Shown here piece by piece: positions 1-64,000 of a DNA stretch of 64,000 bases. Under the pieces are notes generated by a model that saw only the letters and a program-made list of their open reading frames with translations, did no database searches and was not told where the DNA came from. This stretch comes from Gekko japonicus (taxonomy: Eukaryota), in contig NW_015170887.1 in assembly GCF_001447785.1 (NCBI RefSeq), positions 1,342,201 through 1,406,200 of the forward strand, read 5' to 3'. The position numbers and the translations under genes are program-made. The stretch's first letter is position 1. Each line of letters starts with the position of its first letter.

Positions 1-83
1 AATCATTTCCTCAGAACGCACTTTCCTAGGGGCACCTTCTTTGCAGGGCCTGAGATCCCCTGCAAGTCTGGTGTCTCTAGCTT

Positions 84-369
84 NNNNNNNNNNNNNNNNN
101 NNNNNNNNNNNNNNNNNNNNNNNNNNNNNNNNNNNNNNNNNNNNNNNNNNNNNNNNNNNNNNNNNNNNNNNNNNNNNNNNNNNNNNNNNNNNNNNNNNNN
201 NNNNNNNNNNNNNNNNNNNNNNNNNNNNNNNNNNNNNNNNNNNNNNNNNNNNNNNNNNNNNNNNNNNNNNNNNNNNNNNNNNNNNNNNNNNNNNNNNNNN
301 NNNNNNNNNNNNNNNNNNNNNNNNNNNNNNNNNNNNNNNNNNNNNNNNNNNNNNNNNNNNNNNNNNNNN
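84..369. other. Assembly gap (N run)
   Basis: Run of N from 84 to 369. Confidence 0.99.
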
Positions 370-799
370 AACTGTGGCAGTGACAAAAGTTGCATGAGAC
401 AGAAACTTGAGGGTGGCACCTCTCCCTTCACAGTATTTGGAGCTGTACATTCTTGCACTTATGTGACACAGACTGGGTGGCAACAGGGAACCTGGGATGC
501 ATCGACCTGTCCTGGCAGACATTTGTATATATAATTTTTATAGAAAAGTGGTGTTATAATTACATATCTAACATACCTGATGCCATGCCAACATGGGCAA
601 CCAGTGTGGTTGCATGCGTATACGACACCATTCTGGAGATGTTCTTATCCGTATCTCAGATGAGCTGGTTGATGTGTTCATCTCAAAGACAGTTGTCTGC
701 ACAGGCAGCAATGGCCACTGGATTCTGCCTTGTTACTGAATGGATCTTGGTCTGAGTACAGCAAATGAGTTCAGAGAATGTCACCGCTTCTCTCCACAG

Positions 800-881
800 G
801 GCAACTACAGAGTGATTGAGCTGGACCTCAGCCACAATGAGTTTGCTGAGAAGGGAGGAGAGCTTCTGGGACAGATGCTGG
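800..881 (+). CDS. LRRC74A: LRRC74A internal coding exon (LRR), GNYRVIELDLSHNEFAEKGGELLGQML(A)
   Basis: Acceptor ttctctccacag at 799 and donor gtaacc at 882. It has the LxxLDLSxN motif, resembles LRRC74A NY..[23 protein letters not shown], and ends in phase 1 matching the next exon. Confidence 0.92.
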
Positions 882-969
882 GTAACCTTGTTCATTCCTT
901 CTACTGAGGCATCAGCCATCACTGCAAATGAGGAAATGTCTGGTCTAGACTGTGTTAGATGGGATTGCA

Positions 970-1440
970 CTCCCAGTTAGTCTCACCCTTTGGGGCATGC
1001 TTCTGAATCTGTCCCTTTACCAGGATGCTCAGGTGATGGCGGTGGCCAGAAGTATGTTTTACCATCCTAGGTTAATTAATCAGAAGCACCTTTTTCTCAA
1101 AAAATAGCAACCTGACCAAAGTAAAGCATACTTTACTTAATCTGGATTAGACTATTGTGATGTTCTGTTCGTTTGGCTGCCTTGAAAGAATATTTGGAAA
1201 CTACAACTGGTTCAGAACGTGGTGACCAGATGGATAACTTGGGGGCCAGCAGCACTCATGTAAATATTATTGCCTGCCAGTTTGCTTCCAAGTCCGTTTT
1301 AAATTCTGGATATGCGAAGGACCACTTACACCCATACGAACCCTGCCACACATTAAACCCTTTTTCAATGATTATATTGTGTGATCTGTGCTTAAGTCTC
1401 GGTGAGAAAATCAGGCTATAAATAAAGCAAATAATAAATA
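970..1440 (+). mobile_element. Old L2-clade LINE 3' fragment
   Basis: Degenerate RLDYCDVLF..LP....WKLQLVQN peptide at ~1145-1220, ending in an (AAAT)-rich tail. Confidence 0.6.
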
Positions 1441-1589
1441 TATTCTTCATGTGACTCCAACCATTGGCAGTTCAGTGGATGGTTGCTTAAGGGGGGGGGG
1501 CTTTATTCTGAGAGAACTCCAGGCCTTATCCCAGTCCCCATAGCAGCCATTTCGTGATGCTGCTGGGCTTGCGTGTTTCCAGTGAGAGG

Positions 1590-1790
1590 AGGTGTGTGGC
1601 TTAGTGGCAGAGTATCTGCATGGCATAGGTCTTGGGTTCAATCCCTGGCATCTCCAGTTAAAAAATCTGGAAGTAGGTGTTGTGAAACCCTCTGCCTGAG
1701 ACCCTGGAGAGCTGCTGCCAGTCTGAGTAGACGATACTGACTTTGATGGACCAAGGGTCTGATTCAGTAGAAGGCAGCTTCATGTGTTCA
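1590..1790 (+). mobile_element. tRNA-derived SINE, Squam3-like (CR1-type tail)
   Basis: A-box tggcttagtgg, B-box ggttcaatcc, body tgagaccctggagagctgctgccagtctgagtagac, and end aaggcagcttcatgtgttca. Confidence 0.85.
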
Positions 1791-1913
1791 CAGTGCTTGT
1801 TTCTCACCGCCATTCCACATGGTAGCAGGAGAAACGTGTTTTAAAAGGCTGTCACACCAACAGCGTGACATCACTTTGGGAGGAAACCTAGAAGTGACTG
1901 TTGTGTCCGCGGA

Positions 1914-2470
1914 GAATCACTGGGACTACAGTTCCAGGTATTCCTTGCAGCGGCATCATGCCATTGCCAGTGGTCACCCCCTATGTCCCTTCTCTAGTCT
2001 CTTGAAGGTTGCGCTAGGTCATACCCACTTTGCAATCTCACAATTGTAAAAGTGTCCACAGGTACAAGGAGTGAAAATACTTCTCCATCAGCAATGGCTG
2101 AAGAACTCAGGAGTATGTATTCACTAGCATTTTCTTTTAAAACCATTTATGCGTGCCTTAGCAATTCTTCCACGCGGTTAACCCACTACACAACAGTGAC
2201 ATCAGTCCTCTCTAGGAATCACTGGGACTACAGTTCCAGGTATTCCTTGCAGTGGCATCATGCCATTGCCAGTGGTCACCCCTTATGTCCCTTCTCTAGT
2301 CTCCTGAAGGTTGCGCTAGGTCATGCCCATTTTGCAATCTCACATTTGTAAAAGTGTCCACAGGTACAAGGAGTGTGGAGGCACATGCACTAAAGTGAAA
2401 ATACCTCCCCATCAGCAATGGCTGAAGAACTCAGGTGTATGTATTCACTAGCATTTTCTTTTAAAACCAT
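1914..2470 (+). repeat. Local direct duplication (1914-2146 and 2216-2470)
   Basis: Near-identical ~235-bp copies starting gaatcactgggactacagttccagg. Copy 2 carries an extra ~22 bp. Confidence 0.9.
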
Positions 2471-2593
2471 ATATTATAACACATGATTCTCAGATCATAA
2501 CACTGACAACCCTCTTGCATGCCCTCGAAAAGACATTCCTTTCCCCCATCCAATTTTGCTTCCTCAGCAAGTTCCTCTGCTCCTTTTCTTCAG

Positions 2594-2679
2594 CCAACAA
2601 CGAATCACTGGAGGTTCTGAAGCTGAGCTGGAATCATCTGCGGATGAAGGGGGCAGTAGCCCTCAGCGCTGGTCTCAGG
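2594..2679 (+). CDS. LRRC74A: LRRC74A coding exon (LRR), (A)NNESLEVLKLSWNHLRMKGAVALSAGLR
   Basis: Acceptor tccttttcttcag and donor gtaagc. Phase 1 in, phase 0 out, with an RNI-like LRR motif. Confidence 0.94.
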
Positions 2680-2876
2680 GTAAGCATCTTCCCATGCTGA
2701 GACAGACAGAAAGCCCTGGGATCAAGAGAAGTCTGAGTGACGAGAGGCAGAACAGGACCGTAGAAGCAGGCCTGTGGTAGGGAACAGCAGCAAAACAAGG
2801 AGCTAGGCTGAGTGTTGTATGTGTAACAGAGAAATAAATAAAGACAATCCATGCCCAGGAAACAATAAAGGTCCAC

Positions 2877-3360
2877 TTTTTTTTTTTTTAATTATTTTAA
2901 GTTTTCCAACTTTACATATAATCACGTTACAATTTCATACATTTGGGGGTTAAGTCAACCTCTTTCTTCGTACCATTTTATGGCTTTTTGCCATTTCAAG
3001 TTAAAGTGTTCTTCTGTTTTGCCCGCTAAAAACATATTGAGCTTGTCCATCTCGATTACTTCATAGAGGATGTTGGTCAGATCATCCTTACTCGGTAGTT
3101 TATCAGATTTCCAATTTTTAGCAATAGAAATCCTGGACATTGTAATAATATATACCACAATACATTTCTCATTAAATTTTAGCCCGTCAGGTGTAACATT
3201 CAATAGAAAGAGCTCTGGTATCAGCGCTAAATCTTTCCCTATGATTTCTTTTAACATCTGTTTAACAGTTTTCCAGAATTTTTGTATTTTTTCGCATTTC
3301 CACCATATGTGGAAGTACGTTCCTGTTGTGATCAGACAATGTGGTGACATATCAGGAGAA
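2877..3360 (-). mobile_element. 5'-truncated L1-clade LINE (ORF2 C-terminus, 3'UTR and polyA)
   Basis: ORF 2955-3350 has a zinc-knuckle-like HC...GTYFHIWWKC followed by FW..V and IAKNWK. PolyT on + at 2877-2889. Confidence 0.88.
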
Positions 3361-3549
3361 TTTAGGTGCAGTTGGGAGGCTCCTGGTCTGTATGGATAAA
3401 ATGTCTGAAAGGGGCTTAGAACATGCAGGATTTTCCAGCTCAGTTGGTGAGCCTGATTTTCAAGGCATCCTTAGAGCCCTCTTGTAGTGAATTGGGGTTA
3501 CACCATCACTGCACCTGGACCTGGATCTTTGTGAGAGGGATGTCCATAG

Positions 3550-3840
<291 letters not shown>

Positions 3841-4344
3841 TGAAAGCCTGCAGACTGGCAAAAGACAGACTGTGAGTGGCATTGTTTGTTTATATACTTA
3901 CAGAATTTCAACACTTTCCCCCCAAAAAAGTGCCTGAAGTGGTTTACAAACTCTAACAAAAAGTCAAAAATGCATAAAGGAAAATAAAACTCACACATTA
4001 TTTATTTATTTTTTAAAAATACAAATTTATGATCCACTGAAAAGAGGTGTAACAATAAAACTGCCTGACCATAAAACCACAAAGACCATCCAAACATTAA
4101 AAATGCAACGTGTTAGCTGGCTACAGTTTTATATCTTCATGTTAAGAAATATGAATATTGCTTCAAATGCCACTAGAAGGCTAGCTACGGCTCTCAGGTT
4201 CATGATATGTTTCCATGGTTACTTACAGAACCTATCAAGATTAGAATTTATGCCTTGGATTATACCGTGAGGAAACTGCAGGATTCTTAGGTACTGGGAA
4301 CTGACTCAAAGAAAGGTGAAGGGGTAATGGGACTGGAGCAACCT

Positions 4345-4495
4345 GAATAGCCCAGATTAGTTTGAGCTTGTTAGAATTTAGAAACTAAGCAGGGTTGGCC
4401 ACGATTAGTACTTGGCCGGGAGACCACCAAAGAAGTCAAGGGTTGCTATGCAGAGGAAGACAGTGTCAACCCACCTCTGCTCATCTGTTGCCTGG
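4345..4495 (+). mobile_element. 5S-rRNA-derived SINE (5S-Sauria-like), degenerate
   Basis: 5S control region aactaagcagggttggccacgattagtacttggccgggagaccacc, followed by a non-5S body. Confidence 0.75.
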
Positions 4496-4496
4496 T

Positions 4497-5150
4497 CATA
4501 AGAACACAAGAAGAGCCCTCCTTGATCAGACCAGTGAATCAGTGATCCATTTAGTCCAGCATCCTGTCTCACACACAGTGGCCAACCAGTTCCCCATGAG
4601 GTCCAACAACAGGGCATAGAGACCAAGGCCTTACCTGATGTTGCCTCCTGGCACTAGTATCAGAGGCTGAGTGCCTCTGAATGTGGAGTGGCTAGTAGCC
4701 ACTGATAGATCCATCTTCTGTGAATCTGTCTAATCCATTTTTAAAAATGTCTATGCCTGTGGCCATCACTACATCTTCTGGCAGCAAACTCCACATTTTA
4801 ATCACTCACTGTGTAAAGAAGAATTTACTTTTGTCCATCCTGATTCTATTGCTTGCTCATCAGCTTCATTGGATGCCCTTGAGTTCTAGTATTTTGAGAA
4901 CAGGAGAGAAAGTTCTCTTTTTTCAACTCTCTCCACCCTATACATAATTTTGTGAACCTCAGTCAATCATGTTCCCTCTTAGTCATCTCTTTTCTAAACT
5001 GAAAGTACCTCTTCAGCCTTTCCTCAAGGGGAAGGTGCTCCAACCTCTGAATCATCTTGGTTGCCCTCTTCTGTATTTTTTCCAGCTCTGCAATGTTCTT
5101 TTTTGAGTGACCAGAGCTGCACACAGTATTCCAAAAGAGGCTGCACTTTG
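4497..5150 (-). mobile_element. CR1 LINE 3' fragment
   Basis: 3' end cataagaacacaagaagagcc...gatcagacc, followed by a typical CR1 3'UTR/ORF2 end in antisense. Confidence 0.8.
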
Positions 5151-5341
5151 ATCAAAGAGGATTCGTTGTTCTCTTTTTCACCAGTGGAGAAGTCAGTTGG
5201 ATCCAGCCCCTTGTCTCTCTAGCACATGCATATAAGTGCCTATGCATGAACACTAAGGAACCATGTAGTATGAGCACTGCCAGCTCACATACAGCTGGTC
5301 CTGAGCTTTATCTTGAACTTTGGCTAATCTGATGTGGTACA

Positions 5342-5631
5342 GGAGCCAGTTTGGTGTAGTGGTTAAGTGCGCAGACTGTAATGTGGGAGAACCAAGTTTG
5401 ATTCCCCACTCCTTCTCCACATGAAGTCTGCTGGGTGACCTTGGGCAAGCCATAGTTCTGTCAGAGCTGTTCTTGAAAGAGCAGTTTCTGTCAGAGCTCG
5501 CTTAGTCACACCTACCTCACAGGGTGTCTGTTGTGGGGAGGGGGAGGGGAAGGAGTTTGTAAACTGCTCTGAGACTCTGAGTGAAGGGTGTGGTATTAAT
5601 CCAATGTCCTCCTCCTCCTCCTCCTCCTCCT
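5342..5631 (+). mobile_element. tRNA/CORE-type SINE with L2-like tail (abundant family in this window), ending in (TCC)n
   Basis: Head gagccagtttggtgtagtggttaagtgc, B-box-like gtttgattccc, CORE-like gtgaccttgggcaag, and tail cctacctcacagggtg...aatccaat plus a microsatellite. Confidence 0.9.
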
Positions 5632-5762
5632 GCTTTCCCAGTATAAATTTTATTAAATCATTGGAGGAGGAGCTATTGCAGAGGACATGAACTTGACTTC
5701 AGCAGTATGTTATGGTGATGTGGGGAGAATATTCAGCTAATTTTTTTTCTTTTATCTCACAG

Positions 5763-5858
5763 ATGTCGCATAATCCCATGACAGTAGAAGGTGCCATTGC
5801 ACTCCTCACATGCATCAGAAGGAATTCAAAAACCAGGATGGAAGAAATCAACATCTCA
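5763..5858 (+). CDS. LRRC74A: LRRC74A coding exon, MSHNPMTVEGAIALLTCIRRNSKTRMEEINIS
   Basis: Polypyrimidine tract ttttttttcttttatctcacag and donor gtaaga. 96 nt, phase 0/0. Matches LRRC74A NP...GAI.L...IKRNPKSRMEELDIS. Confidence 0.93.
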
Positions 5859-6063
5859 GTAAGATGATATGAGGGATGGAAGAGTTTTTATATAGAATAA
5901 TACAGAGTTTCAGTTCACGTTTCTTGCTCAAAGAAAATTCTAAGCATATAGGAAGCCGTGATTAGTCAATTTTATATATCTTGTGTTTCCTCCAAATAAT
6001 TCAGAGTGGCATATATGGCTCCTGCTTTACCTTCTCAACAATCCTGTGAGATGGGTTAATGTA

Positions 6064-6816
6064 AGGCTGCCAACCCCCAGGAGGTTGTATATCAAAATGA
6101 GAGCTCAAGGGAGGAGATTGTATCAATATAAAGACACTCCGTGAATGAATTACGAACAAAAGCAAAAAGATTATATTGTGCAAAACAATTCAAACAGCTT
6201 TAAATCTTTGTTAAAGTTCAACAAACCCTTATATATTCTTAAAGAACTAGGATCAAAAATTGTTGGTACTTTATTTCAGTGAGTATGTATGTGCTAACAA
6301 CTGGGGATGTAGTAAATATGTTGTAATTTAGTGGATGTGACATAAAAGTATATTTTCAGTTTCACAGCTAAAGAGTACCAGCTATCTGAAGAAGCAAAAT
6401 GTGAACGCAGCCGTGAAGCCAGCAGCTGCTGCTCATACAAGATGTAGAACCTTTGCTCTCCTGAAGTTTGTCTTTATACAAAGGATTTGTGGACTTTACT
6501 TGAGTTTTCCCTTTGTATCAAGTACTTTTTGATCCTAGCTCTTTAAGAATATATAAGGGTTTGTTGAACTTTAACAAAGATTTAAACTTAAAGAGCTAGG
6601 ATCGAAAAGTACAACCTCCAGGTGGTGGGTGGAGGTCTTCTGGGAACTGATCTCCAGGCAATGGAGATCAGTTCATCTGGAGAAAATTGCCACTTTGGAA
6701 GGTGGAGTCTATGGCATTATACCCCATTGAAGTCCCTCCCCTCCCCAAGCCCCACCCCCCTCAGGCTTCATCCCCCAAAACTCCAGGTATTTCCCAACCT
6801 GCAGTTGACAACACCA
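6064..6816 (+). mobile_element. hAT-type MITE (TAGGGTTGCCA TIR family) interrupted by a ~525-bp Penelope-like insert and itself inside an old SINE
   Basis: The MITE start ggctgccaacccccagg resumes at 6612 (caacctccaggtgg). SINE halves lie at ~6015-6062 and ~6817-6860. Confidence 0.7.
6086..6611. mobile_element. Penelope-like (pLTR-type) fragment with a 60-bp internal inverted repeat
   Basis: 6199-6258 is the reverse complement of ~6527-6586 with 1 mismatch. A hammerhead-like CTGAAGA..GAA core lies at 6386-6410. Confidence 0.5.
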
Positions 6817-7730
6817 GGTTAAGCTGAAAGTGTGGGACTGTCCTAAGGTCACTGTCAAGAGAGAAGCCCTGTTCAGAGGAAAGTTCCGCATAACATTTTT
6901 TCCCCTTGTCTGGTTCCTTAAGAACCAGTATCAGCCACACACACACACACCAGTAAACAGTTACCAGCCAAGGTAATCTCTCAGGCATCAAGCCTTGCTA
7001 ATTAGTTCACTCAGTTCAGCTGGATGTGGATGGGAGGGGGGGGGACAGAGCTCATCCAGAATCTCCCTTGGAGACAGTCCAGTGATCGATGGACAAGAGT
7101 CAGGAGATCTATGGCCCATGTTTTTATAAAGTGTAGTCTATGCTGTTAGGCCTCATCCTAGTCCCTTTACCTTATTTCATCGCCATGTTCCTGTACGTGT
7201 TACCTAATATGCCTCATGTTACACCTATATGGAGGTATGCTGCTATATACTGGACTTAGTAAACCTATAAGAAACATCTATGCTGCAAAGACCTGTATCT
7301 AGAGAATTAGTTTTCTTGTTTCCTGTATATTTGGAACTGGAACTGTATTGCTTTCAAAATGTTTTTTTCTTTAATTTCCTTAATAAAAAACCCATTTCAC
7401 CTTAAAGGTGCGTTGCTGTGAGTTACCAGGACAAATCCAGGGTAAACTTGGCTACATTATCACAAAGAGATTTGTTTCAGTGTCTCAGTTCAGAGACAGG
7501 GGAACAAATCTCTTGTACCAAGGTGGGTCAGTTTTTACAGTCACCCTGTGATCTTTAATGGCACAGTGGGGAGAGATCGGGGTCTCCCAAATCCTAGTCC
7601 AACATGCTAACTGCTCTACCACACAGGCTCACACTGAAGTGATCACAGGTTGTATATGTAAAAAGGTCAGAATTTTGGGGGGGGGTGCCTCCATGGGATC
7701 TAGCATCATCTGCTCTCTGCTCTGCTTTAG

Positions 7731-7874
7731 AATGTGCTGGTGAATGAAGGTTTCGTACGACTAGTGGATGTCATTTGTGAGGTACACCCTGAACTAGATG
7801 TCATCTATGGAGGGGTTGGGGGCCACATAACCAAGAAGCAAGAGCATCGTCCAGATCCTATGAAGTTGATACAG
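7731..7874 (+). CDS. LRRC74A: LRRC74A coding exon, NVLVNEGFVRLVDVICEVHPELDVIYGGVGGHITKKQEHRPDPMKLIQ
   Basis: Acceptor ctctgctttag and donor gtgagg. 144 nt, phase 0/0. The NVLV...VHP.LDV...PMKLIQ pattern is characteristic of LRRC74A. Confidence 0.94.
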
Positions 7875-8257
7875 GTGAGGATGCCTTGGTTCTTCCAATG
7901 CCCAGACGTCTTCCTGCACGTGCACAGAGGGTGGAGCTTGTTTCTCTAAGAACATTACTGCTGAGTCAGGGTTTGGGAAAGATCAGTTGACATTTTCAGG
8001 GTGCGGTCATGGGGCGGGGGAAAGTGAGTATACTTTACTGGGGTCCAGGGAGGACCAAGCCAGGCTACAAGCCCATTGCCATGAAATGGAGTATTAATTT
8101 GATCTGAGAAAGAACAGATAATTTTCTATCTCTTGAGACATATGAGAATGAATACATGGAGCTGCCAGCCAGCAACTGGCAGGAGTCCAAGGGAGTGGGG
8201 TACCTTCTCTCTCTTTTCCTTCCTGGTTGTCAGCAAACCACAGTTTGTGATTTTAGC

Positions 8258-8468
8258 AAGGGTTGACAACCTCCAGGTAGGGCCTGGAGATCTCCCAGAA
8301 TTACAGTGGATCTCCAGGTTAATGAGATCAATTCCTCTGGAGAAAACCGCTGCTTTGGAGGGTGGATTCCGTGACATTACACCCACTGAGTTCCATCCCT
8401 AAAACCCATCCTCCCCAGACTCCAGCCCTAAGATCTCTGGGTTTTCCAACCCGGAACTAGCAACCCTA
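8258..8468 (+). mobile_element. hAT-type MITE (TAGGGTTGCCA TIR family)
   Basis: Termini aagggttgac...tagcaacccta and 8-bp TSD attttagc/atttcagc. Confidence 0.85.
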
Positions 8469-10078
8469 ATTTCAGCCAAACCAGCAAGTTCTAATTTGCA
8501 GTTCTAGGCAGAACTGGTTTGCTGTTCTGCTTCAGCAAAAAACTACAAATCATACTTTGTCTGCACTCAATGAAGTGCATGTTGGCACGATGCTCTAGCC
8601 CCCCCCCCCTCCAGGCTCTATGGTTTTGATACATATATTATAAACACACTGTGCTAATTTATGTATATATTTTTCAAGCAGTAAATTCTTTCCCATTTGG
8701 CTATGCACTGTGTGTATCAACAGTTCTCGGCTATTTGGTGTGTGCTGTTTTCATTGGATTCCACATTGTTAATTTATCTTACAACCCATGTCTGTATATA
8801 TTATACCTCCATCTATTTTGCTTTGATCATGCCATAATAAAACAATTAACCCATGCATTACCACAATGGCTTTTGTCTTTTGGCTACTACAGTCAAGGAG
8901 TTTTCTTCTGGATTCTGGATTAATTTTGAAAGCATGCTATCTCCAGAAACCGCACCAGATGGTGCTGTTGTGTCAAAGAAAGTTTTTATTAGTATTATTT
9001 TATTTTTAGTGCAAACTGCTAAAGCCAGTAACTGAATTATATTTTCTGCAGCCACCTTTTCTGGTGCTTAAAATGATTAAAACTTTGTGCTAAAAAACAA
9101 AAATCAAAGTTTTGCACCTAGAAATTCTTCAGGCTATATAAACCGAAGACATTTGTTAATTGGCAGGGCACAGGCTCATGAAATGGTGATGGAAATCCTG
9201 CTCAAATCTTACTCTGGCTTCTAGATTTGACCAAGTAATGCTCAAACATTTTCACGGCTCTCTTTTTCAAGCCAAAGTATCAAATCTCAAAGGCCACATT
9301 CTGCACCCAGCTACTGCTGAATTTTGAAACACAAGCACTCAGAATACAAGTAGCAAGACTTTGCACCTGTGGCTTTAACCATCCCACTGCCCCGCAAAAA
9401 TACTTACACACATATTGTATTCTTGGGTATGTTCATATGCCAAGGCATATTTCTGGACAGCCCTAGAACATCCAGAGCTTTGAAACACACTCAGACATAA
9501 GGCACAATTTTGCATTGATTCACCTTTTCCCTATTGCATATTGAGTAACTTTTACCTGTGTGGTTCCTTTACAAAGCTATAACTTAAAAAGAAAAGAGAC
9601 AACAAAAACTGTATTTGAAACCCAAGATGTTCGACAACTAACATAAACTTTCATGAATTTTAATGGTAGACATCTAAAAATATCTAACTTTAATAGTTTC
9701 AAACATTTTTTATCTTGGGATATTTTTCTACCCCACAAATATCTTTCTCCATTGTGAGGTAAATGTTCTCCAGGTTATTGGGAAGGGTCATCAGGTTTTA
9801 GTGAAGGACTCTGTCTCTCCAGAGCACTTAAAAAGGTTCCTTGGGCCATTGTTTCCTTAAATAGTGCATCAGGTCACAAGAGATGCTTCCCCCCCCCAGT
9901 CATTCATTCAGTGATCTTCATACCTAAACTATAGAGCCTGGAGAGTAGGTTGGAACATAACAAACACTAGAACGACAATACCCATCAATTATTAAACAAC
10001 CAGAATCAACAAAACTGCCCACCATTACAGTCATTTATTTATTTATTTATTTGTATGATGCCTTTCTATGCTTCTATG

Positions 10079-10210
10079 AAGAGTCAGTTTCGTGTAGTGG
10101 TTTAGAGTGGTGGACTCTAATCTGGAGAACCAGGTTTGATTCCCCACTCACATGAAGCCAGTTGGGTGACCTTGGGCTAGTCACAGTTCTTTCAGAGCTC
10201 TGTCGGCCCC
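10079..10210 (+). mobile_element. tRNA/CORE-type SINE, 3'-truncated
   Basis: gagtcagtttcgtgtagtggtt...ggtttgattcccc...gtgaccttgggctagtcac. Confidence 0.75.
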
Positions 10211-11155
10211 TAAAAACAAGTCTAGCTCACCATGCACAACGCTAAAAGCTAGAACTTGTGGCTGCCACACAATCCTAGGATTTATTTATTTGTTTGTTTT
10301 ATTTCTTCAAATCTATACCCTGCCCTCCCAGCCAGGGCCGACTCAGGATCTCCTGGCTATTCTACACACAATGCCATCCTATAATCAATTAATTAACGCT
10401 TCTATAATGGCCTTTCTACCCCATTGGTCCTCAAGGTGGCTAGCAAATCCATTTATAAACATATAACACATGAAAATTAAAATATGCAGTAAATTCTCAA
10501 AATAAGAACAGCCTAAAAAGAAAACAATAATAATCATATTTTCCCTCACATATCTTCATTGAGAGTTTAGCTTTAAAAAAAACCCCAGGACATACTCCCA
10601 CATGCCTGCTGGAAAAGAACAGGTTTTAAAATTCTTGTAAAAGAGAAAAAAAAAGAACTGGCCTAGCGGACGTCTCTAGAGAGGGAGTTCTACAGAGGGT
10701 GCTGCCACCAAAAAGATCCTGCCTTTTATCCTGAGCAATATATTTGCAGCTAAAGAAGGACCATCAGAGCAAGGATTCACCTGGTGCATGAGGAGACAGA
10801 ACCCCAGCATCTTTCCTTTGGCCCCACTTACAGCATGCCCCCCATGTGTACATAATTTCACCCTGTAACACAGTCCCATAAATCATGGGAGAGGGGAAAA
10901 AAATCTGTTTTATTTCCAAAATGAATTAAATAGATAAAAGGTTTTTCTCCAGGGAGCGCATATGGGATTTGAGGAACAGAAATTACAGTCTTTGTATCAG
11001 AACAGCAATGAATACTTCCTTACCTTAGTGGTGGACAAAGCTGGAAGACTGAGATAGATAGATAATGTTATCCTGGGGAAGGTGTGGGGAGTTGGGATTG
11101 GTTACTAAAGTGAGATTATTGACCAGTTTGCATTTCATTGTTTTTTAATCCCTAG

Positions 11156-11263
11156 AACTACTTGGATAAAAACAAGCTGAGACTCTGGGATTTCTTCAGG
11201 AAGATGGACAAAGAAGGCACCATGAAGATTACTGTGTCAGAATTTCGGAAAGCTATGATGCAG
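11156..11263 (+). CDS. LRRC74A: LRRC74A coding exon (EF-hand-like loop 1), NYLDKNKLRLWDFFRKMDKEGTMKITVSEFRKAMMQ
   Basis: Acceptor ttttttaatccctag and donor gtatgt. 108 nt, phase 0/0, containing the DKEGTMKITVSE loop. Confidence 0.92.
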
Positions 11264-11359
11264 GTATGTCTCAGAGCGCTTAAAAGTGGCTTGAACAGTT
11301 CAACAGTCATGGCTTCCTGAAACAGCAATGCATATTCAGGAGGGTGCTGAGGACTGTGG

Positions 11360-12010
11360 GTTAGAAATCCCATCATTGTCCCAGAATTACCGGGTTATTT
11401 GGTTGGAAACCATGACAGAGCCAAAATACACTATATCAAATTCACATGTCAGGATTCTCAGGACACAGGTTTCTCATCTCTGAAAAGCTCTCAGCTTCTG
11501 CATTTAGCTACCAACAAAGTTCAGTGGAGGTAGAAGGTTGGGGCTTCCCTCTCACAGCATTTTTGCCAGAGGAAAGATCTTTGCTGTGGGCAGGCTCATA
11601 TGAGAATATATCAGGTTGCCATCCTCCAGGTGATGACTGGGGATCTCCTGCTATTACAACTTATCTCCAGGTGACAGCTATAAGTTCACCTGGAGAAAAT
11701 GGCCACTTTGGAAGGTGGACTCTATGGCATTATGCCCCAAACCCCACCCTCCTCAGGCTCCACCCCCAAAATCTCCAGGTATTTCCCAACTTGAAGCTGG
11801 CAACCTTAGTAGAGGATGGAGTCCCTTAGAACCCCTGGTCTCAAAGTATTAAGAGCTTAAAAGGAAAGAACCAGCACTTCAGTTGTGTGCTACAGTTAGA
11901 AATCCCATCATTGTCCCAGAATTAATGGGTTATTTGGTTGGAAACCATGACAGTTAGAGCCAAAATACACTACATCAAATTCACATGTCAGGAGTCTCAG
12001 GACACAGGTT
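11360..12010 (+). repeat. Dispersed direct repeat (11360-11471 and 11895-12010)
   Basis: ~112-bp copies from gttagaaatcccatcattgtcccagaatta to ggacacaggtt, 535 bp apart. Confidence 0.9.
11612..11809 (+). mobile_element. hAT-type MITE (TAGGGTTGCCA TIR family)
   Basis: caggttgccatcctccagg...ctggagaaaatggcc...gctggcaacctta. Confidence 0.8.
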
Positions 12011-14030
12011 CCATAAATCCTTGGCATTCTTTCAACACTGGTGAGATATATCCTCGGTAGCTAGTCCCTATCACACATCTTATCACTACAGTTTGAACCA
12101 GTTGACGTTTCTGAATAGTCTTTAAAGGCAGCCATATGTAGAGCACAGGGGTCCCTAGCGTGGTGCCCATGGATGCCATGGTGCCCACTGACACCTTTCT
12201 TGGCGCCTGCCAAGTGTTTTACAAAGTAAGTGAGGACAGGTGAGGCTTTTGCCCAGCAAGGCTTATGACTGGCCACTGGAGATTTGATTGACTATAGATT
12301 TTTTTAAAAAATGTTACTTTGGCAGGTGCTGCCACCACAGCACTGTGTGCTGAAGGTAAGCTGTAGCAGCCATTTTGTGTCTGGCTCTGCCTCCTGCAGC
12401 AGCCATTTTTGGCAGCCATTTTGTGACTGCACCCACCGTGCTGTGTCAGAATTCTAAAGGTGCTTGCAGGCTCAAGAAGGTTGGGGACCACTCGTATAGC
12501 AGATAGCAGTAATCTATGTTTGGCCAGGGCTTTTTTTTTTTTTTAAAGAGGTGCCGGAACTCTCAAGAGGAAAATGAAGTTTTCAATCTGTATGCTAAAA
12601 GCTCATGAACTTTAAAAACATTTTAAAAAGAATTTTGTTGAAGCTCTGTTCCAGCACGTTTCCCCAGAAAAAAAGTCCTAATGGTTGCCGTTTGCCACTT
12701 TCCTGTTCCTTGTTGGCACTCAGTCGGGTGGCAGGGGGAAAAGGTGTGTATAAAATGGAATCCCTCAACACTGCAATATCATGTCCACTTGTTTAACTGG
12801 AAGTGATTTCACTCACCACATTGTGGGATGCTCTAGGATCCATCCAAAACTCTGTGGTTTTTACCATAAAGTTTCAGATGAATCCCTGAGCATCCCATGG
12901 CACAGTGACCTTACTTCCACTTACACAGCCAGAAGTAACGTCATGGTGTTACAGGAGGCTGTTAGGTAAGTCCCACATCCAGCAGTCTCCTGAAGTTTGC
13001 CAGCTAAGGGTTGGCAACCCTACAGGAATCTAACCTGGATATGATCTGAGCATGGATCACTGCTAGCAGAGCATGGTCCAATATTGATTCTCTGGAAAGG
13101 CTACAGTTAGTGCACCAACCAAAACTGGTTACAGCTGTTACGTGCTACCAATGATATTTGACATTCCATCTGCAGAAATGGATCTGAAAACACCCACAAG
13201 CTCCAAACCTATTTCTTTATGGAACACAACCCACTCCAGAAGAGGCCAGATCCCTGCTCCACGATTAGCCCAATTATTGAGCAACAGCAGCTTAATTTCA
13301 CTTGTGTAGACCTTCAGTTTATTGGCCCTCATCCAATCCATTACCATCTCCAGACACTCGTTCAGAACATCCACTGTCTCACCTCTGTTGCAAAGAAAAA
13401 TACAGCAGTGTGTTATCAACATACTAATAATATCTCATTTCAGATGTCCAGAAGACAGCCTTATGCTGATGTTAAAATGAGTGGGAAAGAAAATGGAACC
13501 CCACAGCACAAGTGCCACCGGGTTCAGCCATTTCCCCAAATTACGCTGTGCACCATGGCCCCAATCCAAATTGAACCCACACATGGGGGACTTCCAGGTG
13601 CAGCCTGATCCAAAGTCTTCATGGCAGCCATGTGTCAACCACATGGACTTTGTAATAGGTGAACCAGGCCTGAGAGGTCCAAGAGAATCTACAGGGATAA
13701 CCCCCCACATGTCTCCCTGGTAAAGGTTGTGATTTTATGACTGGTAATCACTTTGGTCAGGTGGGAATAGGCAGGATCTAAGTTTAAATAAACAAGGAGG
13801 TGCTAGAAGATTGTTGGAGAAAGTCTAGCAATGGGATTGGCAGTGGCACAGCTGGGTGCTGAAATGAGGGCTGATGACTTGCAGCCCCTAACATTCCAGG
13901 CGAATCATGGACATTGATAGGAAGCAATTGGGGCAGCCTAGGAAGCAGTGAGGAAGGCGAATAGGGGCAGGGTCTCTGCCTTGCATCACAGGACACTTTT
14001 GGTGTGTATAAGCCATGCTAAAGGAAGAGT
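11830..14030 (-). mobile_element. Decayed L2-clade LINE (RT region), fragmented by MITEs
   Basis: Minus-strand peptides VLNECLEMVMDWMRANKLK (13138-13422) and LYIWLPLKTIQKRQLVQ...ISPVLKE (11997-12194) are L2 ORF2 motifs. Confidence 0.75.
12146..12493. mobile_element. hAT (Charlie-like) MITE
   Basis: TIRs caggggtccc...ggggaccactc and 8-bp TSD gtagagca/gtatagca. Confidence 0.85.
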
Positions 14031-14190
14031 TGTGTCAGGTGGGTCAGCCTGCAAAGGGTCTTTCACAGACATGGGGTAAGGAAGAGGAGACAGGCAGGCA
14101 CTCTGACCCTGTAGCCTCCAGATAGTGGGGGAAATACTTAATCACCATTTCTGAATGGAAAGTAACAAAATGTTCTTCTTGTTTCCCAAG

Positions 14191-14276
14191 CAAACCAAGA
14201 TCCCTCTGGACCGAATACAGGTTGGTGAACTGATACGCAAGCTCGACAGTGGCAGGACAGGGCAGGTAGACTACAG
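14191..14276 (+). CDS. LRRC74A: LRRC74A coding exon (EF-hand-like loop 2), QTKIPLDRIQVGELIRKLDSGRTGQVDY(S/R)
   Basis: Acceptor ttcttcttgtttcccaag and donor gtgagc. 86 nt, ending in phase 2 (AG|). Confidence 0.9.
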
Positions 14277-15344
14277 GTGAGCAAAAAAACAAACCATTAT
14301 TTTCTTCTATTCTCTCTCTTCATTGTTCTTTTCCATTTTAAAATGAGCAGGTGGCAAGTGCCAACTCCAGTAAACCTTTTGAACCAGACTAGATCTTTGC
14401 ATTTTCCTGTCTAGAATATTATTATTTGCTATATCTAGTAGTAAAAAGAGAGGTTCTTATTGAAAAAAGCAGCAAAACCAGGCCACCCCCAGACAGGAGA
14501 GAGGCTTCTGTGTATTTCAGGGGCTGCCGGGGCATATGGAGGAGAATACAGCTTTGTAAATTAACCAAAAGAATTAATTAAAAACTCCATAGTACCCTGA
14601 TGAGGACTGAGTATACTCCATTAGGCAGGGAATTTGAGAGCACTAGGGAATCAGTTAAAGGAGGAAGAACAGGAAGAGTTAGGAAAATTAGTTAGCACGA
14701 CCCCCTAAGAGCTTCTAGTATCTGGGAGGGGGAGATTGGGGGGATTTCACAATCATCTATTTTCAGTGCCTCCCACCACCCACGATTCACGAGAACTAAG
14801 TTTGTTCCCTTTAAATAGCAAAATTAAAGACTGAGTGTCTGTCATGAAGGGGCTCACTTCAGGGCACTCAGAAAAATCAAAAGACACCCCCCCCCCAGTC
14901 ATGAGGTCTGAGCATGCTCTTGGAACACTAAGAGCAGTTGAAAGTCAGTCAAAGGGGAGGGGAACAACAGAGAGAGAGGCAGAAATTGGCCTGCTCAAAG
15001 GTCTAAAAGCTTATAGTACCCTAGAGGCTTCACACATATCATTTATATGTTGGGCGGTATCCAACCATCCACATACAGGAGGCACTTAGATTTTCCCGTA
15101 CTATTGGAGCTCTTTCTGACCCCCCCCCCCCGAAAGACTATTCCTGGGGTCTCAGGATTCATGGTTAGGAACAGCTGAGAGGGTCAGCAGGCTGGAGCCA
15201 GGAGGGAGGACAAGGGCTGGAACCACCCATTCCCCTCTGAGGACCTGAACTGGGCTTCTGGAAGAGGAAGGAGGAGCTGTTTCAGCCCCTCGTCTCACTC
15301 ACCCCACTGCCACCAACCCACACTGCTCATCCTCCATGTGTATT

Positions 15345-15567
15345 TATTTATTTGTTAAACTTCATTTCTACCCTGCCCTTCTACCCAGCAGGGACCTGAA
15401 GCAGCTTACATGGTTCTCCTTTCCTCCACTTTATCCTCACAACAACCCACTGAGACAAGTTAGACTGAGAGAGTCTGACCGGCCCAAGGTCACCCAGCAA
15501 ACTTACTTGGCAGACTGAGGATTCCAACCAGATCCTAGTCCAGTGTTCTAACCACTGTACCACACTG
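15345..15567 (-). mobile_element. Older MIR/CORE-type SINE
   Basis: ttatcctcacaacaaccc...cccaaggtcacccagc...ctaaccactgtaccacactg. Confidence 0.7.
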
Positions 15568-15861
15568 CCTGTCTCTGGGACATGGGTCCTGCAGCCCTGA
15601 GATTGATCTTTGCATGGGTCAGGAAGAGCTGCAGCAATGAAGAGGAATCTGGGGGAAATTACCCCGTCCACACATGGAGTGATAGGATACTGCCTGTTGA
15701 GTCCTGGTCTTGTTCAGACTGCCCTCCCCATGACCAGCATAAGTTGGTTACCAGCTTGTGGCAAGTGAGTTAAGGGCATCCATTGTCATGGGCACTATTA
15801 ATCCTTTGGAGCAAAGCACCACGGGTTAGGTCAGGTGCTTACAACAGTGTAGCATCCTGAT

Positions 15862-15972
15862 AAGCCCAGTTTGGTCTCTGAGCTCATCAGGATTTGGGAG
15901 CTAAGCAGGGTGGGCCACGGTCAGTACTGAGATGGGAGACCACCGAGGAAGACTACACGGAGGAAGGCAATA
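15862..15972 (+). mobile_element. 5S-rRNA-derived SINE fragment
   Basis: gagctaagcagggtgggccacggtcagtactgagatgggagaccaccg. Confidence 0.7.
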
Positions 15973-16173
15973 TGGACTAAAAGGCAACTTGAAAGCAAGC
16001 ACTCTTCCCTTAGCTAACCTTCCTGTGCTCAGTGGTTAGTTTGTTTCAGGTGGTCTTTAATATGTCATTTGGTGGAAAGGGGAGAGTAATTTAGAAAAGT
16101 GGTTCTCTCTTTTTGTTGTTGTTATTATGAGCAATCCTCATTGGTTTTTCCCCCCCTTCATCTTTCAAATCAG

Positions 16174-16243
16174 TAATTTTAAAATTGAGGAGCCAGAACA
16201 GAAGCCTAAGGAGGAAAAGGAGAATAAAGAGGAAGAGCCTTAA
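16174..16243 (+). CDS. LRRC74A: LRRC74A candidate proximal terminal exon, (S)NFKIEEPEQKPKEEKENKEEEP*
   Basis: Long pyrimidine tract tttttcccccccttcatctttcaaatcag, phase-2 compatible, TAA at 16241-16243 and AATAAA at 16382-16387. Confidence 0.65.
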
Positions 16244-16381
16244 TCAGACCCAGAAGTCAGGTCAGCTGGTGAAAGATGCAAGGATAAGTGCTGGCAGGAA
16301 GCTCAGAAACATGCGTGTGTGTGTGTGGGGGGGGGGAGCCTGGAGGATGAGAGATGCCATTTGATGGTCTTGAATTCAGAC

Positions 16382-16387
16382 AATAAA
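16382..16387 (+). terminator. Candidate polyadenylation signal for the proximal LRRC74A last exon
   Basis: AATAAA about 140 nt after the TAA. Confidence 0.5.
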
Positions 16388-16812
16388 CTGCACTGCAATA
16401 CCTACTGGCTGCTATAACTCCAAGACAGGAAGACAAAATGGCCCTTTCCTTTCCACAACAAAGTCATGAATTTGTTTCCCTTGTGCACAAGGAATGTGCA
16501 TTTGTTTCTCATGTGTGCAATGAGTGCACAGTTGCTTCTTCCTTGTTACACTTTGCTGGTACACCTTCCCTCAATGTTGCCTTTTAGCAACCAACGTTTT
16601 TTATCTAGGGAAAACATAATACTTTCCTCCTGACAGCTCATCTGTTGCTATTGTGGCTGTGCTGTTACCTGGAATGGGGCTGTGTGAGTCTCATGGACCT
16701 CTATGGAATTTCCTTTGATGGTTCTAGTAAGACACAATGTCCTTACCCGTGCTTATGCCATTTTGTGAAAGTCTTTTAATTTTCATCATCATTTTTTGCG
16801 TGAAGAGACATA

Positions 16813-17050
16813 AGACAAAACAGGAGTCCAATGGCAACTCCAGCAGCAACAGTCCTTAATCCAGTATAAGCTTTCACAGCCCAGAGCTCACTTCATCAAA
16901 TGGATGGAAAATTCATGAGTGTGCCTAATGGATCAGCCAAAGTGAAGGCTGACTCCCAAAAACTTAGGCTGGAGTAAGTGTTGCTGTTCTTTAAGGTACC
17001 GCTACCATCCAGCTCCTGTTTCATTTTGCCTGTGCAGCTACCTATCTGGA
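16813..17050. mobile_element. Degenerate Penelope-like element with inverted pLTR arms
   Basis: Left arm aaacaggagtccaatggca...ataagctttcacagcccagagctcacttcatca; right arm ttctttaaggtaccgct...ctcctgttt. Confidence 0.6.
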
Positions 17051-18797
17051 ATTATTATCATATATAAAGACAGATATCACAAGAGTAGCAGGAGCAGTTT
17101 CAGTGTTTTCTAAGCTGATGAGTGGGTTGTGGGTTTTTTTTTTTTTTGCTCTTTTCAAAGCCAGTTCTGCAAATGATGAATGACACATTCGGTAAAGAGC
17201 TCTGAGCACAGGGTCTTTTCTTCCTCAGCTGTTTTGCACGCGCCAACTAACTCAAAAAAGGAGATTAGTTGTGTTGCAAAATGCAGGTCGGTTCATTTCC
17301 AAAGGAACTGTTCTGTATTATGAAAGAGCTTTGCTTTGATGTAACAAGAGCAGCAGAGAACTGAAGCGATGTGATGATGACTTGTTTTGGATCGTCATTC
17401 ATCAGCAATTTAAAGATGAACGGGGCTCTGGGTGGTTGAACTGCAGTCACTGGCCAATGGGCTGCTTTACTTGAATATTTGCTTACTTGCTTACTTAAAT
17501 TATAGGCTGCCTTTCTCAAGACAGATGCATAAATATAAGATAAATATCATACACCAGTCAGATAGCATAAAACACGCAATCCACAGTGCAGCAGGAAAAA
17601 ATTAACGAATTGGAAAAAAATGGGGGGGGGGGCAAAACAAATCCAGAAAGCAGGTTACAGAGGTGGAAGACAATGCAGTAAAAGGAAGGTGTACATATTC
17701 CTTGCAAAAGACTACAATCATACATTGTCCTCACATCTTCTCCATTTTATCCACACAACACCGTGAGGTAGGTTTGGATTAATATGTATTAACTGGCCCA
17801 CTTAGGTCACCCAGCAAGCTTCCATGGCAGAGTAAGAATTTGAACCTGGATCTCCTAAATCCTGGTCTGACACTCTAACCACTATACAACTCTGGCTGTC
17901 AGTAAATGGTACAATGTTTGAATAACCCAGGGCAAAAAGCACACACACAAACCCTTAAATAATGAGAAAAATATTTATTCCAGTGTCAACAAATGCAACA
18001 AAATATCACATGTTTTAAAATGAATGCATCAGGGTAGCATTCTGATTTAGCTAGGTCAATGGCTTTGTAGCCTCTAATCCACTACTGCCCACCAGGTACA
18101 CAGCAACCCTGCCAAGATAAAAGTAATAAATCAAGGCATAAAAGCAACACTTGAGGTAAGAAAGCAACTCTGTTTATGCAGAAATACTTATATGTAGTAT
18201 TATTAATTTGTTGGCATTATTAATAGTCCACCTTCCGCACTGAGATTCAAGGTGATGAGTCAATGCAGTCAAACGGAAACAGTTTAAGAAGGAATGTGGC
18301 ATATTAAAGAATGCAGAAATTACCTAACTGGATAATGCACACAGCAACAGATTGTACATACTATACACAGTACTATGATCCACATTCTTTTCCCTTTCAT
18401 GAAAGCATTCTTTTTTAATTGTTCCATTATAATAAAGCCGTGTTATCTTTGTAAAAATGCTTTCAATTTTGTATAGTTTGAAAAATGTCAGGAGAGTGGA
18501 AGCTTCCTGACTTCATCAGGCAGGCCATTCTATAAGGTGTGGGCCCCAAGACAGAATGTGTATGTATGGGCAATTGTTGCATCAGGGTAGCATTCTGATT
18601 GCTCATTTGCAGGGTGGCACTTGCAGAAGACCCTGCTCAAGTGATTAATTTGTCATGGCAGTACATAGGTAGACAGGTAGCCTTGCAGATATGAGGGTCC
18701 AAGGCCATGACCCAATATGCATGTACATCTTACTGTAGGTTTTCAGCGCAGTAAGCCTTTAATCTTGATTTCAGATTCTATGCCCGCCTTACGCAGC

Positions 18798-19919
18798 ATT
18801 CTTTTCCCACCAGTGTACTTATTCTGCAGGTACAATTTTTTAAACGAACTTTTCTAAATCAAGGTGGAACGTCACTTGTGATGTGTGGAGCTTAGCATAC
18901 AAAGTTGTTTTCTTTTTAAATCACGCAATTGTCCGATCACAGCTGCACAGTAGTGTCCAGCAAGCGCCTTCCATTTCAATCCCCCTGGTTCAGGTTTTGT
19001 GCTTGCATTTTAGGGTTAGTTGGTTGAATGAAAGGGAAAAGAAAGACATGTAGACAAAGGGGGAGAAACCTGATGTTGAAACTGACCAGACTTTTTTTGA
19101 AACTGACAAGCAGCTGCAGAGCCCTATTTTCCATATTGCGGTGAACTAGGGGATTCTCTGCTGTGTTATCGGCCACTGTGGAAAATGGGAAAGAATCACA
19201 TGATCTCATAATATGGGGGAACATGTTGAGTGTACAGAATGCATGGTAGAACCCTCTGGCATTTGCATTGCAAGCTGTGATAGTTGGCAACATGTGAGTG
19301 TGTGCACGCTCCTGTGCAAAATCAGCTGCAACTCCTCCACACTTTGCACAGGGCTGCAATTTGTATTCTTTTCCCACCAGTGTACTTATTCTGCAGGTAC
19401 AATTTTTTAAACGAACTTTTCTAAATCAAGGTGGAACGTCACTTGTGATGTGTGGAGCTTAGCATACAAAGTTGTTTTCTTTTTAAATCACGCAATTGTC
19501 CTATCACAGCTGCACAGTAGTGTCCAGCAAGCACCTTCCATTTCAATCCCCCTGGTTCAGGTTTTGTGCTTGCATTTTAGGGTTAGTTGGTTGAATGAAA
19601 GGGAAAAGAAAGACATGTAGACAAAGGGGGAGAAACCTGATGTTGAAACTGACCAGACTTTTTTTGAAACTGACAAGCAGCTGCAGAGCCCTATTTTCCA
19701 TATTGCGGTGAACTAGGGGATTCTCTGCTGTGTTATCGGCCACTGTGGAAAATGGGAAAGAGACACATGATCTCATAATATGGGGGAACACATTGAATGT
19801 ACAGAATGCACGGTAGAACCCACTGGCATTGCAAGCTGTGTGTGTGTGTCTGTGTGTGCACGCATGCCTGTGCAAAGTCGGCTGCAACTCCACCACACTT
19901 TATACAGGGCTGCAATTTG
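18798..19919 (+). repeat. Tandem duplication, unit 567 bp (18798-19364 and 19365-19919)
   Basis: Both copies begin attcttttcccaccagtgtac. They also produce duplicated ORFs 18976-19377 and 19543-19896. Confidence 0.93.
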
Positions 19920-20351
19920 CGCCTACACACTGGTCATGATCTTGGTAAATTTTTAAAGCCTGTCCTGTGTGGATGGCCCTCTTCCTCCAAATGGATGGTG
20001 CCTCACTGTGCCTGTGCCAGCCCAGCCAGCCCAGGTCACATGATGCCAGCAGCGAGCACAGTGAGGTGTCAAGGCAGGCCATTCTCTACGATTTTCTAAT
20101 TTGATGTTGCACACTGCTCGTGATCTTGGCAGTTTTTTACAGCCTGTTCTGTGCAGATAGCACTCTGTCCTCCAAATGGATCAATCCCAAGTGATTCTTA
20201 AGTTCATCAGTTTGCAGAAGGTCCACGTGGCTCAGCCACCCTTTTAATGTTAGGCTTCTGGAGACTGCCAAAACGGACCCCCCCAACCCCCCCCCATTTG
20301 TTCACTAAAGCATTAAAGGCAAAACATTTCTAAAGCTTTAGGCTTCCCATC

Positions 20352-21006
20352 CAGGCCTGTAGCTAGGCAGGGGTGGGGTGGGGGTTATGTCACCACAGAT
20401 GTGCCCAGCCCCCTCTAGGATGATGCCAGACCCCCAGTGCAGATAGGGGTCCTTTGGTTTCAAGCACAGAGCAGGCAGGAAGGTGGTGGCTCCCAATAGT
20501 ATTATCTCGCTACTGGTCTCTTTGCAACAGGTGTATAGAATGGCCTGCCTGGTGCCTCACTGTGCCTGTGCCAGCCCAGCCAGCCCAGGTCACATGATGC
20601 CAGCAGCGAGCACAGTGAGGTGTCAAGGCAGGCCATTCTCTACAACTCTTACAGAGAGACTGGTAGCAAGATAATTCTATTAGGGGTCACTGCCTGCCTG
20701 CCTGCCTGCTCTGCACCAGAGGAGGCCGGGCCTCTCCATTGGCTGGGGCAGCCAGGCTGCCTCCCTTGGCCTTGAGGTGGCAGGGAGGCCAGGCTGACCA
20801 TGTAACCCAGAGGGAGAACCAAACACGGCTCGGGGATGAGGCTCTGTGCTCAGCACATGCTCTAGGGCTGCCAGGCACTGGACCCATGCATGGTGCTGGC
20901 TCATTGGGTGAGTAGACAGTGACAGCAGCATCACTTCTCTCCTTCCTTGGCTCCTAGCCAGACTCATTTCAATGACCCCAGCAAAAATTGTCTAGCTATG
21001 GGGCTG
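20352..21006. mobile_element. hAT-type non-autonomous element (655 bp)
   Basis: TIRs caggcctgtagctagg / tctagctatggggctg and an exact 8-bp TSD TTCCCATC (20344-20351 and 21007-21014). Confidence 0.88.
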
Positions 21007-21639
21007 TTCCCATCCCAGTCTCTCCCTCTCTTTACATCTCATGTCAATTTCATTCCGTGCTGACAATCCCCCCCTTCATTTTGTTTCCATGCAGCACTGA
21101 AATCTTTTTCTTTTCTTTTTTTGCACAGGGGACACTGCCATTTGCCTCCTCTCTGAGCCCCTTTTCAAGTTGATACCAGCAGGGAACTAAACCTTGTGCA
21201 CCTCCTTTTAAACTCCCCCCCCCCGGGTCATTTGAATTTTTTAAAAAATTCAGTGATCCAAGACTAGGGATATTCTCATATTGCTAAACTCATGCCGCTT
21301 GTCAAAAAAAGGGGGGGAGAATGGAGCTTGTACACTGATGAAGGGGGGATGGTAGTGGAAGGTGCAGAGTGGGTGGAATGCGCTCGATGTGGTCGGGGAG
21401 TGACCTTCAAGGGGCGGCAAAAAGGTTGGTGAGAAACCTGAGGGAATCTGTATGCTTTTGAATTACCTTCAGCTTGGAAGTGAAACAAGGGGAAAATTGG
21501 CATAAAAGCACTCTCAGAAAACCTGGGGAAACAGTGGCTAGAAAGCGAACTGAGCACTGAAGGGAGAAAAATCAATGCAGGATGACAAAGAAAACTCAGT
21601 GGGCATGCACAGTGAAAGCAGGGGAAAACATAGGCCCAT

Positions 21640-22020
21640 GAAGTGCTTTCTGTGCTTGTCAGTACTTTGAACTGAACCCAGTAACTTATGGGCAGCCAAC
21701 AGAATGACTGCGGAATGGGGATTATATGAATGCTCAACCTAGCTCCTGATAATAACCAAGTTGCAGCATTTGAATCAACTGGAGTCTCCAAGCTGACTTT
21801 GGCAGGGGACCTATATAGACTGAATTACAATAGTCTAGTTTCACTGTTACCGCGGCATAGAGCCAGGTCACCAGATCAGTCAAGTTAAGGTAGGGGGCCA
21901 TCTTTGGGGCTAACTAAGTTGGCAGAAAGTGTTTCTTGAAGCCACATTAACTTGCTTCTCCGGCAGTAATGTTGGATCCAGTATAAACCCTAAGATCTTG
22001 ATTGTGTCAGCAAGGGTCCT
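21640..22020 (-). mobile_element. Decayed L2-clade LINE fragment
   Basis: Peptide NAATWLLSGARLSIHIIPIPQSFCWLPISYWVQFKVL matches the L2 NAAAR...HITP.L..LHWLP...RIQFK motif. Confidence 0.75.
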
Positions 22021-23040
22021 CACTACCCTATTGACTAGGTAGTGGTCAGTCCATGGTTCAGGCTGAGTCTCCAACTCTGAAATCAGACTGTCTCTTGAAG
22101 GCTCAGTACAAAAGATTCAAGGTGCGGTCTCTTTCATGTGTTGTTTGAAAGAGGATCAAGGCAATCAAAAGTAGCTATAAAGTCCTGGGCTGGACCCAGC
22201 AAGGTATGGATGTTGAAGTCCCCCAGAACAATCTAGGTATACAATACACGGATCTGAGCAACTCTTATGTCTGATGGTTATCAGCCACATCCATAACATT
22301 AGATTGGATTCCAATGTGCTTTGTAGCACTTTTTTAAAGAGACTGGGGGAGAAATCTGGGATTTGGGATTTTATCTGTTCAAGTCCTGTCAGTCTGTCGG
22401 CTGTCAGAAATTATTGCATATAGGGGGAAAAGGACTGCTTAAATTCTATTTCCCAAAAAATGTTCTGAATGCCCTCCTCCCAAGATTTGTAGGCTGCTTT
22501 ATGAAGGCTGTACAGCCTTCAAGGGCACAAAGGGAAATGCTTTATCATGGCTCAACCATTCCTACGATTATGAAAGAGGCTATAGCTCCACTGGTTTCTT
22601 TGAACAAAGCCAGTCCAGGAGGACTGTGCCATGTATTTGTTCTGAAGATCTTAACTCTTGGTTTTGCAGGTTCAAGGGCAGAGATCCAGTCAAAAAGGTG
22701 CCCCCCCCCCCGGTCTTTATCTAGTCCCTGTGGGATAGAAAGAGGGACAGGAATGTAATGGAATTAAATGCAAAACTGAACGCTGCTAAAGACCCAGCAT
22801 GGTGTATTTATTAGAGTGCTTAAGTAGAAGCTGGGAGGCCTGGATTAAAATCCACACTCTGCTCTGAAGCTTTTGGGGGACCTTGCGCTTAACCTACTCC
22901 ACAGAGTTGTTGTTAGGATAAACTGGAGCAGGGAGAATTATGTATGCTGTCCTGAGCTCCTTGGAGGAAGGGCAGGATAAAAATGTGCTGGATAGAGAAC
23001 CTTCAGATCCTTTCAGAAACGAGTGGATTGGCCATTATAC

Positions 23041-23282
23041 CTGGAGATGCCGACCTCCAGGTGGGACCTGGGGATCCCCTGGAATTACAGCTCATCTCCA
23101 GACTACAGAGATCAGTCCCCCTGGAGAAAATGGATACTTGGGAGGGTGGACTGTGGCATTGTATCCCAAAGAGGTCCCTGTCCATTCCAGGATCCACCCC
23201 CAAATCTCCAGGGGTTTCCCAACCTAGATCTGGCCACCCTACCCCCCACCCCCCACTGGTGGCCAGGGGAGGTAGCACCTGC
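23041..23282 (+). mobile_element. hAT-type MITE (TAGGGTTGCCA family)
   Basis: Body near-identical to the copy at 63502-63748. Confidence 0.75.
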
Positions 23283-23396
23283 CCTGTCTGAGGCATGCAA
23301 CGCCTGGGGAAGGACCAAGGATCCCTAGGAAGGCAGCACCCAGCCTGCCAAAGGCCTGTGGGGCTCAGGGGCACGACCCAAAGCCTGCAAAGAGGA

Positions 23397-23987
23397 TAGA
23401 GTTGCCAGCTCCAGACAGAAAAATTCCTAGATATTTGGGGGTGGAGCTAGAGTTGCCATCCCCCCCTAGTGGGGCCAGGGGACCTCCTGATTTCAGGGGG
23501 CCCAATCCACCACTGGCCAACTGGCCAACAGGGGAAGCCCCACCCACCCCAAACAGCAGCATCCCATAGGGATGCAGTAGTGACATCATCATGCTGGGTC
23601 GTGTGTCGATGCTCTAGCATTCAGGGAGAACTCTATGGTTACCTTAGAGTTTTTGCCCCGAATGCTAGAGCATTGACAGCCCCAGTGTGATTATATCACT
23701 ACTGGTGACGTCATTGTGCTGCACACACTTTGCACGTGGAGCAGAAAAATCCCAACCAGGAGCCAGGAGCCCCTCCCCCCGCCACAGGGAAGAGGCGACC
23801 TGGCAACCCAAAGTGGAGCCGAGGGAGGGAGGGGTTTGGGGTGTTGGAGGCACCTCAGCAGGGTACAATGCCATGGAGTCCACCTTCCAAAGCAGACATT
23901 TTCTCCAGGGGATCTGAGCTCTGTTGTTTGGAGATCAATTGTAATTCCAGGAGATTTCCAGTCCCCACCTGGAGGCTGGTGAGCCTA
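23397..23987 (-). mobile_element. hAT-type MITE containing a nested related MITE (23448-23811)
   Basis: Outer tagagttgcc...ggtgagccta with TSD aaagagga/aaggggga. Inner tagagttgcc...tggcaacccaa with TSD ggtggagc/agtggagc. Confidence 0.8.
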
Positions 23988-24138
23988 AAGGGGGAGGCTC
24001 CAAGACCAACAAAGTCCCATGCAGGGCTCTGAAAGGGTTGCACAGCTCAGCAGGCAGGCTGCCCCTCCCTCCCTCCCTCCCTCCCTCCCTGGGGCGGTTG
24101 GGCTGGGAGCAGTCAGGCTACCTTTCCTCAAACTGGCG

Positions 24139-24427
24139 GAGAGCCAATTTGGTGTAGTGGTTAAGTGTGCAGACTCTAATCTGGGAGAACCGGGTTTGAT
24201 TCCCCACTCCTCCACTTGCACCTGCTGATGTGACCTTGGGTCAGTCACAAGCTCTGGCACAGCTGTCCTTGAAAAAGAGCAGTTTGTGTCAGAGTTCTCT
24301 CAGCCTCACCCACCCCACAGGGTGTCTGTTGTGGGGAGGGGAAGGGAAAGGAGTTTGTAAGTGAAGAGCGGGGTATAAATCCAATCTCTTCTTCTTCTTC
24401 TTCTTCTTCTTCTTCTTCTTCTTCTTC
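24139..24427 (+). mobile_element. tRNA/CORE-type SINE ending in (TTC)n
   Basis: Same family as 5342-5631, with (TTC)n at ~24388-24427. Confidence 0.9.
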
Positions 24428-25326
24428 CTCTCTCCCCTTGGGGGGTGGGCTAGGGGTGGGGCCTTTTGGGGTGGTGGTTTTCCAATCCAAATCTGCTCCT
24501 GAATTACAAACCCTTCTGTGCAGGGACTCTATCGCTTTTGTTCTGTACAGCGCCTAGCACCTGGCTGGGAACAAGACCTATGGGTAAGCAAGACTCAGTA
24601 AATGGTATTTCTTACAAAAAGTAGCAAAGGGACTGCTTGGCAGACACAGCCATACACAAAGCACCCAGCCAGATGAGATGCATGGCACAGTTCATCTGAC
24701 AATCGCTAGCAAGCTGATTGTTCTGTCAACACATCTTGGAAGGCTTGAAATGCCATACCAGATAATTGAAAGAAAGCGTCTTGCTAATTTGCAAGACAGC
24801 AGCCAAAAAAGGAATGAGCCTCACAATTACAGTGTGGCAGGTCCAGTGGCAGCTCCTAATTACATTTCCGTGTAAAAAGACCTTATCGGTGCAAAAACGC
24901 TGCCTGGCATCCCAGATCCAGTCAGGAAAGGGTGAGCCTGAGGAAGGCACCTGTCACAGGAAGGACAGAGAAGGCCCTCCACCGGCAGCTGAGGTCTTTC
25001 AGTGTCCGAGGAAATGGAGTTTTGGACTGTTCATTTGCCAAGAGAAGTTCATTCACCAGCCCAGCACATCAGAAGACACTGCATAAAACTCCCATAGGTA
25101 GGTCCTCCTCCTGCTGTGCATGGCTCTTCACTCCACAGGATTCACAGGGGAATGAAGGCCCCACTCAGCTGGCTCTGGCTGTGGATAAGCAGAAAGAGGG
25201 CCCTAGCAGAGCAGGTTCCTTTAGAAGATTCTTTGCTCAAGGCCAGTAGCTCCTGGGCTGCTGCAGCATCAACACAGATCTCTGATAAAGCGTCTCCATC
25301 TGCTCCTCCACCACCTCATCTGCCCC

Positions 25327-25425
25327 TTAACAACACAGTCCTAGGCAAGTCTACTCAGAAGTAAGTCCCATTTTGGTCAGTCAGGGCTTACTCCCAGATA
25401 AGTGTGCATAGGACTGCAGCCTTAA
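25327..25425. mobile_element. Short Harbinger-like MITE
   Basis: acagtcctaggcaagtctactcagaagtaagtcccat...cataggactgcagcc flanked by ttaa. A related copy lies at ~50960-51052. Confidence 0.6.
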
Positions 25426-25683
25426 TTTCTGGGGTTTAGCCTTCTGCTGTTAAATTGTGCCAGGTGCTCTACGCCAGCTGTTTCTAGTCTGTTTTGAGAA
25501 ATCTATACTGGGGACTACTGCTGGTGTAGAAGTACCCTCAGATGGTTTCTGAACGTTAACATGTTTTTTCCAACCAGGGGCTAAGATACCCAATCATATG
25601 GCAATGGTGGCAAGAGAATAGGCCTGGTGGACTCTTCTAACATCTGTGTGGACAATGGGGGCCTCACACATTATGTGCTAGTG

Positions 25684-26884
25684 CAGGGGTGTCAAACATG
25701 TGGCCCGTGGGCCATATCAGGCCCTTGGAGGGCCCCAATCCGACTTGCAAGGCCCTGGCTGTTTCCTACTTCCATTTGCAGGTCTGCTGCTGCCGCCATG
25801 TCATAGCTTGCTTTACTAGTCTGAGTCGCACAGGAGAGATAGATAGGCAGGGCTCTCCTGTGTGATTGAGTCTGGTAAAGAACTGGCTGATGCTCCTCCC
25901 CCTCCTCCTCCCAGGGGGAGGGAGGGAACAGCCAGAGCTTGCTTCCTGGCCAGGCTGCAGGAAACAAAGGGAAGCCTTTCTTTCCTTCCACTGGCTGAGG
26001 CTCCACCTTGAAGGGAGGGAGGGAGGGAACCAGGGAGAGTTTGCTTTGCTGGGCTGCCTCAATCACATGGAAGAAATACCAAGCACCTTTAAGACCAACA
26101 ACGTTTTGTTCAAGGTATGCACTTTTTTGTGCCTTGCTACAGTGTGTCTTTGTTTTGTTGGGATCTTTATGTCAGGGCTCTCCTGGGTGCAACTGGGTTC
26201 CCTCCCTCTTTTCACTGTATTCATGCCCTCATGATCCAGTCCTTCTCAGTAAGAAAGCAATGTGAACTATTTTAGAGGAGGAATAACAAGAAGCCAGTGA
26301 GGTGGATTAGGCTGAAAGTGTCCAGACCAAGTTTACCTGGCACATTTCATTTGTAGGAAGTTGTAGTTATTTCTCTGGGGAAGACTATATTTTTGTAGAC
26401 AAACACATGGCCCTCAGTCTGTGTTAGGATGCATTCCCATGTTCTTGACCAGCACATGAAGCAACTTATGTACAAAAGGTTGCAATGCCCAGGCATTTGA
26501 TGTTTTCCCCTGAGTCCTAGGCTAGGAACACTGAGCATGAGATTTCTGTAATGAATGCCCATAAATCAAAAGTAGATTTGCAGTTTACAGATACACACCT
26601 GAACAGCATACTCAGGATTGCTACAGCACAGACATTTTGATGCATAATTCAGAGCAGAGGTTTCAGTTATCAGAGACAGTTAAACAAACAAATTATTGCA
26701 AGAATGCTAGTGTTTTAAGCATGTTTTATTTAAAGTTTTAAAAATCTTTGTGTTTGTCTGTGTCCTTTATAAAGTATATATCTCTGCCACCTGGCATTAC
26801 ATTTTATGACACACATGGCCCGGCCCAGCAAGGTCTCATTTATGTCAGATCTGGCCCTCATAATAAATGAATTCGACACCCCTG
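25684..26884. mobile_element. hAT (Charlie-like) non-autonomous transposon, 1.2 kb
   Basis: TIRs caggggtgtcaaac / ttcgacacccctg and TSD tgctagtg/tgctagca. Confidence 0.85.
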
Positions 26885-27792
26885 TGCTAGCATCTCCAGG
26901 TCTGTCACTGACTGTAAACACAACAGGGAAATACAACCAGTCTTGCCTGTATGAGATGCATATCGGTGTAACTGGCACCTAATATCTTTAGGTGAGGAGA
27001 AAACTTGGTAGATGTGCATCTAAACATGTATTGTGCTTAATTCCCTCTTCCACTGAATGTGACAACTGTACTGGAGTTAACAATTACTGATGCTCTCACC
27101 CAATAGTAGTTAAGAGATATAATTAATAGAGCATTTTCCTGTGAAGGCATCATGGAATTAGTCCTCTTAAGGGAATTGACACAATGGTATGGCCCATGTT
27201 GTCTGCAGTTGTCCTTCTGAGTTACATCCAAGGGTTTACATCTGCTAATTGATTGGCCATAGATTCAGAAGAAACAAAAGTACTTATTCATACAATTCCT
27301 AATACGTTTAGGGTATCCATTACAACAACTATTAGTACAAATAGCTTTTTAATCAAAGATTAGGTTCTGCAAGTGTAGATCTGGTACATGATAGCTAGAA
27401 AATGAACATCCACGTGCAGAGGCAGAAGGCCTCAAATTCCCAGATAAAACAACCCCTACAGGGAATGATTGTTTCCAAAAAGCTTTGCGTGAGCACTTCC
27501 CCGGGCACTTGGCTAGCTGCTGTCAGATAGTTTTGAGGGATAGATTAAAATTTGACATGTATCAAAATAATGACTCTTGCATTCTTACCAAGAGAACAGA
27601 AAACTGGGATCCCAGCTTGCAGTAAATCAATTGTTTTGCGGTATTAGTCATGAATGTATTGTAGAGGGCAGTTAACACTGTTGTTATAACTGGCCCAAGA
27701 AAAGGCCACCTCAAGGTTGATTTCAAGCCATATGAGTTCAGTGAGCATATGAGAACTGTTAGAGAAGCGACAACTTGCTAAGAGTCTACTTA

Positions 27793-28078
27793 GACCGATT
27801 CCCCACAAGCAGCTGTGCTGCCCTTGCTCTTCTGTTTCCCCCGCTTGTATTGGTCAATTTCACACTGTTCGCTGCACAACCGCATTTTGACCTGCAGCTC
27901 CCCCCAATTTCCCCCACGTCTTCTTGATCTCAAAAAACAAGGATCAAGAAGACACAGGGGAAATTGGGGGAAGCTGCGGGTCAGAACGCGGCCGTGCAGC
28001 AAATAGTGTGAAATTGACCAATGCAAGCGGGGGAAACAGAAGAGCAAGGGCAGCACAGCTGCTTGTGGGGAATTGGTT
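27793..28078. mobile_element. Fully palindromic PIF/Harbinger-type MITE inside the Copia 5' LTR
   Basis: ~137-bp inverted arms around a short loop and 3-bp TSD TTA. The uninterrupted 3' LTR reads agagtctaattactg. Confidence 0.88.
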
Positions 28079-28207
28079 TTACTGTAAATACTGCTGAAAG
28101 AGTAGTGTAGTCCACCTGTACCCTAGGGGGAGCTGTGGAGCATTCTCTGGTGTTTAATGGATGAGTATCGCAGAAAATAAATTAATGGAGGAATATAATC
28201 ACAGAAA

Positions 28208-28403
28208 TTGCAAGTAGATAAATAGGTACCACTTCAGTGGGAAGGTAACAGCGTTCTGTGCGCCTTGGTGTTTAGTCATGCCAGCCACATGACCACGGAA
28301 ATGTCTTCGGACAGCGCTGGCTCTTAGGCTTGGAAACGGAGATGAGCACCGCAACCCTAGAGTCGGATTTGACTGGCTTTCGAGCAAGGGAACCTTTACC
28401 TTT
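28208..28403 (+). mobile_element. Sauria SINE, 5'-truncated
   Basis: gcaagtagataaataggtacc...gatgagcaccgcaaccctagagtcgg...(acctt t)2 tail, with TSD ataatcacagaaa. Confidence 0.9.
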
Positions 28404-29140
28404 ATAATCACAGAAAAGAACTACAAGCAGGTGAAGATGGTGAAAAACCAGAAACAGCTCTCAAGGTAAATGAGGCAATAAAGCACACAGCAGAAACCAA
28501 AAAGGCCAGACATCTGAAAAAGAATTGTTCAATTTGGAGAGCTAAACAGACAAAACATATCACAGAATCACCCAAAGAAAAGGCTAAGAAAGCTGCAAAT
28601 GAATCTGTAGATGAGGAATAGGATGGATGTCTAAAACGTACTCAGAGCAACACATCAAATAGATGGTATATTGATTCAGGCGCCACAAGCCACATGATTC
28701 TATGATATAGCCAAAGCTGAGAAAATACCTGAGCTTCCCATTCCCAAGTTGACTGAAAGTGAAGCCAGAAAATGGAGAGAGGCAGCAGCAGAAGAGATAC
28801 TATAAATTCAAAAGAATAAGACTTGGATACTCACCAAATTGCCACCTGGGCACAAAACTTTAGGATGCAAATGGACATTCAAAATGAAATATAATGCAGA
28901 AGCGGAAACTGAAAGGTATAAGGCAAGACTTATTGCAAAAGGATATTCCCAAAAATATGGTGAGGATTACAATGAGACATTTGTCCCAGTAGTAAAGTAT
29001 CCCACTATAAGAACCTTACTGAGCACAGCAGCTAGAAAGGGAATGCATGTCAAGCATTTAGACTAAAAACTGCCTTTTTGTATGGTGATATTACAGAAGA
29101 TGGACCAGCCACCTGGCTTTGAGGAATCAGAAGACCAGAC

Positions 29141-29231
29141 TAGGATTGCCACACACCCCCCCAACGGAAGCCAGAGGTGACATCATCGCATCAGGCACAT
29201 CACATGAGGGACACTCTCGCTGGCAACCCTA
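29141..29231. mobile_element. Short hAT MITE (TAGGGTTGCCA family, internally deleted)
   Basis: taggattgcca...tggcaacccta with TSD GACCAGAC. Confidence 0.8.
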
Positions 29232-29239
29232 GACCAGAC

Positions 29240-29446
29240 CAGTGTTCCCTCTAAGCTGAGTTAGTGTGAGCTAGCTCACTGTTTTTTTAGCCTCCAGCTC
29301 ACACATTTTTGTCTTAGCTCAGGAAGGATGGCTCCAGAGCAAACTAATTTATGCAGTAGCCAAATTGCTCGCTCACAACTTTAATGCCAGTAGCTCACAA
29401 AGTAGAATTTTTGCTCACAAAACTCCACAGCTTAGAGGGAACATTG
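29240..29446. mobile_element. hAT MITE (CAGTGTTCCCTCTAAGCTG TIR family)
   Basis: TIR cagtgttccctctaagctg / cagcttagagggaacattg and TSD GACCAGAC. A second copy lies at 53931-54136. Confidence 0.9.
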
Positions 29447-29963
29447 GACCAGACCCTTATGTGTAAGCTCCAAAAGAGTCTTTATGGCCTAAAGGAAGCA
29501 GCCAGAGTGTGGAATGAGAAATTAAATGAAGTACTCACCAGAGAAGGATTCATGAGAGGCAAAACAGATCCATGTTTGTACACCAGAAAGCAAGATAACC
29601 AATGGACATACATCCTGATTTGCATGGATGATATAATACTTTGTTTTGAACAAAAAGGGGGATATGATAGGATAATGCACCAGTTGAATCAAAAATTTGC
29701 AGTGAAGCAACTGAGGGACATCACATACTATCTTGGTACTCAGGTAGAAAGAGAAGCTGATGGGACCTATCTCCTTGGTTAGAAACAAAAAATAACTGAG
29801 ATGTTGGAGCATTTTGGAACGAAAGATGCAAAAGAGGTGAAAACACCCATGGAAGTAGGATGCCTGAAAAATGACAGCAGTCAAGAAGCATTGTCAAATA
29901 ATAATCAATATTGTGAGGCAATCGGAAAACTATTGTATCTAGCCACAGTGTCTAGGCTGGATA

Positions 29964-30581
29964 TTATTATTATTACATTCCATTTGTATACCGCTCACCC
30001 CCTGAGGGCTCTGAGCAGTTCACATTACATACAACACAAGCAAATCCTAACCTAGGGCCACATACATACAAGGGGGAGAGTGACTAGCCTACGAGGCACC
30101 CTTGTAGCTAGTCGTTGTTGTCTGCGGGAGCTCATTCGATGATGTCCTCCTGGCGCTGGTCTTTGATTGTTGTTGCGACTTCCTGGCTGTTGCGACTCCT
30201 TCAGGCTTGGACCGAGCGCACGTCCGCGCATGCTCGCTGCCGACCTCTGTCCAGTAGGCTCCAGCCTGCTGCGTCGCCCTGCCTCCGTGCTTTTTGCCGT
30301 CCCAGCCTCCTCTCACTTTGCCTCGCCAGCCGCCGCCATGTTTCTCCGCCGCTGCTCACCGTTCACGCCGCCGCTACACCGCAAGGGACGGGTGCCCCCC
30401 CGCTCTAAGAGCAGGTACCCATTTGTCTATTTGCCCTTTAACAGGCTTTCGAGCCGCTGGGTAGGCGGGAGCTGGGACATAGGGCCGGGTGCTCACCCCG
30501 GCCGCGGTGGGGCTCGAACAGCTGAAGCTGTTCGGCCAGATGTCAATGCAGGCTTCACTTACCGCTTGCGCCACTGCTCCC
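29964..30581 (-). mobile_element. CpG-rich chimeric SINE-like element: tRNA/Sauria-like head, unique body, L2-type tail and (TAA)n
   Basis: The minus strand starts gggagcagTGGCGCAAGCGG...GTTCGAGCC. It interrupts Copia RT between RLDI and SAAVGLLSR. Confidence 0.8.
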
Positions 30582-31887
30582 TATATAAGTGCTGCTGTAG
30601 GACTTCTGAGTAGGAAAGCTTTTTCATCTAGCCAAGCAGACTGGAACACAGTGAAAAGAGTGATGCGGTATCTGAAGGGAACAAGCCAGCAACTGCAGAT
30701 CCAAAACTAAAAGCATATGTGGACACTGATTGGGCTGGGGACAGCACTGATCGGAAATCCACAAGTGAATATCTGTTTCAGTATGGAGAAGGTACCATTA
30801 GCTGTGCAAACCCAAACCAAACAATTGTAGCACTTTCTTCAACAGAAGCAGAATATGTTGCAGCTGCCAAGAGGCTATCTGGATTCACCAGTTAATTTTA
30901 GACTTAGGACTGGATAGACCTGAACCAATAGCAACCTTTGAGGACAATCAAGGGTGTATAAAACTGTAACAGACTAAAAAGGTCAACCCAGGGTCTAAGC
31001 ACATTGATGATAAGTATCATCTTCTGAAAGTTATGCAGAAGTAAGGACTCATTAACTTGCAGTATTTACAAACCGAAGAATTGACTGCTGATGCTCTCAT
31101 GAAACCATTGCCTAGAGACTGCAATTGGACCCTCCTAGCAAGACTAAACATGATGGAATAGTAAACATGCTGTTGTGAAGGACTGTTGGAGAAGTGACAG
31201 CCTGCTTAGAGTCTAATTACTGTAAATACTGCTGAAAAAGTAGTTTAGTCCGCTTGTACCTAGGGGGAGTTGTGGAGCATTCTCTAGTGTTTAGGGGTTT
31301 TTTAATGTTTTCTCTTGCAGTTGAGCCTACCTCAATTGTTTCTCTCTCTGCTGTGTGTTAGTATGTGTTACTGCTTGTGCTCTGAATGCCTCTCTGTTGT
31401 ATTAATGGCAGGCAGTTATTGTCTTCTTTTGCAAAAATCCCGTTGCAGTAAACGAATTGAAAGCAGACTCCAAAGCGCGGATTGGATTATTCCTGAACTC
31501 TGCCAACAAGAACATGATATCATTGGGCTACACTATAAGCAGAAGGCAGCAATGGCTCCAGATTCTTCTGAGTCAAACTTGGCCTCTGGCCACCTGACTG
31601 TCATTTTGCACTTACTTTGCTGTGTGGTCCTTGGTCAAGCCCAGACATGTCAAGCAGCAGCAGGAAAAGGCTCCTAAATGGCCTATGGCAGAGACAGCAT
31701 TTCCCCAACTCAAGTCTCCATCTCTACCATTCGTATAAACAGCCAGAACAGTGAGAGGAGGGGGGGTCCATTTTATTTTTACTTGCTCATCAGCTGAGTG
31801 CAAAAAAGGCCTAAGGCCACCCCTGTTGCATGGCACAAAATCATCTACTGAATGCACACAATTGTTGCCACATGAAAGTATGGCAAC

Positions 31888-32366
31888 TTTCGCCCAGCGA
31901 TTCGAAAGTTTCGGCGAGTAGATAAAATGGAAACCACTCCTTAGAGAGGGTGGGCATGCCAATCTCCCTTGTGGGAGGGCGTTAGCTAACGGTCGGATGT
32001 CCTGGTCAAGGCTTGTAAGGCGAAACAGCTTCACGGCTACGAAAAGAACTCCCGCAATGGATGTTCCGGCCAGGCGGTGGCAGTGTGGCGATTGACATAC
32101 GGGTCCTGAAGCCTGGCCAGCAAGCAGCCGTGTGGGAAAATGACGGAGCCAGCCAGAAGACGTCTACACCGGGCAGTGACGGCGCGTGCAATTAAAAATG
32201 AATATATGTTGTCTTCCCTATCCCCTACAAACATTGTTAGTCCCTTGTCTATATTGAGTAACTGTACATCGCTTTGAGCCCACTGGGGAAAGCGATTAAT
32301 AAATGAAAAGTATTATTATTATTACTATTACTATTATTACTAGTAGTAGTAGTAGTAGTAGTAGTA
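31888..32366 (+). mobile_element. Second CpG-rich SINE-like element, 5'-truncated, with L2-type tail and (TAT)/(TAG) microsatellite
   Basis: Shares the block cccagcg.ttcgaaag...tagataaaatgg..acc..ccttagag..gggca..tcccttg with 29964-30581. Tail tgtacatcgctttgagccc...aaagcgattaataaat. Confidence 0.6.
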
Positions 32367-32503
32367 ACAGAACTGCACAGCTAGCCTGTTGTGAGACCTA
32401 GAGAAAAGCAACACTTGAAGCACAACAAAGAAATCTCATGGAAGTAGGAAGCTGATACATACAGCAAGGGGGAACACTATCATGTACAGCATAGTAAAAC
32501 AGA

Positions 32504-33021
32504 GGCTGCGGTCACACAGACCTCTTACCGTGCTAGTTTTCCCATAGTTCTTCTATCCGCGACATTTTATATCACTTGGAGATGGTCAGACGGTCCCTCT
32601 GTCTTCCGCTTCACTCGCGCGAAGTACTGATCACACAGCGCGCCGTCCCCGCGGCGGCGTGGTTTTTTTTAAAAAAGAAACTGTTCATGCGCTTGGGCAT
32701 ACATACAAACTAAGAAGACCAAAATAAAAGCTAGCGCCTGCTTGCACATGTGCATAACTTAAACCAGAAACACAAAAAAGGGAGGAGGGTAGCGTGGTCA
32801 CGGCGGATTGCTGTCTAGATGCCAAAACCGCGGATACAAAGCGCGAGATATTGGAAAACACCTGTTCCAACGGGTGTCAGAAAGCCCGGATAAAAAGAGC
32901 GGAAACCGCGGGACTGAGCCCACTTCGGTGCGGGAGGCGGGTTTTCCAATATGAACAGGAAAGTTTAATGTGCGAGGGATCAGCAGCGAAGCCCGCACTA
33001 AATGTCCATGTGACCTGACCC
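32504..33021. mobile_element. CpG-rich PIF/Harbinger-like non-autonomous element
   Basis: Imperfect TIRs ggctgcggtcacacagac / gtccatgtgacctgaccc and a 3-bp flanking repeat AGA. Confidence 0.65.
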
Positions 33022-33278
33022 AGAATCTCTACATTTTAGGGGGGGGGTTGTTTGTTCATTTTGTTTTTTACAACTGAAGGTAAACTTTGATCTGGAAGCA
33101 CTCCTTCCCTTCTTCATCCCTTGCCTTTGACCATCCTTACATCTTTATATTCCCACAACTTGCTATTTAGATGTCAATTCCGTAGGGTGAAGGGATAGGT
33201 GATTTTGTCCTATAAAGACTTCCAGCTCACCTCTTCCTATTTTATCCTCCTCCTTTCCTTCACTCTATTACTTCACAG

Positions 33279-33891
33279 AGGCCTGGTGGACACACGGAAC
33301 CAGATGATGCGTGACCAGCGACGTCAGCTACGGCTGGAGGAGTCACGTCAGAAGAAAGAGAAGGACAAGGATGATCGTGTGCTACAGACATTCAACAATG
33401 CCATGGAAGTGATTACTCCACGTAGCTCTATGGTGATATCTCTTAGCCAGAAGTCATTGCTGCAACCGGAGTTTGAAAGTCGTCCTTCCACCCATTTCTC
33501 AGCCACCCCTCTAAGCTCGTGGTATTACCCAGCTACTACAGGCGCATCCACTAACAGCCAGCATTCTGCAGAACAGGCATCCTCATCCAACCATCCCCTT
33601 TTCCAGAGTGAGCTGCATTCTGCCTCAACAGACATGTTCATCTCCAGCCTAGAAGAGCCCAACCTATATTGCTCAGAAGGCCCAGTTTGCTCTGATTACA
33701 ACATGGCTGCCTCAGAGCCTGATACAGAGTCCAGTACTCAACCGAGTGGCATAACTGCTTCCCATAAGGCCATGCCTGTGGAGAACAGAAATTTTACCCA
33801 CAGGCCTCCCTATCACCTGGCAGGAGGTCATAATGTAATTGCCTTGACACAACAAAAGCACCAAAAGAAAGCCGCAAAAAAGAACAAATAA
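33279..33891 (+). CDS. LRRC74A: LRRC74A candidate distal terminal exon, (R)GLVDTRNQMMRDQRRQLRLEESRQKKEKDKDDRVLQTFNNAMEVITPRSS...KKAAKKNK*
   Basis: Strong acceptor (tcctcctcctttccttcactctattacttcacag) and phase-2 join AG|A = Arg. About 204 open codons: a charged coiled-coil-like segment, then a Ser-rich tail. Not TE-like. Confidence 0.8.
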
Positions 33892-34642
33892 TTCAGGCTT
33901 TGTGGAAGTAATTGTCCTCTCACGTTTGTTGGAGCAGGAACTCTTCAAAGAACAATCATCAGGTCTGTCTGATTCTCACACACACACATAGGATTGCTAG
34001 GCAGTGTCCAGCAAACGGGGGGAGGGGTGTATGTGGGAGGGGAAATGGGGAGGCTGCAACACTGGCTGTGGTGTTACATTACTTCTGGTAAAAGACCAAA
34101 AGTGACTTGGGGTAGCTCTAGGAATTATCAGAAACTCTATGGTTCAACTTTGTGGCTTCCGTGCAGTCCCACACTGCCTGTGTGTGCATAGGCCAGCTGC
34201 AGAACAGATTTCCAAGCTTTCTTGTAGACTAGGAGCACCCTGTTATGTACGCGGACCGCCACTAGGGGTCCGCGGCAAAGACAGGAGCTTGGCTCCCCTA
34301 GACAATAGGAACATAGGATCCTAGTTCCCTCCAGCCCCAACCAATTGCCACTTTGGCGGGAAATTCAAACCTTCCAATGGACTAGGGCTGTGCTGGGTGT
34401 GTGTGTATATAGTTGGCCTTGCAGGGCCGTTTTAGTTAGTCTTGTGTTAAGTACAATAAATGTGTGCAACGCATGTCGTCGTCCGAGTCTTCCATGCGGC
34501 GAACCCAGTACTTTTCAGTGCCGATGAGGATGGGATTCCGTTGAGCCAGGCCTAGCTCGCATCCCAGCGCAGCACTGAGTTCTGTTCCAGCAATGCACCG
34601 TGCACCGCATCAAGGAACACCGCTCCCTGCTACCGCTACGCC

Positions 34643-35440
34643 ATGGCCTCTGCTCGGGGGAACTTGGAGATCTTCGATTCAGCCCATCCCGAACTCTGGG
34701 ACTCGTGGACAGACCAACTGACTTGCCACTTCGTCTACAATGAGGTCACTGATCCAGGCAAAAGACAAGCTCTCCTCCGTAGCTCCTGTGGAGTGAACAC
34801 AGTCCACCTCACAAAGAGCCTCCTCACACCCCAGGCAATCCTCGAGTGCTCGTACAAGGAGATCGTCGATGCCCTGACAAGGTACCTCACGCCACGACCA
34901 ACCACGCTCGCCAGGCGGATCGAATTCCAGGGCCACGTCCAGAAACCGGGTGAGTCGGCCGCGGCTTTCATGGCAGCCCTGCGCCAGCTGGCCATGGACT
35001 GTGCATTCACAAAGGTGGAGGAGAACCTCTTGACGCAATTTGCGTGGGGCATCAGTGACCTAAAACTGCGGAGGAAAATGATCGGTACTGCCCACATCAA
35101 GATCGACGCGGCCCTCCAACTCGCCATCGCCCACGAGGCCTCCCACCGCAACCGCTCGCCAGCAACATCTGACCTCGTACTCCCCGACTCGGGCCCCGAG
35201 AACTCAGAGGAGGAGGACATCCGTCTCATCTGCCCTGTGGCATCAGGATCCACTGGAAAGACCCCAGGCCGTTCCTCATGCGCCAGTTGCAGCAAGGCAC
35301 ACGAGCACAAGTCTTGCCGATTCCGCGACACGCCACACCTGTGGGAAACAGGGTCATCTCGCTCGTGTTTGCCGGTCCAAGGGAAGCCAGCACCAGCAGC
35401 CCCCAGCTCAGGCATGCTGCCCGGCCGCCACCACCTATGA
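34643..35440 (+). pseudogene. Gypsy gag (frameshifted near the zinc knuckle)
   Basis: WDSWTDQL...QKPGESAAAFMAALRQLAMDCAF and a CASCSKAH Cys/His remnant. Confidence 0.85.
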
Positions 35441-35441
35441 G

Positions 35442-37724
35442 ATGGCAGCAGAGATGTCCGACCTCTACCTCCTCACAGACTGGCCATCCCTACAGGTACT
35501 ACGCCTCCCGAGGTTAGAGAATACCCCGAAAATCCAATTAACGGTTCAGATCGAAGGGTCCCCCTGCACAATGGAAGTGGACTTGGGGTCAGCAGCATTC
35601 ATCATTTCCATGGACACGCTATGCAGACTTTGCCCTAAGGGGGGCCCCCGCTTACGCCCATCCCATTTGAGTTTGGTGGACTTCCAAAGAAACCCGGTTC
35701 CTATAAGGGGGGTGGGGACATTCCGGGTACAGTTCCAGGGGTTCAAGAGACTGTTGGACTTGATAATGGTGGAGGGAAATCTGGTCAGTCTGCTGGGCCA
35801 GGCCTGGTTTGCGCCGCTGGGCATCACGGTTGGGGTTGGAGGGGTGCTTAAATGTGGTCTGAGGGATTTTGCAGAGTTTTGCGGGGAGTTCCCAGCTGTT
35901 TTTGATTGGGCTTTAGGTTGCTACAAAGGGCCCCCGGTTTACTTGCAGTTAGACCCCCTGGTGGCTCCTATCCACATGCGGTTCCGCACAGCTCCACTCG
36001 CCATACGGCCAAAAATAGATGCCGAGCTGGACCGCTTGGTTGCGCAAGGGGTCCTGGAGCCAGTTCCAAATGCTATATGGGAAACGCCCATCGTAACCCC
36101 CCTCAAGCCCAACGGCGAAGTCCACATTTGTGCGAACTACAAATGCACAATTAATAAGGCCCTCCACGACCACTCCTACCCGGTCCTGGTCGTTAGTCAT
36201 GTCCTGGCCTCGCTAGTGGGAGCTAAGATTTTTGGGAAACTTGACCTGGCACAAGCATATCAACAGCTGCCGGTCGACGAGGCCACGGCGCAGACAATAG
36301 TAACCCACAGGGGGGCCTTTAAGGTAAAGAGGCTACAATTCGGCATGAGCGTAGCCCCGGGGATTTTCCAACAACTAATTGACTCATTGTTAAAAGGGGT
36401 CCCTAGAGTGACGCCATTTTTCGATGACGTCTTGATTGCAGCGGTGTCCCCCGATGACTTCGCCTCCCACCTCCGCGCCGTCCTACAATGTTTTGACTCT
36501 GCTGGCCTCAAAGTGAAATGGGAGAAGTGCCTCCTAGGGCTTTCGGAGGTGGACTTCTTGGGGTTCAGGGTAGATGCGACCAGCCTTCATCCAGTGAAGG
36601 ACAAGGTGAAGGCCATCGTGGAGGCTCCCACCCCCACATGCAAAGCAGAACTACAGGTGTTCTTGGGACTAATAAACTTTTACCACGCCTTTTTGCCACA
36701 CAAGGCTGCGGTAGCAGAGCCTCTACACAGGCTCCTGGATAAGTCGGCCCCTTGGATCTGGGGCCCGAGGGAAGCGGCGGCATTTAGGGGGGTGAAAGCA
36801 CTTTTAATTTCCAATGATGTGCTATGCTGCCATGAGTGTGGTGTATGTTTCTAACTGGTGTACATTCCTTCCCATGCACTTAATTGCTTCTTTGCTGTAA
36901 TGCATATCTCTCAAGGCCACTGGAGGAGTTGGCGTGTCTAGGTTTCGTGGGAAGTTTCTTAAGTTCCCATTTTCTGCAGCCATTAGCAATCTGCCAAATG
37001 CCCGCGCGCGGGAGCCCATCTAATTGGGTACTACATAGGGGGGGGTGCATACGAAGGCCCTATATTCTATTATGCGCATAGGTAACCCGCCATTCCTAAC
37101 AGTGTTCATGTTACTGCATCTATAGTTTTTCAATAAAAGTAAAACCTTCCTAGAAGCATGTACTTTGTTGTCTTGCTGTGGATCCTGACACCCATTTTGA
37201 TGAATCCTTGCCCGGTTGTCCTTGCGTGTGGCGCCTCTCCCTATGGCATCGGCGCAGTGCTCGGCCACGTCCTCCCTGATGGCCGTGAGGTTCCCGTGGC
37301 CTACTACTCAAAAACATTAACGGCCACGGAGCGGAACTATGCACAAATCAATAGGGAGGGGTTGGCAATCGTAGCAGGGGTAAAATAATTCCGCAATTTT
37401 GTTTACGGGTGCCCTTTTACTATTCTTACGGACCATAAGCCCCTCCTAGGCCTATTAGCTGCAGACAAGCAGACGCCCCAAGTCCTGTCACCCTGCGTCC
37501 TCAGATGGTCCCTGTTTCTAGCTGGCTACCAGTACCACCTGGAACACCGCCCGGGCAAGGCGATGGGTCATGCCGACGCCCTGAGCCGGCTACCGCTGCC
37601 AGCCACAGATGCCGATCCCGCTCCTGCACCAGGGGTCCTGCTCATCGAAAATCTCCCGGAGCCTCCTTTGCATGCTGCCGACATCGCGGCCAAGTCGGCC
37701 CGCGACTCCCTTCTCTCCCGGGTA
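35442..37724 (+). pseudogene. Gypsy pol (protease-RT-RNase H), interrupted by a solo LTR, with a stop codon and truncation
   Basis: Protease MEVDLGS (degenerate DSG); RT KLDLAQAYQQ, RLQFG, FFDD; RNase H CGASPYGIGAVL...ERNYAQI, TDHKPL, HADALSRLP. Confidence 0.9.
36825..37190 (+). mobile_element. Solo LTR inserted in the Gypsy pol
   Basis: It splits pol between SNDVL and HFDESLPVVLAC, has TG...CA ends and AATAAA at ~37132. No clean TSD was found. Confidence 0.7.
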
Positions 37725-38093
37725 CTTTTCACACCCCTCCTCCCTCTAGCACTTTCCTGCCAAATGATCACATGACCAGGAGGAGGGGCACTACTCCCTC
37801 AGTTCTCTTTTTGCTGCTGAAGAGAACAGATCTGCTCTGCTGTTCCCTGTTTTTTCCTCACCTCATTCTAGAGGCTGAGGAGATTTTTCTCTCTCAGATT
37901 TTTCCTTTTGTCATCAATACTGATTTAGTGAACATTAAACTATATTTTAAATAAGAAATGTTTCTGGTTTTTCTCATGATTGGATCAACTGTTGTTTTAG
38001 AATAATGTTGTTAACTGGCCTTTGTCTGTGCCTTAACTGCCTAAGGATTCATACAACAGAAAGGCATGTATGGATAGAGTTGGACACGGAAGA

Positions 38094-38340
38094 GCTCTTT
38101 TCAAAGGATTTGGCTGCTCACCAGCCTAAGTGAAGGCACATTCCCCCTCTGTGATGAGGTATGGTGAGACACAGCCTTGGACCCACAGGCTCTTGCCAAA
38201 GGCTTTGACTGGGAGCCAGCCTGAATGCTGGCACATTCCCCCTCTGTGGCGAGGTATGGTGAGACAGATCCTTGGAGTCACTGGCTCTTTCAAAAGGCTT
38301 TGGCTGTGTACCAACCTGAATACAGGCACTATCCCCCTCC
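38094..38340 (+). repeat. Imperfect tandem repeat, period ~95 bp (~2.6 copies)
   Basis: ggcacattccccctctgtg at 38135 and 38230, with a degenerate third copy at ~38325. Confidence 0.75.
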
Positions 38341-38849
38341 TTGGCTTTGTGTGCCCTGAAGGGAGAAACCTAGAGGTGTTGCCTGACTGAGCCTCTGACT
38401 CAGTGGCCCCAGCAAACTGCCACCTACCCAGGAGCCAGCTCGATGTCGTGGGTCCCTTCTTGGAATCATTGATCTCGTCTCTGACAGTCTTGCAGGGATT
38501 TTTACAATCCCCATAATGTTTAAGAGTTTCTGCTTCTCACTGCCATTCATTGGCATCGACATGAAGGCAACCTTTGGTGTCTCCAAGTAATTTGACACTG
38601 GGCTCACTTTGGGTTCGACAGTCTCGATCCCTTCGATGTCAAAGTCCTAAGATTCCACGTTGAAACTCTTCCTCCTACAGCAGTAGAGCATGCTTTCGGA
38701 ACCCTCACACTCCCCCTTCTCTCGGTGCCGAGGGAAGAAGCTAGGAGGTGTGGCCTGGCAGACACTGCCTGAGTGAAGGAACCGTCCCCCTCTCTGCCTT
38801 CTGTTGGTTCTGACCAGAAGCCTGGAGGTGTGGCCTGATGGGAGCCTCT

Positions 38850-39412
38850 TTTTGTTATTGTTATTATTATTATTATTAGTAGTAGTAGTATTAATTTGAT
38901 TTTTACCCCACCCTACCCCGCCGAGGCAGGCTCAGGGCGGCTTACAAAGAAAACAACAAATAAAACAATATAAAATCGATATAAAATACACAATAAAGTT
39001 ATTAAAACCATTAGCATAACGATAGCGCCACAACTGTAGCAAAGTGCACATACGGCAGTGCCTCCACTATTGGTGGGCTCAGGCTAGAAAAAAAGTTGGC
39101 ACAGGACAAGGATGATGCAACGCAGCTCCTTACCTAAATGCCTGATGGAAGAGCTCCATTTTTGCGGCCCTGCAGAACTGTGAAAGGTCCCTCAGGGCCC
39201 TGATCTCATCTGGAAGCTCATTCCAGTAAGTTGGAGCTGCCACAGAAAAAGCCCTGGACCTGGTCGATACCAGCCTGCCAGCCTGGCATGTTTAGGACCG
39301 GGGGGGGGGTAGACGATTTTGCGACCCGGACTGCAGTGCTCTCTGGGGAACATGTGGGGAAAGGCAGTCCCTCAGGTAGTCAGGTCCCTGTGACCATAAA
39401 GGGCTTTAAAGG
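38850..39412 (-). mobile_element. L2-clade LINE 3' end with (TAT)/(TAG) microsatellite tail
   Basis: Minus-strand tail tgtaagccgccctgagcctgcc...gggtggggtaaaaat, and an ORF2 end reading FKALYG..PxLWNELP. Confidence 0.75.
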
Positions 39413-40644
39413 CTTGTCTGACTGAAAGAATCTTTTCCTGGCTGCCCTCAGTTTCAAGGTGAAATTCTTGGAGGCATGGGTCAGAAGGGTATTGTGCCCA
39501 TTAATTGGGGTTGTTTGAATCTCTTCAGCCCCTGTAGTTTTGGAGAGTGGTGGAAGTGGGTGGAGTTTTTTCCTGTTCTTGTTGCTAGTACTGTCGAGAG
39601 ACAACAGACTACTTATGCTTAAGGCCTGCTGTGCTTTATTTTACTACACACTCTATGGGGACTGCCTTGATTCCAGGGTCAGAACCAGTTCTTTGTTGAT
39701 CTCCACTCCAAGCCCTCCTACTAATGCCTACTTTTAAAGGCTGATACAGTGACACAACAGCCTCAGTACACCAGCTTGCTGCAGTCTCTCAGCACTGATA
39801 CTTAACCCTAAGGGGCTTTTCAACATAGGTGTTGTTTCAAACCCAGCCAAGGCTGACTGTTGTGAACTCCATAGGGAACTCAGTAGTGATCAGCAAATAT
39901 GCTATTAGAGGCAAGCCTCAGTAGTTCGCCTCTCCTCTCAGTTCCATGGTAGCCTTCGGAACCATCATTGATTTGGGAGACTCCTTAGCTGCCACTGTTT
40001 TTTCATTAGCAATGATAAATCCGCATGAGACACTCCTATGTGATGACGTTCATAGTGAATGCCAGCTTGTTATAATGGTTTGAGTTGCGCTGGATCTGGG
40101 GGACCCAGGTTCAGGTGCCATTGTGTGGCTGCAGGGAAAGGAAGTTAGGCCTGGGGAATCCAGGCCTGATTCATTTAAAAATGTCACATCTAGTTTGGCC
40201 CAGAGTGGCAGGGTAGGGAACTGCTTCTGCTCTACACAAGCACTTCTTAACTAAATACCCGCTTCTAAAATCCCCAGGTCTAACACCAAGCTGGGATGAA
40301 ATAGTACCTAGCTCTCCTAGAGTCATGAGATGCAGCCTTATGACTTCCATTCACTAGAAGGCAAAATAAAATAATCAGATCAGACAACCTGGTCCAGGAC
40401 GGAAGATTTGTGCTTGGAAGCAGCCTTCTGTCTGTGTTCAAATGGCTGGAGGCATATCTGGATGCAAATCGAATGGGACTTGTAATGCATGACTAGTTGT
40501 CTATGATTAGAGTGGGTTTAGTACCATGGTGTATAGGAAACAAGCCCTTTCAAGAAGACATTTCAACCCCTTGCTTAAAACTAAGAGCTCTCTAGAACAG
40601 ATAAACAAACTTCAGTATGAGATCATGGCTAGGCAAGCATGTCA

Positions 40645-40920
40645 GAAGAAAAGAAGAGATTGGATTTATACCCCGCCCTTCACTACCCAGAGAAGTCTCA
40701 GAGCGGCTTACAATCCCTTTCCCTCCCCACAACAGACACCCTGTGAGGTAGGTGGGGCTGAAAGAGCTCTTTCGAGAACTGCTCGTGAGAGAACAGCTTT
40801 GAGAGAACTTGTGACTGACCCAAGGTCACACCAGCAGCTGCATGTGAATGAGTGGGGAATCAAACCTGGTTCTCCCAGATTAAAGTCCACACTCCTAACG
40901 ACTACATCAAACTGGCTCTC
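40645..40920 (-). mobile_element. tRNA/CORE-type SINE
   Basis: Reverse complement of the 5342/24139 family. Confidence 0.9.
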
Positions 40921-41147
40921 TGGTTATTTATTTACACAAAAGTAAAAAAAAATGTGGGGAAGTGGGAGTTGCAATATGGAAAGGAAACTGGTCAGTCCAT
41001 GATCATTAATTCCTCTACACCTCAGTCTTCATAACTTCCATCTGGCAGGTACCTGCAGATAATTATGAGACTCTTCCGAGCTTTCAGCTCTTTCACTGCG
41101 ATCAGCAAAGGATCCATCTCTCCTTCCAGTTCTACCATCACAGGAGC
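40921..41147 (-). pseudogene. POLR2F: 5'-truncated processed pseudogene of RNA polymerase I/II/III subunit RPB6
   Basis: Minus 41147-40992 reads [50 protein letters not shown], against RPB6 [51 protein letters not shown]. It has a W-to-stop change, no intron at the K|AR junction, and a 3'UTR with tgtgtaAATAAA. Confidence 0.93.
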
Positions 41148-43854
41148 TGTGTTCTGTAGGTTAGGATTAGGGTCATGTGATAAGGATGCTTTCTGATGGA
41201 GAACGTCTTTTGCTAGATTGCAGAAAGAAGTAGCTGCTCTAGCCCTGGAGAGAAGGAACCGCAGCTCAACAATAGAGAACATGTTTTGTTTGCATCAGAA
41301 GGTTTGAGTTCGAAGCTCTGACCTTTCCAGTTCAAAGATTCTGAGATGGCAGGTTGGGAAATGTTCTTCCTAGTCAGGACCCTGTGTGAGAATGATCCAG
41401 GGTCGGACTCAGTATATGGCAGCTTCCTTGTGTTCAGTAGTAAGATTAGGGGATGGGGCGGCACAGGGGTTGCCAGATCCAGGCTGGGAAACTCCTGGAG
41501 ATTTGGGGGCTTGAGTCTGGGGCAGAGAGGGACCTCAGTGAGGACCACAGAGTCCATCCTCCAAAGCATCCATTTTCTTTTTCGTGTTTAAAGACTGCAA
41601 TCCATGCACAATAATTTCAAAGCAAGTCCCATTAAAATCAGTGGTGCTGTTACAAATAAATGTGGACAGGACTGGGCTGCAAATGATCTGGTGTGAAATA
41701 TTGATGCAACACAATTGTGTTCCTCAGTCTGTTATGGGAACTTTCAGTGATCATCTGCAGATTATATATTTTTTTAAAGCAACCACAGAGCTTTATTTTT
41801 TACTCCAAGCAAGGCATAAACCAAGGGAACAACATGGCAAAAAATATCAAAGTGGCGCAACCAAATCCATTTTAAAAAGCTGTACTTTTTATGCCAAGGA
41901 CCCATCTGTGCTATGCAGCTGAAAAAGAGACTTCCTGTAGCGAAGCAGTGAAATGGAATTGGCTGCATCTGGCGTGTTAAAATTACTTTTGTCTCCCTGC
42001 TTAAGGTTTGCCCCTAAAGCAGGAGAATTTGCAAAAACATTTATTTGCTGTCAGTCCAGAGAATACTTTTATACTGTGGCTGAATAATTAGCCAAGGGAA
42101 ATGAAACCTTGGGTTGACCCACCTTCGTTTAGCATTGGGGGTGGTGGTGTCTGTTTGCCATGTATTAGATCTCCCTGGAATATAGAGATGTTGGAATGAA
42201 AATTGATATACACAATTCAGGACCTAGTTCTATGTTTTACATTTGAAAGTGGGCCTGATCCATCCATTCAAGGGGGAGGAAAGATGTGAAATGCATTCAT
42301 TAAAGCCCATCAAGATTTATATCACAAAAGTTATTAGCCAAAGGCCATAACATACAATACATAGCACATAATATATGACATGAAGCAAAGCATCTAAATC
42401 ATTGCATGATTTTTTTTAAAAAAGAAAAAGGCACAAAGCATCCTGAAGCCAGTCACCACAGCTGTATTGGAAATAGTCACAATGGATTTAATTGCAGAAA
42501 CTGTCTGCAAAACTGAGGCTGGAGTGATGTGACCATGTTCTAAAGCGAAACTTCTTGGCATCTCAGATTTGTTATCAACAGTTATCAGGATGTGCAGCTG
42601 TAAGCCCCTACAAGATGCTTCACATACTTCATAAGTGTATGCCTGAGTACACATACAAATGTAAAGTGTTGATGTGTATAATACAGTTACACACCTTAGG
42701 GAGCCATGTTAGGTTTTGACTGAGTGTATACATTGGCAAGCCTGGGTTTGTTGTTAAATGCATGAAATGCTCAGAGAACTTTCTGGTCTGGAAAGCTAAT
42801 GATGCTTGAATTTAGTAGGTGTTTGTTTATTGCTGAGCAAACTTGATTTGGGTTACATTATGCCAGTGTTTACCACCAAGGAAGATTCTGCAGAGGAAGG
42901 CAATGGCAAACCACGTCTGCTTCCCACTTGCACTGAAAGCTCCTTGCTAGGATCTCCGTTAAGTCAACTGCAATTTGACTATACTTTTTACACACACGCA
43001 CACACACGCACACACACACACACACAGATATGCAAGAGTTTGGTTTTGTGGCCACTAGATGTCATGCTTCACCTTTCTAAAGGCAGACTAGTGATTTCTC
43101 CAATAACCAGGTTGGATCCTACCAGCTTTTCAGCAGAAGAAAAGAGGAGGAGGGGCCTTTTAATCACAGAAAAGTCTCTGTCGTGGCTCATGGGGCTTGC
43201 ATTAACAAAAATTGTGCAGAGGGGTTCAGTGAGGAGTGCAGTCAAGTGAGATCAAATTGCAAAGCTGTTAGGATTCACCCCTCTCTGACAATGGCTGCTA
43301 TGGACAATTTCCCCATTCTTAACAGGTTGTCCCACAGTCCTTGAGCAATGTTTGAACATCCACGTTATGTCTTCCCACATCATTATAAAGCCTTTGAACT
43401 GTTTCTGTCTCTTCTTTTAAAGCAGAGTTTTGTAAGCTATTGAAGTAGTGGTGAGTGGAGCATGTGTTTCTCAGCCTTGAGGTTCTTGAATTCCAGGCTG
43501 TTTTGTAAGATCTTCGTGAACTGGCAGAGGAGGAAGATACACCCTGGCATGTATGACTACAGCCCCATGGCTGAATGAAGGAAAACCAATTCTGTTTCAG
43601 TTGTTTCCAGCTGGATACATGGTCCTTCATCAACATTGGTTAGAGGGACAAAAAAGCTATAACCCTCCACAAGTCTTTCTCCTTTTGCAGATACTGATTC
43701 AGACGGTGGCCAACCTTGATTGTGTGCACTTTGTGCTGGATTCCAGGGACAGGCTGTGGACACTGATAGTGTATCATGCACCTAGTCATCCAGTAAGTAC
43801 TCTCTGGCTAATCTGGCAGCAGTGGGGACATTGCTCATTGGCAGAGATCATACC

Positions 43855-44048
43855 AGTGGGGACATTGCTCATTGGCAGAGATGCATGCAGAAGGTCCCTG
43901 GTTCAATCTTTGGCACTCTCCAATTTACACGCATCAGGTAGCAGGTAATGTAAAAGGCACCTGAGACCCTGGAGAACTGCTGCCACGTGAAGTCGACAAT
44001 ACTGAGCTCGATAGACCAATAACTGCGTATAAGACAGCTTTGTGTGTT
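43855..44048 (+). mobile_element. Squam3-like tRNA SINE (head partly duplicated at ~43820-43850)
   Basis: gctcattggcagag...ggttcaatc...tgagaccctggagaactgctgcc. Confidence 0.75.
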
Positions 44049-44149
44049 TATATATCTTGAGCCTGATGCTGGAAGCTGCCAGGCTAATTCATCTGAGGGA
44101 TTCAAGAGCCATATATAGTCTTGCTGTGCTCAAGGTTTTGCTTCTTTTC

Positions 44150-44311
44150 CTCTCCCCACACCTCGTGAGGTAGGTGGGGCTGAGAGAGTTCTGAGAGAAC
44201 TGTGACTGACCCAAGGTCACCCAGCAAGCTTCGTGCAGATGAGTGGGGAATCAAGCCCGGTTCTCCAGATTTGAGTCTGCCACTCTTAACCACGACAGCA
44301 CCCTGGCTCTC
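44150..44311 (-). mobile_element. tRNA/CORE-type SINE
   Basis: gtgaggtaggtggggctgagagag...cccaaggtcacc...cttaaccac. Confidence 0.8.
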
Positions 44312-44320
44312 CTTTGAACG

Positions 44321-44609
44321 AGATGTGGTGGCATTCTTGTGTCTGCCATGAGGATGCCACGATCACTTTAAAGTGATTTTAAAATGTTGTGAGGCCCTGA
44401 TCCTAACTGGGCCTGCCACGTAGCAGACTGAGGTGCTCCTGTTCCTCTCCCTGCCTTTTCAAGTGCCCCCGTGGCTGGTTTCACACTTGAAACAGTGCAT
44501 GGGAAGGAACAAGAGAACCTCAGCCTGCTGTGTTAGCCTCACAGCATTTTAAAGTCATTTCAAAATGCTGGTGGCTCCCTTTGGTGGACATAAGGACACC
44601 ACCACATCT
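44321..44609. mobile_element. Old MITE with ~75-bp imperfect TIRs
   Basis: agatgtggtgg...ttttaaaatgttgtgaggc pairs with gcctcacagcattttaaa...caccaccacatct. Confidence 0.6.
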
Positions 44610-44723
44610 AGTTTGGCTCTCGGTATAAGGGAAAATTGTGTCTTGTCCACAGAGGAAAATCCAGTTGTGAATGAATGTGATGGCACAATGACAACATAGC
44701 TTCTGGAAAAAACAACTGAGTGA

Positions 44724-44922
44724 TAGAGTTGGCATCACTTGGTTGGGAAATCCCTGGAGATTTGGGGGTGGAGCTTGGGGAGGAGAGGGACCTCCACAGG
44801 GTATAACGCCATAGAGTCCACCCTCCAATGCAGCCATTTTCTCCAGAAGCTATCTATGTAGTCTTGTGTTCAGTTGTAACTCTGGAAAATCTCCAGGCCC
44901 CTCCTGGAAGTTGACAAACCTA
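44724..44922 (-). mobile_element. hAT-type MITE (TAGGGTTGCCA family)
   Basis: tagagttggc...gagatttgggggtggag...gttgacaaaccta. Confidence 0.75.
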
Positions 44923-45037
44923 GTTGGCAAAGCTGGGGCCACAGAAAGCTTTGTATGTAGAAGGTTCAACCCTTGACATCTCCCATTAAAGAATCTCAGG
45001 TAAGAGCCACTATCAATCAGAGCAGGTAATATTATGT

Positions 45038-45409
45038 TAGAAGAAGAAGAGTAGTTGGGTTTATACCCCTCCCTTCATTTGGAGTCTGAGAGCGGCCTAC
45101 AGTCTCCTTCCCTGCCTCTCCCCACAACCGATACCCTGTGAGGTAGGTGGGGCTTAAAATGCTCTGAGAGATCTGCTCTTGAGAGAACAGCTCTGAGAGA
45201 GCTGTGACTGACCCAAGATCACCTGGCTGGCTGCATGAGGAGAAGTGGGGACTCAAACCGGGTTCTCCAGATTAGAATCTGCCACTCTTAACCATTAGCC
45301 GCCCTGAGCCACTGGTAGCCGCCCTGAGTCACTGGGTAGGGCGGGATAAAAATCTCAAAAATCTCAAAAATAAATAAATAAATAAATAAATTACACCAAA
45401 CTGGCTCTC
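45038..45409 (-). mobile_element. tRNA/CORE-type SINE interrupted by a short L2-type tail (45298-45390)
   Basis: The SINE is split at ttaaccatta|...|ttacaccaaactggctctc. Confidence 0.8.
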
Positions 45410-46111
45410 ATTAGGTAGACCGATGATTTGACTTGATGTGTTCAACAGTGTCTGGGTTATATCACTTCAGCTCCCAGGTGGGGGCTCACATGACTGAATT
45501 CTTTTCCACCCCCACCCCAATCCCTGCTCATAGAAGAATAGATGTCAGGGAGGAAGTCTAGCTTAGCTTTCCACTCAGCAGGCTGGTTTTCGATGAGAAA
45601 GGATTTTTTTAAAAAAATAGAGCTGCATTCTGTTATATGAGTGCCCATTAATATGAGTACCCACCTGCAGTCTGAAGTGGTTCAGCCTCAGAGAGAACAC
45701 ATCGTAGGTCAGACACTGTCTGCATCTTTGTGACTATGATCTGCCATGGCAACGGCATTAATCATACAGATGGAAGTTAGCGGCTACAAAAGATCACATT
45801 TTCCAGGCAGCCCACTTGAAAGCCTTAGAATTCCTTGCATTTCCCTATGGCTTTTAACGCACAGAGATCCTCATACTGCCCAAATGAATTCTGTATTCTT
45901 GCATTTTGTTTTGCACCTCCATTACTGTATTTTTGTAGCAAGAACAAATGAGCTAAAGGACTATGCCATGGAAGGCCAGCAAAATCAAGGCAGAATAAGG
46001 GTTTATGATTCCCCTCAGCTGGCTTGGGGTTTGTCTGCCAACTGGATTGGCTCTTTTCCCCCATCATCAACCTGGCCTGAATTTAAACATGGTGAACCAT
46101 CTCTGAGGTCA

Positions 46112-46216
46112 AAGTTTGAGTCCAGTGGCTCCCTTAAGACCAACAAATTGGTCTTAAAGGTGCCACTGGACTCAACCTTTGTTCTGCTGTTTCAGACCAA
46201 CACGGCTACCCACCTG
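46112..46216. mobile_element. Penelope-like pLTR remnant forming a hairpin
   Basis: gagtccagtggc..ttaagaccaa-caaa-ttggtcttaa..gccactggactc followed by cagaccaacacggctacc. Confidence 0.7.
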
Positions 46217-46232
46217 TTTCTGAGGTCATCTA

Positions 46233-46512
46233 GGAGCCAGTTTGGTGTAGTGGTTAAGTGCACGGACTCTGGGAAAACTGGGTTTGATTCCCCACTCCTC
46301 CACATGCAGCTGCTGGTGTGACCTTGGGTTAATCATAAGTTCTTTCAGAGCTGTTCTTTCAAGGGCAGTTCTTGAAAGAGCTCTCTCAGCCCTACCTACC
46401 TCACAGGGTGTCTGTTGTGGGGAGGGGAAGGGAAAGGAGATTATAAACCACTCTGAGACTTCTTCGGGTAGTGAAGAGCGGGGTATAAATCCAATCTTCT
46501 TCATCATCAGCA
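46233..46512 (+). mobile_element. tRNA/CORE-type SINE
   Basis: Same family as 5342-5631. Confidence 0.9.
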
Positions 46513-47288
46513 GCACATCATATGGCATTTTTGAAGTCCCATTGTTCACGGGGAGCTAACTAGCAATGATATACTTGTGGTTAGACGAGAGAGAGAAATG
46601 GACATTAGGCCTGTTTGACAACATGATCCGCTATGGGAGCTGACTCTTAATCCCAAGAACAGTAGGCTAAAAATAGCAGGGTCTGCATGAATGGCTGGGT
46701 GCTTTTAAGGCAGAGATGCTCTAACACCCTCTGGTTTGGCTTGCATCCTATTTGCGGGAAATGAATGAGGAGCCAGTTTTTCGATGATCAGTTTGACTGT
46801 CCATTGGTTTGTTTGTGATTGTTCAGCAGATTGCTCCAATGTATCCCTTCCTAACCATGCAGTGCAGCACAATCTGCTTTTTGTGCACATGTGTTTTCAC
46901 ACAGCTCGAGTTCAGCTCCCCCACTCCCAACTGAGTTCTACTTCCCCCCCACCCCCGGTCCTTGTTGCATGACTGCTCCTCTCAGCAGGTAATTGTTTAA
47001 ATCACAAATCATAAATCAGTCATAAATAAATGATGTATTTTAATAAAATCTTACTCTTTCCTATTGGTCTAATTAGTCTCGCTAATGAATGCTGATTGCT
47101 TTGAAGTGGCAGCATCTTGGTGCATGTGCAGTTTGGCAGATACCTGATACAAATCTGTTTGGCGGGTGTTCGCAGCTATCTGGCCTGAACCGAATGGACT
47201 GGGCAATTGGCTCATGTCTAATTGACATCTTCGAAAACAGTAAATTCTACCAGTGAACTAATTCATTGTGAAATGCCCAGCATCCCTA

Positions 47289-47395
47289 ATTTGGGGGCAG
47301 TGTGCAGTGTGCAAGTGCACATCTAGTTGACCCTGTATTTTTTCATTTGGGGGCAGTGTGCAGTGTGCAAGTGATCTAGTTGACCCTGTATTTTT
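47289..47395 (+). repeat. Tandem duplication ~55 bp x2
   Basis: atttgggggcagtgtgcagtgtgcaagtg...atctagttgaccctgtatttt occurs twice. Confidence 0.85.
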
Positions 47396-48227
47396 CCCTG
47401 CATTGACGGTCAGTAGAGCCGTGCAGTTTTGCTGATTCCAGGCAGGAAGTGCTGGGTGGAAGCTGACATGAGATGCCACGTGGCTTTATAGGGTGGGCTT
47501 TTACAGACAGAAAGTCTTCTGCCCTGGTGGCAATGCTGCTGGCGTCTCGCACCACACAAGCACTAGCCAGCTGTAACAATCACCTTGTTCCCACACAGTG
47601 GGGAGAACAGGCTATTAGTTGTGCCAGCCAAGGATGTTATTGTCGCTGTAGGTGGGAAACAGTTTCTAAAACTGTATTTTGGAGGAGGTGGGTGCTGTAA
47701 CACTGCAGGGAAGGAAGAAACATTACAAACAAAACACACAGGGACAGTGGTAGGCAGATTACAAACAAAACACACAGTGGTAGGCAGGCAGGAAGTTCCA
47801 AGTGGCCCAGCAAAGAGGCTTTCGATGCCTTGTGAGGTATCACAGTGCTATCCCAGCTATCCTCCCCATACAGGCAAGGAGTGCCACTATTGGGGAACTG
47901 GGCATAGTCTTCAGAACTTCTGTTGAATGTTGCCCTTCTAGTCAACAACTATTCCCCTGCAATAGGAGCACGTGATACGTATGTATGTCACACAACTAGT
48001 TTGTCATGACCCCAGCAAGGGGCTTTCAAGGCAGGTGAGAAGCAGAGGTGGTTTACTCTGCTTCTCTTCCTTGGTGGTCCCCCATCCAAATACTTACCCT
48101 GCTTAGTTTCTGTGATTGGGCTATACCATAATACCATTCCACATCCATGGAGCATGTGCTGGGATGACCGTAATGGTTCAGTCACAGCCCTGCCCTCCTC
48201 CTCTTCCTCCTCTTGTGATCATTTGGA

Positions 48228-48435
48228 GGAACCGTGGCTCATTGGGAGATCCTCTGCTTTGCATGCTGAAGGTCCCAGGTTCAATCCCTGGTATATCCGG
48301 TTACAAAGGACCCAGACAGTAGGTGATGTGAAAGACCTCTGCCTGAGACCCCAGAGAGCTGATCCCAGTCTGATTAGTCAATACTGACCTTGATGGACTG
48401 TTGATCTGATTCTGTATAAAGCAGTATCATGTGTC
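48228..48435 (+). mobile_element. Squam3-like tRNA SINE
   Basis: gtggctcattgg...ggttcaatccctgg...gtgaaagacctctgcctgagaccc. Confidence 0.85.
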
Positions 48436-48477
48436 TGGTGTGATTTCAGTTCTCGGAGGGGGGCTTTCCTTTAGGAG

Positions 48478-48685
48478 AGGGGCTGGGGCTCAGTGGCAGA
48501 ATATCTGCTTGGCACACAGAAGGTCCCAGGTTCCATTCTCTGGCATCTCCAGTTTCAAGGATCAGCTAGCAGGTGATGTGAAAGACCTCTGCCTGAGACT
48601 CTGGAGAGCTGCTGCCAGTCTGAGTAGACAATACTGGCCTAGATGGACTGACGGTCTGATTCAGTATAAGGCAGCTTCATGTGTG
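48478..48685 (+). mobile_element. Squam3-like tRNA SINE
   Basis: ggggctcagtggcaga...gtgaaagacctctgcctgagactc...aaggcagcttcatgtg. Confidence 0.88.
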
Positions 48686-51600
48686 ATTTCATGGTCTGGA
48701 AGAACTAGGGCCATCTTAAGCAGAGTTACATCCTTTGAATTCCACTAAGGTCAATGGGTTTTAGGCGAATGTAACTCTTCTCAGGATCGTACTGCCAGCC
48801 TCCTTCCCCCTTTGGTTCACTGAACCCAGCTGTGAGCAATAATCCATAGTGGAAGTGCCTGACAGATTGCTGCAAGAACTAAGAATACAGGCATGTTCCA
48901 GGAAGGGCTTGGACTTTAACAGAAAGAGCAAGGAAAAGAAAAGTTTCCAGTGCTTTGGGCGATTTCTGGCAAGGAGGGATTGTGAGGAAATGTGGCTTGT
49001 GCATGCACATGTGTTTGCAATTGGGTGTGCATGTGGAAGGCGAAAAGCTGGTTGATCCCTCATCTGTTTGTTGTGCAGTTTTATTGCTCCATCCCCCGAA
49101 ATACCATCAGCTGCAGGGCTAGAGGGATCACAAGTCTGATCCGTAACAGTGATTCTTGGATTCTGGTGCCTTGTGTTCCTTTGAAATGGGGGCGGGGGGA
49201 GTTTGATGACTCTGTGAATGTGTGCACCATATGGCTGCTGTCACTAATGAAGTGGGAGCACTGAAACTTGGACTATGCCAGATAACTTGGCCAGAGTTTC
49301 AAATAACACAGAAATATGGAAGAGATCTGGGTGTCACATTGCAGAAATAAACTTCTAATTTTAGGAACAAATAGAGTTTCAGAAAAGGCAATACAATAAA
49401 GCTTGCAAGTTATAAATAAGGTAGCTTGTTTTAGCACTGCCATGTTAGGACAACATTGCTACAGTTGTGTAATGATCTTTCGGGGGTCTTCAGCTCACTT
49501 CTGGACCCGAAACTAGCTGTTCTTGCATCCTGGGCAGGCCCCCAGTTTGAATGCCACAATATTGCTTTCCTGGGTTGTTGTTTTCTAATAGTCCACACAG
49601 CTGTGTGCCAATTCATCTTACCTCCATGGTGCCTGCCATTAGGGGCGTTGCCACTGCCCACTCCTTTTATTAGCCAGCATGGTTAGTAGTTAGAGTGCTG
49701 GATGAGGATCTGGAAGATCCAGGTGTGTGAATCTCTCCACTTTGCCATGGAAGCTTGCTGGGTGACCCTGGGCCAGCACTCTCTGACTCAGCTTATCCCC
49801 CACCCCGGATTGTTGCAAGGATAAATGGAAGGAGGGGAGAACAATATTGTAAGCCACTTGGGGTCCCCAGTAAATTCTTTTATGAGATGCTTTATTTTGC
49901 TCCAATATACAACGGGCGTCCAAGTAACATCCAGTGGACCAGCAAAACCCCAAAAGACGTTGCATCCCAAAAAGAATGTATCAAGGCAACCTCACAGATG
50001 TGGATGGAATAAAAGTGGGGGGGGGAGTCTGCAAGGACAAATGTGAATGTATCCGGCTCTACAGCATTTTTGGGTCACCTTATTGATGCTAATGTTCTTC
50101 CCAAGACAGCAGGAAAGGTCAAAGCCGTAACAGGTATTTCTGAGAGCGTATAAATCAGACGTGTTCTTTCATGGTAGGTGACTCATTCCTCTTCTGGATT
50201 CCGTCCGAAAGCTTCTCCATAATTTATTTAAGTCAAAGAAACTTTTGAATGTAAGCAAATGAGGAAACAGTTTGGAAAGACACAGAAGCCTGGACAAATC
50301 TCAGCAGGCTTTGAGGATTTGGTTTGCCCTTAATGTTGCAGGGAGCAAGAAGGGCTTGTGTTCCTCTTCTTCCTGCTAGGAGCACCTTGTTGCCAACACT
50401 CCATGCCAAACTGTGTTCCCTTTGCTTTGCAAAGAATACAATTCTTCCAACAAATTGAAATATTGCAAACCTGGTGCATAGAGACGATTTTGAGGTCCAT
50501 GAACAGGTGTTAATGGCATTTTGCATTTTAAACATTTCATCATGGTTAATAATAATCATAGCAAGTATTGGCACCCATTATGTAAAATAGGCACTTTTGC
50601 AAAAATCTGCTTCCTTTTGTGTGATTTTTGGTTTGCTTTCCAGAACTGGATGTTTTTCATTCCATTTCTTGCAGCCCAGGGAGTGTTAGAATGTGGAACT
50701 TTTCAGGACTTTGTTGCTATGTATCAACCCAACAGAAAGAACAGAGAAATACAGGGCAGGGTTTAGATAGCTGACTTTGAGGCCATTTGGCAGCAGCAAC
50801 CCCAGACGGCTTCCGCTGCCAGGCCTGACTGCCCACAAAAGGGGTTTTCTCCACAACATGAGGGCTAGAATAATTCCCTCTTAAAATAAAAAGTAAAGCT
50901 GCAGATCTCAAGAGGTATGTTAGAGCTTTCAAAAGAAATTAAACATGGTAACAGCTACTAAGGCTACAGTCCTGTGCAGACTTACTTGTGAGCAAGTCCC
51001 ATTGAATTCAATGGAATTTACTTCTGAGTAGACCTACTTAGGCTTGCTCCCTAAATAAAGCTGCAAGAGAGGATGCGAGCAGAGGTATAGCGGCTGCAAT
51101 ACCCATTTCTAGATCGCCCCCCAAAGTTGTGCTTTTTGTCTGCTGTGTTCCTTACTCATTGCATGACTTTCTCTGGCTTCTGGGAATGGATCAAGGATGT
51201 TCTCATTCTCCAGATGTCTCTTTGCTGTCCCAGAACACATCACAGCTGAAGAGTGGAGGAAAGCAGTTCAAGGATACAGCCAAAGGCGGCTCCTTGAAAA
51301 CAAGGGGAGATTTTTAACGACTCCCATGCAAATTGGGCACAGACACTGGTGGTGCAGAAGGACACTCTCTAAAAGGACAAATCGTTGATGTTTTAGCAGC
51401 TGGATAGAGATCACTCAGTTCAAGAAAAGGCTCTCAGATGAGCCATCTGGGGTCTGGGGCATGGCTCTGTGAGACTGATGCAGAATATTTACAGTTGGCC
51501 AGAACGGTCGGCAGGTCTCCAACCAATCTGTGGACTTGGCAGCGTGGGGCTTTCATCCTTCTCCTTCTGCTGCAGCCCCCTGGAAATTTGTTCCTGGGCT

Positions 51601-51791
51601 TCGGGGAACTGGCCACCCTTCCACAAACAGAGCTCCTGTTCCATGGAAGGAGCCACTTGGCTGGCTCCCGGGCAGGATTCTTGTTCAGCTGCCGCTTCCC
51701 TCTCCTCTGCTAAAGAGATGCTTTATCAAAGCGGCCTGTGAGTTCACTTTCAGGCACCACCTTCTTCCTTGTCGTGCCACTATGCCCTTGT

Positions 51792-52149
51792 TGTAATGTA
51801 TTGAAACGATTACATGAATCCCCTCATAGGACTCCCATGTTAAGCTTCGAGCCAGGCCAGGGCTCCTCTGAGCGAACTTCCTATTGGTCGCTTCGTAACA
51901 GCGACCAATCAGAACGATACCATTCCCTAGGAGGGAAAGACTCCCATTGGTCCTTAACTACGCAATCTCATTGGTTGTTAATTGTAAATAGGCGTGGCTA
52001 CATTAGCCCTGTTATGTTTAAAAGGAGCATAAGCTCCCACTGTTTGCTGTTCTGGTTTCTTATTGAGTTGAGTGCTTGTTCGTTACTTCCAATAAAGCTG
52101 AATCACTTGCTGAATCACTCTAAGAGTCCTTTGTTAGCGCGATCTAACA
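51792..52149 (+). mobile_element. Solo LTR (358 bp)
   Basis: tgtaatg...tctaaca with exact 5-bp TSD CTTGT. It contains several CCAAT/ATTGG boxes, a TATA-like tttaaaa and AATAAA at ~52091. Confidence 0.88.
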
Positions 52150-52699
52150 CTTGTCAACTGCAGAGAGGAAGATTTTGGATTCTGCTTTTCTCCCCATTTG
52201 GGGACTCAAAGAGGCTTACAAAATAGATGCAAAAATAAAACCTCGACAAACTGTAACGCAGACAGCTTGATGTTCCAGCATCCTGGGCTTGAAGTGGTTG
52301 CTGTAGTTTGGCTTGGTCAGGGCAACAGCTGACAAGCCACCGGCTAAGAGCTTATGGGCCAAGATAGAACCCTTTGGCTTGCACCTCTGGCCGTGCCTAA
52401 ACTCTTGCAGTCATCTCCTTCAGCTGGCTAAAGATCTCGCCGCCTTCCTTTCCCACTAGAAAAGCTTCAGACCACTCCCAGGCTCAGTACCAGTAAAAGC
52501 AGAGCTGCGAAGGCTGGCAGCCATCCTCTCCTGTTACTTCAGCAGGTACAGCTCTCACTGGGAAAGGCTTCAGCTGCAGGGTTTCTCCTCCTCAGAATGC
52601 TGTTTACAGCATGGCATCTCTGCCAGAAGTACAGTCGACAGTCTGTGCTGCATTTTTGTGTTGACTATTGTGAGCGTGTACATCTGATCTTTATGTTTA

Positions 52700-52888
52700 C
52701 CAGCTCCAGGTTGGGAAATTCCTGAAGATTGGGGGTGGGGTCTAGGGAAGGCAGGGATTGAGGAGGGTGGGGACCTCAGCAGGGCACAATGCCATAGAGC
52801 CCACTCTCCAAAGCAGCCATTTTCTCCAGGGGAACTGATCTCTGTCATTTGGTGCTCATTTGCACTTCTGGGAGACCTCCAGGCCCCA
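52700..52888 (-). mobile_element. hAT-type MITE (TAGGGTTGCCA family), interrupted
   Basis: ccagctccaggttgggaaattcc...ccattttctccaggggaactgatc. Confidence 0.75.
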
Positions 52889-53146
52889 TAGGGCTGCCAA
52901 GCCACGGCGGGGGATCCGTGCGTCTTCACAGGATCCCTGCCATGGGGGACAGCGATACGTGTTGCACCGCCGTCGCCAGGATGTGCTGCTATGCATCGCT
53001 CTGGCAACGCGGCTGTTTGGAGTCCCGTTGCCAGAGCGACGCGTAGCATCATATCCTGGCGACGGCGGTGCAACGCGTATCGCCGTCCCCCGCGGCAGGG
53101 ATCCTGTGAAGACGCACGGATCCCCCGCTGCGGCTTGGCAGCCCTA
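52889..53146. mobile_element. CpG-rich foldback MITE with TAGGGCTGCCA termini
   Basis: ~120-bp near-perfect inverted arms running tagggctgccaagcc...ggcttggcagcccta. Confidence 0.85.
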
Positions 53147-53398
53147 NNNNNNNNNNNNNNNNNNNNNNNNNNNNNNNNNNNNNNNNNNNNNNNNNNNNNN
53201 NNNNNNNNNNNNNNNNNNNNNNNNNNNNNNNNNNNNNNNNNNNNNNNNNNNNNNNNNNNNNNNNNNNNNNNNNNNNNNNNNNNNNNNNNNNNNNNNNNNN
53301 NNNNNNNNNNNNNNNNNNNNNNNNNNNNNNNNNNNNNNNNNNNNNNNNNNNNNNNNNNNNNNNNNNNNNNNNNNNNNNNNNNNNNNNNNNNNNNNNNN
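53147..53398. other. Assembly gap (N run)
   Basis: Run of N. Confidence 0.99.
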
Positions 53399-53930
53399 AG
53401 TCCCAATCAAATTCCTAGATCAGGGAGAAAATTCCCGGGCATTCTACATCTAAAGAACATTGGTTACATGAGAAACATGTGACTTCCTGTGAGTAACATA
53501 AACAAACATTTAACCCCAGATATACTGAGTGTTTTCAACTTGTAATACCCAACAATTCCCCTCCACCACAAAAAAAAGGTAATTCCAAAAACGCCATCTG
53601 CATTCTGCCCACCCATATCCAAGCCCTTTGTCCCCAGATGGAACCTGCATGCATCCCATCAGCTCCTCAGTGGCCTGGTTTAAAAGCAGCTCCCACCCAC
53701 CCACCCACCCACCCCGAGCAACTCTGAGCAGTCTCCAGGCCTCGTTTAAACTGTGGCACCACACACTAAAGATCACATCACCTTGGCAGGCTTTGTGCAG
53801 GCACACTCCCTACGCAGGTGCAGCTGCTTCGCGTGAGTCCCAGGACAGTCTACACGAGGCCACGCAAACTGCCTCACCAGCCTCATGTTTAAACTGGGCC
53901 TGGTGAGTGGGCAAGGGAATCAATGAAGAG

Positions 53931-54136
53931 CAGTGTTCCCTCTAAGCTGAGCCAGTGTGAGCTAGCTCACAGTTTTTAAGCCTCTGGCTCACACATTTTC
54001 ATCTTTTCTCAAGAAGGATGGCTCCAGAGCAAACTAATTCATGCAGCAGCCAAATCACTCGCTCACAACTTTAATGCCAGTAACTCACAAAGTAGAATTT
54101 TTGCTCACAAGACTCCACAGCTTAGAGGGAACATTG
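53931..54136. mobile_element. hAT MITE (CAGTGTTCCCTCTAAGCTG family)
   Basis: Same TIRs and body as 29240-29446, with TSD atgaagag/attaagag. Confidence 0.9.
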
Positions 54137-54181
54137 ATTAAGAGTGACCAAAAAGGTGGGAAATATTTTAACACTCTCATG

Positions 54182-54380
54182 CAGAGTTGCCAACTCTAGG
54201 TTGGGAAAGACCTGGAGATTTTGGGGGGTGGAGACTTGGGAGGGACCTCAGCCGGGTAGAATGTCGCAGAGGGCACAGTCCAGAGTGGCCATTTCCTCCA
54301 GAGGGACTGGTCCCTGTAGTCTGGAGATCACTTGGAATGCCAGGAGATCTCCAGGTCCTACCTGGGGGTTGGCAGCCCTT
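54182..54380 (-). mobile_element. hAT-type MITE (TAGGGTTGCCA family)
   Basis: cagagttgcc...ttggcagccctt with TSD ctctcatg/cacccatg. Confidence 0.75.
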
Positions 54381-54959
54381 CACCCATGTAAAGATACTGG
54401 TGAGTGGTGAGTGGTGAGTCACTCAGACTGGTGATTCCTGTTTATGCAAGAACTGAATAAAAGTAGCGTAGGCCGAGCATGAAGTATCATTTTCTCTGTC
54501 CTGCCATAACAAGGAGCAGTTCAATCAAAGGGGAAGGTGGTCAAGTCAGGATTCATTCTCATTCAGAATGTGACCAGCTTCAAAGCATCGGTGTGGATCT
54601 ATGCAGAAACAGCTAAATAGCATCAAATGTAGACAATTGGGCGCAAACTGGTTTTGCCTTCTTAGTCCCGGAGAAAAAGACCCACTTTATTCGCTTTTTG
54701 TTTTAATTTACTTCATTTATATCCCACCTTTCTCCCCAGTGGGGATTCAAGGCAGCCGAAATTGCTCTACTCCATTTTATCCTCACAACAACCCTGTGAG
54801 GCATTTTGAGGGTGAGTGTGCATGACTGTCCCAGAGTCACTCAGCAAACTTCCATGGCAGAATGAAGATCTGCATGTGGGTCTCCCACACTCTAGCCATG
54901 GTGCCACACTGGCTCAACAGAGGCAAATGTGATTCCGCTAGGTACCCTTGAAAGGGAAG

Positions 54960-55235
54960 CATGAGAGCATACATAAGAAAAGCCCTGCAGGTCTAGATCC
55001 TCCTGTTTCATGCAGTGGCCATCCTGTTGCCCTGGAGGGCTAAAGGCCTTCTCCTTATATTGCCTCCTGCCACCAGTATTCAGATGTTTACTGCCTCTGC
55101 ACATGAAACCTCCATTTAGTCATCATGGCTGGTAACCACCAATGGACCTCTCCTCCATGAACCTGTCTAATCTTCTTTTAAAGCTGTCTATGCTCATGAT
55201 GACCACCACTGCATCCATTAGGCAGTGAATTCTGC
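54960..55235 (-). mobile_element. CR1 3' fragment
   Basis: acataagaaaagccctg...tgcctctg...cctctcctccatgaacctgtctaatc, similar to 4497-4800. Confidence 0.7.
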
Positions 55236-56589
55236 AAATACTTCCTTTTGAGTGCTATCTAAAGAGAGTGCAAAAGCTAGTTGACAGACCCCCAACATTG
55301 CATAAAATTTGGTTGTGAGAAACAAGCGAAAATCCTGAAACTTCAGGTCAAGCCATTGAAGCCTGGCAACTCCATCCACTTCTCCTACTTCCAGTGGTGG
55401 CAAGCCACAACACTTCCATAGAAGCATTACAGCCACCAGAGAGCACTCTCTTCTCACAGATACTGTTGCAGCCTTAATCCAGGAATGCACTGTCAAAGAA
55501 AAAAGGCTGTCCCCACCAAAACGCATACACACACACCTCAGACAACCTTTGCTCTCTTAGAAAAAGTTTTCTTAAACCTCTAGAAATTCAGCCAGACAAA
55601 CAGCTTGTGAGCCAAAGAATGAGCTTGAGTCCCTCCGCCCAGTCTGCCCGCAAGGAGGAGCGTGATCTACAAGTCTGGGCTTGAACACAATGACTGTCTT
55701 CCTTCGACCAAGGAGGAGGCTTACACACACACACACACCACAATCCTCTGAGGGATCTCTGGGCACTGCAATTGTTTTAATACTGCAGTACAAGAGAAGC
55801 ACATTTTTCTCTGGGAGGGCCAGAGACAGACATAAACAGAGCCACGGCTCAGATACTGGAAGCTTTCATGTCCTTTTCCATTAAATGGAGCATAGTTGTG
55901 CCACTTCCAAGATGACTTTTAATGCTTTCCTTTGGGCTGCAGGGAAATGCTTCTTCCCCCCCCCCTCACTCCACCTCGCCCAAAGGCCTGCTGTTTATCA
56001 CAGGAGCCAAAACACTGAAACAGGAGAATGTTGCCCTCCCCAGCTGCCCCTAATGCAACTGCTGAAGGGATCAGATATCCAGACAAGTTTGGGCTGTAGC
56101 TGTGATGGGCTTGAACATTAGAATATTAGAAGAAGAGGAGGAGGAATTGGAGGTTTTTTAAGGGGGTGGAAGTATATTTATTGAAGGAATCAGAAGCTGT
56201 GTGAAACGGTGTTCTTAAAAATCTCTCGTACCATGGCTAGAAAAGCATGCTGGGTAGTTTTGTTTTTGTTTCGTTGGTTGGTTTGCTCTTACACTTTCTG
56301 TGGTGCCCTGGCCAGTTGCACAATACCAAACAACCTCACAACTGCAGCAAAAATAAAAAAAAGCATGTAACTTGGGACACTACGAAATCAAGGGGACCTT
56401 AGCAACAGGACAGGCTCTCTCATGCCACAGGGTGTCCTGTCACGAAAAAGGGCTCTTGATCAATCAGTTGCCAGGTGCCCCTCCGGCAACAAGGGCTCAT
56501 AGAGAAGGGATTGCTGAGCTGAGTGGAGCTGGCGCAGGGGCTCATATCCGTAGGGGCAGCTCTTTATATATGCAGGCACCAGACACAGA

Positions 56590-56850
56590 AGGTTTAAAAG
56601 TAAGTCCCAGCATTGTGATCTGTGTCCAGAACCAAAGGGACAGTCAAGGCAGTAGTTTCAGTATTGGCATACTATGAACATAGTGGCTAGCCTCCATTAA
56701 CAGATGGGCCACCATATTCTGTACCAACTGACATCTCTGAGTCACCTTCAAGGGCATCCCCATTTGGAACGTGTTACAGTCATCTAGTGGAGAAGTTACA
56801 GAGGTGTGGATCCCAGTGGCCAGGTGAGAAAGGAAGACAGTTTCCAAATA
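56590..56850 (-). mobile_element. Decayed L2-clade LINE fragment
   Basis: LATGIHTSVTSPLDDCN..MGMPLK...QLVQN matches the L2 HA.VTSRLDYCN...GLP...LQLVQN motif. Confidence 0.75.
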
Positions 56851-57321
56851 ACATCACGATGAAAGGAAACTAACAACAGCTCCAACCTGCTCATCAAGTG
56901 TGAATCAACCTTAAATTGTGGGGTTTGACCTGGGATCTGTAGACCCAAATTTCCCATTAATCCAATTACTCATTGAGTGACTTTGAACAGATCACCATGT
57001 GAAAAAGTGGAAACTGCAATTATCTGTCTCATGGGCAAGAATGGAGCAAGATAGAATGAATGAGAAGACAGGCTAAGAAATGCTACATTGGTTGTAATGC
57101 AATACACAGACCCCCAACACAAACGGCCTTTGTAAAAGTGCTATTTTCTGAATTCCTTTTGAGTGTGGAGTTTCCTGCTCCGGCCTAGTATAACCACTAC
57201 ACAACACTTGCTGTCTAGGGCAAGATATGGTACATGCATTCTTTGGTATTCTTTATTTCCAGCTGTACTTCATTTCCAGCCTGTATTTCAATTCCTGTAG
57301 CTCTAAAATCAAGAGAGTTTA

Positions 57322-57408
57322 TAGAAGGCAACACATTGACACATTTACTGTTTACAATTAATGTAGAAGGCAACACATTGACACATTTACTGTGGACAAT
57401 TAATGTAG
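57322..57408 (+). repeat. Tandem duplication 42 bp x2
   Basis: tagaaggcaacacattgacacatttactgt..acaattaatg occurs twice. Confidence 0.85.
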
Positions 57409-57529
57409 TTGACATCCATGCCTTAGGAAGAACTGAAGTTTAGTGAAAAGATCATCCAAATTCATCTAATTTGGACTATGGAATTGCCTGACACAAGTCT
57501 AAGGTTGTCAACCCTCAGAGGGCAACACC

Positions 57530-57832
57530 GATGATGACGATGAAGAAGAGGAGGAGGAGGAGGAGGAGGAGGAGGAAATTGAATTTCTACCCCACCCTTC
57601 ACAACCCAAGGAGTCTCAGAGCGGCTTACAAACTCCTTTCCCTCCCCACAACAGAACCCTGTGAGGTAGGTGGGGCTGAGAGAGCTCTCTCGAGAACTGC
57701 CCTTGAGAGAACAGCTCTGAAAGAACTCGTGACTGACCCAAGATCACACCAGCAGCTGCATATGGAGGAGTGGGGAATCAAACCTGGTCCTTTCAGATTA
57801 GAGTCTGTGCTCCTAATCACTACACCAGACTG
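57530..57832 (-). mobile_element. tRNA/CORE-type SINE with (GGA)n tail
   Basis: Reverse complement of the 5342 family. Confidence 0.88.
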
Positions 57833-58280
57833 ACAGGTGGAGACTTACCTAAATGGCAGACTGTGATGCTGCAACCGTCACTTCCAGACATGTAACCAGA
57901 ACCACCATGTTGCAGGGCACACGAGGATTTTCCCAAAGCGCTTGGGTAAAAACCATTGAGTTTTAGGGGGATCCTAGAGTATCCCACAACACAGTGATGT
58001 CACTTCCAGTTACACAGCCAGAAGTGACACTGCAGCATTGCAGAACACCATTTCGATGAGACTGTCACCTCCCCCATCTCCTGAAGTGCCAGAAGTGACA
58101 TCATGGCATCACAGGCTGAGATTTCGATCTCCCGTTTTTCTCTTCCTGTCCTATCAAGCAGTGTTGAGAGACCGAGGCCAAGGGTGGGATGTTACCCACC
58201 TAAGTGGGACACCTGCCTGCCCTACACAAATCCCAGCTCCATGAGGTCACTAGGAGTGCAGTCCTAAACAATGACCACGA

Positions 58281-58580
58281 GGGAGTTTGGTGCAGTGGTC
58301 AAGTGCGTGGGCTCTAATCTGGGAGAACCAGGTTTGATTCCCCACTCCTCCACTCGCAGCTGCTGGATGACCTTGGGCAAGCCATAGTTCTGTCAGAGCT
58401 GTTCTCTCAAGAGCAGTCCTCGAAAGAGCTCTCTCAGCCCCACCTACCTCACAGGGTTTCTGTTGTGGGGAGGGGAAGGGAAAGGAGTTTGTAAGCCACT
58501 CTGAGACTCTGAATGAAGGGCAGGATATAAATCCAATCTCCTCCTCCTCCTCCTCCTCCTCCTCCTCTTCTTCTTCTTCC
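58281..58580 (+). mobile_element. tRNA/CORE-type SINE with (TCC)n/(TTC)n tail
   Basis: Same family as 5342-5631. Confidence 0.9.
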
Positions 58581-59151
58581 ATTAACTTCAGTGGACTTGG
58601 AAGGGTGTGACTCTGTTTAGGAGTGCAGTGTAAGAGTGCTTCCAGTGCTTCCTCCGTCCCTCCTCCCCTTTCCTCTTTCTCTTATTTGGAAATATCCCAA
58701 GAACTCCATCCTTCCCAACCATTGGTCCATTAGGAAGTATCTCTGTGAGCTCCCCGGATCCCCTCTCCTTTTTTCCAAGGTCATGGGGGGGATCTTTTTT
58801 CTTTGTAATTCAAGCTTCTGGTCCTGAAATTAATGACAGAATCTGGTTATATAAATAAACCTTCTGCCTGCCCAAGACCACCACTGCCTGATACTTTTTA
58901 TGCATCTTCTTGTTTCTCCCCCCACACACACACACCCTTTTCTTTCTTTTTTCTTGGATTACTACTTTTGCTGATTGGACCATGACAGCAGGTGCTTGGC
59001 TGCCCATCTGCTTGGAACTCGCTTAGACAGACATCTGAAAACCTTGCTTGGTCCTCACGCCCTGCCTTTGCCCCCTGGCCTGCCTTTGTGAGTGCTGTCT
59101 GTTGCACAGTGTGCCAGGGCATTGGGCCCTTGGAAGAGTTGTATATAAACA

Positions 59152-59348
59152 TAGCCCAGGCTAGCCTGATCTCATCAGATCTCAGAAGCTTAAGCAGGGT
59201 CAGCCCTGGTTAGTATTTGGATGGGAGACCACCAAGGAATGCCAAGGCGGCTAGGCTGAGCCAGTCAATGGCAAACCAGCTCCGTCAGTCTTTTGCCTTG
59301 AAAGACCTGTGGGGTTGCCACAAGTCAGCTCTGACTTGACAGCAAAAA
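59152..59348 (+). mobile_element. 5S-rRNA-derived SINE (5S-Sauria-like)
   Basis: gcctgatctcatcagatctcagaagcttaagcagggtcagccctggttagtatttggatgggagaccacc followed by a non-5S body. Confidence 0.85.
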
Positions 59349-59426
59349 GTGGGAGGAGGGGCACTGTAATGTTGAGTGATCATGGTATTCAGTACAATGT
59401 TATCGCGCCCTTCCTTCAAGGAACTC

Positions 59427-59658
59427 TCCTGCCAACCTAGCAGTTCGTAAGCAAGAAATTGCAAGTAGATAAAGAGGTACCACTTCAGTGGGAAGGTAAC
59501 AGCGTTCCATGCGCCTTGGTGTTTAGTCATGCCGGCCACATGACCACGGAAATGTCTTCGGACAGCGCTGGCTCTTCGGCTTTGAAACAGAGATGAGCAC
59601 CGCAACCCTAGAGTCGGACTCGACTGGCTTTCGAGCAAGAGAACCTTTACCTTTACCT
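59427..59658 (+). mobile_element. Sauria SINE, 5'-truncated
   Basis: tcctgccaacctagcagttcg...(ACCTTT)n tail with TSD ttcaaggaactc. Confidence 0.9.
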
Positions 59659-59808
59659 TTCAAGGAACTCAGGGGGGCATCTGTGGTTTCTTCCACCTCC
59701 CTCTTATCCTCACAACAATTCTGTGAGATGGGTCAGGCTGAGAGTGAGTGACCAGTCACAGGTCACCCAGTGAGTTTCATGGTGAGTGGGGATTTGAACA
59801 TGAGTCTC

Positions 59809-60006
59809 TGGGGTTGCCAGCTCTGGGATGGGAAATATCTGGAGATTTGGGGGATGGTATGGGCAGGGGAGAGACCTCAGCCGGGTATACCACAGAGTCC
59901 ACCCTCCAAAGCGGTCGCTCTCTCCAGAGAAACTGATCTTGGTCATCCGGAGATCAGTTGTAATAGCGGGAGATCTCCAGGGGCTACCTGGAGGTTGGCA
60001 ACCCTA
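59809..60006 (-). mobile_element. hAT-type MITE inserted in an older SINE (~59670-60046)
   Basis: tggggttgcc...ttggcaacccta with TSD tgagtctc/tgagttac. Confidence 0.78.
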
Positions 60007-61514
60007 TGAGTTACCCAGGTCCCAGTCCAACATCGTACCACGCTGGTTTGATATTTTTGTGACACTTTGATTGCACGAATAAAGCAATTTCTATTTTCAC
60101 CCTGTTCAAGGGCTCGGTTCTACTAATATGGCATCAAGAGTCTCAGCGGGGTTTTTTTGGCCAAAGGTGAAGGCTTGTGTCAGCCTTTGCCTAGACTGGG
60201 CCACTGAAAAACCTAAACCAGCTGCTCCTAAGAGAAGGAAGGTTTCCTTCCTTATGCAATCCTAGTGTGATTTAGGTCAAATTGGAAAATGGGCCTCATT
60301 CACATGGACACATGTCTATCTAGGACACACATGTCTTCCCAACCACACATGCTAGCAAGGGATCAGGGGAAAGGAGCTTCAAGGGGCCCGTTTCTTGATA
60401 AAGCTCTTATGATACCACTGCTGTGATCCTTCTCATCTCATTCCTGAAAGTCTGGGCTCTCCATTGTGCTGTGCCTTCCAAAGAGTGCACTTTCAACATC
60501 CATCTTGTAACTTCAGAAACATTCCGTGGTGTTTGAACAGTCAGACTGAAAAGCAGGGAGACACCTTCTCTGCAGGGTGAAATTAGTAACTAGTGACAGT
60601 GAGCCTGCTAGATAAGGGAGGTCAGAAGCTTAAAAGCTTGCTGCCGAGTGCCTGAAATCACTCTGTGCAGAGCCGGAGGTTGTCTGTGGAATCTGGCTAC
60701 CCTGTTACATTCAACACTTTAGCGCACACACACACACACCCTACATCCCCAAGATATTTTTTTCCTGACTGGCTGCAGCAGGTTTATAATCCTTCACATG
60801 TTAGAGAAGACTGCATCTCCATGCAATTCCAGGCACTATAGCCACATTCAGACCCTCAGTGGTAAGCCACAGTTAAACTCCAAGTTGCTGCTCCTCCTCC
60901 CTAGGAAGGACATGGAGAGCCAAAGGAAGGGGCAAGCAGCCTCTCTCCATGGCCATCCACTAGGGAAAACAGCACAGCAGGGAAACTGAGAGCCCCTATC
61001 CCCCCCCCCAGTGCTCTGGAGCCCAATGGAGCACTATGGGGGTGAGTAAACCCATTTTTACAAGTTGTTCTGTGTGTCAGTGAATTGTGTTGGGCACCAG
61101 TATCTCAACTCGTGTCACTTATGACATCTAGTTTCGCTCAAAGACTACTGTAGCCACTTGGGTTAAGTCAAACTCACTGTATCCCCACTTGTGTTCTTTG
61201 TGCAAGATCCTGTGCAACTAATTTCTGGGTACTATAACAAATAGGGAGGAAAGTGCTAGACATTTCACCAGAACTTGCACAAGCAGAACTGCACTAAGTC
61301 TGTTTCTGCTTCCGTTTGCGCATCATTGCATCTAAGCCTGTAGATCCAAGAAAACTCTCAGTGCAGCGGCTGGCAGAAAGCAGAAACTCTATGCATAGAA
61401 ATACCAGTAAGGATGATCCTCTTGAGCAGGAATATTTGCTACCTCTTCTGATTGGAAGCTCCTCCTATCAGTTAGGTTATCTACTGAATCCCTTTCTAAC
61501 TTCCTGCCCTCAAC

Positions 61515-63338
61515 TCATACAAGGTAAACAATATCTATTGGATCCCCCTTGTCCACATGTTTGTTCACCCCCTCAAAGAACATTAACAGGTTAGTGAGAC
61601 AAGATCTTCCCTTACAGAACCCATGTTGAGTCTGCCTCAATAGGTTTTGTTCATCTATGTGCCTACTAATTCTTTCCTTAATAATGGTTTCCACCAATTT
61701 ACCCGGTATCGACGTCAGACTGACAGGCCTGTAATTTCCCGGATCTCCTCTGGAACCCTTTTTAAAGATGGGAGTGACATTAGCTACCTTCCAGTCCTCA
61801 GGAATGGAGGCTGATTTTAAGGAGAGATTACATATTTTTGTCAGGAGATCCACAAGTTCACAATTGAGTTCTTTCAGAACTCTTGGATGTATGCCATCTG
61901 GGCCTGGTGATTTATCAGTTTTTAAGTTGTTTATCAGTTTTAGGACCTCCTCTCTCGTCACCTCAATCTGACTCAGGTCTTTCAACACCCCTCCCGAACT
62001 CAGCGGCTCTGGAGTGGGCAAGCACCTCTCATCTTCCACAGTGAAGACGGAGGCAAAAAATGCATTTAGCTTCTCAGCCATTTCCCTATCATCCTTCAGT
62101 ACTCCTTTTACCCCTTGGTCATCCAAGGGCCCCACTGCCTCCCTGGCTGGTTTCCTGTTTCTAATGTATTTGAAGAAAGTTTTATTGTTGGTCTTTACAT
62201 TTTTTGCTATATGCTCCTCATATTCCCTTTTTGCATGCCTGACCACAGACTTGCATTTTATTTGCCATAGCCTGTGTTCTGTTTTATCAGCCTCACTGTG
62301 ACTAGCTTTCCACCGCTTAAAGGAATCCTTTTTACCTTTTACAGCTTCCATTACTTTGTTTGTTAACCATGTAGGCTTTTTCTTATACCTGTTTGTGCCT
62401 TTCCTAACCTGCGGAATATATTTTATTTGAGCTTCTAGAATTGTAGTTTTAAACAGTTTCCAAGCTTCCCCAATGGTTTTGACCCTTTCTACTTTTCCCT
62501 TCAGTTTCCTCCCCACATGTCCCCTCATATCAGAAAAATTACCCCTTTTAAAGTTAAAAGTGGTTGTGTGAGTCTTTTTGGCCAATTCCCTATTTGTACA
62601 AATGTTGAACTCAACAACATTATGATCACTGTTCCCAAGCGGTGCAATCACTTTTACATCTCTCACCAGGTCTTGAGTGTTACTTAGGACCAAATCAAGG
62701 ATCGCCTCTCCCCTGGTAGGTTCCATGACCATCTGCTCCATAGCACAGTCATTTAGAGTGTCTAGAAACTCAATCTCTTTCTCTCGACTAGAACACATAT
62801 TGACCCAATCAATGTGTGGGTAGTTAAAATCACCTATTACGACACAGTGTTTTTGTCTAGCTGCTATCTTTAATTCATTCATCATTTTATAATCCTCCTC
62901 TATCTTTTGATCCGGTGGGCGATAACAAACTCCCAGTGTTAAGTTTCCTTTTGGCCCCCCTATTTCAACCCACAGAACTTCAAGAAGCGAATCCAATTCT
63001 CTTAGCCTCTCGATCTTTCTGGACTTTATACCCTCTCTGACATACAGAGCTACCCCACCTCCAACCCTTCCCCCCCTATCCTTCCGATATAATATATAAC
63101 CGGGAATCACCGTATCCCACTGATTTTCCTCATCCCACCAAGTTTCTGAAATACCCACAATGTCTATTTTTCCCTCTGACACCAAGCACTCCAACTCCCC
63201 GATTTTACCTCGGACACTTCGAGCATTTGTATAGAAACAGCTGTAATTTCCCATACTGGTTAAGCCTGCCACCTTCCTCTTGCTATCTCGAGACCTTGTC
63301 AGGCAGTCCATGTCACTAGCCATGGTCTCAGTGGACAA
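61515..63338 (-). CDS. CR1 ORF2 fragment: complete APE endonuclease, linker and partial RT (lacks the catalytic YADD region)
   Basis: Uninterrupted ORF in the six-frame track with the CR1 ORF2 motifs listed for 61519-63445. Confidence 0.8.
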   Translation of the reverse strand: MSTETMASDMDCLTRSRDSKRKVAGLTSMGNYSCFYTNARSVRGKIGELECLVSEGKIDIVGISETWWDEENQWDTVIPGYILYRKDRGGRVGGGVALYVREGIKSRKIERLRELDSLLEVLWVEIGGPKGNLTLGVCYRPPDQKIEEDYKMMNELKIAARQKHCVVIGDFNYPHIDWVNMCSSREKEIEFLDTLNDCAMEQMVMEPTRGEAILDLVLSNTQDLVRDVKVIAPLGNSDHNVVEFNICTNRELAKKTHTTTFNFKRGNFSDMRGHVGRKLKGKVERVKTIGEAWKLFKTTILEAQIKYIPQVRKGTNRYKKKPTWLTNKVMEAVKGKKDSFKRWKASHSEADKTEHRLWQIKCKSVVRHAKREYEEHIAKNVKTNNKTFFKYIRNRKPAREAVGPLDDQGVKGVLKDDREMAEKLNAFFASVFTVEDERCLPTPEPLSSGGVLKDLSQIEVTREEVLKLINNLKTDKSPGPDGIHPRVLKELNCELVDLLTKICNLSLKSASIPEDWKVANVTPIFKKGSRGDPGNYRPVSLTSIPGKLVETIIKERISRHIDEQNLLRQTQHGFCKGRSCLTNLLMFFEGVNKHVDKGDPIDIVYLV

Positions 63339-63445
63339 TTTCGATCCACCTCCCTGTAGAAAAGCAACAGGTACCCCCTCATCTCTCTGAGATGAGCCAA
63401 CCCGAACCAGAGACTTTTTGTCTCCTGTCGGCTTTCCCCCAAAAT
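61519..63445 (-). mobile_element. CR1 LINE internal fragment (end of ORF1 region through the N-terminal RT)
   Basis: Open 607-aa ORF: APE endonuclease (YTNARS, ISETWW, YRPP, GDFNYP, LDLVL, SDHN), then KSPGPDGIHPRVLKEL, NYRPVSLTS, QHGF..GRSCLTNL, broken at DIVYL. Confidence 0.93.
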
Positions 63446-63501
63446 TGTGTGATTGTGTGATTCAAGAATGGTTTCCTAGGGGGTCTCTGAGATGCTGCAA
63501 A

Positions 63502-63748
63502 TAGGGATGCCAGCCTCCAGGTGGGACCTGGGGATCCTCCAGAATTACAGCTCATCTCCAGGCTACAGAGATCCGTTCCCCTGGAGAAAATGGATGCTTG
63601 AGAGGATGGACTCTATGGCATTGTACCCCACTGAGGTCCCTGTCCTCTTCAGGCTTCATCCCGAAATCTCCAGGAGTCTCCCAACCTGGATCTGACAACC
63701 CAACCCCTCCATCACCCACCGGTGGCCAGGGAGGACCTGGCAACCCTA
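63502..63748 (+). mobile_element. hAT-type MITE (TAGGGTTGCCA family)
   Basis: tagggatgcc...tggcaacccta with TSD gctgcaaa/gttgcaaa. Confidence 0.87.
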
Positions 63749-64000
63749 GTTGCAAAGGATCTTGGGAGAGTCCTCTCAGATCAATTTTGTCCCTGCCTGC
63801 TCATGTCCCACTGAAAAGCAGATTATTCTCTCCAAATCTCTCAGAACTCCACACCCTGCATCTTACCTACCCTGGAAATACAGAAATCCACTTAGGTAAA
63901 TTGCACAGTCTAACTGGAGGTTAGCCCTTGACAGTCCCATGAGCGAGCATGGGCCAAAATCTCCCACCGGTTTTGGCAGCCACAAGTGGAAGAACTTAGA

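What the first reader, a model, noticed from the sequence alone, without database searches (positions are those of the whole stretch)
29964..30581. Candidate undescribed chimeric SINE: Sauria-type Pol III head with an L2-type tail instead of the RTE/BovB-type tail
Seen: a ~620-bp CpG-rich insert splits Copia RT. On the minus strand it begins GGGAGCAG, then an A-box (TGGCGCAAGCGG) and a B-box (GTTCGAGCC). Next comes tcccgcctacccagcggctcgaaagc...gcaaatagacaaatgggtacc, which aligns by eye to the Sauria SINE at 59427 (tcctgccaacctagcagttcgtaagc...gcaagtagataaagaggtacc). It then diverges into ~350 bp of unique sequence and ends tgtgaactgctcagagccctcagggggtgagcggtatacaaat plus (TAA)n. That stem-loop tail resembles the L2 tail at 38860-38945. 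Known: Sauria SINEs end in a BovB-related tail with (ACCTTT)n, and a SINE's tail determines which LINE mobilises it. Inference: a relatively young SINE family that switched its LINE partner to L2.
Basis: partly seen in the sequence, partly recalled or inferred. Interest (0 to 1): 0.72.

Follow-up and report, generated by a model that had tools for sequence, protein, structure and literature searches.

The report
Sauria-core lizard SINE with L2 tail
This is one copy of a jumping repeat, present in thousands of copies in a lizard genome, that shares its front end with the known Sauria SINE but ends in the tail of a different LINE group and is likely copied by that group's enzyme; the pairing is probably old and probably already known in outline from the green anole.

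Summary
The 618-bp insert (30581-29964, minus strand) interrupts a Copia RT and belongs to a real SINE family: 40 of 40 scored hits are 87-100% identical, and a diagnostic 20-mer has 3,312 exact hits against 48,767 for Sauria. Its ~90-nt core is 75-79% identical to Sauria and keeps four helices, one a pseudoknot, each with a compensatory change. The tail has the fold of an L2 family's tail found in this genome (score 26, shuffles 11, Sauria end 8). Long target duplications are missing (1 of 31, against 9 of 16 for Sauria), and T4 runs are depleted (1 against 12 expected), as expected for L2 integration and Pol III transcription. 'Young switch' is not supported. Only this subfamily is young. 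The family splits into many lineages (25 of 25 sampled bodies under 85% alike) and lies on a long branch from Sauria. The exact partner LINE was not found. Tail exchange is well known, and Anolis SINE 2 (an L2 partner) probably has the same design (recalled, not tested). Verdict: a probably undescribed member of a known kind, with two extras worth testing: a structured core also seen in one apparently non-vertebrate SINE, and bush-like evolution.

The parts
30503..30581 (-). tRNA-like head with A-box (30573-30562), an 8-bp hairpin that overlaps the B-box (30534-30515) and B-box (30519-30511)
   Evidence: sequence; 27 of 30 fetched copies align from query position 5 or less; no tRNA call by ARAGORN; 69-82% identity to Sauria at the boxes, 33-40% between them
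30414..30502 (-). Sauria-shared core: hairpin, then a predicted pseudoknot (helix 30468-30454, loop pairing with 30421-30417) with a variable hairpin inside
   Evidence: 75% to Sauria for this copy, 79% for the family; 97% of cells paired, one two-sided change in each of 4 helices; pair tally over 113 copies
30390..30413 (-). family-specific hairpin and GGCACCC motif; likeness to Sauria ends here
   Evidence: 83% within the family, 25-28% to Sauria
30102..30389 (-). GC- and CpG-rich, T-poor, fast-changing body of unknown origin
   Evidence: homologous across lineage A (this copy 14 bits, shuffles at most -1); no more stable than shuffles (mean z 0.16, n=26); no match to Sauria's 3' half
30046..30101 (-). 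conserved pre-tail motif; its GGGTGC part is complementary to the GGCACCC motif and may close the body in one helix (inferred)
   Evidence: present across lineage A; complementary change on both sides in lineage B
29982..30024 (-). L2-type stem / GAG internal loop / upper stem-loop tail
   Evidence: score 26.2 against 26 L2 tails, shuffles 11.2, Sauria ends 8.2; same predicted fold
29964..29981 (-). GGAATG spacer and (TAA)4 repeat
   Evidence: sequence; TAA/TAAA repeats in other copies
29561..29963 (+). Copia RT-coding stretch left of the insert (host element, carries a stop); ATAT at the junction is the only duplication
   Evidence: Pfam RVT_2 E 2.2e-5; translation; duplication scan
30582..31050 (+). 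Copia stretch right of the insert (host element, with stops)
   Evidence: translation; DNA contigs join left and right without the insert

Best explanation
[quoted passage not shown] Steps: (1) A- and B-boxes drive Pol III through a unit kept free of T4 terminators (boxes and T4 loss shown; transcription inferred). (2) L2 ORF2 protein binds the 3' stem-loop and primes on the TAA/TAAA repeat, leaving no or very short duplications (fold and duplication pattern shown; binding inferred from eel UnaL2, PMC1636434). (3) The family likely arose once, long ago, when a Sauria-core SINE replaced its RTE-type 3' half by template switching (inferred). (4) Since then many small lineages have been active side by side, keeping head, core, pre-tail motif and tail while the body changes by indels and slippage (diversity shown; cause inferred).
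For: Family: 40 of 40 scored hits 87-100% identical, 27 of 30 fetched with the same 5' end and own 5' flanks; 3,312 exact hits of a core 20-mer, reversed control 0. Tail: of the first 30 core hits, 26 end in an L2-type tail (25 by pattern, 1 by eye), 4 are cut short, none has a BovB end, whereas 30 of 30 Sauria-core hits have the BovB-type end. An L2 family with RT (Pfam RVT_1 E 8e-16; relatives in lizards and teleosts) has the same tail fold. Duplications of 8 nt or more: 1 of 31 family copies (not adjacent; swapped-flank control 0 of 31), 9 of 16 and 6 of 9 Sauria copies. T4 runs: 1 in 31 full copies, A4 runs 65, shuffles 11.9 +/- 3.1, minimum 4. Head profile hits Sauria over positions 4-175 at E about 1e-23. 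Age: Sauria splits from 19 family rows with 100/100 support on a branch of about 0.8 changes per column; 25 sampled bodies form 25 clusters at 85%. Direction: L281 joins the core to a Sauria-like 3' half (score 64, shuffle maximum 34).
Against: No LINE with the family's exact tail was found: the 120 loci fetched behind four tail patterns (some repeated) were family copies, short tail-only pieces or L2 ends with the related CCGCTCTGAG/CCGCCCTGAG stem. The best L2 family matches at about half the within-family score (30 against 63). 'L2' rests on recalled ORF2 motifs and host range, since no hit is named L2. RNA-seq reads match the family (426, 65, 331 reads in 3 runs of one study) but on both strands, with 75-82% running on into other sequence and no shared start, so Pol III transcripts are not shown. 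The tree has no outgroup; the direction of the swap rests on one metagenome contig of unknown source. The compensatory changes are few events, not many (pairs with two-sided change 4, shuffles 3.5).
Confidence: 0.85

Rival explanations
1. It is simply the local form of Anolis SINE 2 (ACASINE2): same head, core and L2 tail inherited from a squamate ancestor, with a longer, changed body. This concerns identity, not mechanism, and is compatible with the best explanation.
For: Anolis SINE 2 is listed with A and B boxes and Anolis LINE 2 as partner (PMC3747384 table) and as L2-mobilised (PMC4476161 passage). The deep split from Sauria fits an old origin. Recalled, no call: repeat libraries use a class label joining tRNA, Sauria and L2 for this element.
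Against: A full-text search for five forms of that label gave 0 papers. As SINEBase defines families, long insertions count as modules, so a different 290-nt body would still make a separate family.
Confidence: 0.65
2. A recent tail switch from this genome's Sauria SINE produced a young family.
For: The window's subfamily is young: 1.0-5.3% non-CpG divergence in 17 copies; near-identical words were listed only for one organism.
Against: Family and Sauria are 60% alike over the 5' 200 nt, the family's lineages 83%; bodies average 57%; all lineages already carry the L2-type tail.
Confidence: 0.05
3. The L2-tailed form is ancestral and Sauria arose from it by gaining the BovB tail.
For: The family is far more diverse than Sauria here (67% against 91% mean identity over core plus 190 nt).
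Against: L281, with CpG-rich flanks unlike the window (0.89 against 0.27), has the core plus a Sauria-like 3' half and a six-base repeat tail. Sauria is spread across lizards and snakes (PMC13295347 passages). Low Sauria diversity can reflect a recent burst.
Confidence: 0.2
4. The element is a non-autonomous LINE derivative or Pol II-driven CpG-island unit rather than a Pol III SINE.
For: Body is CpG-rich (observed/expected 0.91) and the unit is long for a SINE.
Against: A- and B-boxes conserved, T4 runs depleted on the sense strand only; no body match to ten L2 loci with up to 8 kb of upstream sequence (those copies are 5'-truncated, so L2 5' UTRs were not tested).
Confidence: 0.05

Closest known systems
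Sauria SINE / Squam1 (Piskurek 2006, cited in PMC13295347 and PMC10702118)
   Same: tRNA-type head with A and B boxes; ~90-nt core 75-79% identical, same predicted fold
   Different: No BovB-shared 3' region, no (ACCTTT)n, no 9-14 nt duplications; 600 nt instead of about 335; GC-rich body; about 7% of Sauria's exact-hit count; many small lineages instead of one burst
Anolis SINE 2 / ACASINE2 (Piskurek 2009; not held, seen only as cited in PMC3747384, PMC4476161, PMC7116210)
   Same: Lizard SINE with A and B boxes and an L2 partner; recalled, untested: it also has the Sauria-type core
   Different: Sequence not seen, so identity of head, body and tail is untested; the CpG-rich body here does not match what I recall of it
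Squam3 (PMC7983390)
   Same: Squamate tRNA SINE with an L2-derived 3' end and very low rate of target duplications
   Different: Squam3 is 218-271 nt and CORE-derived; this family is 550-690 nt with the Sauria core; Squam3-like tails in the window score only 14.5 against this tail (label recalled)
Tail-exchanged SINEs and SINE superfamilies (ERE4B, IdioSINE2 in PMC5786205; MetaSINEs in PMC4824008)
   Same: Conserved central domain kept while the LINE-derived tail is replaced
   Different: The Sauria core is not among the domains named in the passages read (CORE, Deu, V, Ceph, alpha, beta, Meta); whether it equals alpha or beta was not testable
Eel UnaL2 / UnaSINE1 tail (PMC1636434)
   Same: Stem with an internal loop and upper stem-loop before a short repeat, shared by LINE and SINE
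   Different: Shown by assay for eel; only predicted here; loop sequence differs

Membership tests
SINE (general) | Short (<1 kb), interspersed, many copies with own flanks | tested here: met
SINE (general) | Internal Pol III promoter boxes and no internal T4 terminator | tested here: met
   boxes; T4 runs 1 against 11.9 expected in 31 copies
SINE (general) | Actual Pol III transcript from the first base | tested here: inconclusive
   RNA-seq reads on both strands, no shared start; library type not suited
Sauria SINE / Squam1 | Sauria head and core | tested here: met
   E about 1e-23 over positions 4-175; core 75-79%, stretch between boxes 33-40%
Sauria SINE / Squam1 | BovB-shared 3' region and (ACCTTT)n | tested here: not met
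   0 of 30 sampled family copies; tail score 8.2, below shuffles
Sauria SINE / Squam1 | RTE-type target duplications | tested here: not met
   1 of 31 at 8 nt or more against 9 of 16 and 6 of 9
L2-partner SINE | 3' stem-loop shared with an L2 LINE of the same genome | tested here: met
   clade name L2 from recalled motifs and host range; exact partner family not found
L2-partner SINE | No or short target duplications (1-9 bp in PMC4476161; very low rate in PMC7983390) | tested here: met
L2-partner SINE | Mobilisation in trans by L2 ORF2 | not testable with these tools
   needs a retrotransposition assay
Anolis SINE 2 / ACASINE2 | Sequence match to the consensus over head, body and tail | not testable with these tools
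   paper not held; no sequence in the supplements searched
Squam3 | 218-271 nt, CORE fragment | tested here: not met
   length 548-727 in 31 full copies against PMC7983390 text; CORE itself not aligned
Squam2 | Within the 190-350 nt range given for the three Squam families; own head and body | tested here: inconclusive
   length not met (PMC10702118); sequence not available
Known ribozymes or other Rfam families | Match to an Rfam model | tested here: not met
   only a chance hit at 10.7 bits; none on the core in four further loci

The most novel reading that the evidence does not exclude
The ~60-90 nt Sauria core is an unrecognised, pseudoknotted SINE central domain under RNA-structure selection, shared by reptile SINEs with RTE and L2 partners and by an apparently non-vertebrate SINE. 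The L2-tailed branch is undescribed and evolves as dozens to hundreds of small concurrent lineages whose upper tail loops may each track a different L2 lineage.
Probability: 0.25. Interest if true: 0.65.

Novelty: new member of a known kind. Interest (0 to 1): 0.42.

Why it matters
It is a natural pair in one genome: two SINE families with the same core but different LINE tails, different insertion signatures and very different population shapes (one burst of about 49,000 exact-hit copies against a bush of small lineages). That makes it a clean test of how far the tail alone sets partner and insertion pattern. The compensatory changes give a first concrete structure for a SINE central domain, whose function is an open question. 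For annotation, the body would be missed by libraries and can be mistaken for a CpG island.

Tried and rejected
ARAGORN found no tRNA in the window or four loci. Rfam gave nothing on the element. Four tail-pattern searches did not yield a LINE with the exact tail. The body is not more stable than shuffles, so a rod-like fold was rejected; the 'closing pairs' count is biased by where I cut and is not used. Body against ten L2 loci: no hit outside a neighbouring Sauria copy and the tail. PDB search with the L2 RT: 0 hits. Viral contigs: 0 hits for the core pattern; metagenomes: 4 hits, of which 3 (L282-L284) fail the head profile and were dropped. One search used a structure string shifted by one column and is disregarded; one search repeats the count by pattern. 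By eye I compared the core with HDV-like, twister, pistol and hammerhead layouts (recalled) and found no fit. No RNA holder was listed by the run index. Literature: 10 full-text searches found no description of a Sauria-core SINE with an L2 tail; Piskurek 2006 and 2009 and Grechko 2011 are not in the library, SINEBase supplements could not be read, and the alignment supplements of PMC10702118 are in unreadable formats; all may bear on novelty.

Full report
Observation. The quoted motifs are all present. The element runs 30581 to 29964 on the minus strand and sits in a Copia RT-coding stretch (Pfam RVT_2 on 1 of 3 flank pieces, E 2.2e-5; translations of each side). Contigs of two DNA runs join the two sides without the insert. 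The only duplication is ATAT. The host is a squamate by its repeats (Sauria SINEs; RT relatives in Podarcis, Varanus and Anolis).

It is a family. A DNA search gave 5,227 first-look candidates; the 40 scored are 87-100% identical. Of 30 fetched, 27 align from query position 5 or less, each with its own 5' flank. Exact-match counts, each with a reversed control of 0: 61 for a 27-mer of this subfamily, 190 for a 31-mer of the tail, 3,312 for a core 20-mer, and 48,767 for the matching Sauria 20-mer. These are lower bounds.

Relation to Sauria. A profile of the family's first 200 nt hits Sauria copies over positions 4 to about 175 at E near 1e-23. Identity to Sauria is 69-82% at the boxes, 33-40% between them, 75-79% over nt 80-168 and 25-28% after nt 169. 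The body does not match Sauria's 3' half (best 32, shuffle maximum 31.5). On 16 aligned cores (12 family, 4 Sauria), a four-helix model with a pseudoknot pairs 97% of cells (slid controls 24-41%), and each helix has one pair changed on both sides. These are few events, and the count of such pairs does not exceed shuffles. By pattern over 113 copies, the pseudoknot pair is C-G in 83 of 85 family copies and T-A in 26 of 27 Sauria copies; the neighbouring helix pair is T-A in 27 of 27 Sauria copies and C-G in 64 of 85 family copies, the rest mostly CpG decay. No Rfam family matches.

The tail. The L2 at 38860-38945 belongs to a family whose tails score 15.9 against this one (26 tails; shuffles 11.5, maximum 24). 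A second family, found through L170, scores 26.2 (26 tails; shuffles 11.2, maximum 23); 30 Sauria ends score 8.2. Both fold as a lower stem, a GAG internal loop and an upper stem-loop, with two stem positions changed on both sides between SINE and LINE. That family encodes an RT (RVT_1 E 8e-16) with relatives in lizards and teleosts; the name L2 rests on recalled ORF2 motifs and this range. No LINE with the SINE's exact stem was found among the 120 loci fetched behind four patterns. In eel, a stem with an internal loop in the shared L2/SINE tail is needed for retrotransposition (PMC1636434; abstract, discussion and figure legends read).

Independent signatures. Of the first 30 core hits, 26 end in an L2-type tail, 4 are cut short and none has a BovB end; 30 of 30 Sauria-core hits have the BovB-type end. 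Duplications of 8 nt or more occur in 1 of 31 full family copies, that one 81 nt away (control 0 of 31), against 9 of 16 and 6 of 9 full Sauria copies. Short or absent duplications are reported for L2 (PMC4476161 passage; PMC7983390 parts 1-2). The 31 copies hold 1 T4 run and 65 A4 runs; shuffles give 11.9 +/- 3.1 and flanks are balanced (111 and 95), which points to selection against Pol III terminators. RNA-seq reads from three runs of one study match the family (426, 65, 331), mostly at 90-95%, on both strands, with no shared start; only 6, 1 and 5 are 99% or more alike. Pol III transcription is therefore inferred, not shown.

Age and shape. The window copy differs from its subfamily majority at 1.4% of non-CpG and 10.6% of CpG sites, so this lineage is young. 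The family is not. In a tree of 26 rows, the 7 Sauria rows split from 19 family rows with 100/100 support on a branch of about 0.8 changes per column (midpoint root, no outgroup). Among 25 usable copies of the 30 unselected ones (3 dropped for truncation or N, 2 more for a broken body), no two bodies reach 85% identity (mean 57%, shuffles 54%), while 30 unselected Sauria copies average 91%. L264, dropped for N, looks like the same lineage as L265. The bodies are nonetheless homologous within lineage A: leave-one-out scores are 49-124 bits for 8 of 16 tested, and the window body scores 14 bits against at most -1 for shuffles; lineage B (L250, L252, L256, L269) has an unrelated or unrecognisable body and a different L2-type tail. 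Bodies are 11% T with CpG observed/expected 0.91 and fold no better than shuffles.

Direction. One of four metagenome hits, L281, has a different tRNA-type head, the same core (E 2.7e-10), a Sauria-like 3' half (score 64, shuffle maximum 34; family bodies at most 30.5) and flanks with CpG 0.89 against 0.27 in the window. Its core combines Sauria's pair in one helix with the family's pair in the pseudoknot. If it is an outgroup, core plus RTE-type end is ancestral and the L2 tail is derived. It is a single contig of unknown source, and RTE-linked elements move between hosts, so this is weak.

What is known. Tail exchange is documented (PMC5786205 parts 2-3 and passages; PMC4824008 passages). 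Sauria shares its 3' end with Bov-B and ends in (ACCTTT)n (PMC13295347 outline and passages). The three Squam families are 190-350 nt (PMC10702118 parts 1-3). Anolis SINE 2 is an L2 partner (PMC3747384 passages; PMC4476161 passages; named in PMC7116210 passages). I recall that it carries the Sauria-type core and that repeat libraries have a class label for this design; no call confirms it (one search gave 0 papers; supplements gave nothing). Also seen as passages without bearing: PMC3531059 (family definition used), PMC7561263, PMC3899998, PMC5381603, PMC10776941, and one supplement of PMC11303007.

Verdict. A real, probably L2-driven SINE family related to Sauria, not a member of Sauria, and not a recent switch. 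The design is probably known from the anole; this family, its structured core and its bush-like diversity were not found in ten searches. New member of a known kind, interest 0.42.

Noticed in passing
L281:215-600 (metagenome contig): tRNA-type SINE with a different head, the Sauria core, a Sauria-like 3' half and a six-base repeat tail, in CpG-rich flanks; possibly a non-vertebrate relative of Sauria SINEs.
   Followed up: partly
L009:2136-2258 and L012:2156-2278: Two copies with different 5' flanks share about 125-135 nt beyond the tail at 97% identity, ending shortly after a T4 run; looks like a 3' extension carried along.
   Followed up: partly
L250, L252, L256, L269: A second lineage with the same core but its own head, a shorter body and a different L2-type tail; may be a separate family or a second tail exchange.
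   Followed up: partly
window 30390-30396 and 30095-30101: GGCACCC before the body is complementary to GGGTGCC after it; lineage B changes both sides, suggesting a long-range helix that encloses the variable body.
   Followed up: partly
window 30515-30534: An 8-bp hairpin overlaps the B-box and is kept across lineage A with different loops.
   Followed up: no
window 5558+, 58490+, 57630-, 40712-: Four SINE ends with an L2-type stem and CTT/CCT tails, probably Squam3 (label recalled).
   Followed up: no
window 29222-29441: A ~220-bp insert with matching ends interrupts the same Copia further left; a similar insert sits in an L2 at L187. Probably a MITE.
   Followed up: no
L042, L150 and L287: Tandem arrays that include or abut the family's tail, reminiscent of SINE-derived satellites (PMC10702118).
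   Followed up: no
L156:2407-2516: 5S rRNA-like stretch above the Rfam cut-off, possibly a 5S-headed SINE or pseudogene.
   Followed up: no
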